From the NCBI GenBank assembly GCA_963805625.1, contig CAWDVE010000010.1, forward strand, positions 128,001-192,000: a stretch of 64,000 nucleotides of DNA. The letters run 5' to 3'. Numbering within the stretch: the first letter of the stretch is position 1; each line of letters starts with the position of its first letter. The notes under the pieces were generated by a model. It saw only the letters and a list, made by a program, of their open reading frames with translations, made no database searches and was not told the origin of the DNA. Shown piece by piece: positions 1 to 64,000 of this stretch. Origin of the DNA: an uncultured Candidatus Rokubacteria bacterium (GTDB lineage: Bacteria; Methylomirabilota; Methylomirabilia; Rokubacteriales; DASRDR01). Both the position numbers and the translations under genes were made by a program.

Positions 1-2578
1 GGGCATCAAGCCGGGGATCGTCATGCCGGATGCCGTCTTTTGCCAGGGTTATTGCCTGGCGGTATATCCGTGTCATATCTGCAGCATAGGCTCTGGTCCT
101 GCCCCGTGCATCGATGACCACATCACTGACACCGATCTCCATGAGGGACGGGAGATGATCGATCAGGCATATCTCCGCGGCATTGTAAATGTGGCTTCGG
201 CATTCACCATCAATCCGTACCGGGAACAGGTGCCCGGTAGCATCCATTATTCCGGAGAATGCTGAAGTCCCTGGATATTCTTTGCCACTGCACTGTAACC
301 ATGGCTGGAGAATACAGTCTTCTGATATCATCGCCTCACTATTTCCCTGCACGATGAGGGCAAACTGCGTCGCAAGTCCCCGGGATCGGGCAGATGCGAT
401 CAGGACACGGATCTCGTCACGCGAAAGTTCCGGCGAGAGTGTAAGCAACCCGACGGATGAAAGTGCCTGCGCGGACAGGTGGTTGAAGATATTGAGCCCG
501 GCAGCACCGGAAAGGCAAACCTTCGGATCGGTATGCATGAGGGCATATGCCGTCCCGTAATTTTCGGCCATATAGTCATGGATGCCCATTCTTACGAGGC
601 GGGGTACTATTGAAAGAAATGCGTTAAGACTGGTATCTTTCAGAATTTTTGGTGATTTACAGACGAACCGGACACCTGCCTCCCGGCAAATTCCAAAAAC
701 AGCACTGATCTGCGTTTCCATTGACTGTGGATGAGGATGGGTGCAACAATGAGTCGAAGGATCGGAGTAGACCGGTTCAAAACAGATGGCATCACATCCG
801 CCCTCAATTGCCCCCACTACACCTTCAGGTGAATCTGCATAGACCCAAAGGTCCAGGGACGATGACGGGCCGGGAGGTCCGGAAGTCCTGAGATGCACTC
901 CGGGTTTCATTTCCTCCCAGCGCCGGTGTGCCTGGTTAACATCTGACAGTGAGGGTCGGTATGCAGTCACCAGTGTCTCCTCTGCCAGTACAAGAAATTC
1001 CCTCCGGGCACGGTTCAGTGAAGCGAGAGGTGCAAACATATCCCCGTCATAGGAGAGGGTAAAATTCCGTAGGGAGAACGGGGAACCTCCTGTTTTTATC
1101 AGCTGCCGGCTGAGCTGGTCCCGGGTAACCGGCCGGGTTTGTGCAGGTGCCATGCAGAAATCAGATCGGCAGGTGACCGGGATCTCCTGCCCGTTTCTCG
1201 TATGAATGACTCCCTCAAGCACCAGCCTGCCGTCCGCATCGACGCTGGCAGCAAGGTCGACAGGTACCGGGCGGACAAGGACGGACGAGGAATCTGCCGT
1301 GATCTGTCGTGCACGACGCCCCAGGTCTGTTGACGAAGTGATGTATACCCTCGCGCCAGGTTCCACCGGATGCGGAACTCTCAGGAGAATCTCTCCTTTT
1401 TTCTGCAGGGGGACGGTATTGAGGGAAAAACCGGATTCACGGTTGGTTTCAGGATGAATGATAAGGAGGCCGTCTCCGGGCGAAGGGATCATCCCGCCGA
1501 CAGATCTGACGGTGATGGTTTTTGACCGTTCGTCGTACCGTTTCACAACTCCTATGCAGATACCCCGGTTATCCCCGGCATCTCTTCCCATGAGGGCAGT
1601 ATGTCGCTGCCCGAAAAGATACCCGGACGTAAACCCGCGGTTGAATGCAAGGAGGAGGTCCTGAACTGCGCCTGCCGGTACACCTGCATCTCCCGAAGCA
1701 ATCGCATCGAGGGCTTTACGGTAGGTTGACACCACGATCGAGACGTATTCTGCTGATTTCATACGCCCTTCGATCTTCAATGAGACGACCGGGGACCTGA
1801 CGAGATCGGGCAGGTTTGTATACGTACAGAGATCTTTTGGGGAGAGCAGGAAGTGCCCGGGGGTGGGAACTTCACGGAGTCCGGTCGGCCTGCCATACTC
1901 GTCCGTTTCAGCGGTCACCAGCGAATAGGGTTTTCGGCAGGGCTGGGCACACATCCCCCGGTTTCCGCTCCTTCCGCCGATCACTGAGGAGAGGAGACAC
2001 TGGCCCGAGTAGGAATAACAGAGTGCACCGTGTGCGAAGACTTCGAGACCGATGCCGTATTTACCCGTTTCCCGTGCAATGCGGGATATTTCTTCAAGGG
2101 TAAGCTCACGGGCAAGGACAACCCGCGAAAAGCCCTGTTCTGCCGCCCACCTGACACCATCGGTTGAATGGATGGTCATCTGGGTTGAAGCGTGGAGAGG
2201 CAGCTGTGGCACAATGTTACGGGCGAGTGCGACCACTCCGGTATCCTGGATGAGCACCGCATCGGCACCCACTGAATAGAGCCAGATGAGATATTCAGCC
2301 ACCTGTTCCAGTTCCCGGTCATGGATAAGGGTGTTTATGGTAACGTAAACCCGGACATCCCTGCGATGGGCATAGGTGATTGCCTCTTCAATCTCCGCAT
2401 CAGTAAAATTCGGTGCAGACCTGCGGGCGCCAAACTGTTTCCCGCCCAGGTATACGGCGTCCGCTCCTGCAGCAACAGCCGCCCGGAACGCCTCCGGTGA
2501 CCCGGCAGGTGCAAGGAGCTCGGGAAGAGAGGTCCCGCTTCGGATTTGGGAGGACTGTTGCATCGGTGTACCGTTCAT
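1..2578 (-). CDS. Peptidase U32 family protein (RlhA/TrhP-like RNA hydroxylation family, long form); runs off the left edge
   Basis: Manual translation from ATG 2578 gives ...LPELLAPAGSPEAFRAAVAAGADAVYLGG...HASTQMTIH...EVFAHGALCYSYSGQCLLSSVIGGRSGNRGMCAQPCRKPY, the U32 signature. The same frame reads open at positions 2-58. It is absent from the ORF track because there is no stop in the window. Confidence 0.9.
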   Translation of the reverse strand, partial: MNGTPMQQSSQIRSGTSLPELLAPAGSPEAFRAAVAAGADAVYLGGKQFGARRSAPNFTDAEIEEAITYAHRRDVRVYVTINTLIHDRELEQVAEYLIWLYSVGADAVLIQDTGVVALARNIVPQLPLHASTQMTIHSTDGVRWAAEQGFSRVVLARELTLEEISRIARETGKYGIGLEVFAHGALCYSYSGQCLLSSVIGGRSGNRGMCAQPCRKPYSLVTAETDEYGRPTGLREVPTPGHFLLSPKDLCTYTNLPDLVRSPVVSLKIEGRMKSAEYVSIVVSTYRKALDAIASGDAGVPAGAVQDLLLAFNRGFTSGYLFGQRHTALMGRDAGDNRGICIGVVKRYDERSKTITVRSVGGMIPSPGDGLLIIHPETNRESGFSLNTVPLQKKGEILLRVPHPVEPGARVYITSSTDLGRRARQITADSSSVLVRPVPVDLAASVDADGRLVLEGVIHTRNGQEIPVTCRSDFCMAPAQTRPVTRDQLSRQLIKTGGSPFSLRNFTLSYDGDMFAPLASLNRARREFLVLAEETLVTAYRPSLSDVNQAHRRWEEMKPGVHLRTSGPPGPSSSLDLWVYADSPEGVVGAIEGGCDAICFEPVYSDPSTHCCTHPHPQSMETQISAVFGICREAGVRFVCKSPKILKDTSLNAFLSIVPRLVRMGIHDYMAENYGTAYALMHTDPKVCLSGAAGLNIFNHLSAQALSSVGLLTLSPELSRDEIRVLIASARSRGLATQFALIVQGNSEAMISEDCILQPWLQCSGKEYPGTSAFSGIMDATGHLFPVRIDGECRSHIYNAAEICLIDHLPSLMEIGVSDVVIDARGRTRAYAADMTRIYRQAITLAKDGIRHDDPRLDA

Positions 2579-2579
2579 G

Positions 2580-3104
2580 TTACAAGACCAGCCTGAAAAT
2601 ACCGATCGTCGCAAGCAACGTTACGATCGAGATGGATATATATCCCACCATGATCAGGAAAATCGAGAGATCCCGTCGCCACCCGAGTACCCGGGATAGT
2701 GCCGGGCAGACATAGAATCCGAAAATGATAACGCAGGGAATCAGGCCAAGTATCCCGTATTTTGTCAGGATTGCGGAATGATGTGCCTTTTCTTCTGATT
2801 TTTTCAGAAACCCGGATACTCTCGGGGAATATTCACCCATTATATCAAATATATCGAACATGGTCAGGGTTACCCCGAAAGCAACACAGACAAGGACGTA
2901 GAGGACATAGATCGGGTGTAACCCAAGACCGATGCCCAGGGCAGCAGCACCATATTCAATAATAAAGGTACCGGTAATGAGGGCAAGACCGGATGAAAGG
3001 GGGAAGCCGAACAGGAATACCGGGATAAGGGGCAGTACAATGGCCAGGAGAAAACCCCTGGTAATCGCAGGGCACAGATCACGCAGGAAACGGGCGACCT
3101 CCAT
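2580..3104 (-). CDS. Multi-pass membrane protein (small multidrug-export-like family)
   Basis: 174-aa hydrophobic ORF with 4-5 TM segments and a KYGILGLIPCV motif; adjacent to and co-oriented with the U32 gene. Confidence 0.7.
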   Translation of the reverse strand: MEVARFLRDLCPAITRGFLLAIVLPLIPVFLFGFPLSSGLALITGTFIIEYGAAALGIGLGLHPIYVLYVLVCVAFGVTLTMFDIFDIMGEYSPRVSGFLKKSEEKAHHSAILTKYGILGLIPCVIIFGFYVCPALSRVLGWRRDLSIFLIMVGYISISIVTLLATIGIFRLVL

Positions 3105-3260
3105 ATCTGATAGAGAAATGAGAGATAAAAAGAGATAAACTGGTCTCTTTTCCCGGCGGTCAGGAAGAATAACGGAATTGTAGGCTCAGGAGAAACAGGC
3201 ATGAACGGGAATGGTTCTCACCCAACCATGAAAATCATTAAACCATGCAATTTCAGGAGG

Positions 3261-3373
3261 ATCCCCGCCTCAGGGCCTCTCCGAGGCACGGCGGGGCAGG
3301 ACGGTGTTTGCAAATATACTCCCTCGTACTGATCCGCCGCGGGGGCGCCCCGTCGGGGGCGGCGGGGTTCATC
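3261..3373 (-). repeat. Dispersed 113-bp GC-rich double-hairpin repeat, copy A
   Basis: Reverse complement aligns nearly end to end with 6863-6976 (GATGAAC..CCGCCGCCCCCGA.GGG.CGCCCCCGCGGCGGATCAG...CCGCCGTGCCTCGGAGAGGCCCTGAGGCGGG). Confidence 0.9.
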
Positions 3374-3550
3374 GCAAATAATTAAGAGTGTAAACCTTCC
3401 ACTACGCACAAATGTTTAATTCTATTATCATGAAAAATCCTCAGAATATTTTCTTAACGCTCTTTTGGGGCTACATCATGTAATATCTACCTTGTCAATC
3501 AGAGAAATGGTGCATCTTTTTTTTATCATAGGCACCAAGGTACGGAGTAC

Positions 3551-4186
3551 ATGAAGATTGTCGCTGCGCTCACCGATCCATCCCAGGCCTCCTCTGCACA
3601 GGATCTCGGGGCAGATATCATCGAGCTCCGGTTCGATCTGATGGAGGACGATCCTCTGACCTGTGTACAGATATGCAGGGATGCCTGTCCATTACCCATA
3701 ATCGGCACGATCCGGTCGGCGCAGGAAGGCGGAATGTTTTTCGGGGATGCAGCAGCATGGCTGGAAAAGATATGCCCGGTCGTCCCGCTGGTTGATTATA
3801 TCGATATAGAGCAGCGGTTTGCATCCTGTGCATCTCAGGTCCGCGAGAGCGGGAAAATGATCATCGCCTCGCACCATACCGGTATGATGCTGTCCCTGCC
3901 GGAACTGTTTGCCCTTGAGCGGGATCTCAGGGCGTATGGCGACATCGTAAAGATTATCGTTACACCCCGGAACAAAGGAGATATCCTTGAGCTGCTCGAG
4001 TTCACCCATGCGATAAAAAAACCTGTCTGCACCGGCGTGATGGGTGCACAGTTCAGGTACGCCCGGGCAATCCTGCCGCTCTTTGGATCCGGGCTTGTAT
4101 ACTGTCACACCGGCACCAGGACAGCTGAAGGCCAGTATTCGGTGCAGGAATTTGTCTCCCTTATGAAACTGCTGAAAAACGGGTAG
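3551..4186 (+). CDS. aroD: Type I 3-dehydroquinate dehydratase
   Basis: GADIIELRFD, TIRSAQEGG, DYIDIE, IIASHH, DIVKII, MG...R and TAEGQ motifs of type I DHQase. Confidence 0.9.
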   Translation: MKIVAALTDPSQASSAQDLGADIIELRFDLMEDDPLTCVQICRDACPLPIIGTIRSAQEGGMFFGDAAAWLEKICPVVPLVDYIDIEQRFASCASQVRESGKMIIASHHTGMMLSLPELFALERDLRAYGDIVKIIVTPRNKGDILELLEFTHAIKKPVCTGVMGAQFRYARAILPLFGSGLVYCHTGTRTAEGQYSVQEFVSLMKLLKNG

Positions 4187-4431
4187 GGATCCTTTTTCTG
4201 TGAGAATACACTGAAATCCGTAGTACTTATTGTTGTTCTGAAAATGTATTGAGGCACAACCATTATTAATCGCCTGTTAATACGGAAAATTTTGTTATCG
4301 CGAAACACTGACAACTTTAAACCCTCTCTTTTTTAGGTATAGTGAGTGGAGACTGAAACGGGCACTCGTGTCAGGAATAAAGAGAAAAATATATTAAAAT
4401 TAAGTGGATAGAATCTTCCATCGATCATTAA

Positions 4432-4453
4432 ACCAAGTGGTAGACCAAGTGGT
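4432..4453. promoter_or_regulatory. Tandem palindromic boxes ACCAAGTGGT x2 (12-bp period), candidate operator
   Basis: ACCAAGTGGT at 4432-4441 and 4444-4453; each has ACCA/TGGT dyad arms; located about 35 bp upstream of a wHTH regulator gene. Confidence 0.45.
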
Positions 4454-4488
4454 TAAAGAAAATAAAAGAAATTGAGGCAGAAATTATT

Positions 4489-4863
4489 ATGAGAACAGAG
4501 GAAGTGAGGTATTTCACTGAAAAGGAAATGGAGTTCGCAAATCTTCTCATTGAGATCGGGACGAGGAAAAGTGTCGCAAAGGTATTAGTATTCCTCGCAA
4601 ATATTCCGGAAGCTTCCTCAAGGGACATAGAAAGAGGAACAGATCTTCGTCAGCCCGAGGTCAGCATCGCTATGCGATATCTTACCGGTCAGAGATGGAT
4701 CACTTACCATGAAAGGAAGGATGAGGGCAAAGGCCGTCCGGTCAAGATATACGAATTGTCCCGCCCGATGCATGAAATAATGAACAGTATTGAAAATGAA
4801 AAGAAGAATGAGGCGGCAAATCAGCTCGCACTTGTTCAGAAATTACAATATTATCTCCGCTGA
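4489..4863 (+). CDS. Archaeal winged-HTH transcriptional regulator (ArsR/MarR-like)
   Basis: SSRDIERGTDLRQPEVSIAM helix-turn-helix and GKGRPVKIY wing, typical of a methanogen regulator family. Confidence 0.85.
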   Translation: MRTEEVRYFTEKEMEFANLLIEIGTRKSVAKVLVFLANIPEASSRDIERGTDLRQPEVSIAMRYLTGQRWITYHERKDEGKGRPVKIYELSRPMHEIMNSIENEKKNEAANQLALVQKLQYYLR

Positions 4864-5015
4864 AGTGACCGAGTCACCATGATTCCGTCTTCAACATTCT
4901 CAGCATCCCAACGAATTATTTTCCTTCCCTGATGTGAATACATTCACCACCTTTCCAGCGCTCACAATCTTCTTTGTGGCACGGGACACAGCCAGGAACG
5001 AAGTCGATGCCATGT

Positions 5016-5321
5016 CTATCCAATGGTGAATTGAATTTTTCCGGCAGCGCCAGTACGTGACCATGATCCTGGATTGTAGGTGTCATAGGCCCACTCCCCC
5101 AGGTGCGTAGTCGAAAGATTCTCCACCGCTGTTTCCAAGCCGGTAACCCGTGTTGCCAAAGCGGTAATCTGGGTCTGTAATTCATTCAATAGGTCCCAAA
5201 TTTTATTAAAAGGAAATCCCTTCGGCAAAGGATTGTCTGTTGGCAACGTGGCCGCTACTGGTGCAATGACCATCGCAAGGATCACCAGCGCGACAGCGAT
5301 TGTAAGTATCTTCTTGTCCAT
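5016..5321 (-). CDS. Small secreted hypothetical protein (signal peptide plus coiled coil), possibly truncated
   Basis: MDKKILTIAVALVILAMVIAPVAA signal peptide followed by a heptad-like segment; purine-rich RBS-like sequence upstream. Confidence 0.6.
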   Translation of the reverse strand: MDKKILTIAVALVILAMVIAPVAATLPTDNPLPKGFPFNKIWDLLNELQTQITALATRVTGLETAVENLSTTHLGEWAYDTYNPGSWSRTGAAGKIQFTIG

Positions 5322-5804
5322 TTTCTTACTCCTTCACAATATCATGAGAGAGGGTGACAGCACGATAAGCATATGAGTCATCCCAATCGGTCGGACATTA
5401 TCCGGGAAATTTTATAAAATATCTTCCAAAAAACAGATTTCATATCAAATTTTGAAACAAATCAATTTCAAAACAGATGCGAATGGGTGGGACCCCCCCC
5501 AAATGGTTCTAATCCACTCAAGATCGAATTTCAATGGGTAACGCGGGTTGTTGCAGACTGGGCAGTACTGCCAATTCAACGTTAACCAGTTCTCAAAAAA
5601 ATATTCAGCCATCAAAACAACCTGGTAAATTTTCCGAACTTGATCAGAAAATTTACACGGAATTTTTGAGTTATCTCGAAATTATCAAAATTTGACAGTT
5701 ATCAGTATGTGTTGGCACGATACCAACCATTATTATCTTCTATAAAGAAGTGCAGGTATTCTGCGTTCACTGCGATGGACGTGAATCTGACTAAGGTGAC
5801 CGAC

Positions 5805-6695
5805 ATGGAAAAAACTTATCCGTACGGAAAGGGGGACGGGACGATCCGATGGGTCTCGGGAGAATGGCTGGAGAGCCACCTCCAGGATAAAGGGCTTATT
5901 ATCATCGACTGCCAGCCGAATATTCACGAGTATATCCAGGATCATATCCCCGGTGCCCTGTATGCGCACGAGAACCTGTTCCGGATACACGACGGTGCGA
6001 TTCCGACCCGCTGGATTCCGGCAGATGCTGCGGAGATCCTGTTCAGGACCCTGGGACTTGAACCGGAAAAACCGGTAGTCATCTACTCAAGCAGCGGCCC
6101 TCTCACGACCTGCGCCACCTTTATCGGCGACGGGCTCGAGCAGACCATGGTCGCATACACGTTGGCCCGGTACGGCCACCGGAATGTGTATGTGCTTGAC
6201 GGTGGCCTTGAGAAATGGAAGGAGGAAAAACGGCCCCTCACCCGGCAATTCGATCTCGCAAAACCCTCCTCGTTCACCGTTAACCTCCAGAAGGATTTTT
6301 TCGTCGACTATTACGAGTTCATCAGGCTCATGGACAAACCGGATGTTGTCCTGCTGGATGCCCGTCCCCCCCCGTTTTATGAAGGGCAGGGACCATGGAT
6401 CAGGCCCGGTCATATCCCGGGAGCTGTCAGCCTGCCATGGAAGGGCCTGATGGACGACAAAAACAAGAAACTCATGAAACCCGATGACCAGATCCAGAGC
6501 ATTGTCAAAGCGGCCGGAGCTACGCCGGATAAGACCATAATCTGTTCCTGCGGTACCGGCCGCGAGGCAACCAACGAGTTCCTGCTCTTCAGATATTACC
6601 TCGGGTACAAAAACGTGGTTCTTTACGAAGGCGGGTTTACCGAGTGGGCATCCTACCCGAATAATCCGATCGTGACCGGGAAAAACCCCCGGTAA
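5805..6695 (+). CDS. Tandem-domain rhodanese/sulfurtransferase
   Basis: YIQDHIPGA, VLDGGLEKW, GHIPGAVS, active-site CSCGTGREA and YEGGFTEW motifs; AAGGTGA RBS before ATG 5805. Confidence 0.92.
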   Translation: MEKTYPYGKGDGTIRWVSGEWLESHLQDKGLIIIDCQPNIHEYIQDHIPGALYAHENLFRIHDGAIPTRWIPADAAEILFRTLGLEPEKPVVIYSSSGPLTTCATFIGDGLEQTMVAYTLARYGHRNVYVLDGGLEKWKEEKRPLTRQFDLAKPSSFTVNLQKDFFVDYYEFIRLMDKPDVVLLDARPPPFYEGQGPWIRPGHIPGAVSLPWKGLMDDKNKKLMKPDDQIQSIVKAAGATPDKTIICSCGTGREATNEFLLFRYYLGYKNVVLYEGGFTEWASYPNNPIVTGKNPR

Positions 6696-6797
6696 CTGCG
6701 GATTTCATTTTCAAGGTATCCGATCCTTTTCGTGGGTATTTTCCTAAACTATCATCGGATAAAGTTCCATCCCGAATCGTGAAAAGCGTAAGAATCA

Positions 6798-6840
6798 GAA
6801 ATAATGAAGGTTCCCTCAGACTCTGAAATAATGAAGGTTC
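6798..6840 (+). repeat. 16-bp direct repeat GAAATAATGAAGGTTC x2
   Basis: Copies at 6798-6813 and 6825-6840. Confidence 0.8.
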
Positions 6841-6862
6841 ACTCCTCTATTTTATCAGATAG

Positions 6863-6976
6863 GATGAACGCCGCCGCCCCCGAAGGGACGCCCCCGCGGC
6901 GGATCAGATCGAGGGATTATTTTGCATAACACCTTCCTGACCCGCCGTGCCTCGGAGAGGCCCTGAGGCGGGTGAT
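6863..6976 (+). repeat. Dispersed 113-bp GC-rich double-hairpin repeat, copy B
   Basis: Inverted homolog of 3261-3373; lies between convergent genes. Confidence 0.9.
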
Positions 6977-7214
6977 GCTCATAAATACATCGGATATGGC
7001 AGGCTTTGGATCAATATTCATGAGAATATTTTAACGATTTTGACGTCACTTCTTAACAATGCCATTAAAAACAGTAACAAATTGATTTTCCAGGAAATTA
7101 TTGCATCACGAACAAACCCTTACGTTTGTTATTCGTAAACCTTCAAAACCCGCGACTGCAGATTACCTCTCCAAACTCGCACAAAAAATAGTATCACTGA
7201 GTGATGAGACCTTT

Positions 7215-8201
7215 TCATCCATACTTGTCCTGTTCCAGTAAACAGTCCATCAATACCAGTGCCAGCATGGCCTCAGCGACCGGCAGGATACGCGGAACGA
7301 TGCAGGGATCGTGTCTCCCTCTCACGGAGATTCCAACCATGTGCCCGTGAATGTCCCGTGTCTGCTGGAGCTTTGTAATTGAAGGGGTCGGCTTGACGGC
7401 AATCCGGACAACAATATCCTGGCCGGTGGAGATGCCGCCAAGGATACCCCCGGCATGGTTGGACGAAAATCCGTCCTTTGTCATCTGGTCGTTGTTCTCG
7501 CTGCCGAACCTGCCTGCAACCGCAAACCCGTCACCGATCTCGACTCCCTTGACCGCACCTATACCCATCATGGCCCCGGCCAGCTGTGCATCCAGTTTTC
7601 CAAAGACCGGATCGCCAAGGCCGGCGGGACATCCCCGGGCAACAATCTCAGCGATACCTCCCACCGAATCTCCCGCCTCTTTTGCATTGAGGATTTCCTG
7701 CTCAATATCGGCAGGGGAGGTTTTACCGTGCACCGCTGAAATCCTGCTCCCGATGGTGATGCCCCGGGCTGAAAGATATTTCAGGGCAACTGCACCGGCA
7801 GCGACACGGCCGATGGTCTCGCGCCCGGAACTCCTTCCCCCGCCACGGTGATCCCGTATACCGTACTTTTCCTGGTACGTGAAATCCGCATGGCCCGGGC
7901 GGAATTTTTCACGGAACTCTTCATAATCCTTCGATTGCTGGTCCTCATTACGTACCATGAGTGCAATCGGGGCGCCGGTGGTTTTCCCTTCGAAAATCCC
8001 GGACAGGATCTCCACCCGGTCCTTCTCCTGCCGTGGTGAAGAGAGCGGGGATGTTCCCGGCCGCCGCCGATCGAGAAATGGCTGGATATCTGTCTCTGCC
8101 AGGTCCATGCCGGGCGGGCAGCCATCTATGATAACTCCGATAACGGGCCCATGGCTCTCACCAAAGGTGGTAATCCGGAAATTCCTGCCCAGTGAATTCA
8201 T
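7215..8201 (-). CDS. aroC: Chorismate synthase
   Basis: [32 protein letters not shown] and GRHDPC motifs; ATGA overlap with the aroE stop. Confidence 0.97.
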
Positions 8202-9587
8202 GCGATGAACTCCTTTACTTTTTCTGCCGGGACATCGATGCCGAAGAAGAGGTAAAACTGCTCCCGTGCCTGTTCGACAAACATCTCGGTTCCGCTGATT
8301 ATACGGCACCCCTTTGCCTGCGCTGCTTCAAGCAGCGGGGTCATCGGGGGTGTATAGACGAGGTCGAATACGGTGAGGTCTCTGTACAACTGGTCTTCCC
8401 GCAGGGGATTACGGGTGTCCGGCTGCATGCCGAGAGGGGTCGCGTTCACGACAAGATCCGGTTTTATACTGTCAAACTTATCCCAGGTCCCCCACGCACA
8501 GCCGAACCGTTCTGCGAGTTTCTTTGCGTTCTCCGGAGTCCGGTTCAGGATCGTCACGTCCATATCAAGATCTTTCATGGCATAGGCTGCCCCTGCCGCC
8601 ACACCACCCGCACCCAGGAGGACCGCCTTTGCACCTTTCATGGAGATGAGAGGTTTGCGGACCCCGAGCCAGTCCGTGTTGTAGCCGATGGCGGTTCCGC
8701 AGGCAAAGACGACCGTATTCACGGCCCCAATCTGCTGTGCCGCGTGCTCGTCAATCTCATCGAGGTACTGTATCACCTCATGTTTGAAGGGGATGGTTAC
8801 GGACAGTCCTTTGGCATCGATTGCACGGGCGACTTCCATGATCTCGTCCAGTTCAGGGTCCTCAAACCAGGTATAGTGGTAATTGAGGCGGTAATGATCA
8901 AAAAGTGCATTGAAGAGCCGGGGGCTCCTGCTGTGCGCACACGGGTATCCGGCAACTCCCATGATCCGCATCGTTGGATCTGTAGTTGCGCCGACAAGTA
9001 TGTCCTCAAGTTTTTTCAAGGGGGCCGGGGAAGCGCACGGTCCTGAAAAATTCAAGCGCCCTGTTCCGCTGAGCGGTGGTGGGAACTCCTTCGCGCAGCC
9101 GTACCAGGATAGTTTCTGCAGCCTGGACAGGCGAGGTCTCGCTGGTGTCCGTGCAGAAATCCGCGGAGGCGTAATAATTCCGCCTCCGGCGGTCCATCAT
9201 GGAAGCGATCTCTTCATGGAGGGGAAGGGTGGTGAGCGGGGGCCTGGGTTTTTTTATCAGCCGCTGTTCGATGGTATCGATGTCAGCTACCAGGAGCACG
9301 ATGGTACTTTCACGACGGAGATATTCCATGTTTTTTGGATCGCAGACAACACCTCCCCCCGTACTTACGATGGCATCTGCTGCGGGGAGCGTTGAGATTA
9401 CCTCACGCTCTGCACTGCGGAATCGTTCCTCCCCGTCATAATGGAAAATATCGGGTATGGAACGCCCGGTCCCTGACTCGATCAGATTATCGGTGTCAAT
9501 AAAAGGGACGTTCAGCCGCGATGACAGGATCCTGCCAATCGCGGTTTTCCCGGTCCCGCGAAAACCGGTCAATACAATTCTTCTCAT
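8198..9587 (-). CDS. aroE: Shikimate kinase-shikimate dehydrogenase fusion (AroK-AroE), apparent frameshift at about 9010-9035
   Basis: 9006-9587 encodes a P-loop kinase ([23 protein letters not shown]). 8198-9055 encodes AroE ([40 protein letters not shown]). The frames overlap across the homopolymer run CCCCGGCCCCCTTGAAAAAA. Confidence 0.85.
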
Positions 9588-10903
9588 TGTTGTATCCTCT
9601 CAAGTATATCCCAGAATCCCGGGAACGATTTATTCACGCACTCCGCATGGGTGATGGTAACCCCGCCGATTCCCATACCCAGCACCGCAAAACTCATCGC
9701 CGTGCGGTGGTCATTGGCCGGATCAATGGGAGCCCCGTGGAGTGGGGAGGGGCGGATGGTGATCCGGTCATGCCCGACCTCCACGTCCCCCCCGAGCGCA
9801 CGTAATCGTTCTGCAGGTACTCGTGATACGGTCGCTCTCCTTGAACTTTAAATGACTGATCCCGGTGATTGTCGAGGGTGTTGTTGCCATGGCAGCGACC
9901 ATGCAGAGCGTCTGGACGGTGTCCGGTGACGATGACATATCAACCGTGATCCCGCAGAGGTCTCCGGTCCTTTCTACCGTCACTGCATTGCCCGAACAGG
10001 TTACCGTACATCCCATAGACCTGAGTGCGTCAGGAAATCTCCGGTCACCCTGTACGGAATCCGGGTTCAGGTTTTTTACCGTTACCCTGCCGCCACAGAC
10101 CGCCGCAAGTGCGAAAAAATAGGAGGCTGACGAATAATCCCCTTCAACAGCATACGTCCTGCCCAGGTACTTCCGGTTGTTGTGTACAAAAAAGCGGGCA
10201 TATCCCTCTCGTTTGAAATCCGCTCCAAAAGCCTGCATCACCTCGAGGGTGATATCAAGATAGGACCGGGAGGATGGAGGGGAGGGGATGACAAGCTCAA
10301 CGTCTGTTTCTGCATACGGGGCAACAAGAAGGATCGAGGAGATGAACTGGCTGCTGATCGTGCCGTCAACAACAACGCTTCCTCCCTTAAGATCCCGCTC
10401 ACCCTGACCGGGGATATCCGTCATTTTTCACGTAATCGACAGTCGCCCGCTCACCCTGACCGGTGGATATCCGTCATTTTTCACGTAATCTGACTGATCC
10501 ACCGATACTCCGGAGTGCAGACACGAGCGGACCTATCGGGCGCTCCTGCATCCTTTCACTGCCGGTGAGGATTACCGGATTCCGGCAGAGAAGAGCAACG
10601 GACGCAAGAAGGCGAAGACTGGTCCCTGAGTTATCAAGGTCGAGAACGGTCGTTTCTTTTGTCGGAAACACGCCGTTGTTTCCCTGTATGATAATCCGGT
10701 CCGGTCCTTCCGTAATCGCCAGAACCCAGTGCTTTGAGGGCCTGTATCGTCAGCCGGGTATCTTCAGCATAGAGCGGATTGAGTATCGTCGTTGTACCGT
10801 TCCCGAGGGATCCGGTGAGGAGCGCCCGGTGCGTGTAGCTCTTGGACGGCGGTGCAGTGACCTCCACATCCACCGTCCCCTGGCGCCGGAGCGTGATGTT
10901 CAT
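9584..10903 (-). pseudogene. aroA: EPSP synthase (3-phosphoshikimate 1-carboxyvinyltransferase), split by several frameshifts and a 52-bp duplication; probably read errors
   Basis: Successive fragments carry PPSKSYTHRAL, NSGTSLR, RMQERPI, ISSQFISS, EGDYSSA, KESDRI, DHRTAM and KSFPGFW in different frames (10634-10903, 10474-10671, 9768-10424, 9584-9784). Confidence 0.88.
10394..10494. repeat. Imperfect tandem duplication (period about 52 bp) inside aroA
   Basis: CCCGCTCACCCTGACCGG(T)GGATATCCGTCATTTTTCACGTAATC(T)GAC at 10394-10440 and 10446-10494. Confidence 0.92.
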
Positions 10904-11691
10904 GTCGGTATCCCGAGTTTCCGGTAGCAGCCCAGTTCCCTGACCTCAGTAATGGACTTAAGTTCGTCAAGCGCCTCGCGGGTATCTGCCGACCATGCAT
11001 AGTCAAGGAAGAACACATAATTTCCCATGCCCCGTTTGGACGGACGCGACTCAATCCGGGTAAGATTGATATTCCGCCGTGCAAAAACCCCGAGCAGGTC
11101 ATACAGGAGGCCGGCCCGATCCGTGCTTGGGTCGATGACGATACTGCACTTCTGTGCTTCGTCCGCACCGGGGTGCGTGCGGGAAACCAGGACGAACCGC
11201 GTTGTATTGGATGCATTATTCTCGACATTTGAGAGAATAACGGGGATTTTGTAGAGCGATGCCGCTGATACGGAGAGTATTGCCCCTGCGTTGGGAGTTT
11301 TCCGTGCTTCAAGAGCGCTGGAGGCATTACTGCTGGTATGGATGACCGGCACTCCCCATTCCCGTATCCGTTCACTGCACTGTTCGTGAGTCTGCGGGTG
11401 GGCATAGACCACCCTCATCCGTGAAAGAGGGACTCCGGATGCAAGATGGTGGTGGATGGGCATGAATATCTCCGCGGTAATAAACAGGGGGAACTTCAGC
11501 AACCCGTCGAGGGTCTCACCCACTCCCCCGGCTTCAGAGTTCTCGAGGGGCACCAGCCCGTCTCCTTCACCCGAGGCGACGGCAGCAAAGATATCATGGA
11601 TGGTCGATGCCAGCCGGATATCCGGCCATTGCATCCGTAGGGCAAGCTCGTGGGAGAAGGTCCCCTGCGGTCCCAGCGTGATAATGGTCAT
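10900..11691 (-). CDS. pheA: Prephenate dehydratase with ACT domain
   Basis: LGPQGTFSH, PLENSEAG, NTTRF and INLTRIESRP motifs. Confidence 0.95.
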   Translation of the reverse strand: MTIITLGPQGTFSHELALRMQWPDIRLASTIHDIFAAVASGEGDGLVPLENSEAGGVGETLDGLLKFPLFITAEIFMPIHHHLASGVPLSRMRVVYAHPQTHEQCSERIREWGVPVIHTSSNASSALEARKTPNAGAILSVSAASLYKIPVILSNVENNASNTTRFVLVSRTHPGADEAQKCSIVIDPSTDRAGLLYDLLGVFARRNINLTRIESRPSKRGMGNYVFFLDYAWSADTREALDELKSITEVRELGCYRKLGIPT

Positions 11692-12512
11692 CGGTTCACC
11701 ATGTATTCGATCAGGGCATCGGTCGTTGTCATTCCCTCTGCGGCCCAGGCACCAAAATGCCTGCTGTCTGCAACAAAAAATTCCCGGAACAGTTCAGGCT
11801 GGTCTGATGCTACAATCCGGCTGAGATCTCCGGCAGCGGATGTGCAGGCAGAGAGGACTTCCGGTACATACGGGTTCAGCTGGAGAATATCCGCGTAGAG
11901 CGACGGGTCCTGCGATAGCAACCGCCCGACAAGGGCCAGTTCGATCTGGTAGACCGGGCTGGTAAATGCCCGGGTAGTTTCGATATCGATACCCAGGCGC
12001 CGGACTGAATCTGCCATGCAGAGGGTAACAAAGTGCGTGAGACCCTGGACAACGGCCATCATCCGGTCATGGGCTTCGGGAGTCGTGATGGTGCATTCTG
12101 CACCTTCTGCCCTGAGGATGGCAAGCAGCCCGCTGAGTGTGTCGTCACGGGCACGTGCCGGGCAGACGATGATGGTCTGGTGCCGGAGGGAACTGACGGT
12201 CGGCCCGAACATCGGGTGCAATCCTATGACCTGGGCCTTTGATCCCAGCATGGCTTCTACCGGACGCACCTTCAGCGAGGTCAGGTCGCACAGGAGCTGG
12301 TCCTCTGAGAGCAGGGGGGCGATCTCCTGTATGACCCGGACCGTGTCGCGGATGGGTACCGATACCATGACAAGATCGCATTCTCCGGCAAGTGCAGCCG
12401 GAGTGAGTGCCGTGGACCGCCCGGCCACCTCCACCTCGTATCCCGCCCGCTGTAAAATCCCGGCAAAGATCGCCCCCATCTTTCCGGTGCCGCCAATAAT
12501 TCCTGCCTTCAC
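11688..12512 (-). CDS. tyrA: Prephenate dehydrogenase
   Basis: GIIGGTGKMG Rossmann motif, DLTSLK, HPMFGP, HDRMMAVVQGLTHF; GTG start at 12512. Confidence 0.93.
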   Translation of the reverse strand: MKAGIIGGTGKMGAIFAGILQRAGYEVEVAGRSTALTPAALAGECDLVMVSVPIRDTVRVIQEIAPLLSEDQLLCDLTSLKVRPVEAMLGSKAQVIGLHPMFGPTVSSLRHQTIIVCPARARDDTLSGLLAILRAEGAECTITTPEAHDRMMAVVQGLTHFVTLCMADSVRRLGIDIETTRAFTSPVYQIELALVGRLLSQDPSLYADILQLNPYVPEVLSACTSAAGDLSRIVASDQPELFREFFVADSRHFGAWAAEGMTTTDALIEYMVNR

Positions 12513-12516
12513 GGTT

Positions 12517-13504
12517 TCACTTCTCAACAATGGTCTCTTTGACCGCCATGCCAAAATGCCTGCCGCCTGCAAGGGTGCATCCCATGATACGGTCCCCGAC
12601 AGCGAGGTTCACGACCGATATCGCATCTCCTCCGGGTGCAACCAGGCGGATGGTCTCGGCATTCTGGAGGATCAGGCTGACCTTTGCAGCCGGCTGCCTC
12701 CGCTTCCACCAGGAGCAGCGGACGCCGCTCGATCTTGGTCCTCCCCACAATGGCTGAATGTGCCTTTCCCGCTGCATCGGTGACAAGCACCTTTCCCCCA
12801 ATCGCAAGGTCGGAGAGATACGCCGTCTTTCCATCCGGCAGCAGGATATAGGCGTGGACGGCACCGGCATTTACCCGGAACGGGCGTGGAGCAACGTACG
12901 GGTTTTCCAGCGTCTCGGCATGGACAAGGAGCATGGCAGAGGATGTATTTCCCATCAGCATTCCTTCACCCTCCGGGAGCATCGAGCAGGTATCGACACA
13001 GACCCGGTCTCCCATGCCCACCGGCTGGATTTTTGTGACCGTGAAGGGGATGAGGCCAAGGTTCACGGCCGGTGATTTGACGAGGGATGCCACTTCCCTG
13101 ACCGTTGCCGGGTCGGTCGTCTTCAGCAGGATTCCGGCTGTACCCTTTTCGAGCACGTGGAGGGCAATCTCTGCTTCCTTTGCACTGGTAACCCGGGCGA
13201 TGATCCGGTCCGACTGGGCGACGAGGTTTTCCAGCGGGATGACCGTCCAGTCGCTGGTGGTCACGATGATGAATTTTTTATCACGGATACCGGCAGCAAG
13301 GTTTTCGCTTGCCTTGTCCGTGATCATGCATTCCGCGATATCGGGACCGATTTTCAGGTCACCGTCCGGAGCAATGGTGGTAATCCTCCCCAGTCGCCGG
13401 ACCGCTCCCGCATCATCGGTGACAATGGCATCCGCACCGCTCTCGATCGCCGTCGTTGCGATCTCCTTGTTCCACGGGCGGATATCGACCCAGAACTGTT
13501 TCAT
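12517..13504 (-). CDS. 3-dehydroquinate synthase II (archaeal AroB'), single frameshift near 12690
   Basis: WTVIPLENL, GDRVCVDTCS, RPFRVNAGAVHAY and GRTKIERRPLLL; the C-terminus ILQNAETIRL...GRHFGMAVKETIVEK is in a second frame. Confidence 0.9.
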
Positions 13505-14286
13505 CCCGTGTGCCCCAGCGCCTGTTCCGGATCACTATTGTCATGGACGACTGCGCAGAGGGCTTTGACAAAAGACGTTGTGTCATCGCGCTGGAAGGAG
13601 TTCCTTCCCACGCAGACACCTGCCCCACCGACATTGACAGCGTCGCGGATGATCCTGAGGGACTCGAGGTCACCGGTCTTCTCGCCGCCGGCAATGAAGA
13701 CAGGTACCGAACAGGCCCTGACGATCTTCCCGAACGCCTCGGGATTGCCCGGGTAATTGGTCTTGATCATGTCCGCGCCCAGTTCTTCTGCCACCCGGAC
13801 CGCATGCCCGACCGACTGTGCTGAGAAGGAGTCGATCCCCTTGCCACGCGGGTAACACATGATAAGGAGCGGCATGCCCCAGCGGTTGCAGTCCCGTGCA
13901 ACATTGGCGCCGATCTCCAGCATCTTGGACTCGTTGGGTGAGCCGAGGTTGATGTGGATCGAGACCGCATCGGCGCCGAGCGCTATTGCCTCTTCCACGG
14001 TGCAGACCTGCACCTTGTCGTTCGGGTCCGGGTTGAGCGACGTGCTCCCCGAGAGGTGGATAAACAGGCCGATGTCGCGGCCGTGCTTCCGGTGCCCGCG
14101 CTTGACGAGCCCCTTGTGGAGCACGATCGCGTTTGCGCCCCCGTCACTCACGTCCGAGATGACTTTTGTCATGTCCAGCAGTCCTTCAATCTGTCCCATC
14201 GAGAACCCGTGGTCCATCGGTACGATGACCGACCGGTTCGTGTTCCGGTTCATTATCCGTTCGATCCGTATCTCTTTTCCAATCAT
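13501..14286 (-). CDS. DhnA-type class I aldolase, ADH synthase (AroA') family, paralog 2
   Basis: IVPMDHG, HLSGSTSL, GADAVSIHIN, YPRG, ELGADMIKTNY and GRNSFQ motifs. Confidence 0.9.
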   Translation of the reverse strand: MIGKEIRIERIMNRNTNRSVIVPMDHGFSMGQIEGLLDMTKVISDVSDGGANAIVLHKGLVKRGHRKHGRDIGLFIHLSGSTSLNPDPNDKVQVCTVEEAIALGADAVSIHINLGSPNESKMLEIGANVARDCNRWGMPLLIMCYPRGKGIDSFSAQSVGHAVRVAEELGADMIKTNYPGNPEAFGKIVRACSVPVFIAGGEKTGDLESLRIIRDAVNVGGAGVCVGRNSFQRDDTTSFVKALCAVVHDNSDPEQALGHTG

Positions 14287-14289
14287 GGT

Positions 14290-15080
14290 TCACACCTTCA
14301 GCAGTTCCATTGCCTCATCAACACCCTTCCCGTGATGCACGATACATGCCGCAGCCCTGACAAACCGGTCCGGCATCCGGTGCTGGAAGGCATTCCTGCC
14401 GATCGAGATCCCGGCTGCACCGCCGGCCATCGCACCTTCTATCAGCTCAAGGGTTGTGCGGTCATCGGTCTTTGAACCTCCGGCCACCACGACCGGTACC
14501 GGGCACCCCCGGGTCACCTCGCGGAAACTCTCCGGGTCACCGGTGTACACGGTCTTGACAATATCGGCGCCCAGTTCTGCTGCCACCCGTGCGGCGAGCT
14601 TGACCTGCTCGAGATCATTTGAGGTAGCGATGTTCTTCCCCCGGGGTACATCATCGCGAGGAGCGGCATGCCCCATTCCATGCATTCCACGGAAACGGCA
14701 CCAAGGTCTGCGAGCATCTTGGCTTCTGACTCGGCCCCGATGTTGACATGCATCGACACCCCATCGGCGCCCATCTTCAGGGCGTTTGTCACGGAATTGA
14801 CGAGCACCTTTTCGTTCGGGTCCGGTGCGAGCATCGTGCTTGCCGACAGGTGCAGGATTAACCCGATATCCCGTCCGCCCTGCCGATGTCCGTGGAGCGC
14901 CAGGCCCACATGGCCGATCACGGCATTTGCCCCGCCATCGGCGACAAGGTTGACGGTCTGCCCCATATCGATGAGGCCCGGGATCGGCCCGTTCGATACC
15001 CCGTGATCCATCGGGACGATGATGGTCTTCTTCGTATTACGATTCATGATCCGTTCCAGACGAATTTCCTTTCCTCTCAT
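14290..15080 (-). CDS. DhnA-type class I aldolase, ADH synthase (AroA') family, paralog 1; first gene of the operon; 1-nt deletion near 14645
   Basis: IVPMDHG...HLSAST...LAMMYP in one frame and RGKNI...[11 protein letters not shown]...GRNAFQ in another; adding one C to TACCCCGGGGG restores YPRG. Confidence 0.9.
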
Positions 15081-15094
15081 AATAACAACAACAA

Positions 15095-15143
15095 CCTCCC
15101 TCCGCATTCACACACGTTTTTATCAGTCGTGCAAACCAGAGGG
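15095..15143 (-). promoter_or_regulatory. Hairpin between the leader ORF and aroA' that pairs with the Shine-Dalgarno region (candidate attenuator)
   Basis: CCCUCUG (15143-15137) pairs with CGGAGGG (15104-15098); GUUUGCACG pairs with CGUGUGUGAAU; GGAGG motifs at 15103-15099 and 15099-15095. Confidence 0.55.
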
Positions 15144-15147
15144 CTTA

Positions 15148-15327
15148 TCAATACCAGTAATAAAACCGGTAATAAAACCGGAAATAAAAGCCAAAGAAGC
15201 TAAAAAAGCCGGAGACGCGTGACCATGCGGTCCCGACATTCAAAGACTGTTCAGAAACGATTTCACTGATGCAGCGGGAGAGCGAGCTATTAGAGATAAA
15301 GACATTCACGGGCGAAAAAACCCTCAT
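15148..15327 (-). CDS. Candidate aromatic amino acid leader peptide (59 aa)
   Basis: MRVFSPVNVFISNSSLSRCISEIVSEQSLNVGTAWSRVSGFFSFFGFYFRFYYRFYYWY, then TGA TAA; 15 of the last 19 codons are F/Y/W; ends 67 nt before the aro operon start. Confidence 0.75.
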   Translation of the reverse strand: MRVFSPVNVFISNSSLSRCISEIVSEQSLNVGTAWSRVSGFFSFFGFYFRFYYRFYYWY

Positions 15328-15376
15328 GAATGCGGTGGCACTCTTCCTGCATGGTTATTTTGTATGGGAGTATTGG

Positions 15377-15384
15377 TATTTAAG
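15377..15384 (-). promoter_or_regulatory. Putative archaeal TATA box for the leader/aro operon
   Basis: CTTAAATA on the minus strand, about 25 nt upstream of ATG 15352; BRE not obvious; very close to the contig junction. Confidence 0.45.
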
Positions 15385-15394
15385 GGTGTGTGCT

Positions 15395-15410
15395 AATGCT
15401 TAGTCCGGGT
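15395..15410. other. Junction between an archaeal moderate-GC sequence and a very high-GC bacterial sequence
   Basis: Abrupt change in composition and codon usage; the bacterial ORF ends exactly at the boundary; no mobile-element features. Confidence 0.9.
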
Positions 15411-16788
15411 CGTCGGGACGCTGGGCGAACTGAAGGCTCAGCCCGTAGCGCCCCGGCTGGCGGCGACCGCGCTCTGACGGGAGCGTCGCAGTCGGGGCCA
15501 GCGCGGACGGGGCGCCGGCATCAGTCAAGGCCGCCGGTGGCGTGTCCGGAGCGTCCCGATCGCCGGCCGCTTCCCCGGATTGGCCCGCCGGGCCGGACAT
15601 GATTTCGGCTTCGGCCGGCGGCGCTTCCGCGTGCACAGGCGTGAGCGACCCCAGCAGATCGCTCCCGACGTCCCCGTCGCCCAGTCGCCCCGTGGGCAAC
15701 CGTTGCTGCCCGCCGGCCCGCCGCTCGACGAGTGAGGCAAGCAGGGGGAAATCCTCGGCGAGCTGCCCGAGCACCGACTCCAGATCCCGTTCGACTGGTC
15801 GGGCCGCGCGGCGCCGCGCGTGGTCTCCAGGGTCCGCGAGGTCGCCCCAGACGTCGAGCTGGGCGGTGACCGCTTCCTGGATCGCCTTCCGGTACGCGAG
15901 ATACACTGCGCCGCGGACGCCAACGCGGATGAAGTCGGCCTTGTTGAGGGTGAGGCACTCCGCAAGGGCAGGGGCCTCGATCAGGCCCCCGACCCGGTCC
16001 GGCGTTGCCGGCGTCAGTCCGAGCCAGTCCCAACCCCGCTTGATCACCTTGCCGAAGGTGCTGATCGCCAGGCCGCGTTGCTCTTCGGGTAGCGGCATTC
16101 TGTCGTGGACGAGGTAGCCCGCCGCGGACGGCTTCCGCTTCCGCGCCAGACGGACCGCGATGGGTGCGGACTCTATCCCTCGCCAGCCTTCGGGCGTGAG
16201 CCGAGAGCCGTTGAGCGCGAAGCCGACGCCGTGCGGATAGTGCGCGACCAGGATGGCAGCGAACCCAGGATCGAAGAGCGGCTGGAAATGTCGGCGAAGT
16301 GTAGCCTCGACGTATCCCGGGTCGAGAAGGGGCGAGAGCGGGTTTTGCAACCGGAGCCGAACGGCCGTCCCTCGACGGACGACGAGATCAGGCGGCGAAA
16401 TCCACCGCCAGGGCGCCCGCTGCCGGGAGGTGAGCCCCCAGGCCGTCGCGACGTGAACGGCGCCCCGACGGGTCTCGGTCACGACCTGCTCCGAGACCAG
16501 GAGCCCGAGCTTGATCCCGACTCCGGCGAAGCCGATGCCCTGGCCACGCGTCTTGCTCGTGGCCGCGATGTCATGGTAGCGCGCCAGCTCGCGGCGCCGC
16601 ATGCCCTGGCCGTCATCGACGACGGTGAGCGTTGCCGTCGCACGGTCGGTCAGGAGGCCGATCTCGGTGGCGCCGGAGTCGAGCGCGTTCGCCAGGACCT
16701 CCGTGAGGATCGTCTCCTCGATCGCGCCGGGATATGCGTCCCGGAGGTCCTCGAGGAGATGCAGGAGATCGACCCGCGTCTCGCCCAT
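15400..16788 (-). CDS. GHKL (HATPase_c, Hsp90/MutL/MORC-like) ATPase, probably C-terminally truncated at the junction
   Basis: EVLANALD (N box), DDGQGM (G1) and GIGFAGVGIK (G2); the stop codon sits on the junction. Confidence 0.8.
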   Translation of the reverse strand: MGETRVDLLHLLEDLRDAYPGAIEETILTEVLANALDSGATEIGLLTDRATATLTVVDDGQGMRRRELARYHDIAATSKTRGQGIGFAGVGIKLGLLVSEQVVTETRRGAVHVATAWGLTSRQRAPWRWISPPDLVVRRGTAVRLRLQNPLSPLLDPGYVEATLRRHFQPLFDPGFAAILVAHYPHGVGFALNGSRLTPEGWRGIESAPIAVRLARKRKPSAAGYLVHDRMPLPEEQRGLAISTFGKVIKRGWDWLGLTPATPDRVGGLIEAPALAECLTLNKADFIRVGVRGAVYLAYRKAIQEAVTAQLDVWGDLADPGDHARRRAARPVERDLESVLGQLAEDFPLLASLVERRAGGQQRLPTGRLGDGDVGSDLLGSLTPVHAEAPPAEAEIMSGPAGQSGEAAGDRDAPDTPPAALTDAGAPSALAPTATLPSERGRRQPGRYGLSLQFAQRPDDPD

Positions 16789-16801
16789 CGGTGGGATCGC
16801 G

Positions 16802-18367
16802 CTAGAGCGTCTCCACGAAGCCGGCGATCTCGTCGACCTGGAGGCCGGCGACGGCGATGGACGGGGCGTACACGACCTCGTCGCCTCCCCAGACGGTCGT
16901 GCCCTTGACCTCTCGCGTCACGCCGAGGACGCCATCGAGCACGCTCGTGATGTTGTCGCTGATCCGCACGGCGTTGGCCTTGAGGGGCACCGCGATCCGG
17001 CCGTCCCGGATCAGGTAAGAGTCGGCGACGACGGTGCAGGTGAAGTCGGCCGCCTGAAGCCCGTTGATCGGATACGTGTACCAGATGCGTCCCACGTAGA
17101 GCCCCTCGCCGACCCGCCGGCAGAGCTCGTCGAGCGACACGCCGTCCTGACCTTCCACGAAGACGTTGGTCGCGGCGGTGCCGGGCGTCGACCCGAAGCT
17201 CCGACCGCCACCGGCGGCGAAGCGGAAGCCGTTCCGCGCGGCGAGCCCGCCGGCGACCCCGGCCGGGTCGACTCCGAGCTTCGAACGGGCCTGCGGGTCG
17301 CGGAGGAGGCGCTGCGCCTCGTACCAGTTGGTGAGGAGGCCGGTCAGGATGCCGCCGGTGATCAGGTCCGTTCGACCGGTCGGGAGCCCCTCGCACGTGA
17401 TGCCCTTCGATCCCGTGAATCCCGGCAACGCGCCGTGGTCGTAGATCGAGATGGCCGGGGCCGCGACGCACTTGCCGAAGCGGCCGAGGAACGGCGTGGT
17501 CGACGCGTAGAAGCTGGACGCGTGGAGCGCGGGCAGGATCAGGTTGTTCAGGAGATCCGTGACGGGCTGGGGGCCCAGGACGATCCGGTAGCGGCCCGAC
17601 CGGATCCGCTCGCCGCCCAGCGCGCGGATTGCCCCGTGAGCCGCCTCCACGCCTGCCTCCTCTGTGAAGTCGTGGAGCCGCGTGCCGGTGGACCAGCCCG
17701 AGCCCTTCGCGTCCATTGCCTCGACCATGCCGGTCGTCGAGGCCGTGATGAGCGTCGACTCGTCGGTCTGGACCTCCGGGAGATGCGTCGATACGATGGC
17801 GACCCGCTCCTGCACGATCGTGACGTCGCCGCCGAGAAGAAGGCCGAGGCGTCGGAGGCCTTCCTCGCTCTCGGCGATCTCGGCGAGACGGGTGGACACC
17901 GTGAACGTCTGGAGGGCCCCGGTGACGACCCGCCAGCCAGCAGCGACGAGATCCTCGTCGTCGAGGTCGAGGAGTCGCGGGTCGTGGTAGCTTCCGAGCG
18001 TCCGCCGTTCCGGCCCAGGGCGGGGTAGGGAGACGAACGCGGGGTCATGCACGGCCCCCTCCCGGGCCTTGGCGAGCGCGCGCCGCACGCCCTCGCGGGA
18101 GAGGTCGGAGGGCTCGGATCCGAAGCCGAGGCGCGGTCCGTCCGCTCCGCGAAAGACCACCTGGAGTCCGATCCCGTGGGACGCGGTGGACTTCGGCTCC
18201 TCGACCCCATTGGAGGGGAGGTGCGACGCATAGGCGAGCCGCGCGAGCAGCTGGCCATTGGCCGCGGCGAAGACCTCGGCCTCGAGGACGTCGGGCACCG
18301 TGTGGAGGAGCTCGAGCGCCTCCCGCGCGGCGCGGGCGAGCTCGGGAGTCGTCGGTCCGGGTGCCAC
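16802..18367 (-). CDS. TldE/PmbA family protein
   Basis: Directly downstream of tldD; PmbA-like fold motifs (ISIYDHG, EGLPTGRTDLITGGIL, APSIAV); no HExxxH. Confidence 0.8.
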   Translation of the reverse strand: MAPGPTTPELARAAREALELLHTVPDVLEAEVFAAANGQLLARLAYASHLPSNGVEEPKSTASHGIGLQVVFRGADGPRLGFGSEPSDLSREGVRRALAKAREGAVHDPAFVSLPRPGPERRTLGSYHDPRLLDLDDEDLVAAGWRVVTGALQTFTVSTRLAEIAESEEGLRRLGLLLGGDVTIVQERVAIVSTHLPEVQTDESTLITASTTGMVEAMDAKGSGWSTGTRLHDFTEEAGVEAAHGAIRALGGERIRSGRYRIVLGPQPVTDLLNNLILPALHASSFYASTTPFLGRFGKCVAAPAISIYDHGALPGFTGSKGITCEGLPTGRTDLITGGILTGLLTNWYEAQRLLRDPQARSKLGVDPAGVAGGLAARNGFRFAAGGGRSFGSTPGTAATNVFVEGQDGVSLDELCRRVGEGLYVGRIWYTYPINGLQAADFTCTVVADSYLIRDGRIAVPLKANAVRISDNITSVLDGVLGVTREVKGTTVWGGDEVVYAPSIAVAGLQVDEIAGFVETL

Positions 18368-18489
18368 GGGAAGTCAATCTTCCTGTGGGGGAGCGGCGTC
18401 GCTCCGTCCCACGGCCTTCGGCCTGTGGCCCCAGACCTTCCAACCGCAGTGATCCAGGGGGGTGCGTGTGAGTCGGCGGCTCAAGTTCA

Positions 18490-20058
18490 TCAGTTCCCGC
18501 CGGTGAGCCGGGCGCGGCTTCGCATGGTGGGGCCGCCGTTGCCGAGCCGCTTTGTCTGCATGGGCTGCCCCTTGCCACAGTTCGGGATGGGATAGAGACG
18601 GAAGTCAGTACCCACCGCGTCGACGTTCATCAGGTAGTCGCGCGTGTCAGCCGTAATCCCCCCGTCCCGGTAGAGCCGTCCTAGCTCGCCGTTCCGAATC
18701 TCGTAGACCCGCCGCGCCGAGATCCGGAAGTTCTCGCGGCTCTCGGCAATCGAGGGAATCCGGTGCGCGACCAGGTAGTAGCCGCGCTCGACGTCCCGCA
18801 GGATCTGGCGGGGGTCGTCGACCCCTGCGCCGAACACCGTGTTTGACATCCGGATCAGCGGGACGAGCGACGCGTCGGCCGCCTTGTAGTGGCCGTTCGG
18901 CTCGCCGCCGAAAATCGCCGCGGTCTGGCGGCTGTTCAGGAATCCTCTGAAGACGCCCCGGTCGATGTGGACGACGCGGCGGGCGGGCGTGCCCTCGTGG
19001 TCGTAGGCGTAGTGGCCGTACCCGGGGAGTGCGGGGTCGGAGTAGGCGGACACGAGCGGGGAGGCGATGGGCCGGCCCACCTGCGTGTCGCCCAGGCCGC
19101 CGAGGAGCCACGAGCGTCCCGCGTAGGCCATCTCCATCTTCAGCCCGCGGTCCAGCTCGCTGGGATGGCCGACGATCTCGTGGGCGACGAGCGTGTTGTA
19201 GTGCGGGTCCGTGACGACCACGACGTCGCGATCGGTCGAGGGGAGCGGGGGGGCGGCCGCGAGCTCGATCGCCTCCCGCGCGAGGTCGAGCGCGAACGTC
19301 CGGAAGTCGGGCAGCTCCATGAACGCTTCGTGCACGCCGTCGGTCAGGATCTCCCACCCGCGCTGGTGGCCGACCACGTCGTAGAGCTCCTGGCTCGACT
19401 CCGCCGTCGTTCCCACGACGTAGGCCATGCCCTGAGTCAGCGCGAAGGTCTGGTCGATGAGAGCCCCCTCGGAGGAGCAGAACAGCTCTCGCGAGAGCTC
19501 CGTGAGGGTAGCGAGGTGGCTGTAGGTCAGGCGCGGATCGAGGGCGCGGATCTCCCGCCCGAGCTCGGTCGCCGTCCGGACCATGCTCTCGAGCGGCATC
19601 GTGCGCGGGTCGACGCGGTAGACGGCGGGGACGACGTCCCGCGCCACGCGGACCGGGGCCAGACGCGTGTCGGCGAGGCTCGCCCCCAGTCCGGGAAGCT
19701 TCTCGCGCGCCCCCGCCTTGGCCTCGCCGTTGGCGGAGGCCCGGCGGTGCGCCCGGCCGAGCGCGTCACGCAAGATCTCGCGGAGCTGCGGCAGATCGGC
19801 CGCGCCCAGGGTGCCGCCGAGGTACCCCGCGCCGACCATGCGGCGGCCGGCTAGCACCCGCACGCCGAAGGCGCACGCGTAGTCGTCGTTGGCGAACTTC
19901 GGCTCGCCGTTCTCGACGCTCGTCACCTTGCTCTCGGTCACCTCCAGCCGGACGTCGGCGTGGACGAGGTCGGGGAGGGTGCGGGCCCACCCCGTGCACA
20001 GGTCGGCGACCATCGCCTTGGCGCCGTCGATCAGATCGGTCGTGATGCCGCGCGCCAT
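18490..20058 (-). CDS. tldD: TldD family metalloprotease
   Basis: HEIVGH metal motif, YDHEGTPA, PLIRMSNT and CGKGQP...GGP; ATG at 20058. Confidence 0.88.
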   Translation of the reverse strand: MARGITTDLIDGAKAMVADLCTGWARTLPDLVHADVRLEVTESKVTSVENGEPKFANDDYACAFGVRVLAGRRMVGAGYLGGTLGAADLPQLREILRDALGRAHRRASANGEAKAGAREKLPGLGASLADTRLAPVRVARDVVPAVYRVDPRTMPLESMVRTATELGREIRALDPRLTYSHLATLTELSRELFCSSEGALIDQTFALTQGMAYVVGTTAESSQELYDVVGHQRGWEILTDGVHEAFMELPDFRTFALDLAREAIELAAAPPLPSTDRDVVVVTDPHYNTLVAHEIVGHPSELDRGLKMEMAYAGRSWLLGGLGDTQVGRPIASPLVSAYSDPALPGYGHYAYDHEGTPARRVVHIDRGVFRGFLNSRQTAAIFGGEPNGHYKAADASLVPLIRMSNTVFGAGVDDPRQILRDVERGYYLVAHRIPSIAESRENFRISARRVYEIRNGELGRLYRDGGITADTRDYLMNVDAVGTDFRLYPIPNCGKGQPMQTKRLGNGGPTMRSRARLTGGN

Positions 20059-20066
20059 CGCTCTGC

Positions 20067-21260
20067 TCAGATCGGCTCGACGAGGACGCGCTCGCCGGCC
20101 TTCACGTCGCCCCGGGCCTCCTCCAGGATGATGAGGCAGTTGGCGGCGACCATCGAGGAGAGGATGCCCGAGCCCTGGGGGCCGGTGGTCGAGACCTCGT
20201 AGCCGTGGTCGGTGAACCGGAGGATGCCGCGCTTGAACTCGCGGCGGCCAGCCCGCTTCCGCATCGGCTCGACGGCGGTTGCGGTGACGCACTCGGGGTC
20301 GAGCCGCGTTCGCCCACCAAGCTTCCAGAGAGCCGGGCGGACGAATAGGTGGAAGCAGAGCACGGAGGCGACGGGGTTGCCCGGGAGACCGAAGAACTGG
20401 GTCCCCGCGATCCGGCCGACCGCGAGCGGACGGCCCGGCTGCATCGCCACCTGCCAGAAGTCGATGCTGCCGATCTCCCCCAGCACGCTCTTGACGAGGT
20501 CGTAGTCGCCGACCGAGACGCCGCCAGAGGTGAGCACGACGTCCGCCGTGCCGGCGGCCTGGAGGAGGCGCTCGAGGAGGCGCTCGCGGATGTCGGGCAC
20601 GATGCCAAGGTCGAGCGGCTCGGCGCCGGCCCCCTCCACCATGCCGCCGAGCGAGAAGCGGTTCGCATCGTAGATCTGTCCGGGACGACGAGACTGGCCC
20701 GGCTCCACCACCTCGTCGCCGGTGGAGAGCAGGGCAACACGGGGCCGGCGGTGGACCCGCACCTCGGCGAAGCCGAGCGACGCGACGAGACCCAGGTCCT
20801 GCGGACGCAGCACCGCGCCCGCCTTGAGCACGACCGCCCCGCCCCGGACGTCCTCACCGCGTGACCGCACGTTCGCGCCGGGGTCGACCGCGCGAAGGTC
20901 GACCCAGTCTCCCGCGCTCTCGCTGAGTTCCTGCGGCACGACGGTGTCCGCGCCGCGCGGCATGGGCGCGCCGGTCATGATGCGGAGCGCCTCGTGCGGT
21001 CCGATGCCACCCTCGTAGACCGCGCCGGCGGGAAGGTCCGCCACTACCCGAACGCGTGCGCGGCCTCCCGGATCGAGGTCCGCTGCCCGGACGGCGAACC
21101 CGTCCACGGCCGAGTTGTCGGCGGTCGGGACGTCGAAGGGAGCGCGGACGTCCTTCGCGAGAACGCGCCCGAGCCCTCGCGCGACCGGGAGCGTCTCCTC
21201 CGGCGCTGCGGTCGCCACGTCGGCGAGGATGCGAGCCCTGGCTTCCGCGACGGGAATCAT
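20067..21260 (-). CDS. moeA: Molybdopterin molybdenumtransferase
   Basis: SAVDGFAV, IMTGAPMP, STGDE, SGGVSVGDYD, GLPGNP and QGSG motifs; true start MIPVAEAR at 21260. Confidence 0.95.
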   Translation of the reverse strand: MIPVAEARARILADVATAAPEETLPVARGLGRVLAKDVRAPFDVPTADNSAVDGFAVRAADLDPGGRARVRVVADLPAGAVYEGGIGPHEALRIMTGAPMPRGADTVVPQELSESAGDWVDLRAVDPGANVRSRGEDVRGGAVVLKAGAVLRPQDLGLVASLGFAEVRVHRRPRVALLSTGDEVVEPGQSRRPGQIYDANRFSLGGMVEGAGAEPLDLGIVPDIRERLLERLLQAAGTADVVLTSGGVSVGDYDLVKSVLGEIGSIDFWQVAMQPGRPLAVGRIAGTQFFGLPGNPVASVLCFHLFVRPALWKLGGRTRLDPECVTATAVEPMRKRAGRREFKRGILRFTDHGYEVSTTGPQGSGILSSMVAANCLIILEEARGDVKAGERVLVEPI

Positions 21261-21265
21261 GGCGG

Positions 21266-21298
21266 CGCCCGGTATTATACCGGGCGGTCTGCTATAGT
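21266..21298. promoter_or_regulatory. Divergent promoter with a perfect 10-bp inverted repeat
   Basis: CGCCCGGTAT-T-ATACCGGGCG at 21266-21286 contains TATAAT on the minus strand; TGcTATAGT at 21290-21298 on the plus strand. Confidence 0.6.
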
Positions 21299-21308
21299 GG
21301 CGGCACCG

Positions 21309-21863
21309 ATGGACGACGCGCGCGAGTGGACCGCGACGGCGCCGCGAGCGGGCGCGCACGCTCCCGCGGTGGTCCAGCCGGGCGACCCGTGGGGCGCGCC
21401 GGTCTTGGCGCCCGACGCGCGCGTCGCGGGCGGTCCGGACGCGGTGGGTCTCACGCCGGCGGGAATCCAGCGTCGCGGCTTCGCGCTCGTCGTGGACCTG
21501 ATCATCGCGGTGATCCTCTGGAAGATCGGAACGCAGCTCGCGGTGGGCCTTGCCCGGCTCGCGCCGAATCTCGACGTCGTCGCTCAGGCGTTCGGACGGA
21601 CGTGGCAGCTGGTGGTGCCTGTGGCGTACTTCGTCCTGAGCCACGGTACCGGCGGGCAGACGGTGGGCAAACGCCTCCTGGGCGCCCGCGTCATCGACGA
21701 GAGCGGCGCGCCGATCGGGTACCTCCGCGCCCTCGGACGGTGCGTGGCGACGGTCGTGGCGGCGATGCCATTCGGGATCGGCCTGGTCGTCGCGGGATTC
21801 AGGCGAGATCGACGCGGGCTCCACGACTTCCTGGCGGGCACTCGCGTGGTGCGCGTGCGATGA
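21309..21863 (+). CDS. RDD family membrane protein
   Basis: AGIQRRGFALVVD, GQTVGKRLLG and RRGLHDFLAGTRVV motifs. Confidence 0.9.
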   Translation: MDDAREWTATAPRAGAHAPAVVQPGDPWGAPVLAPDARVAGGPDAVGLTPAGIQRRGFALVVDLIIAVILWKIGTQLAVGLARLAPNLDVVAQAFGRTWQLVVPVAYFVLSHGTGGQTVGKRLLGARVIDESGAPIGYLRALGRCVATVVAAMPFGIGLVVAGFRRDRRGLHDFLAGTRVVRVR

Positions 21864-21882
21864 CCCGATCGGGCGCGGAGAC

Positions 21883-22980
21883 GTGCCGATGACCCTCGAC
21901 GTTCTGCGCGACGCGGCCCGACTGGCCGAGAGCGGCGAACCTGCGGGGCTCGCCACGATCGTGGCCACCCGCGGCTCCACGCCGCAGAAGGTGGGAGCGC
22001 GGCTCCTCGCGCGCGGAGGCCAGCGACTCGCGGGAACGCTCGGGGGCGGAGCGGTGGAAGCGGACACGATCCGCGAGGCGACGCTGGCCGCGGCGGGCGG
22101 TGCGCCCGCGCTGCGCGAGTATACGCTGTCGACCGGCGTCGACGACTGGGGGCTGGCGTGCGGCGGGACGATGCTCGTGTTCGTGGAGCGTCTGGACCGA
22201 CACGCACTCGGGTGGCTCACGCCGGTGCTCGAGGCCACGGAAGGGCACCAGGCGGTTGCGGTCGTGACGGCCCTCGACGGCGAAGCGGCTGGCGCCCGCG
22301 TTCTCGTGTCGGAAGGCGAGACCGTGGGCGCTCTCCCGGATGCTGCACTGACGGCCGCCGCGGTGGAGCTCGGACGGCGCGCGCTCGAGGAGGAGGCGCC
22401 CGAGCTTCGCGCGTCCGAGGGGATGAGGCTCTATGCCGAGCCCTTCGGTCCTCCGCCCGCGCTGATCGTCGTCGGGGCGGGGCACGTGGGAAAGGCTCTC
22501 GCCGGCCTGGCCAGGGGCCTGGGTGTGTCAGTGACCGTGGTCGACGACCGGCCCGAGTACGCGAGCCGCGAGCGCTTCCCGGAGGCCGACCGTGTGGTGG
22601 CGGCGCCGGTCGGTGAGGCGCTCGGATGGCTCCCGATCGGCTCGGCAACGGCGATCGTGGTCGCGATGCGGAACCAGGACCTCGACTACGAGGCGACGGC
22701 CAGCGCGCTCCGGACACCGGCGCGCTACGTTGGGCTAATGGGAGCGCGCCGAAAGGCCGTCCTCGTCACCGAGCGTCTGGTGGCGGACGGATTCCCGATC
22801 GAGCGGATTCGGGCGCTCCGGGCGCCGATCGGACTCGACATCGGTGCGCGCGCGCCGGAGGAGATCGCCGTATCCATCCTCGCCGAGTGGCTCATGGTCC
22901 GGCAGGGTGGCACTGGGAGCGCGCTCCGCCTCGATGAGCAGCTCTTCGAGAAGGCCGCAGGGCGCGGCGCTTCCACGTAA
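21883..22980 (+). CDS. XdhC/CoxI family Moco chaperone
   Basis: GSTPQKVGA, GLACGG, VGAGHV, VVDDR, YVGLMG and APIGLDIGARAPEEIAVSILAE motifs. Confidence 0.9.
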   Translation: MPMTLDVLRDAARLAESGEPAGLATIVATRGSTPQKVGARLLARGGQRLAGTLGGGAVEADTIREATLAAAGGAPALREYTLSTGVDDWGLACGGTMLVFVERLDRHALGWLTPVLEATEGHQAVAVVTALDGEAAGARVLVSEGETVGALPDAALTAAAVELGRRALEEEAPELRASEGMRLYAEPFGPPPALIVVGAGHVGKALAGLARGLGVSVTVVDDRPEYASRERFPEADRVVAAPVGEALGWLPIGSATAIVVAMRNQDLDYEATASALRTPARYVGLMGARRKAVLVTERLVADGFPIERIRALRAPIGLDIGARAPEEIAVSILAEWLMVRQGGTGSALRLDEQLFEKAAGRGAST

Positions 22981-23015
22981 ACCCGGCCGGGCTCAGGTGT
23001 CCCGTCCTCCTGCTG

Positions 23016-23681
23016 GTGGGGCCGTTACCGCTTCCCCTCCGCAACCGACTCGCCGAGCTGGTCCTGGAGGCGTTCGAGCCAGGCGAGGCGCGGGCGACGG
23101 TGCTCGCCCTCGCGCGGGCCTCCCGGGCCGAGGGATCCGAGGTCGACACCGCCGACGCCGGCCGTCTCCTGGCGCTCGGGTGGTTCGAGTCCGCGGCGCC
23201 GGGCCGGGTGCGGCTCATCGGCGGATACCGGGTCCACGGGCCGAGTCTCGCCGAGCGGGCGGCGCGAGCGGCCTCGGTCGTCGGGGAGTGGCGGGAGTGC
23301 GAAGACCGTGGCACGGAGGAAATGGCGTCGCTCCTCGAGCGTGCGGCCGCGCTCGCGAACCATGGTCTCTTCTTCGAGGTGCACGAGCTGCTCGAGCCCG
23401 CCTGGTTTCGCGCGCCGGAGCCCACGCGGACAGCGCTCCAGGGACTGATCCAGGTCGCGGTCGCGTTCCATCACCTCGAGAGCGGGAACCTCGAGGGAGC
23501 CCGTTCGCTCCTCGTCCTGGGCGTGGCGAAGGTCACGGAGGCGGGAGCGGCCCTGCCGCTCGATACACGTGGGTGGCTGGGAGAGCTCAGAGCGACGCTC
23601 GCCACGCTTGCCGCCGGGGAGAGCCCGACGCTCGTTCCGCGCTGGCCACCCTGGCCACGCCCGCGCGTTCCGTTTCCCTGA
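23016..23681 (+). CDS. DUF309 domain protein
   Basis: FFEVHELLEPAW...LQGLIQVAVAFHH...GNLEGA motif. Confidence 0.8.
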   Translation: MGPLPLPLRNRLAELVLEAFEPGEARATVLALARASRAEGSEVDTADAGRLLALGWFESAAPGRVRLIGGYRVHGPSLAERAARAASVVGEWRECEDRGTEEMASLLERAAALANHGLFFEVHELLEPAWFRAPEPTRTALQGLIQVAVAFHHLESGNLEGARSLLVLGVAKVTEAGAALPLDTRGWLGELRATLATLAAGESPTLVPRWPPWPRPRVPFP

Positions 23682-23712
23682 GCGACCCCGCGACGGGACC
23701 GGAGGAGGCCTG

Positions 23713-24666
23713 ATGGCGCTGCTGCTGAACGAATCCGAGGTCACGATGCTCCTGCCGATGTCGCTGGCGATCGAGGCGGTCGAGGACGCCTTCCGGTGGC
23801 AAGGGGAGGGGAAACTGACGAACAAGCCCCGCGTCCGCCTGCCGGTGCCAGGGGGGCTGCTCCACGTGATGCCCGCGGCGCTGCCCGAGGCGCGGGTCAT
23901 GGGACTCAAGACCTACGCGACCGTACGCGGCGGCACCAAGTTCGTGGTGCTGCTCTTCTCGGCGGAGACCGGCGCCCTCCTCGCCATCATCGAGGCCGAC
24001 AAGCTCGGTCAGATGCGGACCGGCGCCGCGTCCGGCGTCGCCACGAAGTACCTCGCCCGGCCGGACGCCGACCGGGTGGGGTGCTACGGCACCGGATGGC
24101 AGGCGCGCTCGCAGCTCGAGGCGGTCTGCGCCGTCCGGCGGGTGCGGGAGGCGCGTGTCTACGGGCGAGATCCCGAGCGCCGGGCGCGTTTCGCCGAGGA
24201 GATGGGACCGCTGCTCGGCGTCCCCGTGGTGGCGGTCGACCGGCCCGAGGTGGCGGCCCGGGACGCCTCGATCCTCGTCACGATCACCGGGTCGAAGACG
24301 CCTGTCCTCGAAGGACGCTGGATCGCGCCTGGCGCCCACGTGAACGCCGCCGGCTCGAACGCGCTCCAGCGGGCGGAGCTCGACGTCGAGGCGGTGCGTC
24401 GCGCCGGCCTCGTGGTGACGGACTCGCTGGAGCAGGCGCGCGTGGAGTGCGGCGACCTGGTGGCGGCGCTGGAACAAGGGGTGATCCGGTGGGAGGACGT
24501 GCACGAGCTGGGTGAGGTCGTCGCCGGCCGCCATCTCGGCCGGACGGGCGCCGCCGAGATCACGCTCTTCGAGTCCCAGGGGGTGGCCATGGAGGACGTC
24601 GCCGTCGCGGTCCGGCTCGTCGCCCGGGCGCGCGAGCGCCGCGTGGGGACGGAGATTCCCATCTGA
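23713..24666 (+). CDS. Ornithine cyclodeaminase/mu-crystallin family imine reductase
   Basis: MRTGAASGVAT, GTGWQA, HVNAAGS and ITLFESQG...ED; GGAGGAGG RBS. Confidence 0.9.
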   Translation: MALLLNESEVTMLLPMSLAIEAVEDAFRWQGEGKLTNKPRVRLPVPGGLLHVMPAALPEARVMGLKTYATVRGGTKFVVLLFSAETGALLAIIEADKLGQMRTGAASGVATKYLARPDADRVGCYGTGWQARSQLEAVCAVRRVREARVYGRDPERRARFAEEMGPLLGVPVVAVDRPEVAARDASILVTITGSKTPVLEGRWIAPGAHVNAAGSNALQRAELDVEAVRRAGLVVTDSLEQARVECGDLVAALEQGVIRWEDVHELGEVVAGRHLGRTGAAEITLFESQGVAMEDVAVAVRLVARARERRVGTEIPI

Positions 24667-24668
24667 CC

Positions 24669-26177
24669 ATGGCGCCCAGCGTGACGCGCGAGGGTGAGCT
24701 CGACGTGGTGGTCGTGGGCGGCGGGAACGCCGCGCTCTGCGCGGCCCTGGCCGCCCGGGAGTCCGGCGCGCGGGTGGTGCTCCTCGAGAAGGCGCCCCCG
24801 CACGAGCGCGGCGGCAACTCGTTCTTCACGGCGGGCGGCTTCCGGTTCACACACACCGGGCTCGACGATCTTCGGCGGGACGTTCTCGTCGACCTCACCG
24901 ACGGGGAGGCGGCGGCTGTCGACGTTCCACCGTACACCACCGACCAGTTCCTCGGCGACCTCATGCGGCTGACCGAGGGGTTGAGCGATCCCGACCTGGC
25001 GGACGTCCTGATCCGCCGGTCCCGCCCGACCGTCGTGTGGATGCGGGGTCACGGGGTGCGGTGGATCCTCATGATGGCGCGCCAGTCCTACCACGTCGGC
25101 GGCAAGCACCGCTTCTGGGGCGGGCTCAACGTGGAAGCGGTCGGTGGCGGTCCGGGGCTGATCGAGGCTCTCTACGAGGGCGCCGAGCGGCTGGGCGTCG
25201 ACGTGCGCTACGGGACCAAGGGGACGGGGCTCCTGCTCGACGGGCGCGGCGCGATCCGTGGCGTCACCTGCCGAGGCCCCGACGGCTTCTTCGAGGTCGC
25301 AACCCGGTCGGTGGTCCTGGCGTCGGGCGGATTCGAGGCTAACCCGGAGTGGCGCGCCCGGTACCTCGGCCCCGGCTGGGAGCTCGCCCACGTCCGCGGT
25401 ACGCGCCACAATACCGGCGACGGGATCCGCATCGCGCTCGAGGTTGGCGCTCAACCCTACGGCAACTGGTCCGGCTGCCACGCGGTGGCCTGGGATGCGG
25501 GCTCCCCGCCTTTCGGCGACCGCCGGGTGGGCGACATGTTCCAGAAGCACTCGTATCCCCTCGGCATCATCGTCAACGTCCGCGGGGAGCGGTTCGTGGA
25601 CGAGGGTGCCGACTTCCGGAACTACACGTACGCGAAGTACGGGCGGGAGATCCTCCGGCAGCCCCAGCGCCTCGCGTTCCAGATCTTCGATCAGAAGGTC
25701 GTGCCGATCCTGCGGGAGGAGTACCGGATCCGCGAGGTGACCAAGGGTGAGGCGGGGACGATCGAGGAGCTGGCTCGGCAGCTCGACATCGACCCGCGCG
25801 GCCTCGCCCGGACGGTGGGCGACTTCAATACGGGGGTCGCTCCGGGTGAATTCAATCCCGCGGTGCTCGACGGCAAAGGGACGCGGGGCGTCGTTCCGCC
25901 CAAGTCGAACTGGGCGCAGACGCTCGACACTCCGCCCTTCGTCGGGTATGCGGTCACCTGCGGGATCACCTTCACTTTCGGCGGTCTCCGGGTCACACCA
26001 CGCGCCGAGGTCCTCGACACCGAGGACCGGCCGATTCCCGGACTGCTCGCCGCCGGAGAGCTGGTGGGCGGCCTCTTCTACGAGAACTACCCCGGAGGCA
26101 CGGGGCTCATGGCCGGGGCCGCGTTCGGCCGGCTTGCGGGGGAGCAGGCAGGGGCCTACGTGGCCCAGGCGCGTTGA
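24669..26177 (+). CDS. FAD-dependent tricarballylate dehydrogenase TcuA/CobZ-like oxidoreductase
   Basis: VVGGGNAA, RGGNS, GERFVDEG, GITFTFGGL and YPGGTGL motifs. Confidence 0.85.
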   Translation: MAPSVTREGELDVVVVGGGNAALCAALAARESGARVVLLEKAPPHERGGNSFFTAGGFRFTHTGLDDLRRDVLVDLTDGEAAAVDVPPYTTDQFLGDLMRLTEGLSDPDLADVLIRRSRPTVVWMRGHGVRWILMMARQSYHVGGKHRFWGGLNVEAVGGGPGLIEALYEGAERLGVDVRYGTKGTGLLLDGRGAIRGVTCRGPDGFFEVATRSVVLASGGFEANPEWRARYLGPGWELAHVRGTRHNTGDGIRIALEVGAQPYGNWSGCHAVAWDAGSPPFGDRRVGDMFQKHSYPLGIIVNVRGERFVDEGADFRNYTYAKYGREILRQPQRLAFQIFDQKVVPILREEYRIREVTKGEAGTIEELARQLDIDPRGLARTVGDFNTGVAPGEFNPAVLDGKGTRGVVPPKSNWAQTLDTPPFVGYAVTCGITFTFGGLRVTPRAEVLDTEDRPIPGLLAAGELVGGLFYENYPGGTGLMAGAAFGRLAGEQAGAYVAQAR

Positions 26178-26199
26178 CGGGCCGACAAGGAGGACGATC

Positions 26200-26991
26200 G
26201 TGGAGCTCGGGATCTCGGGACGGGTCGCGCTGGTGACGGGGGGATCGAAGGGCATCGGCCGGGCGGTCGCGGCCGGCCTGGCGAGCGAGGGTTGTCGCAT
26301 CGCGATCGCCGCGCGAGGGACGGAGGCTCTCCGGGGGACGGCGGAGTCTCTGATGGCCAAGGGCGCCGAGGTGCTGACTCTGGCCGCCGACCTTGCCGAG
26401 CCCGACGCAGCGCGTCGCGTCGTGGAGGCCGTCGTGGCCCGGTTCGGACGACTCGAGATCCTGGTGAACAACGCCGGCGCGATTCGGGGCGGGGACTTCC
26501 TGACGACGCCGGCCGAGGCGTGGGCGGACGACTGGCGGCTGAAGATTCTCGGCTACGTACGGATGGCACAGGCGGCGATCCCGATGATGCGGCCGGGGCG
26601 CTGGGGGCGGATCGTCAACATCATCGGCGCGGCGGCCCGGAACCCCGCCACCACCTACATGGCGGGAGGGATCGCCAATGCCGGGCTGATCAATTTCACC
26701 CGGGCCCTCGCCGACCTCGGGGCTCCGGACGGGATCCTGGTGAACGCGGTGAGTCCCGGGGCGACCGCAACCGAGCGGTGGGACCGCCTGGTGGCCCAGC
26801 AGGCCCAGGCCCAGGGGCAGTCCGTGGAAGTGCTCCGCGCCGAGGTGGCGAGGAAGCAGCCGCTCGGGCGAATCGGGCGGCCCGAGGATGTCGCAGACCT
26901 GGTCCTGTTCCTTGCCTCCGAGCGGGCGGGCTTCCTCACCGGAGCCTCGATCACGGTGGACGGGGGAGCGAGCAGGGGGGTGTACCTCTAA
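26200..26991 (+). CDS. Short-chain dehydrogenase/reductase
   Basis: VTGGSKGIG, LVNNAG, VNAVSPG and VDGG; AAGGAGG RBS before GTG. Confidence 0.92.
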   Translation: MELGISGRVALVTGGSKGIGRAVAAGLASEGCRIAIAARGTEALRGTAESLMAKGAEVLTLAADLAEPDAARRVVEAVVARFGRLEILVNNAGAIRGGDFLTTPAEAWADDWRLKILGYVRMAQAAIPMMRPGRWGRIVNIIGAAARNPATTYMAGGIANAGLINFTRALADLGAPDGILVNAVSPGATATERWDRLVAQQAQAQGQSVEVLRAEVARKQPLGRIGRPEDVADLVLFLASERAGFLTGASITVDGGASRGVYL

Positions 26992-27004
26992 GGCGGGAAT
27001 CCCC

Positions 27005-27034
27005 TTGACACCGGTCCCGGGCCCCGAGTACGTT
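27005..27034 (+). promoter_or_regulatory. Sigma70-type promoter for the RRM gene
   Basis: TTGACA-18 bp-TACGTT. Confidence 0.5.
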
Positions 27035-27148
27035 TTTCGCACTCCACGGGGCTTTCTTGAGCGACGTTCCGTCCGTCCGCTACCGGCCCTCGGAGAGGCG
27101 CGCCTCTCTGGGGGCTTTCTTGTCTCTCCCTGAGGCCGGAGGTGACCG

Positions 27149-27499
27149 ATGCCCGCCAAGCTCTTCGTAGGCAACCTGTCCTACCAGGCCACGGAGGAGG
27201 ACCTTCGGGAGCTCTTCCAGCAGGCCGGTACCGTCCAGTCGGTCCGGATCGTGACGGACCAGTTCACCGGGCGGCCGCGAGGGTTCGGCTTCGTGGAGAT
27301 GTCGACGCCGGAGGAAGCGACCCGGGCGGTCGATCAGCTGAACGGACGGGTGTTCCGGGACCGGAACCTCGTGGTCGATCAGGCGCGGTCCCAGGCGGGC
27401 GGCGGGGGCGGCGGCGGCCGGCCTCCAGGACGCGGTCCCCGGGACGATCGCCGAGGGCCGGGTGGGGGTGGGGGCGGGAGAGGGTCCTTCAACCGCTAG
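27149..27499 (+). CDS. RRM RNA-binding protein with Gly/Arg-rich tail
   Basis: KLFVGNL (RNP2), RGFGFVEM (RNP1) and a GGGG/RG tail; GGAGGTGA RBS. Confidence 0.95.
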   Translation: MPAKLFVGNLSYQATEEDLRELFQQAGTVQSVRIVTDQFTGRPRGFGFVEMSTPEEATRAVDQLNGRVFRDRNLVVDQARSQAGGGGGGGRPPGRGPRDDRRGPGGGGGGRGSFNR

Positions 27500-27694
27500 A
27501 CTCGACAGTCGTCCGGTCGCCCCCTCGGGACACCTTCTGCTTGCCGGCGGGCGGTCGCGACCTCCTCCTCCTCCTCCGGAGCCACCGCAAGTGGGCCTGA
27601 ATCGCCAACTGTCCGTCGGGCTCCTCCATCCAGCGGAGCTCATCCGACGGCGGCGCGCTTGAGGCGAGTCACTCAACATCGGTATAGTACCAAT

Positions 27695-28618
27695 GTGCTT
27701 ACCCGCTACGTGGAGACCCAGGCGAAGAGCATCCTGAACTCCGTTCAGGGCATGGGGTTCCGCTGGAGCGTGAACCCCTATCGCGGCTGCGTGCACGGGT
27801 GCCACTACTGCTTTGCGCGCCGGTATCACCGGTATCTCGACCTGGGATCCGGCGAGGACTTCACGGGCGTGATCCTCGTGAAGGTCAACGCGGTGACGGT
27901 CCTGCGCGCGGAGCTTTCACGGCGCGGCTGGCCGCGCGCGACGGTCGCGGTGGGGACGGCGACCGATCCCTACCAGCCGATCGAGGGCCGCTACCGCCTG
28001 ACGCGCGGGATCCTCGAGGCCCTCGCCGATGCGAGGACGCCGGCGAGTGTGGTGACGAAGGGTCCGATGGTGATCCGGGACCGCGACGTGCTGGCGGCCG
28101 TCCGCGATCGCGCCGGGGTGTCGGTGTGCGTGAGCCTCACGACGCTCGATCCTGATCGCTGGCGTCGGCTCGAGCCCGGCACGGCCCCGCCGCGCCAGCG
28201 GCTCCGGGCCGTGGCGGCACTCGCGGCGGCCGGCATTCCCGTCGGCGTGCTGCTCGCACCGATCGTGCCCGGGCTGACGACCGATCGCGCGAACCTCGAG
28301 GCGGTTGTCCGCGGGGCGGCGGAACACGGCGCAGCGTTCCTCGGGGCCGGAGTGCTCCACCTCGAACCCGGCGTGCGCGAGCACTTCGACGGCTTTCTTT
28401 CCGCCGAGGCGCCGACCTTGCTGCCGCTCTACCGGCGCCTGTACCCGGGAACCCGGGCGCCCGCCGGCGTCGAGCAAAGCCTGGGAGCGGCCGTGGCGGA
28501 TCTCCGGCGGCGCTACGGTCTGGTCGACCGTCCCGTGTCGGCGCGGGCTCCGAGCGCCCCTGCACGGCAGGGCGGAGAGCATCAGGCGAGAGACTCCCAG
28601 CTGGGCCTGGGCCTTTGA
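27695..28618 (+). CDS. Radical SAM protein, SplB-like/Rv2578c family
   Basis: NPYRGCVHGCHYCFAR, GTATDPYQPIE and LEPGTAPP...RL motifs; GTG start 6 nt after TATAGT. Confidence 0.9.
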   Translation: MLTRYVETQAKSILNSVQGMGFRWSVNPYRGCVHGCHYCFARRYHRYLDLGSGEDFTGVILVKVNAVTVLRAELSRRGWPRATVAVGTATDPYQPIEGRYRLTRGILEALADARTPASVVTKGPMVIRDRDVLAAVRDRAGVSVCVSLTTLDPDRWRRLEPGTAPPRQRLRAVAALAAAGIPVGVLLAPIVPGLTTDRANLEAVVRGAAEHGAAFLGAGVLHLEPGVREHFDGFLSAEAPTLLPLYRRLYPGTRAPAGVEQSLGAAVADLRRRYGLVDRPVSARAPSAPARQGGEHQARDSQLGLGL

Positions 28619-28917
28619 GCCAGGCGCCGCCGGTGGGAGCGACCGATCATGCCTACGGTTGTTGACGCCTGACACGATGGCGACGACTCGGAGCGCCCCT
28701 CCGCCTGGCCGAGGTTCACGGCGTCGGTGAGGAACGCGCGGCAACGAACGAGATGGGTCGCCGTGAAGACCTCCTCGTCCTGGAGCGCGACGCGCTTCGC
28801 CGCGTCGAACGCCGGCAGGATCCAGTTGGGATAGTCGAGACCACGTGCGGTTCTCGACGTCGCGCGAGGCGGTCGCGCGGGTGTTCTCGCGCGTGGTGTT
28901 GTCGCGCGGGTTGACAC
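28582..28917 (-). CDS. Hypothetical protein or gene remnant
   Basis: 111-aa ORF filling an intergenic gap; protein-like core LDYPNWILPAFDAAKRVAL; no family recognised. Confidence 0.3.
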   Translation of the reverse strand: MSTRATTPRARTPARPPRATSRTARGLDYPNWILPAFDAAKRVALQDEEVFTATHLVRCRAFLTDAVNLGQAEGRSESSPSCQASTTVGMIGRSHRRRLAQRPRPSWESLA

Positions 28918-28939
28918 ACGGGCACGCGCGATCTAGAGT
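28911..28939 (+). promoter_or_regulatory. Sigma70-type promoter
   Basis: TTGACA-17 bp-TAGAGT. Confidence 0.5.
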
Positions 28940-29018
28940 CGCCGCGTGGTAAACGCCTCCGACGCGCAGAACCGTTCGGCGTCACCTCATCGCGTCGCTC
29001 CGCTCCGCCGGACCGCCC

Positions 29019-29810
29019 GTGCCGGGCTTGCGAGTCCGTGCGGGGGCGGTCGCGACTAGCTTCGCCGCGTCCGTCGTGCCCGCCGGCGGGCATACGCTGT
29101 CGAAGGCCGAGGCTCGCGCCCGAGTCTGGCGCGAGATGGAGATCCACGGTGTCGCCCGGTTCCCGGGGGCCAGCGGACGTATCCCGAACTTCGTCGGCGC
29201 CGAGCGCGCGGCGCTCCACCTCCAGGGTCTGCGCATCTGGCGGGAGGCCCGGGCGGTCAAGATCAATCCCGACGCACCACAACTCCCGGTCCGCCGGATG
29301 GCGCTTCGGGAGGGCAAGGTGGTCTACATGGCGGTGCCGAGGCTCAGGAGCCTCGAGTGCTTCCTCGAGTTGGACCCGGCCCGCCTGGGCAAGCAGGCTC
29401 TCCAGGCGGCCTCGATCCGGGGCGCGGAGCGGCTCGGCCGCCCGGTCGGCATCGAGGACCTGCCGCTCATCGATCTCATCGTGTGCGGGGCCGTCGCGGT
29501 GAACGCGCGCGGCGTCCGGGTGGGGAAGGGCGGAGGCTTCTCGGACCTCGAGTACGGGTTGCTCGCCGAGGCGGGCCGGGTCGGGCCCGGGACGCCGATC
29601 GTCACGACGGTCCATCCCGTGCAAATCCTTCCGGAGGCGATCGAGATGCGGCCTTACGACATCGCGGTCGACGTGGTCGTGACCCCCGACGGGGTGATGA
29701 CGCTTCGGCCGACGTTCCCCCGGCCCCGCGGCCTCTACCGGGAGGCGCTGGCCCCGGAGAAGTTCGCCGAGGTGCCGGTCATCGGGCACGTTCTCCGCCG
29801 GGGGGCGTGA
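29019..29810 (+). CDS. 5-formyltetrahydrofolate cyclo-ligase family protein (MTHFSD-like); start uncertain
   Basis: RIPNFVGA, KINPDAPQ, GKGGGFSDLEY and TTVH...DIAVD motifs. Confidence 0.85.
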   Translation: MPGLRVRAGAVATSFAASVVPAGGHTLSKAEARARVWREMEIHGVARFPGASGRIPNFVGAERAALHLQGLRIWREARAVKINPDAPQLPVRRMALREGKVVYMAVPRLRSLECFLELDPARLGKQALQAASIRGAERLGRPVGIEDLPLIDLIVCGAVAVNARGVRVGKGGGFSDLEYGLLAEAGRVGPGTPIVTTVHPVQILPEAIEMRPYDIAVDVVVTPDGVMTLRPTFPRPRGLYREALAPEKFAEVPVIGHVLRRGA

Positions 29811-29814
29811 CGGG

Positions 29815-30750
29815 GTGGACGCCACCGTCGGTCTGGTTCAGGCGCTCCTGCCGGTGACCGCGCACGTGACCGCGCGGGTCGCCGCCGCACATCCCTCCGC
29901 GCGGATCCTGGGGACGGAGCGCATGGGGTCGGCGGTGGTCGTGGAATCGGCGGGGCTCCTGCTCACGGTCAACTACGTGGTGATGGGGGCCCGCCGGGTC
30001 CGCGTCACGATGACCGACGGCCGCCGCCTCGACGCCAAGGTAGCGGCGCAGGACTTCGAAAGCGGGTTCGCGCTTCTGCGGGTGCCTGCGACCGGGCTCC
30101 CCGCGGCGCGGCTCGCGTCCTCGGACGAGGTGGCGCTCGGAGCGTCCGTCTTCGTGATCGCCGCGACGGGTCCCACGGAGCGGAGGGTCGCAGGGGGTAT
30201 CGTCACCGATCTGGGCGAGTTCGAGGCGTACTGGGAGTACCTGCTGGACCGTGGGATCGTCTCGAGCGCCGCGAATCCAGGGTTCGGCGGCGGGCCCCTG
30301 TTCGATCTCCGCGGCTCCGTCGTGGGCGTGGTGTCCCTGAACCTGGAGGGGATCGGGCGCGAGTCGCTGGCGATCCCCGTGGAGTACTACACGCGGCACC
30401 GGTCCGAGCTCCTCCGCTTCGGGCGCGTGACCAGCCGGCGGCGCCGGGCGTGGATCGGCGTGTTCCCCCATACCCTCGAAGAGAGGCTGATCGTCGCGGG
30501 GCTGGTGCCCGACGGTCCCGGGGAGCGCGCCGGACTCCTGGACGGGGACGTGATCGTGCGCGTGGACGATCAGGAAGTCTCGAGCCGCCGGGACCTCTAC
30601 GCGGCGCTCTGGCGCCACGAGCCCGGAGAGCGGGTGCTGCTGGACGTGATGCGGGAGGACCGCCCCCGGCGGGTCGAGGTGGTGACCCAGGACCGCTCGG
30701 ATTTCTACGCGCTCGAGCGCCGGGGCTCGGGCGACCCGCCCGCGGGCTGA
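29815..30750 (+). CDS. S1C/HtrA-like trypsin-fold plus PDZ protein with a degenerate catalytic triad
   Basis: GSAVVV...LLLTVNYVV, DFESGFALL and NPGFGGGPL, followed by a PDZ domain (AWIGV, GPGERAGL..GDVI). Confidence 0.85.
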   Translation: MDATVGLVQALLPVTAHVTARVAAAHPSARILGTERMGSAVVVESAGLLLTVNYVVMGARRVRVTMTDGRRLDAKVAAQDFESGFALLRVPATGLPAARLASSDEVALGASVFVIAATGPTERRVAGGIVTDLGEFEAYWEYLLDRGIVSSAANPGFGGGPLFDLRGSVVGVVSLNLEGIGRESLAIPVEYYTRHRSELLRFGRVTSRRRRAWIGVFPHTLEERLIVAGLVPDGPGERAGLLDGDVIVRVDDQEVSSRRDLYAALWRHEPGERVLLDVMREDRPRRVEVVTQDRSDFYALERRGSGDPPAG

Positions 30751-30815
30751 GCCCTCCGCCGACCTGTCGGTCGGCCGACACCCGAGGACTTCCTCCCCGT
30801 CGTCTCGGCTGTCTC

Positions 30816-30843
30816 TTGACAGGTCGCGGGCGCCTGCTATTTC
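30816..30843 (+). promoter_or_regulatory. Promoter for hsp20
   Basis: TTGACA-16 bp-TATTTT with an extended TG. Confidence 0.5.
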
Positions 30844-30917
30844 AACAGTGGGGCCGGGAACGGTTCCCGGGGTGCATGAGCGCCCGAAATCATTACAAAC
30901 GTTGAGGAGAGCATTCC

Positions 30918-31415
30918 ATGTTCGAACTGACGCGGGGATTCCCCTTCGGGTCCATGTTCCAGATGCATCGAGACCTTGACGACATGCTCGGCCGGTTCCT
31001 AGCCCGCGATGCTGGCTCCGCGCCCTACCGCACCGAGACGGAGCCGGTGGCTTGGTGGCCTGCGGTCGAGAGCTATGCCAAGGACGGCAACCTCCACGTG
31101 CGCGTGGCACTCTCGGGTGTCGATCCCAAGGACGTCGAGGTCACGGTCTCGGACGACTACCTCACGATCCGCGGCGAGCGCAAGGCGAAGAGCGACGAGA
31201 AGGACGGTAACCGCTACGTGCGTGAGTTCGCGTATGGCTCGTTCGAGCGTACCCTCGCGCTCCCCGAGGGCATCGACCCGGGCAAGGTGCAGGCGAAGTT
31301 CGCGAACGGCATGCTCGACCTGACGGTGCCGGCCCCGGTCGCTGTCGTGCCGAAGAAGGTTGAGATCCAGATCGAGGACGGCGCGGGCCAGGCCAAGGCC
31401 ATCAAGGCCGCCTGA
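30918..31415 (+). CDS. Hsp20/alpha-crystallin small heat shock protein
   Basis: GVDPKDVEV, LTIRGER, YGSFERTLALP and AKFANGML motifs; GAGGAG RBS. Confidence 0.95.
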   Translation: MFELTRGFPFGSMFQMHRDLDDMLGRFLARDAGSAPYRTETEPVAWWPAVESYAKDGNLHVRVALSGVDPKDVEVTVSDDYLTIRGERKAKSDEKDGNRYVREFAYGSFERTLALPEGIDPGKVQAKFANGMLDLTVPAPVAVVPKKVEIQIEDGAGQAKAIKAA

Positions 31416-31458
31416 CGGCGTCGGGCAAGGGGAACCGGGACCAGCGGTCCCGATGTGA

Positions 31459-31490
31459 CGCGGCCCCCGGGCGCATACCCGGGGGCCGCG
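31459..31490 (+). terminator. 13-bp GC stem-loop downstream of hsp20
   Basis: CGCGGCCCCCGGG-CGCATA-CCCGGGGGCCGCG; no U tract. Confidence 0.55.
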
Positions 31491-31536
31491 CTGCGTTCCG
31501 TCGCGGGGGGTCTCGGGGCTTTGCTATAGTTGGGCC

Positions 31537-32367
31537 ATGTGGCCGCGGCTCTCACGCATGGGCGGCGTGGTCGCGGCGGCCCTGCTGGGCCTCGCGGGCC
31601 CCGCGACGGCCGACGACTTTCCCATCGTCGACGCCCACCTCCACTACAGCCAGAACAGCTGGCAGGACTACGCTCCTGCGGCCGTGCTCCTCCTGCTGGA
31701 CCAGGCCGGCGTGCGGCGGGCTTTCGTCTCTAGCACTCCCGACGACGGGACGGTGCGCCTCTACGAGGCGGCCCCCGACCGGATCGTGCCCGTCCTGCGC
31801 CCGTACCGGCAGGCGGGCGAGCTCTCGAGCTGGCACCAGGACCCCACGGTCGTGCCCTACCTCGAGCAGCGGCTCGCGCGCCGGATCTACCGGGGGATCG
31901 GCGAGTTCCACCTGACGGGGGCCGACGCGCGGTCGCCGATCGTGCGGCAGGTGGCGGAGCTGGCGGATCGCCACGGGCTGTTCCTCCACTGTCACTGCGA
32001 CGCGGCGGCGGCCGAGATCCTCGTGGGCCTCGTCCCGGGAGTGCGGGTGCTCTGGGCTCACGCGGGCATGAGCTCGGGGCCGGACGAGGTGAGCCGCCTC
32101 GTCGGCGTCTCGGTCGACCTCCTGGTCGAGCTGGCCCTCAGGTCGGACGTGGCCCCGGGCGGGCAGCTCGATCCCGCGTGGCGGGACCTCTTCCTCCGCC
32201 ACCCCGACCGCTTCATGGTGGGGACCGACACCTGGGTCTCCTCACGCTGGGCAGGGTACGTCGAGGTCCAGAACGATGCCCGCACCTGGCTCCGCCAGCT
32301 CCCGCCCGAGGTGGCGCGCCGGTTGGCGACCGAGAACGCCGAGTCGCTCGCGCGTCGCGGCCCCTGA
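31537..32367 (+). CDS. Exported amidohydrolase-superfamily protein
   Basis: Signal peptide, DAHLHY, GIGEFH, WAHAG and RFMVGTD motifs. Confidence 0.85.
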   Translation: MWPRLSRMGGVVAAALLGLAGPATADDFPIVDAHLHYSQNSWQDYAPAAVLLLLDQAGVRRAFVSSTPDDGTVRLYEAAPDRIVPVLRPYRQAGELSSWHQDPTVVPYLEQRLARRIYRGIGEFHLTGADARSPIVRQVAELADRHGLFLHCHCDAAAAEILVGLVPGVRVLWAHAGMSSGPDEVSRLVGVSVDLLVELALRSDVAPGGQLDPAWRDLFLRHPDRFMVGTDTWVSSRWAGYVEVQNDARTWLRQLPPEVARRLATENAESLARRGP

Positions 32368-32429
32368 GGCCGGCCGAAGGGCCGCCCGTCAATGACCCAC
32401 GATCTGCGTCCGGGGGAGATCAACGACCG

Positions 32430-33218
32430 ATGACCCGCTACGCCGCGAACCTGACGATGCTGTTCAACGAGGTGCCGTTCCTGGAGCGCTTCGAGCGGGC
32501 AGCCGCCGCGGGGTTCCGCGCGGTCGAGTTCCTGTTCATCCACACCGCGGATGCGAGCGCGGTCGAGCGGGAGCTGGAGCGGCACGGCCTCGAGCTGGTC
32601 CTCTTCGATCCCGAGGGCGGCGATTTTGCGGCCGGCGACCGCGGGTACCTCTGCGATCCGGCCCGGCGCGACCATCTCTTCACGACGATCCAGGACGCCG
32701 TGGCGGTGGCGCGGCGCGTGGGCTGCCGACGACTGAACGTCCTCGCGGGGAACCGCCCCCCGGGCGTCTCCGAGCGCATCCTGCGGCGCACCGCGGTGGA
32801 GAACCTGAAGCGAGCGGCCCCGGTGGCCCGCGAGGCAGGCATCACCCTCCTGGTCGAAATGCTCAACGCGTGGGAGAGCCCCCGGTACTTTCTCGACCGG
32901 CTGGAGCTCGGGCTGGACATCGTCCGGGAGGTGGGCGAGCCGAACGTCCGCTTCCAGTACGACTGCTACCACATCCAGCGGATGGAGGGTCAGGTCATCG
33001 ACGGCCTGGTCCGGAATCTCGCTTGGATCGGGCACGTCCAGATCGCGGACGTGCCCGGACGGCACGAGCCCGGCACCGGGGAGGTCCACTACGGGAACGT
33101 CTTGGCGGCGCTCGATCGGGCCGGATACGAGGGCTACGTGGGGCTCGAGTACCGGCCCTTGGCCAAGACCGAGGACTCCTTCGCCTGGCTGCCGCGGGAG
33201 GCCCGGGCGCGCCGGTAG
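32430..33218 (+). CDS. hyi: Hydroxypyruvate isomerase family protein
   Basis: YAANLTMLFNE, GFRAVEF, YDCYHIQ, HVQIADVPGRHEPGTGE and VGLEY motifs. Confidence 0.88.
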   Translation: MTRYAANLTMLFNEVPFLERFERAAAAGFRAVEFLFIHTADASAVERELERHGLELVLFDPEGGDFAAGDRGYLCDPARRDHLFTTIQDAVAVARRVGCRRLNVLAGNRPPGVSERILRRTAVENLKRAAPVAREAGITLLVEMLNAWESPRYFLDRLELGLDIVREVGEPNVRFQYDCYHIQRMEGQVIDGLVRNLAWIGHVQIADVPGRHEPGTGEVHYGNVLAALDRAGYEGYVGLEYRPLAKTEDSFAWLPREARARR

Positions 33219-34093
33219 CGGCGGCCCCGGCGCTCGGACCCACGGCCGACCACCCCGCGTCGGAGGCGTCGCGGTCCCACCCAGTCGCGACGCCGCTCCG
33301 GAGCGCCTTCCGCTACTTCTACGAGCACGACGGCTTCTTCCTGGCCGCCGGGCTCTCCTTCTACGTCGTGATCTGCATCGTGCCCTTTCTCCTCCTGGTG
33401 ATTGCCGGGAGCGCGTTCCTGATCTCCAACGAGATGGTGCTACGCGAGGTCGTGGAAAGGCTGGGGGCGCTGCTCCCCGTGTACCAGGCCGAGATGGAAG
33501 CCGCCCTCCGGGCGGTGATCGACGCGAGAGGCGTGTCGAGTCTGATCGGTACCCTGATCCTTCTCTTCTTCGCCTCGCAGCTGTTCGCCGCGACGCGCCT
33601 CGTGCTGAACCGGGTGTTCCAGCACAAGGGCCGGGGTCTGATCCACGGGATGCTGTTCGACGTGGGGATGATCCTGCTCCTGACGGTCGTCTTTCTCGCG
33701 AGCATCGCCGTCACCGGGGCGTTCGCGTGGGTGCGGGGGATCGCACTCCTTGCGGGCCGGGCCGCATTCGTGTCGACGGCTTTCTACTGGGCCGGGCTCC
33801 TGCTGGCGCTTCTCCTGGACACCGCGCTCTTCGTGGTGATCTACCGGTTCGTGCCGAACCGGCGCATCCGCTGGTCGAGCGTGCTCGCAGGAGGGCTGGC
33901 GACGGCGGTTCTCTGGGAGAGCGCGAAGCAGGCCTTCCGCTGGTGGATCCAGGGTATCGGGCTCTACAGCGCAGTGTACGGATCGCTGGGAGTTACGGTC
34001 GCCCTCATGATGTGGGTGTACTACTCGGCGACCGTCTTCATCATCGGCGCGGCGCTGATCCGCGGGCTCGAGGAACATCGGAGCCGCGTTTGA
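33215..34093 (+). CDS. YihY/BrkB family membrane protein; start codon not identifiable
   Basis: HDGFFLAAGLSFY, IYRFVPN, LWE..K..F, YGSLG and WVYYS..VFIIGA motifs. Confidence 0.85.
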   Translation, partial: VAAAPALGPTADHPASEASRSHPVATPLRSAFRYFYEHDGFFLAAGLSFYVVICIVPFLLLVIAGSAFLISNEMVLREVVERLGALLPVYQAEMEAALRAVIDARGVSSLIGTLILLFFASQLFAATRLVLNRVFQHKGRGLIHGMLFDVGMILLLTVVFLASIAVTGAFAWVRGIALLAGRAAFVSTAFYWAGLLLALLLDTALFVVIYRFVPNRRIRWSSVLAGGLATAVLWESAKQAFRWWIQGIGLYSAVYGSLGVTVALMMWVYYSATVFIIGAALIRGLEEHRSRV

Positions 34094-34101
34094 CCCCGTG
34101 T

Positions 34102-34130
34102 TTGACCCGTCTCTCGGGTCCGCCTATAAT
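34102..34130 (+). promoter_or_regulatory. Sigma70-type promoter for selD
   Basis: TTGACC-17 bp-TATAAT. Confidence 0.65.
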
Positions 34131-34205
34131 CCGGCATCGTCCCGCCGCCGGCGCCGCATCCCAAGAGCGGCGCGGCCCCGTCTCCGGAGGGGAGGTGATT
34201 CGAGG

Positions 34206-35249
34206 ATGGACACGCCCGTTCGCCTGACGACGCTCTCTCACGGCGCCGGCTGAGCCTGCAAGCTCGGGCCAGAGGATCTGGCCCAGGTGCTGCGGATGCT
34301 GCCGCCGATCACCGACCCCAACGTGCTGGTGGGACCGGAGACCTGCGACGACGCCGCGGTCTATCGACTGACCGACGGGCTCGCGCTCGTGCTGACGGTG
34401 GACTTCTTCACGCCCATCGTAGACGATCCGTACGCCTTCGGGCAGATCGCCGCCGCCAACTCGCTCTCCGACGTCTACGCGATGGGCGGGCGTCCGATCG
34501 CGATGCTGTCGATCGTCGGATTCCCGAGGGACAAGCTCCCCATGACCGTGCTTGGCGAAGCCCTGCGGGGCGGCGCCGAGAAGGCGCGCGAGGCGGGCGT
34601 GAGCGTCGTCGGAGGCCACTCCATCGACGACGCGGAACCCAAGCTCGGCTACGCCGTCGTGGGGCTGGTCCATCCCGGGCGCATCTGGCGGAACGTCGGC
34701 GCCCGACCGGGCGACGCGCTCGTCCTCACGAAGCCGCTCGGCACCGGCATCATCTCGACCGCGATCAAACAGGCGCAGGCGCCGGAGCGGGCGGTGACGG
34801 CGGCCATCCGGACGATGGCTACCTTGAATCGGTCGGCGGCCGAGGCTGCCGCCACGGTGCCGGTCCACGCGGTGACGGACGTCACGGGGTTCGGGCTCCT
34901 CGGCCACCTCCGGGAGATGACCCAGGGCTCGAAGGTGCATGCCCGGCTCCATGCGGGGCGGATCCCGCTCCTCCCGGACGTCGTGGCGCTCGCCGAGGCG
35001 GGCTTGATCCCGGGCGGGACCAGGCGGAACCTCCATGCGGTGGTGACGACGGTGGAGTGGGATCCGAGCCTCCCCGAGTCACTCCGTTTCGTGATCGGGG
35101 ACGCGCAGACATCGGGCGGGCTGCTCGTCGCGACACCCGATGGCGCGGCGCTCCTCCGAGCGCTGGACGCGGCGGGCGTGGAGGGGGCCGCTCAGATCGG
35201 CGAGGTCGTCGGCGAGGATCCGGCGGGGACAATCCAGGTGATGCCGTGA
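34206..35249 (+). CDS. selD: Selenophosphate synthetase with selenocysteine (in-frame TGA at 34251)
   Basis: MDTPVRLTTLSHGAG-U-ACKLGP continues in frame into DDAAVY, TVDFFTPIVDDP, AANSLSDVYAMGG, TDVTGFGLLGH and DAQTSGGLL. Confidence 0.95.
34266..34284 (+). promoter_or_regulatory. Putative bacterial SECIS hairpin
   Basis: GGGCCAGA-GGA-TCTGGCCC starting 12 nt after the UGA. Confidence 0.7.
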
Positions 35250-36166
35250 GCGCGCGCATCCTGGAGGGCCGGATTGCCGTGATCACGGGCGGCGGCCGGG
35301 GAATCGGGCGGGAGATCGCCCTCCTGATGGCCGCGTCGGGTGCCCGCGTCGTCGTGAACGATCTTGGCGGCGCCGCGGACGGCAGCGGCGGAGCCGCGTC
35401 TCCCGCCGAGGACGTCGTGCGCGAGATCCAGGCCACGGGCGGGCAGGCCGTGGCGAGCTCCGAGTCCGTGACCACGATGGCGGGCGGGGCGCGGATCGTC
35501 GAGACCGCGGTCGACCATTTCGGGCGGGTCGACATCGTGGTGAACAATGCCGGGATCGTCCGCGACCGGATGATCTTCAACATGACCGAGGAGGAGTGGG
35601 ACGCGGTCATCGCCGTCCACCTCAAGGGTAGCTTCGCCCTGACCCGGGCGGCCGCTCCGCGCTTTCGCGAGCAGCGATGGGGGCGATTCATCAACATGAC
35701 GTCGACCTCGGGTCTCGTCGGCAACGTGGGTCAGGCGAACTACGCCGCGGCGAAGCTCGGGATCGTGGGGCTCACTCGCGTGACCGCCCTCGACATGGCG
35801 CGGTACAACGTGACGGCGAACTGCATCTCGCCGTTCGCCTGGACGCGGCTCATCGGCACGATTCCGACCGACACGCCCGAGCAGAAGGCTCGGGTCGCCA
35901 AGCTCGAGAAGATGTCGCCCCGCGACGTCGCGCCGATGGCCGTCTATCTCGCCTCGGACGACGCGGGTGAGGTGAGCGGGCAGATCTTCGGCGTGCGCGG
36001 CAAGGAGATCTTCCTGTTCTCCCAGCCGCGCCCGGTGCGCGCGATCCACCGGCACGACGGCTGGACGCCCGAGCGTCTGGCCGAGACCTTCCGAGGCACC
36101 CTCGGGCACCACCTGGTGCCGCTCGAGAGCTCGGCCCAGTACTTCAGCTACGACCCCCTCGTCTGA
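35246..36166 (+). CDS. SDR, 3-hydroxyacyl-CoA dehydrogenase-like
   Basis: ITGGGRGIG, VVVNDLG, NNAGIVRD and NYAAAK motifs; GTGA overlap with selD. Confidence 0.92.
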   Translation: MSARILEGRIAVITGGGRGIGREIALLMAASGARVVVNDLGGAADGSGGAASPAEDVVREIQATGGQAVASSESVTTMAGGARIVETAVDHFGRVDIVVNNAGIVRDRMIFNMTEEEWDAVIAVHLKGSFALTRAAAPRFREQRWGRFINMTSTSGLVGNVGQANYAAAKLGIVGLTRVTALDMARYNVTANCISPFAWTRLIGTIPTDTPEQKARVAKLEKMSPRDVAPMAVYLASDDAGEVSGQIFGVRGKEIFLFSQPRPVRAIHRHDGWTPERLAETFRGTLGHHLVPLESSAQYFSYDPLV

Positions 36167-38129
36167 TGCGGGGGGCGGGCGCCGGCGCCCGTCCGCGCAC
36201 GACCCACGCGAGCCAGACGCCCGCCCCGATGATGAAGAGCGTCAAGGCGCTCCACTCGAGCCAGCCCTCGGAGTAGACGAGCTCCGCCTCGAAGAGGTCG
36301 ACCGGGACGCGGAACTCGAGTAGGCCCCAGTTGTCCACCCGGGTCTCGAGGCGACCCGCGGCGCTCTTGACCCGCCAGAGCGGGTAGGCCGCGATGCCGG
36401 TGGGGATCCATACGCCGCCCGTCGGGGAGACGAGGACACGGTAGCGCCGCGAGGTGATCCGCTCGACGCGCGGCCAGGGGCGGTCTCGCCGCTCGAAGAG
36501 GGTGAAACCCGCCGCATCGCCGGCTGGCGCGTATTCGGGGCCAAGAAAGCGAGCCCGGGCCGCGTCGCCCGCCCGGACGACGACGGTGCCGATGCGGAGC
36601 CTCCGGGCGAACCGGTCGAAGCTCGCCGCGGAGAGACGGTCCCACGGCTCGCCGAGGAGGCGCTGGCCGTCGAGGCGCTCGGCGAGGGTCAGAAGCCGTG
36701 CGGGCGGCACCGCCTGGCCGGTGTAGAAGCGCGCGGCCATGGGCGAAGGATGGGTGAACGTCCCGTTCACTATCTCGCGGCCGGCCCGGAGGGGCACGAG
36801 GCTGGTGACGTGGCTGTGGGAGGCGTACCACGCCGGACTGTTGTCGAGCTTGAGCGAAGACGTGAGGAAGAGGACGCGGTCCGTCCCGCCGCGGAGCGCG
36901 CTCCAGAGTCGGTCGAGGTGATGGCGGCGCGTCACCTCTTCCAGCGTGGGCCACTCGTCCGCCGCGGGCCAGACGGCAAGCGTGGGCGGTTGCGCCCCGC
37001 GGTCAGGGAGAAGCGCCGCCAACGCGATCACCAGCAGCACGACGAGGGGTCGGCTCCGAGGGTCCGCCCGAGCAGGGACGAGCCGGTCGACGACGACGCC
37101 GGCGCCGAGCCCGCCTGCCCAGACCGAGGCCTGTACAATCCCGTCGAGGAGGCGCTGAGGCTCGACCGCGAGCCAGCCTCGCGGGAAGAGCCAGACGTCG
37201 CCGAGGAAGAGCGCCGCGAGCGCGAGCGGCAGCCCCGCGAGCAGCGCGTCGAAGGGTCGCCGCCGGATCCCGACCGCGATCCAGGCCGTCAGCGCCGTCA
37301 TGCCGAGGGCCAGGAGCACCGGTCGCCCCGGAAGGTCACCGGGGAGCCCGAGAGAGAGGTCGCCCCAGGCCAGCGGCACCACCCAGGCGTGCCGAACGGC
37401 GAACGGCAGGCTCCAGAAAGCCGTCAGAGCGAGGGTGAAGCCCACCGTCGAGCCAGCCTGCCAGATGGTCCGTCGCTCGGGCCGGGCCAGAAACGACAGG
37501 GCCGTCGCGAGACCGAAGAGGGCCAGCACGGACGGGAGCGTGGAAGGGTGGGACAGGATCGCCAGGGCGGCGAGGGGTGGCGCCCAGCGCGGAAGGCGGC
37601 CACCCTCGACCCAGGGACGCAGCGCGAGGGCGAGGAGAGGCAGCCAGGCCAGACCGAGACGGGTCGTGAGAGTTCCCCATCGAAGCCCGGCCTCCACGCC
37701 TCCCCGGAGGTCCGCGGAGAGCGTGAGCGCGAGGAACGCCCCGGGCAGGGCCAGCCACCGGTCACCCAGCACGCGCGCGAGGAGCGCGTAGGTCGTGACT
37801 CCCGGGGCGAGGAAGACGACCGCGCACAGGAGGCGGTACACCGTCTCGACCGACGGTCGCCAGATTAACACCGCCCGGATAGCGGCCCCCACGAGCGCGA
37901 TTCCGGGGGGATAGAACTGGAGTTCCGGATACCCGCCCCACCAGTCGGGATTCCAGTCGGCGGTCCAGGTGGCCGAGGGCAGGGAGCGATCGAGCGCGTG
38001 CCAGAGCCGGAAGAGTTGTCCCGGATGGTCGTCGAACACCGGGACGCCCCGCCCGAGGGCGACGTAGGCGAACGCGCCGCCATATAGGAGGAGCAGGAGT
38101 AGCGGCGCCTCGCGCCGCAGGGCCCTCAT
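36144..38129 (-). CDS. Polytopic membrane protein, GT-C-like (PTPS-related membrane domain family)
   Basis: DDHPGQ and WNPDWWGGYPELQFYPPG motifs, many TM helices, soluble C-terminal domain. Confidence 0.7.
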   Translation of the reverse strand: MRALRREAPLLLLLLYGGAFAYVALGRGVPVFDDHPGQLFRLWHALDRSLPSATWTADWNPDWWGGYPELQFYPPGIALVGAAIRAVLIWRPSVETVYRLLCAVVFLAPGVTTYALLARVLGDRWLALPGAFLALTLSADLRGGVEAGLRWGTLTTRLGLAWLPLLALALRPWVEGGRLPRWAPPLAALAILSHPSTLPSVLALFGLATALSFLARPERRTIWQAGSTVGFTLALTAFWSLPFAVRHAWVVPLAWGDLSLGLPGDLPGRPVLLALGMTALTAWIAVGIRRRPFDALLAGLPLALAALFLGDVWLFPRGWLAVEPQRLLDGIVQASVWAGGLGAGVVVDRLVPARADPRSRPLVVLLVIALAALLPDRGAQPPTLAVWPAADEWPTLEEVTRRHHLDRLWSALRGGTDRVLFLTSSLKLDNSPAWYASHSHVTSLVPLRAGREIVNGTFTHPSPMAARFYTGQAVPPARLLTLAERLDGQRLLGEPWDRLSAASFDRFARRLRIGTVVVRAGDAARARFLGPEYAPAGDAAGFTLFERRDRPWPRVERITSRRYRVLVSPTGGVWIPTGIAAYPLWRVKSAAGRLETRVDNWGLLEFRVPVDLFEAELVYSEGWLEWSALTLFIIGAGVWLAWVVRGRAPAPAPRIRRGGRS

Positions 38130-38318
38130 GGGGGCATCGTACTATCGAGCCGCACACGGACGGTCGGGTCTCGGCGCGTCCGGGCGGAGTGGTCGAACAG
38201 CCCTTCCTTGGTGTGAGCAGTTCGTTGACGCCTCCGGGGGGGCATGGTAAATGTCTCTGGTCCGCGTCGGGACCCGATCTCGTTGAGTGGGGCTCAAATC
38301 CCCCGGAGGACCCGGCTC

Positions 38319-39566
38319 ATGACTCATGTCCGAGGGCTCGTCTGCCGCGAGTGTGGCCGCGGTGTTGCGCAGAGCCCGGTCCACGTCTGCGAGTACTGCT
38401 TCGGCCCCCTCGAGGTCGACTACGACTATCCGGCGATCCGCGCGATCCTGACACGCGACCGCATCGCGGCGGGCCCCTCGAGCATCTGGCGCTACCGCGA
38501 TCTCCTGCCGCTCGACGGCGAGCCCCTGGTCGGTCGCCACGTGGGCATGACGCCGCTGGTGCGCGCGCGGAACCTCGGGGACGCATGGGGACTCCGGGAG
38601 CTCTACCTCAAGAACGACGCGGTCTGCCACCCCACCTGGTCCTTTAAGGATCGCGTGGTCTCCGTGGCCGTGAACAAGGCCAGGGAACTCGGCCTCGGCC
38701 CGGTCGCGTGCGCCTCGACGGGGAACCTCGCCAACTCGGTCGCGGCCCACGCCGCCGAGGCGGGCCTACCCGCCTTCGTGTTCATCCCGGTCGGGCTCGA
38801 GGCCGGCAAGGTTCTCGGGACGCTCGTCTACGGACCGGTCGTGTTCGCCGTGGAAGGCACCTACGATGACGTCAACCGCCTGTGCTCGGAGCTCGCCGAT
38901 CGCCATCCCTGGGCCTTCGTCAACGTGAACCTCCGACCCTACTACGCCGAGGGATCCAAGACGGTGGGCTACGAGATCGCCGAGCAGCTGGGCTGGCGCG
39001 CGCCCGCTCACGTGGTCGTTCCGTGCGCCGGCGGCGCCCTCCTGACCAAGATCCGGAAGGCCTTCGCCGAGCTCGCGGACCTCGGTCTCACGGACGGGGG
39101 ACTGCCGCGGATGCACGCGGCGCAGCCGGCCGGCTGCGGGCCCATCGTGACGATGATCCGCGAGGGCGCCGACGTTCTCGTGCCGGTGCGCCCGCGGACG
39201 GTGGCCAAGTCGCTTGCCATCGGGAATCCCGCCGACGGCTACTACGCCGCCCAGGCCGTCCGGGAGTCCGGTGGCTGGGCGGCGCACGCGACGGACGATG
39301 AGATCGTCGAGGCCATGGAGCTTCTGGCCCGGTCCGAGGGGATCTTCGCCGAGACGGCCGGGGGCGTGACCCTGGCCGCCACACGGAAGCTCGTGGCCGA
39401 AGGTTGCATCGGGCGCGACGAGCCGATCGTCGTCTGCATCACGGGAAGTGGTCTGAAGACCGTCGAAGCCCTGGAGCACCGGCTGGCCGAGCCGATGCAC
39501 GTCGCCGCGAGCCTCTCTGCCGTCGAGGCCGTGCTGCCGGAGCTCCAGGCGATCACCGCACGCTAG
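38319..39566 (+). CDS. Threonine synthase-like PLP enzyme with N-terminal Zn ribbon
   Basis: CRECG...CEYC, PTWSFKDR, CASTGN, EGSKT, SLAIGNP and TGSGLK motifs. Confidence 0.9.
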   Translation: MTHVRGLVCRECGRGVAQSPVHVCEYCFGPLEVDYDYPAIRAILTRDRIAAGPSSIWRYRDLLPLDGEPLVGRHVGMTPLVRARNLGDAWGLRELYLKNDAVCHPTWSFKDRVVSVAVNKARELGLGPVACASTGNLANSVAAHAAEAGLPAFVFIPVGLEAGKVLGTLVYGPVVFAVEGTYDDVNRLCSELADRHPWAFVNVNLRPYYAEGSKTVGYEIAEQLGWRAPAHVVVPCAGGALLTKIRKAFAELADLGLTDGGLPRMHAAQPAGCGPIVTMIREGADVLVPVRPRTVAKSLAIGNPADGYYAAQAVRESGGWAAHATDDEIVEAMELLARSEGIFAETAGGVTLAATRKLVAEGCIGRDEPIVVCITGSGLKTVEALEHRLAEPMHVAASLSAVEAVLPELQAITAR

Positions 39567-39578
39567 GAGGATCCGAGA

Positions 39579-39857
39579 ATGTCAGTGCTCGTCCGCATTC
39601 CCACGCCGCTCCGCCGGCACACCGGCGGGACGGGAGAGGTTTACGCCAAGGGCAAGGACGTCGGGGAGCTGGTTGACGACCTCGAGCGGCAGTTCCCCGG
39701 ACTCCGCGACCGCCTCTGCGACGAGACGGGCGATTTCCGGAAGTTCATCAACATCTATGTCAACCAGGAGGACGTTCGCTTCCTCCAGGGACGGGAGAGC
39801 CTGGTCAAGGACGGCGACGAGGTCTCCATCGTCCCCGCGATCGCCGGAGGCTGGTAG
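39579..39857 (+). CDS. MoaD/ThiS/CysO-type sulfur carrier protein ending GG-W
   Basis: VRIPTPLR, INIYVN.EDVR and SIVPAIAGGW then stop. Confidence 0.92.
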   Translation: MSVLVRIPTPLRRHTGGTGEVYAKGKDVGELVDDLERQFPGLRDRLCDETGDFRKFINIYVNQEDVRFLQGRESLVKDGDEVSIVPAIAGGW

Positions 39858-39885
39858 CCGTTCCGGTCGGAGGGGCCAGCCGGCC

Positions 39886-40671
39886 GTGAGCATTCGCTTC
39901 CAGTTCTCCGAGGCCGAGCTCCGTCGCTACAGCCGGCAGATGATCCTGCCGGAGGTGGGCGGAGCGGGGCAGGCGCGTCTCCGGCAGGCGCGCGTGGTCG
40001 TGGTGGGCGCCGGAGGACTGGGCTCGCCGGCGGCGCTCTACCTGGCGGCGGCGGGCGTTGGCACGCTCGGGCTGATCGACTCCGACCGCGTCGACCTGTC
40101 CAACCTCCAGCGTCAGATCCTTCACGGCACCAAGGCCCTCGACCTGCCCAAGGTGACGTCCGCGCAGGGGCGGCTGGAAGAGCTAAACCCGGACGTACGC
40201 GTGGTGCCCCACGCGCTTCGCCTCGACCGGGACAACGCTCCGGGCGTCCTCGGGCAATACGACGTCGTGGTTGAGGGTTCCGACAACCTCGAGACCAAGC
40301 TTGTCGTCAACGACGCGTGCGTCGCGCTCGGTCGGCCGCTGGTCGTGGCGGGCATCCTCCGCTGGGACGGACAACTCCTGGTCGTGCGCCCGGGTTCGAG
40401 CGCCTGCTACCGCTGCGTCTACCGGCGGGAGGCGCCGGAGGGGACCGTGCCGAGCTGCGAGGCGGCCGGCATCGTGGGGCCGGTGGCAGGTGTTGTGGGG
40501 AGCCTCCAGGCCGTCGAGGCTCTGAAGCTCTGCCTCGGTCTCGACAGCGCGGCGACCGGGCGTCTCCTGCTGTACGATGGCGCGGTGGCGGAGGTTCGCG
40601 CTATCACGGTGCGGCCGGATCCCACATGCCCGGCCTGCGGTACCTTGCGTTCGAAGGAGCGAGCACACTGA
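39886..40671 (+). CDS. MoeB/ThiF family adenylyltransferase
   Basis: RYSRQ, GAGGLG, SNLQRQ, CYRC and CPAC motifs. Confidence 0.93.
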   Translation: MSIRFQFSEAELRRYSRQMILPEVGGAGQARLRQARVVVVGAGGLGSPAALYLAAAGVGTLGLIDSDRVDLSNLQRQILHGTKALDLPKVTSAQGRLEELNPDVRVVPHALRLDRDNAPGVLGQYDVVVEGSDNLETKLVVNDACVALGRPLVVAGILRWDGQLLVVRPGSSACYRCVYRREAPEGTVPSCEAAGIVGPVAGVVGSLQAVEALKLCLGLDSAATGRLLLYDGAVAEVRAITVRPDPTCPACGTLRSKERAH

Positions 40672-41840
40672 TGATCTCCAAGCGCGTCCAGGGCTTCACC
40701 GAGTCCGTGATTCGCGAGATGACCCGGGTCAGTGCCCAGTACGGCGGGGTCAACCTCGCCCAGGGCTTCCCGAACTTCCCGCCGCCCCGGGTGCTGGTCG
40801 AGGCGGCGCACCGGGCGCTCGACGGGGACTTCCACCAGTACGCGATCACCTGGGGCGCACGGAACCTCCGCGAGGCGATCGCGGCGAAGTTCGAGCGCTT
40901 CTACGGCCCTCGCGTCGACCCGGAGCGACAGGTGACCGTGTGCTGCGGCTCGACGGAGGCGATGCTGTCGACGCTCCTCGCCGTCCTCGACCCCGGCGAC
41001 GAGATCGTCATCTTCGAGCCGTTCTACGAGAATTACGGGCCGGGCGCGATCATCTCCGGCGCGAAGCCCGTCTTCGTGCCGCTCGAGCCGCCCGATTTCT
41101 CCTTCGACCCCGATCGCCTGGCGCGCGCCTTCACGCCGCGGACGCGGGCGATCGTGTTCAACAGCCCGAACAATCCGACGGGCAAGGTGTTCTCGCTCCG
41201 CGAGCTCGAGATCATCGCCGAGCTGTGCCAGCGGCACGACGTGCTCGCGATCACCGACGAGATCTACGAGCACATGGTCTACGACGGCCTCCGACACATC
41301 CCCATCGCCACGCTCCCGGGAATGGCGGATCGCACGGTCACGATCTCGGGGATCTCCAAGTCCTACTCGGTCACGGGCTGGCGGATCGGCTACACGATCA
41401 GCTCGCCGGAGCTCGCGGTCGGCATCCGCCGGGCCCACGACTTCGTCACGGTGGGGGCGCCCGCACCGCTGCAGGAGGCGGCGGTGACTGCCCTCAACCT
41501 CCCGATGGCGTACTACGACACCCTCCGCGATGCTTACCAGGCGCGCCGGGACTTGCTCCGGGGTCTTCTGGACAAGGCCGGGTTCAAGACCTTTGAACCG
41601 CGTGGCGCGTACTATATCCTCACCGAGTGCGATCACTTCCTCGAGCGCTACGGCCTGCCCGACGACACGGCGTTCGCCATGTACCTCATCAAGGAGGTGG
41701 GTGTGGCGACGGTGCCGGGATCGTCCTTCTACGCGCACCCGGAGCTCGGGCGCACGAAGATCCGCTTCTGCTTCCCGAAGACGGACGACGTGCTCCTCGA
41801 CGCGGGCCAGCGCCTTCAGCGCCTTCCGGCCGGCAGGTAG
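40671..41840 (+). CDS. Class I/II PLP aminotransferase (YbdL/MtnE-like)
   Basis: NLAQGFP, PNNPTG, DEIYE and SKSYSVTGWRIG motifs. Confidence 0.92.
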   Translation: MISKRVQGFTESVIREMTRVSAQYGGVNLAQGFPNFPPPRVLVEAAHRALDGDFHQYAITWGARNLREAIAAKFERFYGPRVDPERQVTVCCGSTEAMLSTLLAVLDPGDEIVIFEPFYENYGPGAIISGAKPVFVPLEPPDFSFDPDRLARAFTPRTRAIVFNSPNNPTGKVFSLRELEIIAELCQRHDVLAITDEIYEHMVYDGLRHIPIATLPGMADRTVTISGISKSYSVTGWRIGYTISSPELAVGIRRAHDFVTVGAPAPLQEAAVTALNLPMAYYDTLRDAYQARRDLLRGLLDKAGFKTFEPRGAYYILTECDHFLERYGLPDDTAFAMYLIKEVGVATVPGSSFYAHPELGRTKIRFCFPKTDDVLLDAGQRLQRLPAGR

Positions 41841-41891
41841 TCCGCTTCTTGACCCATCCGCCGCGCGGCCGGTGCCCTCACGGTTCCGGAC

Positions 41892-43223
41892 GTGGCTGAT
41901 CTCGCAGAACTCCGGCGCGCGGCGCGACGGATCTTCGACGCGGCGATCACCGCGGGGGATGCGAACCGCCTGACGCGGCAGGCGCTCTCCCGCGAGGGTT
42001 CGCGCCTCCGCATCGGGGACCGCGTTCTCGACCTCGCCCGCGTCCGCCGGGTCGTCGTCGTCGGTGCCGGCAAGGCCTCGGGGATGATGGCCGAGGCGGC
42101 GGAGGCGGTGCTTGACGGCGTCCTCGTCGAGGGGTTGGTCGCAGTGAAGAACAGTCTTGAGCCAAGCCCGCGGCGAGTCCGTGTTGTCGAAGCGTGGCAT
42201 CCCATCCCCGATGAGCGGGGCAGAGCCGCGGGAGAAGAGATCCTGCACCTCGCCAGCGACGCCGGACCTGACGACCTGGTCCTCTGCCTGATGTCGGGGG
42301 GCGGATCGGCACTCACGCCCGCGCCGGTCCTCGGAGTAAGCCTTGCCGAGAAGCAGGCCGTGACGCGTCTCCTCCTCGAGGCGGGGGCTACGATCAACGA
42401 GCTGAACGCGGTCCGAAAACACCTCTCGCGCCTCAAGGGAGGCCAGCTGGCGCGAGCGGCGCACCCGGCCCCGGTCGTCGCCCTCTTGCTGTCCGACGTG
42501 ATCGGCGACCCGCTGGACGTGATCGCCTCCGGGCCGACCGCGCCCGATCCGACCACCTACGACGACGCCCTGGCGGTGCTGGACCGCTTTGGGCTCCGCG
42601 TCCGGGTGCCGGTGGCGGTGCGGGCCCATCTCGAGGCCGGCGCGCGCGGCGAGGTGGCGGAGACGCCGAAGCCGGGCGACCCGGCGCTGGCCGGCGTCAC
42701 GAACGTGGTGATCGGGAACAACGGGCTCGTCGTCAACGCGGCGGTTGAGGAGGCGCGACGGCTCGGGTTCACGCCCTGCCTCTTGACTCGGTGCCTCCAG
42801 GGCGAGGCGCGTGAGGTGGCCGGCGTGTTCGCGGCCGTCCTCGACGAGATCGCGCGGAGCGGCTCGCCGGTTGGGCGGCCGGCCTGCCTGATCGCCGGAG
42901 GCGAGACCACCGTGACTGTCCGGGGACGTGGCACCGGAGGGCGGTGCCAGGAGTTCGCGCTGGCCCTCGTGCCCGGGCTGGCGGCCATGCGCGATGTCGT
43001 CGTCCTCGCAGCCGGGACGGACGGAAGCGACGGGCCGACGGACGCCGCCGGTGCCATTGTGGATCCCGTCACGCTCGAGCGGTCACGCGGGCAGGGACTC
43101 GACGTCCGACGAGCCCTGGCCGAGAACGACTCCCATACCATCTTCGCCGCGCTCGGAGACCTGGTGGTGACTGGGCCGACGGGGTCGAACCTGATGGACG
43201 TGTATCTCGGTGTCGTCGGCTAG
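41892..43223 (+). CDS. Glycerate 2-kinase (MOFRL family)
   Basis: GAGKA, SGGGSAL, ELNAVRKHLS, IASGPT, GGET, GTDG.DG and TGPTGSN motifs. Confidence 0.92.
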   Translation: MADLAELRRAARRIFDAAITAGDANRLTRQALSREGSRLRIGDRVLDLARVRRVVVVGAGKASGMMAEAAEAVLDGVLVEGLVAVKNSLEPSPRRVRVVEAWHPIPDERGRAAGEEILHLASDAGPDDLVLCLMSGGGSALTPAPVLGVSLAEKQAVTRLLLEAGATINELNAVRKHLSRLKGGQLARAAHPAPVVALLLSDVIGDPLDVIASGPTAPDPTTYDDALAVLDRFGLRVRVPVAVRAHLEAGARGEVAETPKPGDPALAGVTNVVIGNNGLVVNAAVEEARRLGFTPCLLTRCLQGEAREVAGVFAAVLDEIARSGSPVGRPACLIAGGETTVTVRGRGTGGRCQEFALALVPGLAAMRDVVVLAAGTDGSDGPTDAAGAIVDPVTLERSRGQGLDVRRALAENDSHTIFAALGDLVVTGPTGSNLMDVYLGVVG

Positions 43224-43409
43224 GCGCTGTTCGCCTCGGCCCCGACGCCCTACCGACCGCGAGCGCAATGCTGACGAATTGAGCGAAGCGGTGTGGGACC
43301 CTTGTACGGCGTGAACTTGCGCGGGTTGCCCACGTGTTATCCACCGCCACCGCACGGAAACGGTGGATGGTTTGACCTCCTTGCACCCTTTCGGTATCTT
43401 GAGGGCGCC

Positions 43410-44432
43410 ATGTCCGCGACGAACCTGCTCGAATTGACTCCCGATGAGATCGTGACGCTCGTCGAGGGTCTCGGGCAGCCGGCGTACCGTGGGCGCCAGC
43501 TCGCCACCTGGGTCTACATGAAGGGTGTAGCCGACTTCGGCGCGATGAGCGACCTCCCGCGCGAGCTGCGCGACCAACTGTCCGCCCTGGCCGTCGTCTC
43601 GCCGCCTGACATCAGTGAGCGCCACGTCTCCCGAGACGGGAGCATCAAGCTCGGGCTCCGGCTCGGCGACGACCGGATGATCCAGTCGGTGGTGATGCCT
43701 GACGGCGACCGCCTGACGCTCTGCGTCTCGACCCAGGTCGGCTGCGGGTTCGGGTGCGCGTTCTGCCTCACCGGGACGATGGGACTCGTGCGGAACCTCA
43801 CCGCCGGCGAGATCGTCGGGCAGGTGTGGGCAGCGCGGGCCACTCTCGAGCCGGAGGCCCGGCTCACCCACGTCGTCTTCATGGGGATGGGCGAGCCTCT
43901 CGCCAACTATGCGGCGACGGTGAAGGCGCTGCGGATCCTCCTCGCGCCCCGCGGGTTCGGCTTCTCGCCGCGCCGCATTACCGTGTCCACGGTCGGCTTG
44001 GTGCAGGGCCTGGAACGCTTGGCCAAGGAGAACCTCCGTGTGAACCTGGCCATCTCGCTCCACGCCGCGACCGACGAGGTGCGGAGCGGTCTCATGCCCA
44101 TCAACCGCGGCTGGGGTCTCGACGATCTCCTGGCGGCATGCCGGCGGTTCCCCCTGCCGGTCCGCCAAAGGATGACGTTCGAGTATACGCTGCTGGACAA
44201 GGTCAACGACTCCGCGGAGGACGCCCAGCGGCTCGTGCGCCGGCTCCGCGGCCTGCGGGCCAAGGTCAACCTGATTCCGTTCAACGAGTGGCCCGGCGCC
44301 CGCTTCCGGCGGCCGCCGCCCGAGCGCATCCTGGCGTTTCAACGGGCGCTCCTCGACGCCGGCCTCACCGCCACGATCCGCTGGTCCAAGGGCGAGGACG
44401 TCGGCGCCGCGTGTGGCCAGCTCGCCTCCTAG
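43410..44432 (+). CDS. rlmN: Dual-specificity 23S rRNA/tRNA methyltransferase
   Basis: CVSTQVGCGFGCAFC, MGMGEP, FEY and AACGQL motifs; promoter TTGACC-17-TATCTT at 43372-43400. Confidence 0.95.
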   Translation: MSATNLLELTPDEIVTLVEGLGQPAYRGRQLATWVYMKGVADFGAMSDLPRELRDQLSALAVVSPPDISERHVSRDGSIKLGLRLGDDRMIQSVVMPDGDRLTLCVSTQVGCGFGCAFCLTGTMGLVRNLTAGEIVGQVWAARATLEPEARLTHVVFMGMGEPLANYAATVKALRILLAPRGFGFSPRRITVSTVGLVQGLERLAKENLRVNLAISLHAATDEVRSGLMPINRGWGLDDLLAACRRFPLPVRQRMTFEYTLLDKVNDSAEDAQRLVRRLRGLRAKVNLIPFNEWPGARFRRPPPERILAFQRALLDAGLTATIRWSKGEDVGAACGQLAS

Positions 44433-44442
44433 CGGCGACGCC

Positions 44443-45822
44443 GTGACGTCCACGCCGGTCGCGGAGACACCGCCCCGGGGGAGCCAGCGTCGGGGCCTGG
44501 CTCCGGTGACCGTCGCGTTCGCGACGCTCGGGTGCAAACTGAACCAGTACGACACGTCGGAGGTCCAGGCGCTGCTGGAGGCCGGGGGATTCCGGACGGT
44601 ACCGTTCGAGACCCCGGCGCAGGTCTACGTCATCAACACCTGCACCGTAACGGCCCGGGCCGACTACTCCGATCGCCAGGCCATCCGCCGCGCCGTCGCG
44701 CGAAATCCCGAGGCGGTGGTCGTCGTCACCGGATGCTACGCCCAGACCAACCCGGGCGCGGTGGCGGCGATCCCCGGGGTGGATATGGTCCTCGGCACCC
44801 AGGATCGTCACGCCCTGCCGGCCCTCCTCGACCAGGTCCGGAAGCGCGCGCGCCCGCTCGTCCAGGTGAGCGACGTGTTCCTGGAGCGGGCGCTCCCGGT
44901 CATCCCGGTCCGACGATTCACGCCGGGCTACACGCGGGCCTTCGTGAAGGTCCAGGATGGCTGCCAGCACCGCTGTAGCTTCTGCATCGTGCCGTTCGCC
45001 CGGGGCGGGAGCCGGAGCCAGGCCGTCGAGGCCGTCGTCGAGCAGATCGAGGGGCTCGTGGGCGCCGGCTACGCGGAGGTCGTTCTCACCGGCGTGGACC
45101 TCGGCCACTACGGCTGGGACCTCAGCCCCCGGACGACGCTGGCGGCCCTGGTGCGGCGGCTCCTCGACGTCCGCGGGCTCACCCGGCTTCGCCTGTCATC
45201 CGTGCTGCCCGCCTACTTCACCGACGAGCTGGTCGAGCTGATCGCCGGCGAGCGCCGGGTCTGTCGCCACCTCCACGTGCCGCTCCAGTCCGGGTCCGAC
45301 CGGGTGCTCCGGGCGATGCGGCGACCGTACAACACCCGGATGTACCGCGCGCTGATCGAGCGTCTTGCGGGGGCGATCCCCGATCTCGGACTCGGGGCCG
45401 ACGTCATCACGGGGTTCCCCGGGGAGACGGATGCCGACTTCGACGCGACCGAGGCGCTCGTCGAGGCCCTGCCGTTCACCTATCTCCACGTCTTCTCGTA
45501 CTCGGACCGCCGGGGAACCGAGGCGGCCCGCGGACGGGCGCCCCGCGTGGCGCCCGAGACGATCCGGCAGCGTACGGCCCATCTCCGACGCCTCGGTGCT
45601 GCCAAGCAGCTCGGGTTCCGCCGGGCCCAGATCGGCCGCGAGCTTCCCCTGCTCGTCCTCGAGCACCGCGAGCGAGAGACGCGGCAGCTCGTCGGTCTCA
45701 CCGACAACTACCTGGAGCTTGTCTTCCACGGGCCCGACGCGCTCATGCGCGCGTTCGCGCGAGTCCGGGTGACCGGCCAGGACGGGGCGAGACTGGAAGG
45801 AACGCTCGTCAGCGATGGGTGA
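44443..45822 (+). CDS. mtaB: tRNA methylthiotransferase MtaB
   Basis: TLGCKLNQYD, NTCTVT, TGCYAQ, KVQDGCQHRCSFC, HVFSYS.R.GT and LTDNY motifs. Confidence 0.9.
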   Translation: MTSTPVAETPPRGSQRRGLAPVTVAFATLGCKLNQYDTSEVQALLEAGGFRTVPFETPAQVYVINTCTVTARADYSDRQAIRRAVARNPEAVVVVTGCYAQTNPGAVAAIPGVDMVLGTQDRHALPALLDQVRKRARPLVQVSDVFLERALPVIPVRRFTPGYTRAFVKVQDGCQHRCSFCIVPFARGGSRSQAVEAVVEQIEGLVGAGYAEVVLTGVDLGHYGWDLSPRTTLAALVRRLLDVRGLTRLRLSSVLPAYFTDELVELIAGERRVCRHLHVPLQSGSDRVLRAMRRPYNTRMYRALIERLAGAIPDLGLGADVITGFPGETDADFDATEALVEALPFTYLHVFSYSDRRGTEAARGRAPRVAPETIRQRTAHLRRLGAAKQLGFRRAQIGRELPLLVLEHRERETRQLVGLTDNYLELVFHGPDALMRAFARVRVTGQDGARLEGTLVSDG

Positions 45823-46783
45823 GCCGCGAGTCGGCATCATCGGGGGCAGTGGGCTCTACGAGCTGGAGGGCCTGACCGACGTCCGCTGGCACCGGGTGCG
45901 GACGCCCTTCGGCGATCCGTCAGATGCCTACTGCATCGGCCGCCTCGGCGACCGCGAGATCGTGTTCCTCCCGCGCCACGGGCGCGGTCACCGGCTGATC
46001 CCCTCGGAGCTGCCCTTCCGCGCGAATCTCTACGGGATGAAGGCGCTCGGCGTGGAGTGGGTCATTTCCGTGAGCGCGGTCGGCAGCATGCGCGAGCAGA
46101 TCGCGCCCCTCGACCTCGTCATTCCTGACCAGTTCTACGACCACACGAAGCGGCGCATCCCCTCGTTCTTCGAGGAGGGGATCGTGGCACACGTCTCGAT
46201 GGCGGAGCCGGTGTGCCCCGATCTTGCGGGTGCGCTGCAGGCGGCCTCTGCCGAGACCGGGGCGACCGTCCACCAGGGCGGCACGTATCTCTGCATCGAG
46301 GGCCCGCAGTTCTCGACGAAGGCGGAGTCCCGGATCTACCGGGACTGGGGCGTCGACGTCATCGGGATGACGAACGTCCCCGAGGTCAAGCTGGCGCGCG
46401 AGGCGGAGCTCTGCTACGCGACGCTCGCGCTCGTCACGGACTACGACGTCTGGCACGAGACCGAGGCCGAGGTGACGGTCGAGGCGGTCGTGGCGAACCT
46501 CATGAAGAATGTCGCCACTGCCAAGAACGTGCTGAGGCGCGTCATCCCGCGGCTCCATGGGCCTCGGACCTGCGCCTGTCCGGGGCTTCTCCGGAGCGCC
46601 GTGATCACGTCTCCGGCGGCGTTCCCCCCATTGGCCCGGCGGCGGCTGGACCTCCTGATCGGGAAGTACTTCCCGCCGACCCCGCCGGCGCCGACCGCGC
46701 GGCCGCGCCGCCCGGCGGCGCCACTCCGCACCCCTCGGCGCGGAGCCAAGAGTCCGAAGGACAGCGGAGCGCGCCGTGGCTGA
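45815..46783 (+). CDS. mtnP: S-methyl-5'-thioadenosine phosphorylase
   Basis: GIIGGSG, RHGRGH, EGPQFST.AES, GMT and VTDYD motifs. Confidence 0.92.
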   Translation: MGEPRVGIIGGSGLYELEGLTDVRWHRVRTPFGDPSDAYCIGRLGDREIVFLPRHGRGHRLIPSELPFRANLYGMKALGVEWVISVSAVGSMREQIAPLDLVIPDQFYDHTKRRIPSFFEEGIVAHVSMAEPVCPDLAGALQAASAETGATVHQGGTYLCIEGPQFSTKAESRIYRDWGVDVIGMTNVPEVKLAREAELCYATLALVTDYDVWHETEAEVTVEAVVANLMKNVATAKNVLRRVIPRLHGPRTCACPGLLRSAVITSPAAFPPLARRRLDLLIGKYFPPTPPAPTARPRRPAAPLRTPRRGAKSPKDSGARRG

Positions 46784-47684
46784 CCTCCTGGTCACGGGCA
46801 CGCTGGCCCTCGACGACGTCCGCACGCCCTTCGGCGAGGTCGCCGACGCGCTCGGCGGATCGGGCACGTTCTTCGCCTATGCCGCTTCCTTCTTCACGGA
46901 CGTCAAGCTCGTCGCCGTGGTGGGCCACGACTTTCCCAAGGAGCATCTGGAGCTCCTGGCCGGCCGCGGCGTGGACCTCACCGGCGTGCAGGTCACGGAC
47001 GGGGCGACCTTCCGCTGGACGGGGGAGTACGGCTACGATCTGAACGAGGCGAAGACGCTCGACACGCGCCTGGGGGTGCTCGCCGACTTCAAGCCCGAGC
47101 TGCCCGGGCACTTCCGCCGTTGCCCGTTCGTCTTCCTGGCCAACCTCGACCCGGTGATCCAGCTGGACGTGCTCCGGAGCATGGAGCGTCCGCGGTTGGC
47201 GGCGCTCGACACGATGAACTTCTGGATCAAAGGGAAGCCCGAGGCCCTCCGGGTGGTTCTGCGCGAAGTCGACGCGCTCCTGGTCAATGACACCGAGGCC
47301 CGGATGCTGGCGGGGGAGCCCAACCTGGTCAAGGCGGCGCGCGTGATTCTCGAATGGGGCCCCCGCGTCGTCGTGGTCAAGCGGGGCGAGTACGGCGCGC
47401 TCATGGTGACGCCGGAGCGCTTCTTTTTCGTCCCGGCGTATCCGCTCGAATCCGTGTTCGATCCCACCGGGGCAGGGGACACGTTTGCCGGCGGGTTCAT
47501 GGGCGTGCTAGCGGGCGGGGGGGCGACGGACGAGGCGGCGCTCCGGCGCGCCATCGTGTACGGCAGCGTGATCGCCTCGTTCACCGTCGAGGACTTCTCG
47601 CTGAACCGCCTCAAGCGCCTGACGCGGGCCGAGATCGAGGCGCGCTATCGCGCCTTCCGGGAGATGATGCAGGTTGAGCCCTGA
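46776..47684 (+). CDS. PfkB family sugar/nucleoside kinase
   Basis: LGGSG, DTMNFWI, KRGEYG and DPTGAGDTFAGG motifs. Confidence 0.92.
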   Translation: MADLLVTGTLALDDVRTPFGEVADALGGSGTFFAYAASFFTDVKLVAVVGHDFPKEHLELLAGRGVDLTGVQVTDGATFRWTGEYGYDLNEAKTLDTRLGVLADFKPELPGHFRRCPFVFLANLDPVIQLDVLRSMERPRLAALDTMNFWIKGKPEALRVVLREVDALLVNDTEARMLAGEPNLVKAARVILEWGPRVVVVKRGEYGALMVTPERFFFVPAYPLESVFDPTGAGDTFAGGFMGVLAGGGATDEAALRRAIVYGSVIASFTVEDFSLNRLKRLTRAEIEARYRAFREMMQVEP

Positions 47685-48558
47685 GGCTCCGAACGCCGAC
47701 CGCGCCCTGGCCGGGGTCGCCCCGGAGACCCGGGTCAAGTACGCCCGGTTGCTCGGCGGGCTGCGTGAGCTCGAGAGCCTCGCCGTCGCCTTCTCGGGCG
47801 GCGTGGATTCCACGCTCCTCGGATGGGCGGCGCGAGAGGCTCTGGGGCAGCGGGCCGTCCTGGTGACCGCCGACTCGGAGAGCTATGCCGAGGGCGAGCT
47901 CGAGGAAGCCCGTCAGCTCGCCGCTCGGATCGGTCTCCGTCACGTCGTCATCGAGACGCGGGAGCTCGACAATCCGGAGTACGCCGCCAACCCTCCAAAC
48001 CGGTGCTTCTTCTGCAAGGAGGAGCTCTTCTCGCGCCTCGAGCCGCTCGCCCGGGCTGAGGGCCTGCGCCACCTCGTCTACGGCGCGACCGTGGACGATC
48101 TCGGCGATCACCGCCCCGGGATGGTCGCGGCCCGCCAGCGCGGCGTCCGCGCGCCGCTGATCGACGCCGGGCTCGGGAAGGCTGAGATCCGGGATCTTTC
48201 CCGCGCGTTCGAGCTCCCGACCTGGGACAAGCCGGCGATGGCGTGCCTGTCCTCGCGCTTTCCTTACGGCACGCCGATCACCGCCGAGAAGCTCCGCCAG
48301 GTCGACCGCGCCGAGGCGGCCGTCCGGGCGCTCGGGTTCCGGAACTTCCGTGTGCGGCACCATGGAGAGATCGCCCGGCTTGAGATCGCGCGCGAGGAGA
48401 TGGGGCGCCTCTGGGAGGACGGGCGGGCCGATGCCCTGGCCGAGCGGCTCGGGGAGCTGGGATTCGTACACGTGACGCTCGACCTCCGGGGCTTCCGGTC
48501 GGGCAGCCTCAACGAGGCTCTCCTCAGGCTCCGCGCGCGCCGGGCGGGCGGGGGCTGA
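47674..48558 (+). CDS. larE: ATP-dependent sulfur transferase LarE
   Basis: AFSGGVDS PP-loop, RCFFCK, DHRPG, CLSSRFPYG and RVRHHG motifs. Confidence 0.92.
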   Translation: MSPEAPNADRALAGVAPETRVKYARLLGGLRELESLAVAFSGGVDSTLLGWAAREALGQRAVLVTADSESYAEGELEEARQLAARIGLRHVVIETRELDNPEYAANPPNRCFFCKEELFSRLEPLARAEGLRHLVYGATVDDLGDHRPGMVAARQRGVRAPLIDAGLGKAEIRDLSRAFELPTWDKPAMACLSSRFPYGTPITAEKLRQVDRAEAAVRALGFRNFRVRHHGEIARLEIAREEMGRLWEDGRADALAERLGELGFVHVTLDLRGFRSGSLNEALLRLRARRAGGG

Positions 48559-48604
48559 CCCCGGTGCCCGTGACGTCCAGTTCGACCGTGGGTGCCACCG
48601 CCTG

Positions 48605-49363
48605 ATGGACCCGAACCGGCTGCGGGAGCTCCTGCTGGCAGTCCAGCAGGGAGGTGTCTCGCCGGACGAGGCGCTCGCCCGACTGCGGCGGCTCCCCTTC
48701 GAGGACCTGGGTTACGCACGTCTCGACACGCACCGGGCCCTCCGTGCGGGCGCGCCGGAGACCGTGTACTGCCCCGGCAAGTCGGCGGACCAGGTCGTCG
48801 CGATCCTCGCCCGGCTCGCCGAGTCCCACGCGAACGTCCTCGCCACCCGGGCCACGCCGGAGGTGCAGGCCCTCGCGGCCCAGGCCGGGCTCCGCATTGC
48901 CTGGCACCCCACCGCCCGCATCCTGGTCGCGAATCCCGAGGCATCCGAGGGTGTGGGGCTCATCGTCGTGGTCTCGGCGGGGACCTCCGATCTCGCCATC
49001 GCCGAGGAGGCGGCCGTGACCGCCGAGGTGCGCGGCAACCGGGTCGAGCGGGTCTACGACGCCGGCGTCGCCGGCCTCCACCGTCTTCTCGCCCAGCATC
49101 CGCTTCTCCTCGAGGCTAACGCCATCGTGGTCGTCGCGGGGATGGAAGGCGCGCTCGCGAGCGTCGTCGGCGGGCTGGTCGACCGGCCCGTGATCGCGGT
49201 GCCGACCAGTGTCGGCTACGGCGTCTCGGAGGGTGGCTTCGCCGCGCTCCTCACGATGCTGGCGACGTGCGTGCCCGGCATCGGGGTGGTGAATATCGAC
49301 AACGGCTTCGGAGCCGCCTGCCTCGCCGATCGGATCAACAAGCTCGCCGCCAAGATCCGGTAG
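48605..49363 (+). CDS. larB: NPN cofactor biosynthesis carboxylase/hydrolase LarB
   Basis: LDTHRALR.G.PE, AGTSD, AGMEGAL, PTSVGYG and VNIDNGFGA motifs. Confidence 0.93.
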   Translation: MDPNRLRELLLAVQQGGVSPDEALARLRRLPFEDLGYARLDTHRALRAGAPETVYCPGKSADQVVAILARLAESHANVLATRATPEVQALAAQAGLRIAWHPTARILVANPEASEGVGLIVVVSAGTSDLAIAEEAAVTAEVRGNRVERVYDAGVAGLHRLLAQHPLLLEANAIVVVAGMEGALASVVGGLVDRPVIAVPTSVGYGVSEGGFAALLTMLATCVPGIGVVNIDNGFGAACLADRINKLAAKIR

Positions 49364-49661
49364 GGGCCGCGTGCTCCCTTCCGGCGACTCGACGCCGTTC
49401 CGACCCCGTTTCCTGATCGGGGTCGTGCTCGTCTGGAGCCGGGAGGGTGCGGGCAGGGCGTCTGGCCACGGCGGGAATCCCCGCGCGGCTCCCGTGGCTC
49501 CTCGGGGCTCTCGTGGCGGTGTGGCTCCCCAGGGCCACGATCTCGCGGTTCCCCGCCCGGGCGCGGCTCCCGCCGACGGTTCCTGATACACTACCCGCGC
49601 GCCGCGAGGGCGGCGCCATAGGCCCCATAGTTCATTGTTGGCCCCGATTCGGAGGATCTCC

Positions 49662-51338
49662 ATGCCGCTCACGTCGGGCAAGCGCGCCTTCCTGGACGTT
49701 CTCAAGCAGGAGGGCGTCGAGTATCTGTTCGGGAACCCGGGGACGACCGAGCTCCCGCTCATGGACGGTCTCGTCGATGAGCCCGCGCTCACGTACGTGC
49801 TGGCCCTCCAGGAGGCGGCGGTCGTGGCGATGGCCGACGGGTACGCCCAGGCCTCGGGCAAGCTCGGAGTCATCAGCGTCCACGTGGCCCCCGGGCTCGG
49901 GAACGCACTCGGGATGCTCTACGACGCCCAGAAGGCGGGAGCGCCCCTGCTGGTGACCGCGGGCCAGCACGATCAGAGCTTCAACGTCACCGAGCCCATC
50001 CTCTGGGCCGACCTCCCTCCGATCGCGCGCCCCTTCGTGAAGTGGTCGGCGGAAGTGCGCCGCCTCGAGGACCTGCCGCGTCTCGTCCACCGCGCGGCGA
50101 AGACCGCGCTGGCTCCCCCGACCGGCCCGGTCTTCCTGTCGCTGCCGGCGGACGTCCTCCAGGCCGAGGGCGTTGTCGAGCTGGGGGCGCCCACGCGCGT
50201 CGCGCCTCGGATCCGCGGTGACCGCGCGGCGGTGGAGGCGGCCGCCGAGACCCTGGCGCGGGCGGAGCGTCCCTTGATCCTGGCGGGGGATGCCGTCGCA
50301 TACAGTGACGCCCACGCGGAGCTCGTGGCCGTGGCGGAAGCGCTCGGCGCGCCGGTCTACGCCGAGGGCGTGGCGAACACGGCGTCGTTCCCGTCGTCGC
50401 ATCCGCTGTTCCGGGGCCCGTTCCTTCGGGTGGCGCCTGCGGTGCGTCAGGTGCTGTCGGAGGCCGACGTGCTGTTCTCGGTCGGCGGCGACCTTCTGAC
50501 GCTCTCGCTCCCGTCCGACATCGACCCCATGCCGCCCGGACTCGAGGTGATCCACCTCGACACCGATCCCTGGGAGCTCGGGAAGAACTACCCCACGGGT
50601 GTGGCGATTCTCGGCGATCCGAAGGCGACGCTCCCCGATCTCCTTGCGGCGCTCGAGGCACGGATGACCCCCGCCCGGCGCCGGCAGGCACGCGAGCGAT
50701 TGGGGGCCACCCGCGTGGCCAAGACGCGCCACATGGAGGAGCTCCGAGCCCGGGCCCGGGCCGAGGCGCAGCGGATGCCGATGACGTCACTCGCCGCGAT
50801 CAGCGCGGTCGCCGACGCGCTCCCGCCCGACGCGGTCGTGGTGGATGAGTCGATCTCCTCGAGCGGAGGTCTTCGGACGCTCGTCCGGAGCGACGATCCG
50901 CGAAGCTTCTTCGGGCTCCGGGGCGGCGGGATCGGTTGGGGCTTGCCCGCCGCGCTCGGGGTGAAGCTCGCGCTCCCCGACCGGCCGGTCGTGGCCCTGA
51001 TCGGCGATGGGAGCGCCATGTACACCTGCCAGGCGCTCTGGACCGCGGCGCGCTATCGCCTCGGCGTCACGTTCGTGATCCTGAACAACGCCTCCTACCG
51101 CATCCTCAAGCAGCGGATCCATGCGATGAAGGGCTTCGCGGCCCAGGCCGACCAGTACATCGCCATGGATCTCGAGGACCCGCGCGTCGACTTCGTGCGC
51201 CTGGCCGAGTCACTCGGCGTGCGGGCCGAGCGAATCGAGAAGCCGCCCGACGTGGGACCGGCGCTCGGCCGGGCCCTTGCTACCTCCGGTCCAACGCTCC
51301 TCGAGGTGCAGCTCGACCGGAGCTTCAAGCCCGCGTGA
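49662..51338 (+). CDS. ThDP-dependent enzyme, benzoylformate decarboxylase-like
   Basis: FGNPGTTELP, LQE...AMADGYA, HVAPGLGN and GDGSAMY...NN motifs. Confidence 0.9.
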   Translation: MPLTSGKRAFLDVLKQEGVEYLFGNPGTTELPLMDGLVDEPALTYVLALQEAAVVAMADGYAQASGKLGVISVHVAPGLGNALGMLYDAQKAGAPLLVTAGQHDQSFNVTEPILWADLPPIARPFVKWSAEVRRLEDLPRLVHRAAKTALAPPTGPVFLSLPADVLQAEGVVELGAPTRVAPRIRGDRAAVEAAAETLARAERPLILAGDAVAYSDAHAELVAVAEALGAPVYAEGVANTASFPSSHPLFRGPFLRVAPAVRQVLSEADVLFSVGGDLLTLSLPSDIDPMPPGLEVIHLDTDPWELGKNYPTGVAILGDPKATLPDLLAALEARMTPARRRQARERLGATRVAKTRHMEELRARARAEAQRMPMTSLAAISAVADALPPDAVVVDESISSSGGLRTLVRSDDPRSFFGLRGGGIGWGLPAALGVKLALPDRPVVALIGDGSAMYTCQALWTAARYRLGVTFVILNNASYRILKQRIHAMKGFAAQADQYIAMDLEDPRVDFVRLAESLGVRAERIEKPPDVGPALGRALATSGPTLLEVQLDRSFKPA

Positions 51339-51360
51339 GAGGGCGCGGCCGGCTCGGCAC

Positions 51361-52572
51361 ATGAAGATCGCGTACTTTGACTGTCCGTCGGGCGCCAGCG
51401 GAGACATGGTCCTCGGCGCCCTCGTCGATGCCGGGTGCGAGCTCGGCATGCTCGAGGCCGCGCTGGCGAGCCTCGGGGTCGAGGGCTGGCGCCTCGAGGC
51501 GCGGGCGGTCGAGCGCGGGGGACTCCGCGGTACCCACCTCGTGGTGCGCACGGATCCGGCTCGCCGCTTCGACACCCTCGACGAGATGCTACGACCCATC
51601 GCGCGCTCGACCCTGCCGGACGCCGTCAAGACGCGCGCGAGGGCCGTGCTCCAGCGGCTGGCCGAGGCCGAGGCGCGCGTGCACCAGGTCCCGGTCGACG
51701 CCGTGCACTTCCACGAGGTGGGCGATCTCGATACCCTCGTCGACGTGGTGGGGTCGGTGGCTGGCCTCCATGCCCTCGGGGTGGATCGGGTGCACGTCTC
51801 GCCGCTGCCGATCGGTGGCGGCACCGTGCCGACGGCGCACGGGCGACTTCCGGTCCCCGCGCCGGCGACGGTCGAGCTGCTCCGCGGGTTCCCGGTATAC
51901 GACAACGGGGTCGCCGCGGAGCTGGTCACGCCGACGGGGGCGGCCATCCTCACGACGCTCGGGACGCCTGGCCGCCTGCCAGCCATGACCCTCGAGCGGA
52001 TCGGCTGGGGGGCGGGAACACGGGAGTTGCCGGTGCCGAACCTCCTGCGTGTCCTCGTGGGACAGACGGCGCCCGTGGAGTCGGAACCCGGCGAGGTAGA
52101 GACGCTGGTGAGCGTCGAGACGACCATCGACGACATGTCGCCCCAGCTCTACGAGCCGCTCGTCGACCGGCTTCTGGCGGCCGGCGCGCTCGACGTGTAC
52201 CTCACCCCCGTGGTCATGAAGCGGAGCCGCCCTGGGACCGTGCTGACGGCGCTGGCCCCCCCGGAACTCGCGGATCGGCTCGCGGACGTGCTGTTCCGTG
52301 AGACGACGACGATCGGGGTCCGCTGGAGCGAGGTCCGGCGTCGCCGGCTCCCGCGGGAGCTGGTGCGCCTCCCCACGACGTTCGGGCCGGTGACCTTCAA
52401 GCTCTCGACGCTTGGCGGTCGCGTCGTGACGGTCACGCCCGAGTTCGAGGAGGTGCGCCGGATCGCCGACGCCGAGGGACGGCCGGTCCGCGAGGTGCTG
52501 GAGACTGTGCGGTTGGAGGGGCTCCGGGCGATCGAGGCGGACGCGGCCGCTCGAGGGGCGCGAGGGGACTGA
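51361..52572 (+). CDS. larC: Nickel insertase LarC
   Basis: YFDCPSGASGDM, HFHEVG, HG..PVPAPAT, ELVTPTGA, ETTIDD and MKRSRPG motifs. Confidence 0.93.
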   Translation: MKIAYFDCPSGASGDMVLGALVDAGCELGMLEAALASLGVEGWRLEARAVERGGLRGTHLVVRTDPARRFDTLDEMLRPIARSTLPDAVKTRARAVLQRLAEAEARVHQVPVDAVHFHEVGDLDTLVDVVGSVAGLHALGVDRVHVSPLPIGGGTVPTAHGRLPVPAPATVELLRGFPVYDNGVAAELVTPTGAAILTTLGTPGRLPAMTLERIGWGAGTRELPVPNLLRVLVGQTAPVESEPGEVETLVSVETTIDDMSPQLYEPLVDRLLAAGALDVYLTPVVMKRSRPGTVLTALAPPELADRLADVLFRETTTIGVRWSEVRRRRLPRELVRLPTTFGPVTFKLSTLGGRVVTVTPEFEEVRRIADAEGRPVREVLETVRLEGLRAIEADAAARGARGD

Positions 52573-52614
52573 ACCTGGCCCGCCTCCGGGCGGGTGAACG
52601 GGAGGGAGCGACGG

Positions 52615-52872
52615 ATGACGGGAATCCCTGGCATGGCGGTGCCGGTCTTCACGCTGGTGAACGCGGGGCTCGCGATGACGTTCCTGGGAGCGGGCCTCCT
52701 TCTGCTGATCGCCCTCTGGTGGACACAGGCCGGGGACGGGATCGAGATCCCTCGCCAGCGCTGGCCCGCGGCGGCGCGCTTCGGCGCGCTGGCCGGGTGG
52801 CTCCTCTGGGTCGGGGGCTTCGCGGTCCAGCTTCTCGGCCACTTCGCGATGGTCGGCGTCGCGCGGTGGTGA
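52615..52872 (+). CDS. Small two-TM hypothetical membrane protein
   Basis: Hydrophobic ORF with a GGAGGGAG RBS. Confidence 0.55.
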   Translation: MTGIPGMAVPVFTLVNAGLAMTFLGAGLLLLIALWWTQAGDGIEIPRQRWPAAARFGALAGWLLWVGGFAVQLLGHFAMVGVARW

Positions 52873-52934
52873 GCACCTTGACAGTCTCGCGCGGGCGGCG
52901 GTAGGGTACCTCTGCCTCGTGGCCGGCGGACCCA

Positions 52935-53384
52935 ATGACCCTCGACGGTAGCCATCATTTCAAGGCCCCGCGTCATCGCGTGTGGGCATTGTTCAACGAT
53001 CCCGGTGTGCTCGCGCGCGCCACGCCCGGGTGCGAGCGGCTTGAGCCCGTCGGGCCGGACGAGTTCGAGGCGACCCTGTCCGTCGGGGTGGCGGCCGTGA
53101 AGGGGACGTACCAGGGTCGGCTCGCCATCACCGACAAGCGGGAGCCCGACGGGTACACGCTCCGCGTCGAGGGCACCGGCCGCCCGGGCTTCGTCAAGGG
53201 GGAGGGGCGGCTGACCCTCGAAGAGCAGGACGGCGGGACCCTGGCGACGATCAAGGCCGAGGCCCAGGTCGGCGGACTCATCGCGGCCGTCGGCCAGCGC
53301 CTGGTTGGCGCCGCCGGTCGCATGCTCATGTCGCAGTTCTTCTCGGCGCTGGAGGCGGAGCTCAACAAGTCCGCCACCGCGTGA
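52935..53384 (+). CDS. coxG: CoxG/SRPBCC family protein
   Basis: [15 protein letters not shown] and [11 protein letters not shown] motifs; promoter TTGACA-18-TAGGGT at 52878-52907. Confidence 0.9.
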
Positions 53385-53421
53385 GGCGCTCCACGCTCGC
53401 AACCCAATGGGGGGTCCAGCG

Positions 53422-53883
<462 letters not shown>

Positions 53884-53900
53884 GGACGGGGGAAACGGCC

Positions 53901-56252
53901 ATGGCACAGGCGAAGCTCTTCGGCTCGAGCATCAAGCGGCGCGAGGACCCCCGGATGATCACCGGGCGGGGCCTCTATACCGACGACGTCAAGCTGCCGG
54001 GCCAGACGTACGCCGCCTTCGTGCGGAGCCCTCACGCTCACGCCCGGATACGGCGGGTGGACCTCTCGCGGGCCAAGGGCATGCCCGGGGTCGTGGCGGC
54101 ATATACCGGCAAGGACATGGCGCAGGCTGGCGTGGGTCCGCTGCCGTGCGGGTGGCTCCTCCCCGACATCAAGATCCCCGAGTTCCGCGGGGTCGCCACG
54201 GACAAGGTCAACTTCGTGGGCCACGCGGTCGCGGTCGTGATCGGGGAGACGCCGTACGCGGCCCGGGACGGCGCGGACCAGGTCGTGGTCGACTACGATG
54301 TCCTCCCCGCGGTGACGGACGGCGAGAAGGCCGTGCAGGCGGGGGCGCCCCAGATCCACGACAACGCGCCCGGCAACGTCAGCTTCCGCTGGTCGATCGG
54401 CGACAAGGACAAGACGGCCGCCGCGATCAAGGGCGCCGTCCGCGTCGTCAAGCAGCGCCTGATCAACCACCGCCTCATCCCCAATGCCATCGAGCCGCGG
54501 GCGTCGATGGCCTCGTACAACTCGGCGACGGGCGAGCTCACCCTCTGGGTCACCTCCCAGAACCCCCACGTGCACCGGCTGCTCATGGCGGCGTTCGTCC
54601 TCGGCATGCCGGAGCACAAGGTCCGCGTCATCGCGCCGGACGTCGGAGGTGGCTTCGGCTCCAAGATCTTCCTCTACCCGGAGGAGGTCACCGTCTCCTG
54701 GGCGTCGAAGCAGCTCGGCCGCCCGGTCAAGTGGACCGCGGAGCGCCGCGAGTCGTTCCTCACGGATGCTCACGGCCGGGACCACATCACCGAAGCGGAG
54801 ATGGCGGTCGACCGGGACGGCAAGATCGTCGCCCTCCGGGTCCACACCAACGCGAACCTGGGGGCCTACCTCTCGACCTTCGCACCGCTCATTCCGACCT
54901 TCCTGTACGGCCCGCTCCTCTCGGGGCCGTACAAGATTCCGAACATCTACTGCGAGGTGGTCGGCTCCCTCACGAACACGACGCCAGTCGACGCGCTCCG
55001 AGGCGCGGGGCGGCCCGAAGCGACGTACCTCCTCGAGCGGATGTGCGACCTGACGGCGAAGGCTGTCGGCATGGACGTCGCGGAGTTCCGCCGGCGGAAT
55101 TTCGTGCCGGCCACCGAGTTTCCGTATCAGACGCCGGTGGCGTTCCAGTACGACAGCGGTAACTACGAGCCGGCGCTCGACCGGGCGCTCCAGATGATCG
55201 ACTACCGGAAGTTCCGGGCTGACCAGGAGGCTGCGCGGAAGAAGGGGCGGCACCTGGGGATCGGCTTCTCGACTTACATCGAGGCCTGCGGGCCGGCGCC
55301 CTCGGCCGTGGCGGGCGCTCTCGGCGCCCAGGCGGGCCTCTGGGAGAGCGCGCAGGTGCGCGTCACCCCCACCGGGAAGATCACGGTCTTTACTGGCTCC
55401 CACAGTCACGGCCAGGGGCACGAGACCACCTTTGCCCAGCTGGCCGCCGACGAGCTCCAGGTGCCCTTCGAGGACGTCGAGATCGTCCACGGCGACACGG
55501 GGCAGATCCCGTTCGGCATGGGCACCTACGGCAGCCGCTCGGCCGCCGTGGGCGGCTCGGCGATCTACAGCGCGGTCGAGAAGATCAAGGACAAGGGCAA
55601 GAAGATCGCCGCGCACCTTCTGGAGGCGAACGAGGCCGACATCGAGTACCACGAGGGCAAGTTCGGGGTGCGGGGCTCGCCCGGCCGCGTCAAGACGTTC
55701 GGCGAGGTCGCCCTGATGGCGTACCTGGCGCACAACCTGCCGAAGGGCCTCGAGCCGGGCCTCGAGGCGACGTCCTTCTGGGACCCGAGCAACTTCGTGT
55801 TCCCCTTCGGGACCCACATCGCCATCGTCGAGGTGAGCGCCAAGACCGGCAAGGTGAAGCTCCTGCGCTACGTGGCAGTGGATGACGTCGGACGCGTCAT
55901 CAACCCCATGATCGTGGACGGCATGGTCCACGGTGGGATTGCCCACGGGGTCGCCCAGGCGCTGTACGAGTACGCGGCCTACGACTCGAACGGTCAGCTC
56001 CAGAGCGGGAGCATGATGGACTACGCGCTGCCCAAGGCGGACGATCTCGTCTCCTACGAGACGGACCGGACAGTGACGCCGTCGCCTGTGAACCCCATGG
56101 GCATCAAGGGCGCGGGGGAGACCGGCACCATCGCCTCGACGGCGGCGGTGGCCAACGCGGTCATGGACGCCCTGGCGCCGCTCGGGATCAGCCACCTCGA
56201 CATGCCACTCACGCCGGCCCGGATCTGGGCGGCCATCCAGGCGAAGCACTAG
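53901..56252 (+). CDS. Molybdenum hydroxylase large subunit, form II CoxL-like
   Basis: [15 protein letters not shown], active-site ALRGAGR, HGQGHET, GTYGSRS and KGAGETG motifs. Confidence 0.93.
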
Positions 56253-56273
56253 CCCCAGAGGGCGGAGGACGCC

Positions 56274-57146
56274 ATGTATCCTGCGAGCTTCGAGTACCAC
56301 CGGGCCGCGACCGTCGAGGAGGCGGTTGGCCTCCTGACCCGCTACAAGGACGACGCCAAGCTCCTGGCCGGCGGGCACAGCTTGATTCCGATGATGAAGC
56401 TCCGCCTCGCCCAGCCCAAGCACCTCGTCGACATCGGACGCGTCAGCGGCCTGTCCGGAGTCCGAGAGGAAGGTGGCCACTTCGTGATCGGAGCACTGGC
56501 CACCCACTTCGCGGTCGAGTCGAGCACCGCGGTCCGGCAGAAGTGCCCCATGCTCTCCGAGGCAGCCGCGCTGATCGGGGATCCCCAGGTTCGCAACTAC
56601 GGCACCGTCGGCGGCAGCGTGGCCCACTCGGATCCGGCGGCGGACTGGCCGGCCGTCATGCTGGCGCTCGGCGCCGAGATCAAGGCGGTCGGGCCCAAGG
56701 GTGCGCGGACGATCAAGGTCGACGACTTCTTCAAGGACCTCTTCACCACCGCGCTCGGATCGGACGAGGTGCTGACGGAGATCCGGATCCCGACCGGGGG
56801 ACACGGCGGCGCCGCGTACATGAAGCACCCGCACCCGGCGTCCCGCTTCGCGGTGGCGGGGGTCGCGGCCGCCGTCACGCTCGACGCGGCGGGCAAGTGC
56901 ACGGCGGCCCGCGTGGGCATCACGGGCGTGGGCTCCCACGCCACCCGGGCCAAGGAAGTCGAGGCGGCGCTTGTTGGCAAGACCCTCGACGCGGCGACGA
57001 TCGCCGCGGCCTCCCAGAAGGCGGCCGAGGGCATCGACATCAACGCCGACCTCCAGGGTTCGGTCGAGTACAAGGCGCACCTCACGCGCGTGTACACGCG
57101 GCGGGCGCTCGAGCGCGCCGTCGAGCGAGCCAAGGGCGCGAAGTAG
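56274..57146 (+). CDS. coxM: Molybdenum hydroxylase medium FAD subunit
   Basis: LAGGHSLIPMMKLRLA and IGDPQVRN.GT.GGS...DP motifs. Confidence 0.93.
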   Translation: MYPASFEYHRAATVEEAVGLLTRYKDDAKLLAGGHSLIPMMKLRLAQPKHLVDIGRVSGLSGVREEGGHFVIGALATHFAVESSTAVRQKCPMLSEAAALIGDPQVRNYGTVGGSVAHSDPAADWPAVMLALGAEIKAVGPKGARTIKVDDFFKDLFTTALGSDEVLTEIRIPTGGHGGAAYMKHPHPASRFAVAGVAAAVTLDAAGKCTAARVGITGVGSHATRAKEVEAALVGKTLDAATIAAASQKAAEGIDINADLQGSVEYKAHLTRVYTRRALERAVERAKGAK

Positions 57147-57166
57147 GCCGCGACGCGCAGGACGCT

Positions 57167-57210
57167 GAAGGCCCGGGCGCGTCCCTCCACGGGAAGCGTC
57201 CCGGGCCTTC
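57167..57210 (+). terminator. Stem-loop between the structural and accessory cox genes
   Basis: GAAGGCCCGGG...CCCGGGCCTTC 11-bp stem; no U tract. Confidence 0.5.
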
Positions 57211-57231
57211 GTGCTCCCGGGCGGGTCCGCA

Positions 57232-57828
57232 GTGATCGCGGCGATCGTCCTCGCGGCCGGGGCGTCGACACGGATGGGGCGGCAGAAGCTCACACTTCCG
57301 ATGGCCGACGGGCGGCCTCTCGTCCGGGTCGCGGTCGAGCAGGTGCTCGCGGCAGGGGTCGACGACACGGTCGTCGTTCTGGGCGGAGACGCCGAGGCGG
57401 TTGCCCTCGCCTTGGCCCCGCTACCCGTGCGGACCGTGGTGAATCCCCGCTACGCCGAGGGGCAGTCCACGTCCCTCCGGGCGGGCCTCGATGCGCTGCG
57501 GTCCGGGACGGACGCCGCCGTCGTGGCCCTCGGGGACCAGCCCCTGCCGGATCCGGACGTGATCCATCGTTTGGTCATGGCGTTCCGGACGTCGGGCCGC
57601 CCGATCGCCGTGCCCGTCTACCGGGACGGTCGGGGCAACCCGATCCTCTTCGCGGCCGCGCTCTTCGGTGAGCTTCGGGCCGTGACGGGCGACCGGGGTG
57701 GGCGCGAGGTGATCACCCGCGACCCCGCGCGGGTGGCCGAGGTGCCCGTCGACACCTTGATGCCGGTCGACATCGACACGCCCGAGGACTACGACGCGGC
57801 GCGCCGGGCGAAGGCGCGAGGGGAGTAG
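57232..57828 (+). CDS. mocA: Molybdenum cofactor cytidylyltransferase-like
   Basis: LAAGASTRMG..K, GQSTSL, LGDQP, GNP.LF, GDRG.R and DIDTPED motifs. Confidence 0.85.
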   Translation: MIAAIVLAAGASTRMGRQKLTLPMADGRPLVRVAVEQVLAAGVDDTVVVLGGDAEAVALALAPLPVRTVVNPRYAEGQSTSLRAGLDALRSGTDAAVVALGDQPLPDPDVIHRLVMAFRTSGRPIAVPVYRDGRGNPILFAAALFGELRAVTGDRGGREVITRDPARVAEVPVDTLMPVDIDTPEDYDAARRAKARGE

Positions 57829-57910
57829 CCCCGCGGCGCCCGCTGATACAATGTCTGGCTGGGGGTGGCCGGGGCGGCCCTCCACATACCACGTCGACCG
57901 AGGAGCCCGC

Positions 57911-58795
57911 ATGCGCGAGGAGATCCGACAGATCCAGGCCCTGATGGAAGGGGCCGCCTACATCACCGACCCGGCGATCTCGACGGCCGTGCACTTGGCG
58001 ACCACGCTCCGGAAGCCCCTTCTGGTCGAGGGCCACGCGGGCGTCGGCAAGACGGAGATCGCCAAGGTCCTCGCGCGGGTCCGCGCTACGAACCTGATCC
58101 GGCTCCAGTGCTACGAGGGCCTCGATGCCTCGACGGCGCTCTACGAGTGGAACTACCCGAAGCAGATCCTCCGGATCCGGCTCGAGGAGCGGGACGAGCG
58201 GTCGGTGTCGGAGAAGGAGGCGGACATCTTCTCGGAGGCCTTTCTCCTGAAGCGCCCGCTGCTCCAGGCCATCACGCAGACGGACCGGGCGCCCGTCCTC
58301 CTCATCGACGAGATCGACCGGGCCGACATCGAGTTCGAGAGCTTCCTCCTCGAGGTGCTGTCCGACTTCCAGGTGACGGTGCCGGAGATCGGGACGATCA
58401 CGGCCGCGCACCGTCCCGACGTCGTGCTGACGTCGAACCGCTCGCGCGACCTCTCCGACGCCCTCCGCCGGCGGTGCCTGTATCTCTGGATCGACTACCC
58501 CTCCTTCGAGAAGGAGGTGCGCATCCTCCGGACGAAGGTGCCCGGGCTCAACGAGCGGCTGGCCGGGCAGATCGCGCGGGTCATGCAGAACCTCAGGCGC
58601 CGGCAGCTCCAGAAGGTTCCCGGGGTGGCCGAGAGCCTCGACTGGGGAGCGGCCCTCGTCGCCCTCCACGCGGACCACCTCGACGCCGAGCTCGTGCGGG
58701 AGACGCTCGGGTGCGTGCTGAAGGAGGTCGACGACGTCAAGCGCATCGAGGCCGATCTCGCCGCGGGGCGGCTCTCCGAGCTGCTCGAGGGCTGA
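57911..58795 (+). CDS. MoxR-type AAA+ ATPase (CoxD-like)
   Basis: GHAGVGKT, RLQCYEGLD, LLIDEID and DALRRRC motifs. Confidence 0.92.
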   Translation: MREEIRQIQALMEGAAYITDPAISTAVHLATTLRKPLLVEGHAGVGKTEIAKVLARVRATNLIRLQCYEGLDASTALYEWNYPKQILRIRLEERDERSVSEKEADIFSEAFLLKRPLLQAITQTDRAPVLLIDEIDRADIEFESFLLEVLSDFQVTVPEIGTITAAHRPDVVLTSNRSRDLSDALRRRCLYLWIDYPSFEKEVRILRTKVPGLNERLAGQIARVMQNLRRRQLQKVPGVAESLDWGAALVALHADHLDAELVRETLGCVLKEVDDVKRIEADLAAGRLSELLEG

Positions 58796-58861
58796 GCCGG
58801 GTTCCGGCGTGACGACCCTGGCGCGCCGACCAACGTCGCCGGGACCGGTTCCCGGACGGCG

Positions 58862-60007
58862 ATGACGGTCACGGCGGCGCCGCGTCCGCGCGACCTCCTG
58901 ACCGGCACGGTCCGCTTCTGCCGTCTCCTGCGAGCCCGCGGGCTCGCGATCACGCCGTCCGAGAGCCACGACGCGGTCCGGGCGCTCGAGGTGGTCGACC
59001 TCGGCGACCGCGCCGAGGTCCACCGGGCGCTCCGGACGGTGCTCGCCACCCGCCCCGAGGAGTTCCCGGTCTTCGACGCGACCTTCGACGCGTTCTGGGG
59101 CGGGCTGGCCACCGCTGCCGCGCCGCCCGGAGAGATGGCGGCCCCGGACGCGCCCCAGGTCAACGCCCACTTCCCGAAGGCCAAGGACGCCGCGCTCGAC
59201 TTCTCGGGCTGGACCGACGTGGGCGAGGGGGAGGGCGAGCCCGTCGGGCTTCCTGGCGTCTCGGACCTCGACTCGACCATGGGCAAGGACTTCTCGAGCT
59301 TCGGGGCGGCCGACCTGACGGAGGTCGAGCGCCTGGCCGCCCAGATCGCCCGCCGCCTGGCGACCCGGCGGAGCCGGCGGCTCAAGCCCTCGCGCCGGCG
59401 CGGCCGGGTGGACCTCCGGCGGACGGTCCGGCTGTCCCTGACGCGCGGGGAGCTGATCGACCTCGCTCGGCGCGAGCGGAAGATCCAGAAGACGAAGCTC
59501 GTCATCTTCTGCGACGTCTCCGGATCGATGGACCTCTACAGCCGGCTGCTCCTCCAGTTCCTGTACGCGATGCAGAACAACCTCGGGCGGATGGAGACGT
59601 TCGTGTTCTCGACGCGGCTCCACCGGATCACCGAGGACCTCCGCCACGCGTCGTACCGGGGCGCGCTCGCGAGACTGGGCGACGTCCGGGACTGGTCGGG
59701 TGGGACGAAGATCGGCGAGAGCCTCCGCGCCTTCAACGCGGAATGGCCCAAGCTCCTCGACCGCGACACCGTCGTGATCGTGCTCTCCGACGGCTGGGAC
59801 ACGGGCGAGCCCGTGATTCTGGCCGAGGCACTCCGGACGATGCGCCGGCGCGCCGGGAAGCTGATCTGGCTGAACCCTCTTCTCGGGAGCCCGGACTACC
59901 AGCCGCTCACGCAGGGGATGCAGGCCGCGTTGCCGGAGATCGACGCTTTCCTGCCGGCCCACAACCTCGAGTCGTTCCGGGCGCTGGCGCGGCATCTGAA
60001 GCCCTGA
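58862..60007 (+). CDS. CoxE-like VWA domain protein
   Basis: DVSGSM MIDAS motif, FVFSTRL, GGTKIG, SDGWD and WLNP. Confidence 0.92.
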   Translation: MTVTAAPRPRDLLTGTVRFCRLLRARGLAITPSESHDAVRALEVVDLGDRAEVHRALRTVLATRPEEFPVFDATFDAFWGGLATAAAPPGEMAAPDAPQVNAHFPKAKDAALDFSGWTDVGEGEGEPVGLPGVSDLDSTMGKDFSSFGAADLTEVERLAAQIARRLATRRSRRLKPSRRRGRVDLRRTVRLSLTRGELIDLARRERKIQKTKLVIFCDVSGSMDLYSRLLLQFLYAMQNNLGRMETFVFSTRLHRITEDLRHASYRGALARLGDVRDWSGGTKIGESLRAFNAEWPKLLDRDTVVIVLSDGWDTGEPVILAEALRTMRRRAGKLIWLNPLLGSPDYQPLTQGMQAALPEIDAFLPAHNLESFRALARHLKP

Positions 60008-60036
60008 ACGGACGGGCGGATCGAAGGCGGCCCGCG

Positions 60037-60788
60037 ATGGCACGCCCTGTCCTGGATGACGAATTGCCTGTGAATCTAAGCTCGAACCCGACCTTCTAGA
60101 CGGTCCTCGCGGCCCGGCTCTCCCGTCGTGGATTCCTTGGCGGCATCGCCGCCGGTCTGGCCACGCTCGCGGCGACGGAGGCCGGCGCGCGCGGCGCGGC
60201 GGAGGCGCAGGCGACTCTCCCGTTCACCCCGGTGACGGCATCCGGCGAGACCGTGACCAAGACGCGCGAGATGTGCGACGTCGAAGTGGCCGCCCACGGC
60301 TTCACGGTAGTCGAGATCGTGCGGGGCGACCGTGGCGAGTGGAGGGTCGTCAAGGATTCGCCGCTCAACCGACGGATCATGGGTGCCACGCCCATGGCGC
60401 TCCGGGGACCGGCGGCGGGACACCCGCTCCTGAGCCCGGCCCCCGGACCGGGAAGGTCTACTGCGTGATGACGAGCAACGACGCCCGCAGGCCCGAGCAG
60501 GTGGACAGAGCCAACCCGCGCACTGACGTGGCCACACCTGACAACCCGCCTTCGACGACCAGGGGCGGCTTTGGGTTGCCACCGACGGGATGGGCAACAC
60601 GCTGAGTGCCAACGACGCCGTCTTCATGGTCGAGACCGAGGGGCCGCTCCGTGGGCGCACGCCGGCCGACCGGATGCGAGGTCTGTGGGCCGGCCTTCAG
60701 ACCCTATAATCGGACCTTCTTCGTGTCGATCCAGCATCCGGATCTCGTCGCAATCTATCGTGAGGACGGAGGCAAGGTCGGTCAGTAG
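60037..60788 (+). pseudogene. phoX: Heavily deleted PhoX (Tat-exported alkaline phosphatase) remnant
   Basis: SSNPTF*TVLAARLSRRGFL (Tat motif after a premature TAG); AHG.TVVEI, NRRI..TPM..GPAAG, GKVY..MT.N, ANPR, PDN, ATDG and E.CGP.F.P..TFFVSIQHP fragments in shifting frames within about 750 bp. Confidence 0.85.
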
Positions 60789-61146
60789 AGTCGACGTCCA
60801 ACAGCCGAGGTCGCCGTCAGGCGCCAGCCGGACGGACGGTGGGAACCGATGGAGAGCGTGGTGGCGCCGCCTGCGCCCCCCGGGACGGCCGGCTTCTGGT
60901 GCTGGAAGCACAGCGCCACTATGACCAGTCGCTGACCCTGGGGGGCGGGGGCGGCGGCGGCGGCTCGGATTGGTCTCGCCAGCCTCGCGCTCGAGAGCGG
61001 CGATACCGGGGAGGCTGCCCGGCATCTCGCCGCGACCCGGGCGCTCGATCCGTCCTTACCGGCGTTATTGCTGAGCGATCTCGCGACTCGCATCGCGCGG
61101 CCGTAGCGCGCCCCCCGTCCGCCGGGCCGCTGCTACAATAGGCGGC

Positions 61147-62307
61147 ATGAGTGAGCTCTTCGATCAGATCGACTCCCTCCGTCGAGTCGAGGGCAAGGCG
61201 GCCCTGGCCACCCTCGTGAGCACCCACGGCACTACGCCCCGAAAGGAAGGGGCGAAGATGTGGGTGGGAGAGGATGGTCGCATCCTCGGGTCGGTCACGA
61301 TCGGCGGCTGTGTGGACGCCGAGGTGATGGCGGAGGCCGAGGACGTTCTCTTGGGGGCGCGGCCGAAGCTCCTCTCGCTCGACCTCGGGGACGAGGACGC
61401 CTGGGAGATCGGGCTCACGTGCGGGGGCACGATCGAGGTTTTCCTCGAGCCGGTCGCGCTCGGCGCGGGGCCGGCGCCGGACGGTGCACTCGCGCTCTAC
61501 GAGACGCTCCGGGGGCACGTCGCGGCCGGCGGCTCGGGGGCGATCCTCACGCGGATGGACCCGCCCGACGCTGGCGCCAAGCTCCTGCTCCTCGACGACG
61601 GGCGCCGAGTCGGATCGCTGGGCGATCAGGCGCTCGACGCGGCCGCTCCTGTGGCGGCTCGCGGGCCCCTGGTGACGGGCATCTCGCGGACCGTGGGGCT
61701 CGGCCCGGGCGAGGCGCTGCGGGTGTTCGTCGAAGTGCACCTGCCGCCGCCGACCCTGCTCGTCGTGGGTGGGAGTCACGTCGCGATGCCGCTCGTGACC
61801 CTGGCGCGATCCCTCGGGTACCGCACGGTGGTCGTGGATGGCCGTCCGCGGCTTGCGACCCGTGAGCGGTTCCCCGACGTGGACGAGCTCCTGGTCGGGA
61901 TTCCCTCGGAGCTCGTGCGGCGGATTCCATTGCACCCGACGACCGCGCTCGTGCTCGTGGCGCACGATTACAAGTACGACCTGCCCGTGCTTCGCCACGC
62001 GCTCGCCGGCGAGGTGGGCTACATCGGGATGCTCGGGAGCCGCCGCCGGGGGGACGCAATCCTCCGCATGCTTCGCGAGGAGGGAGTGTCCGAGGAATCC
62101 CTCGCGCGGATCCGGGTGCCGATCGGCCTCGATCTTGGCGCCAAGACGGCGCCCGAGATCGCGCTGGCGATCCTGGCCGAGATCGTCGCGTCCCGCTATG
62201 GTGGCACGGGCCGACCGCTCGCGCTGGCCAAGCCGGCCCGGCCGGTCTCGGTCGACGCCGATGCACCGCCGACCGGACTCGCGGTGACGCCGGATTCCCG
62301 CGCGTGA
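61147..62307 (+). CDS. XdhC/CoxF family Moco chaperone
   Basis: GTTPRKEGAKM, GGCVD, GLTCGG, HDYKYD, YIGMLGS and PIGLDLGAKTAPEIAL motifs. Confidence 0.92.
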   Translation: MSELFDQIDSLRRVEGKAALATLVSTHGTTPRKEGAKMWVGEDGRILGSVTIGGCVDAEVMAEAEDVLLGARPKLLSLDLGDEDAWEIGLTCGGTIEVFLEPVALGAGPAPDGALALYETLRGHVAAGGSGAILTRMDPPDAGAKLLLLDDGRRVGSLGDQALDAAAPVAARGPLVTGISRTVGLGPGEALRVFVEVHLPPPTLLVVGGSHVAMPLVTLARSLGYRTVVVDGRPRLATRERFPDVDELLVGIPSELVRRIPLHPTTALVLVAHDYKYDLPVLRHALAGEVGYIGMLGSRRRGDAILRMLREEGVSEESLARIRVPIGLDLGAKTAPEIALAILAEIVASRYGGTGRPLALAKPARPVSVDADAPPTGLAVTPDSRA

Positions 62308-63347
62308 AGGCGCACGCCCTCGTTCCGTCCGATGCGAGCGCGGAGCGTCTCGTCGGCTGGGTGCTGGCCCACGACGTCCGCGACGCGGCGGGCGCATTGC
62401 TGGGACGCAAGGGGGATCGCCTCGACCCGGCCGGCGCCGCACGGCTCGTCGCCGGTTCCCATGGGGAGGTTCACCTCCTCGAGATGGAATCCGGCGACCT
62501 CCACGAGGATCCGGCCGGCGAGCGCGTGGCGCGCGCCGTCGCGGGCGCAGGTGTCTCGGTCCGGGACTCGACGAGCGGCCAGTGGGCGATCGTCGCGGGG
62601 CAGCGGGGGATCCTGCGGGTGGCGACCGCTTCCCTCGCTGCCGTGAACGGTCTCGAGGGGGTGTCGGTCTACACGCTCTTCGACGGCCAGGTGGTCGACG
62701 CCGGCGAGGTGGTCGCGCGCGCGAAGGTCACGCCCCTGGTTGTCGCCGAGAGCGTGGTCCGCGAGGTCGAGGAGCGCAGCCGGCAGAGCGGCGGATGCGT
62801 GGAGGTGGATCCCTTCCACGGACAGCCCGTGGGTGCAGTCGCGCCGGCCAGCCTCTCACCCCGGGCCCGCGCGCGGTTCGAGGCCGTCCTTCGCGAGAAG
62901 CTCGACTGGTTCGGGGCGCCGCTGGCGAGTCTCGCCTATCCGGAGGCCGAGACCGCAGCGCTGCGTCAGGCTGTCCAGGAGTCGATCGCTGCCGGGGCAC
63001 GCATCATCGTCGTCGCCGGAGCCAACGCGCTCGATCCGCTCGATCCCGTTTTCACGGCGCTCGAGGGGATCGGCGGCCGGCTCGTCCGGAAAGGCGTGCC
63101 GGCGCACCCGGGGAGTCTCCTGTGGGTCGCGCGCGTGGGCTCGATCCCGGTGCTCGGCATGCCGGGGTGCGGCATGTTCTCTCAGGCGACCCTCTTCGAC
63201 TTGCTGCTCCCGCGCCTCCTGGCGGGGGAGACCGTCGGAGCGGAGGAACTCGCGGCGTACGGTCATGGGGGTCTCCTCGGGCGCGAAATGGCCTTCCGGT
63301 TCCCGCCCTACCGTGCCGGGCGTGATCGCGGCACGCTGCCGGAGTAG
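62304..63347 (+). CDS. Molybdopterin-binding (MoeA/MogA-like domain) protein
   Basis: LAHD, GDLHED, AKVTPL, DPLD, GVPAHPGSLLW, GMPGC, FDLLLPRL and GHGGLL motifs. Confidence 0.75.
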   Translation: MKAHALVPSDASAERLVGWVLAHDVRDAAGALLGRKGDRLDPAGAARLVAGSHGEVHLLEMESGDLHEDPAGERVARAVAGAGVSVRDSTSGQWAIVAGQRGILRVATASLAAVNGLEGVSVYTLFDGQVVDAGEVVARAKVTPLVVAESVVREVEERSRQSGGCVEVDPFHGQPVGAVAPASLSPRARARFEAVLREKLDWFGAPLASLAYPEAETAALRQAVQESIAAGARIIVVAGANALDPLDPVFTALEGIGGRLVRKGVPAHPGSLLWVARVGSIPVLGMPGCGMFSQATLFDLLLPRLLAGETVGAEELAAYGHGGLLGREMAFRFPPYRAGRDRGTLPE

Positions 63348-63389
63348 CGGACGCGACTGGGTCATCCAGTTCACGAGAGAGTGATGTCT

Positions 63390-63433
63390 AAACAACCGTC
63401 GTGGTTGATTGATCCTGTTCAGAGTGATAGGGT
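63390..63433 (+). promoter_or_regulatory. Promoter with overlapping dyad upstream of sufU
   Basis: TTGATT-17-TAGGGT with extended TG; dyad AAACAACC-GTCGT-GGTTGATT overlaps the -35. Confidence 0.5.
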
Positions 63434-63439
63434 ACGCGC

Positions 63440-63892
63440 GTGACGGCCCCACTTTACGGCGGCGTGGTCCTCGAGCGTTTCCGGCATCCGCGTCACTTCG
63501 GGGAGCTCCCAGGGGCCGATGCGGTCCACGAGGACGTCAACCCTCTCTGTGGCGATCGCCTTCGGGTCGAGCTTCGCTTCGGCGCCGACCGCGAGGTGGA
63601 GACCGTCCGCTTCCAGGGGGACGCCTGCGCGATCGCGACGGCCTCCGCCGATCTCCTGGCCGAGATGGTGGAGGGCCACTCGGTGACCGATGCGCTCCGG
63701 CTCGAGCGGGACGCGCTGCTCGCGGCGCTCGAGGCGCCGATCCGGGCGTCCCGGCTTCCCTGTGTCTCCCTGCCGCTGGCCGTGCTCCGCGGGGCGCTGG
63801 GCGCCGGCGCCGAGCGCATCGCCGCAGCCCGCGGACGTGACGCGGCGCCGGCCGGCCCGGGCACCTCGGGCATCGCGGGAGAGCGACGGTGA
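63440..63892 (+). CDS. sufU: SufU/IscU family Fe-S scaffold or sulfur-transfer protein
   Basis: [15 protein letters not shown] and SRLPCV, with three conserved Cys. Confidence 0.85.
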
Positions 63893-64000
63893 GCCTCGCC
63901 GACCGGGTCCGTCCGGACTTTCCGATCCTCTCCCGCACCATCGAGGGACGCCGGCTCGTCTACCTCGACTCGGCGGCGACGGCCCAGAAGCCGCGTCCGG
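63889..64000 (+). CDS. sufS: SufS-type cysteine desulfurase, N-terminal fragment (runs off the window)
   Basis: GTG start giving [34 protein letters not shown]. Confidence 0.88.

Follow-up and report, generated by a model that had tools for sequence, protein, structure and literature searches.

The operon for aromatic amino acid synthesis in Methanomicrobiales is preceded, as sequence comparison shows, by a conserved leader written in two reading frames: a promoter-proximal ATG opens a short frame-0 ORF, two slip-compatible sites lie on the way into a stop-free +1 frame, and a tract of Phe, Tyr and Trp codons in that +1 frame is followed by a hairpin. The best overall explanation, to which we assign a probability of about one half, is that ribosomes would slip by +1 when Phe or Tyr is scarce, stall in the tract and open the hairpin ahead of the first operon gene.

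The leader came to notice in a window of 64,000 nucleotides (the whole stretch of DNA that was analysed). NCBIfam and Pfam name the nine genes downstream of it, in agreement with the names given in an earlier note on this DNA: two ADH synthases, 3-dehydroquinate synthase II, prephenate dehydrogenase, prephenate dehydratase, EPSP synthase and the last three shikimate/chorismate genes (Table 1). The sole shikimate step absent from the operon, type I 3-dehydroquinase (aroD), is encoded 3 kb past it on the opposite strand (3551-4186, +). The contig that contains the window (C10) is a chimera, with about 50% GC and a Methanoregula-like character at positions 1-143400 and, past that point, bacterial DNA with the 70% GC that the other 27 contigs also show; contig C25, too, is low in GC at its end. 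In the window the junction falls at about 15403, with archaeal DNA below and 70% GC bacterial DNA above, 50 nt from the leader locus, and it cuts a palindrome just above the promoter. Three genes of the archaeal part are split, namely aroA'-1, aroB' (12517-13504) and the EPSP synthase gene (9768-10903), and at two places, 14642 and 15146, the window lacks one base that public contigs have; the base absent from aroA'-1 is present in the contigs of runs X1, X7 and X12. The eight public RNA runs used (out of 17 listed), of which small shares in the form of contigs were available, confirm the assembly errors and are silent on start, strand and level. A deep contig in run X4 that extends upstream of the promoter was set aside. 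Because the local assembly is unreliable, the analysis of the leader was based on relatives.

Table 1. Features of the aromatic operon and its leader, in window coordinates
Feature	Position	Strand	Remarks
Right half of TGCTA-N4-6-TAGCA palindrome, possible regulator site	15391..15403	-	cut by chimeric junction
TATA-like box (TTAAATA)	15377..15383	-	
Frame-0 upstream ORF	15290..15352	-	20 codons, from putative leaderless ATG 15352
Predicted 5' hairpin pairing the internal RUG	15302..15333	-	shift site 1 in loop
Predicted +1 shift site 1, GGT TTT TTC	15314..15322	-	P-site YUU, A-site Phe; YTT-TTY in 132/132
Predicted +1 shift site 2, TGT CTT TAT	15296..15304	-	P-site YUU, A-site Tyr; YTT-TAY in 130/132, CGT in other 2
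+1 frame ORF (59-codon ORF of the earlier note)	15148..15327	-	predicted shifted product 67 aa from ATG 15352
Phe/Tyr/Trp codon tract, U-rich	15151..15210	-	F/Y/W in 15/20 codons
Hairpin, from just past leader stop to start of aroA' Shine-Dalgarno	15098..15143	-	
Shine-Dalgarno core GGAGG of aroA'-1	15095..15099	-	overlaps hairpin base
aroA'-1 (ADH synthase), first operon gene	14290..15080	-	start ATG 15080; split at ~14642 by 1-base assembly error
Operon remainder: aroA'-2, aroB' (split), tyrA, pheA, EPSP synthase (split), shikimate kinase, shikimate dehydrogenase, chorismate synthase	7215..14286	-	

Scanning of species genomes yielded 80 loci, with titles mostly of Methanoregula and some of Methanolinea, Methanoculleus and Methanospirillum, and a search across the order found the aroA' gene in 250 of 301 genomes, from which 30 loci and 60 more distant upstream regions were taken. 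The resulting 171 upstream sequences comprise 148 distinct ones, 142 of which were scored; left out before the counts were four that were too short, L013, which is truncated, and L142, which the ATG rule missed and which was later read by eye as in frame. Two scored leaders have broken frames (L033 and L040), leaving 140 open leaders. The tract was absent from 20 of 20 aroA' homologues outside the order, taken from the 326 genomes with a match in a sample of the phylum, and the leader with its aromatic tract is conserved across Methanomicrobiales. The end of the tract lies 32-127 nt ahead of aroA'. The longer spacers (104-127 nt) occur in L070, L071 and L074 and in L005, L006, L084 and L087; L070, L071 and L074 have a second Shine-Dalgarno (SD) sequence and ATG behind the hairpin, ahead of the aligned start. 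L005, from a record titled Spirochaetia bacterium, has a Methanoregula-type aro locus and nests among Methanoregula in the tree, so that it is likely misbinned.

The earlier note had described a 59-codon minus-strand ORF (15327-15148), with 8 Phe, 6 Tyr and 1 Trp among its last 19 codons and a stop 67 nt ahead of the aroA' ATG, and had read it as a leader of cognate codons. The ORF, its composition and its distance from aroA' are as described, and so is the first of the two stops (TGA TAA) with which it was said to end. The second stop probably results from an error of assembly: in three out of four runs the contigs have an extra base behind 15146, and the stop is absent from the relatives shown. 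None of 100,000 base shuffles of the final 60 nt reached the 15 F/Y/W codons that stand among the last 20. The tract carries direct repeats of 12 and 9 nt; Pfam returned no match for the 59-aa ORF, and Rfam returned none at E<=1 for window positions 14900-15500. Across the last 15 codons of the 140 open leaders, F/Y/W make up 56% in the tract frame, against 21% and 11% for the alternative frames, and they exceed shuffled sequence in all 140. Both synonymous codons are in use; the equally U-rich Leu codons TTA and TTG account for only 2 of 2100 codons. Because the F/Y/W codons are frame-specific, use both synonyms and nearly exclude TTA and TTG, the tract is under codon-level selection, which supports the earlier note's reading of it as a translated leader of cognate codons. 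A conserved F/Y/W C-terminus with synonymous variation, which that note had proposed to look for in relatives, is present across the 140 open leaders, and the outcome that it had named as contrary, a T-rich tract kept while the frame is lost, is not what they show. Codons ending in U are favoured in the tract far more than in the operon genes. A Trp codon stands within the last six codons in 89 of 140 leaders and at a shift site in none, and Trp appears to be a minor input. It is very likely that this is a functional aromatic-codon leader.

The start codon given for the ORF, ATG 15327, is probably wrong. An earlier ATG (15352), overlooked at the time, lies about 31 nt behind the TATA-like box and opens a frame-0 ORF of 20 codons, relative to which the tract is in the +1 frame. 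Every scored leader has a TATA-like box. In 133 of the 140 open ones this box begins 29-35 nt ahead of the ATG, a figure to be read with the fact that the rule for picking the ATG itself used the presence of a TATA-like box. Of the 140 leaders, 61 have a complete TGCTA-N4-6-TAGCA palindrome no more than 80 nt from their ATG, upstream of the TATA box in Methanoregula and between TATA box and ATG in L072, L080 and L115; its left half is present in relatives and in run X1, continuing from the right half in the window. The palindrome is possibly a transcription-factor site that acts on top of leader control. A mid-leader UGCAU (window 15260-15275, minus strand) is also conserved, and could pair with the 5' AUGCA (15348-15352) or with an AUGCA ahead of the SD.

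Read from the promoter-proximal ATG, the tract falls in the +1 frame, without intervening stops, in 132 of the 142 scored leaders (including L007 and L036, whose tracts are partly scrambled). These 132 have 28 distinct lengths, all 1 mod 3, and a frame-0 ORF of 14-26 codons that stops 1-13 codons beyond site 2; past that site, frame 0 meets a stop in 132/132 and frame +2 in 118/132. Frame 0 holds two copies of a six-codon unit, the first ending in xGY-YUU-Phe and the second in xGY-YUU-Tyr. The A-site codons are TTC in 96 and TTT in 36 leaders at site 1, and TAT in 118 and TAC in 14 at site 2, with frame-0 variation that is synonymous only. In a 68-row tree the P codon shows at least 11 changes of its first base at site 1 and at least 4 at site 2, always between C and T, while none of the 37 conserved fourfold-degenerate columns of aroA' lacks purines. 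Since this base is a fourfold site of the +1 frame, yet purines are excluded, its restriction to C/T counts against selection on the +1 frame only; C or U at this base is what the tRNA requires in order to re-pair on UUU one base on. Among ordinary [F/L][F/Y] dicodons of the operon genes, 184 of 1024 are slip-compatible. The bacterial prfB motif, YTT_TRA_C, has the same P-site YUU as the leader sites (PMC3711429). A -1 shift and polymerase slip at the sites were considered too and rejected, as the CTT variants allow neither.

Ahead of the P codon stands an SD-like GUGA at register 14, the one most frequent among 645 native starts; a further SD-like match, at register 9, occurs only in the long type of site 1. 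The RF2 frameshift uses an internal SD at shortened spacing, and such shortening was not found as a general feature of the shift sites. Because the GUGA stands at native start spacing rather than at the short spacing of RF2, no known stimulator is present at these sites. A 5' hairpin is predicted to pair the internal RUG with a probability above 0.7 in 84 of 132 leaders (median z -1.3, which is weak).

Eight scored leaders, together with L142, carry the tract in frame with the 5' start, against 132 of 141 intact leaders in which it is in the +1 frame. Methanospirillum hungatei, to judge by L068, is likely of the in-frame type. Compared with the nearest +1-type leader (L162 in both cases), the in-frame leader L145 differs in frame by a single missing base at site 2, and L080 by a single missing base at site 1; both encode directly what a +1 shift would make. 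L145 and L080 are close kin and may represent one or two events, and the tree left the deep forks that bear on independent origin of in-frame leaders open. Taken as a whole, entry of ribosomes into the tract by a +1 shift is likely.

The same cassette was found at enzyme genes of other amino acid pathways. In a comparison of 64 distinct starts of the leuA/cimA family, 30 of the 34 starts of the leuA-like paralog carry a YUU with a Leu codon next to it (L238 and L239 are in frame, and L244 and L245 have a variant site, ATT-CTA), and all 30 starts of the cimA-like paralog, of the ilvB-linked type, carry a UUU with an Ile codon behind it. We provisionally take the latter to be cimA-like from its position before ilvB; NCBIfam and PDB matches did not settle LeuA versus CimA identity. 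The sites lie 8-17 codons ahead of the D-T-T-L-R-D motif, with the enzyme in the +1 frame, and the enzyme genes (leuA-like L171, L173-L176 and L240-L266; cimA-like L180-L185 and L267-L286) begin with a short frame-0 ORF. At the Ile sites a slip from UUU to UUA re-pairs only two of three bases. The enzyme frame holds no ATG, GTG or TTG before the D-T-T-L-R-D motif in 18 of 30 leuA-like and 6 of 30 cimA-like genes, and has an RTG-type start within 75 nt upstream of the site in 10/30 and 19/30, respectively. The start codons of leuA/cimA-like genes in the order are likely mis-called. Genome G282 combines an in-frame aro leader (L142) with shift cassettes at both of its leuA/cimA-like genes (L175, L180).

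The earlier note's proposal to scan other amino acid operons thus had a mixed outcome, with cassettes at leuA/cimA-like genes and neither cognate leader nor cassette at the thrC, trpB-type, cysK-type and hisG starts of five complete genomes. Four of these five genomes (L199, L204, L205 and L208) share a promoter box, CAACAATGTATA, ahead of the trpB-type gene, with the start close behind and no leader; the Trp genes may instead answer to a DNA-binding regulator. A degenerate-pattern search of the five genomes recovered the aro and cimA-like sites, and the rest of its matches were near the reversed-pattern control (39 vs 39). An architecture scan of 1.9 Mb gave 296 matches, of which 240 were Phe/Tyr, 24 Leu and 15 Ile, the remainder being scattered without recurrence.

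Two other accounts of how the tract is read, or of why it exists, have to be set against a shift. The tract ORF could be translated from the internal ATG or GTG (15327 in the window) by internal initiation or re-initiation, as the earlier note held in treating the 59-codon ORF as the translation unit, and the short ORF would then be a second sensor or a by-product. All 132 aro leaders do have a +1-frame RTG ahead of site 1, the +1 peptide over both sites (VFSPVNVFI-like) is conserved, and a good many leuA/cimA-like genes have such a start as well. However, the RTG has no SD ahead of it, stands a mere 7 nt from the 5' ATG in leaders of the short type, is predicted to be paired, and belongs to the SD-like GUGA, which four in-frame leaders keep with the +1 frame unused. 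The frame-0 stop within 1-13 codons of site 2 is not tied to a start, the exclusion of purines at a fourfold site of the +1 frame is left over, and a ribosome stalled in the short ORF would hold expression back on starvation rather than promote it. The strongest reason for preferring a shift is that the enzyme-frame start is missing at many leuA/cimA-like genes (18 and 6, as above), which for the aro leaders, with their ever-present internal RTG, is support by analogy. With the promoter-proximal start in the other frame, the evidence favours +1 entry, and internal initiation is quite improbable. The other account dispenses with a translated sensor and takes the tract for a U-rich RNA or DNA element, a short tandem repeat, an assembly artefact or a product of RNA-polymerase slippage on T runs. 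The direct repeats in the tract and the chimeric, error-rich contig would suit it, but the frame is kept over 28 lengths, F/Y/W exceed shuffled sequence in 140/140 leaders with TTA/TTG at 2/2100, and the tract recurs in 139 other distinct open leaders. Polymerase slippage requires T runs longer than 3-4 T, and the CTT sites, which hold only 3-4, are too short. A non-translated reading appears largely refuted and has very little probability left.

How the leader would act on the operon is less clear-cut. A hairpin runs from the leader stop to the SD region of aroA' in nearly all leaders, with sequences that differ by lineage; its outer pair starts -6 to +5 of the leader stop in 135 of 140 (-6 being the edge of the folded fragment), with a median z of -1.9. 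In 55 distinct rows of the Methanoregula type, 82% of cells are paired and 9 of 15 pairs show two-sided change. Covariation exceeded 500 of 500 shuffles and all six slid controls, with the qualification that two of the five measures stayed within the range of the shuffles (78 and 165 of 500) and that related genomes are not independent. Pairing of the core SD was no higher than in shuffled spacers (0.60 vs 0.63; higher in 65 of 140). With the last codon masked as by a ribosome, the start region became cheaper to open by a median of 2.3 kcal/mol in 62 leaders (every second leader of suitable size), and in 36 of these the gain was 1.5 kcal/mol or more; masking 4 or 8 codons before the stop had no overall effect. 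In the window itself, masking the last codon changed the cost from 12.8 to 12.3 kcal/mol, and masking the frame-0 stop lowered it to 7.6, which is the wrong direction. These folding tests weakly support a translational output. Given the rest of the model, output through the hairpin has slightly better than even odds. The bacterial form of attenuator that the earlier note had in mind does not fit, as the leader is not followed by a terminator hairpin with a U-run: the longest T run in the last 22 nt, between leader and aroA', is three or fewer in 134 of 140. The terminator-like match on this strand sits inside the tract (2 matches, 0.7 expected). Output could also be by transcription termination, with the tract itself as the site of a termination factor. 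This would account directly for control of nine genes and would agree with the weak folding results, and a termination-factor site would fit the preference for U-ending codons, although these could instead be chosen for slow wobble decoding. It leaves a conserved hairpin that reaches the ribosome-binding site unexplained, U runs of at least six occur in only 42 of 140 leaders, and the leuA/cimA-like cassettes need no tract. Termination, though less likely, is the main alternative to the hairpin.

In the favoured mechanism, that of the slip and the hairpin, the transcript would begin at the 5' ATG, where ribosomes would start and read frame 0. When charged tRNA-Phe or tRNA-Tyr is scarce, they would slip by +1 at the YUU-Phe or the YUU-Tyr site, presumably in dependence on starvation, enter the Phe/Tyr/Trp tract and probably stall there; the stalled ribosome would melt the hairpin that covers the ribosome-binding site of aroA', and the operon would be turned on. 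When amino acids are plentiful, both sites would be read in frame 0, ribosomes would stop after about 20 codons, the tract would not be reached and the hairpin would stay closed.

Several known systems share parts of this design. The E. coli leaders pheL, trpL and thrL have runs of cognate codons and sense more than one amino acid; they resemble the present leader in combining a short ORF with a cognate codon run ahead of a biosynthetic operon and in its predicted multivalent sensing, whereas here there is no terminator hairpin with a U-run and entry would be via a conserved shift site. A Met-Trp minigene at Methanothermobacter trpY has reportedly been proposed as a sensor. Besides prfB, antizyme is another +1 frameshift system. 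In bacterial prfB (RF2; PMC3711429), a P-site YUU re-pairs on UUN, a slow A-site gates the shift, a short ORF is followed by a +1 ORF, and the product feeds back on itself; in contrast, the A-site here is a sense codon for the pathway's amino acid (Phe, Tyr, Leu, Ile) instead of a stop, the SD-like motif is at native spacing and, at the aro operon, what a shift would yield is a leader and not the enzyme. The mycobacterial Ms5788A (10.1101/834739) is a leaderless short ORF with a cognate codon run, first in an amino acid operon, whose stalled ribosome is proposed to free a downstream ribosome-binding site. Its run is in frame with the 5' start, while here the tract is in the +1 frame in 132/141 and in frame in 9; its codons are polycysteine, and the present leader is archaeal, aromatic and known from sequence alone. 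In ermCL, shifted ribosomes translate into the spacer and unfold the mRNA so that the main gene initiates, but the trigger is a drug (a ketolide), not aminoacyl-tRNA supply, and there is no cognate tract; the same source calls a frameshift in pheL incidental (PMC5009743). Programmed frame changes in archaea, as covered in a review, comprise the -1 shift of fucA1, magnesium chelatase and viral shifts, with +1 listed only for a haloarchaeal virus; the one cellular case is a -1 shift, and the cellular cases are not amino acid sensors (PMC8211752). The portions examined of Tufail et al., 2024, Weixlbaumer et al., 2021 and Gelsinger et al., 2020 describe no attenuator, and a full-text literature search, with most subscription papers outside its reach, found no description of this element or of an archaeal cognate-codon leader. 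The leader would be best described as a leaderless short-ORF attenuator entered via an RF2-like slip, which fails a defining feature of each family.

Frameshifting at starved codons has been studied for decades as an error. How far cells make use of it is called unclear in a 2016 review (PMC5009743). It is probable that Methanomicrobiales possess an amino acid regulon built on programmed +1 slips at starved codons, in which a cassette of xGY-YUU-cognate codon with an SD-like anchor gates the aro leader and, directly, the synthesis of LeuA- and CimA-like enzymes. In three gene sets the codon in the A-site fits the pathway concerned, and the natural in-frame variants are built-in controls. If true, it would be the first case in which a programmed frameshift serves feedback control by reading the supply of aminoacyl-tRNA, as well as the first cellular +1 shift in archaea, and it would bring leader-peptide control, that is, amino acid control read by the ribosome, to the archaea.
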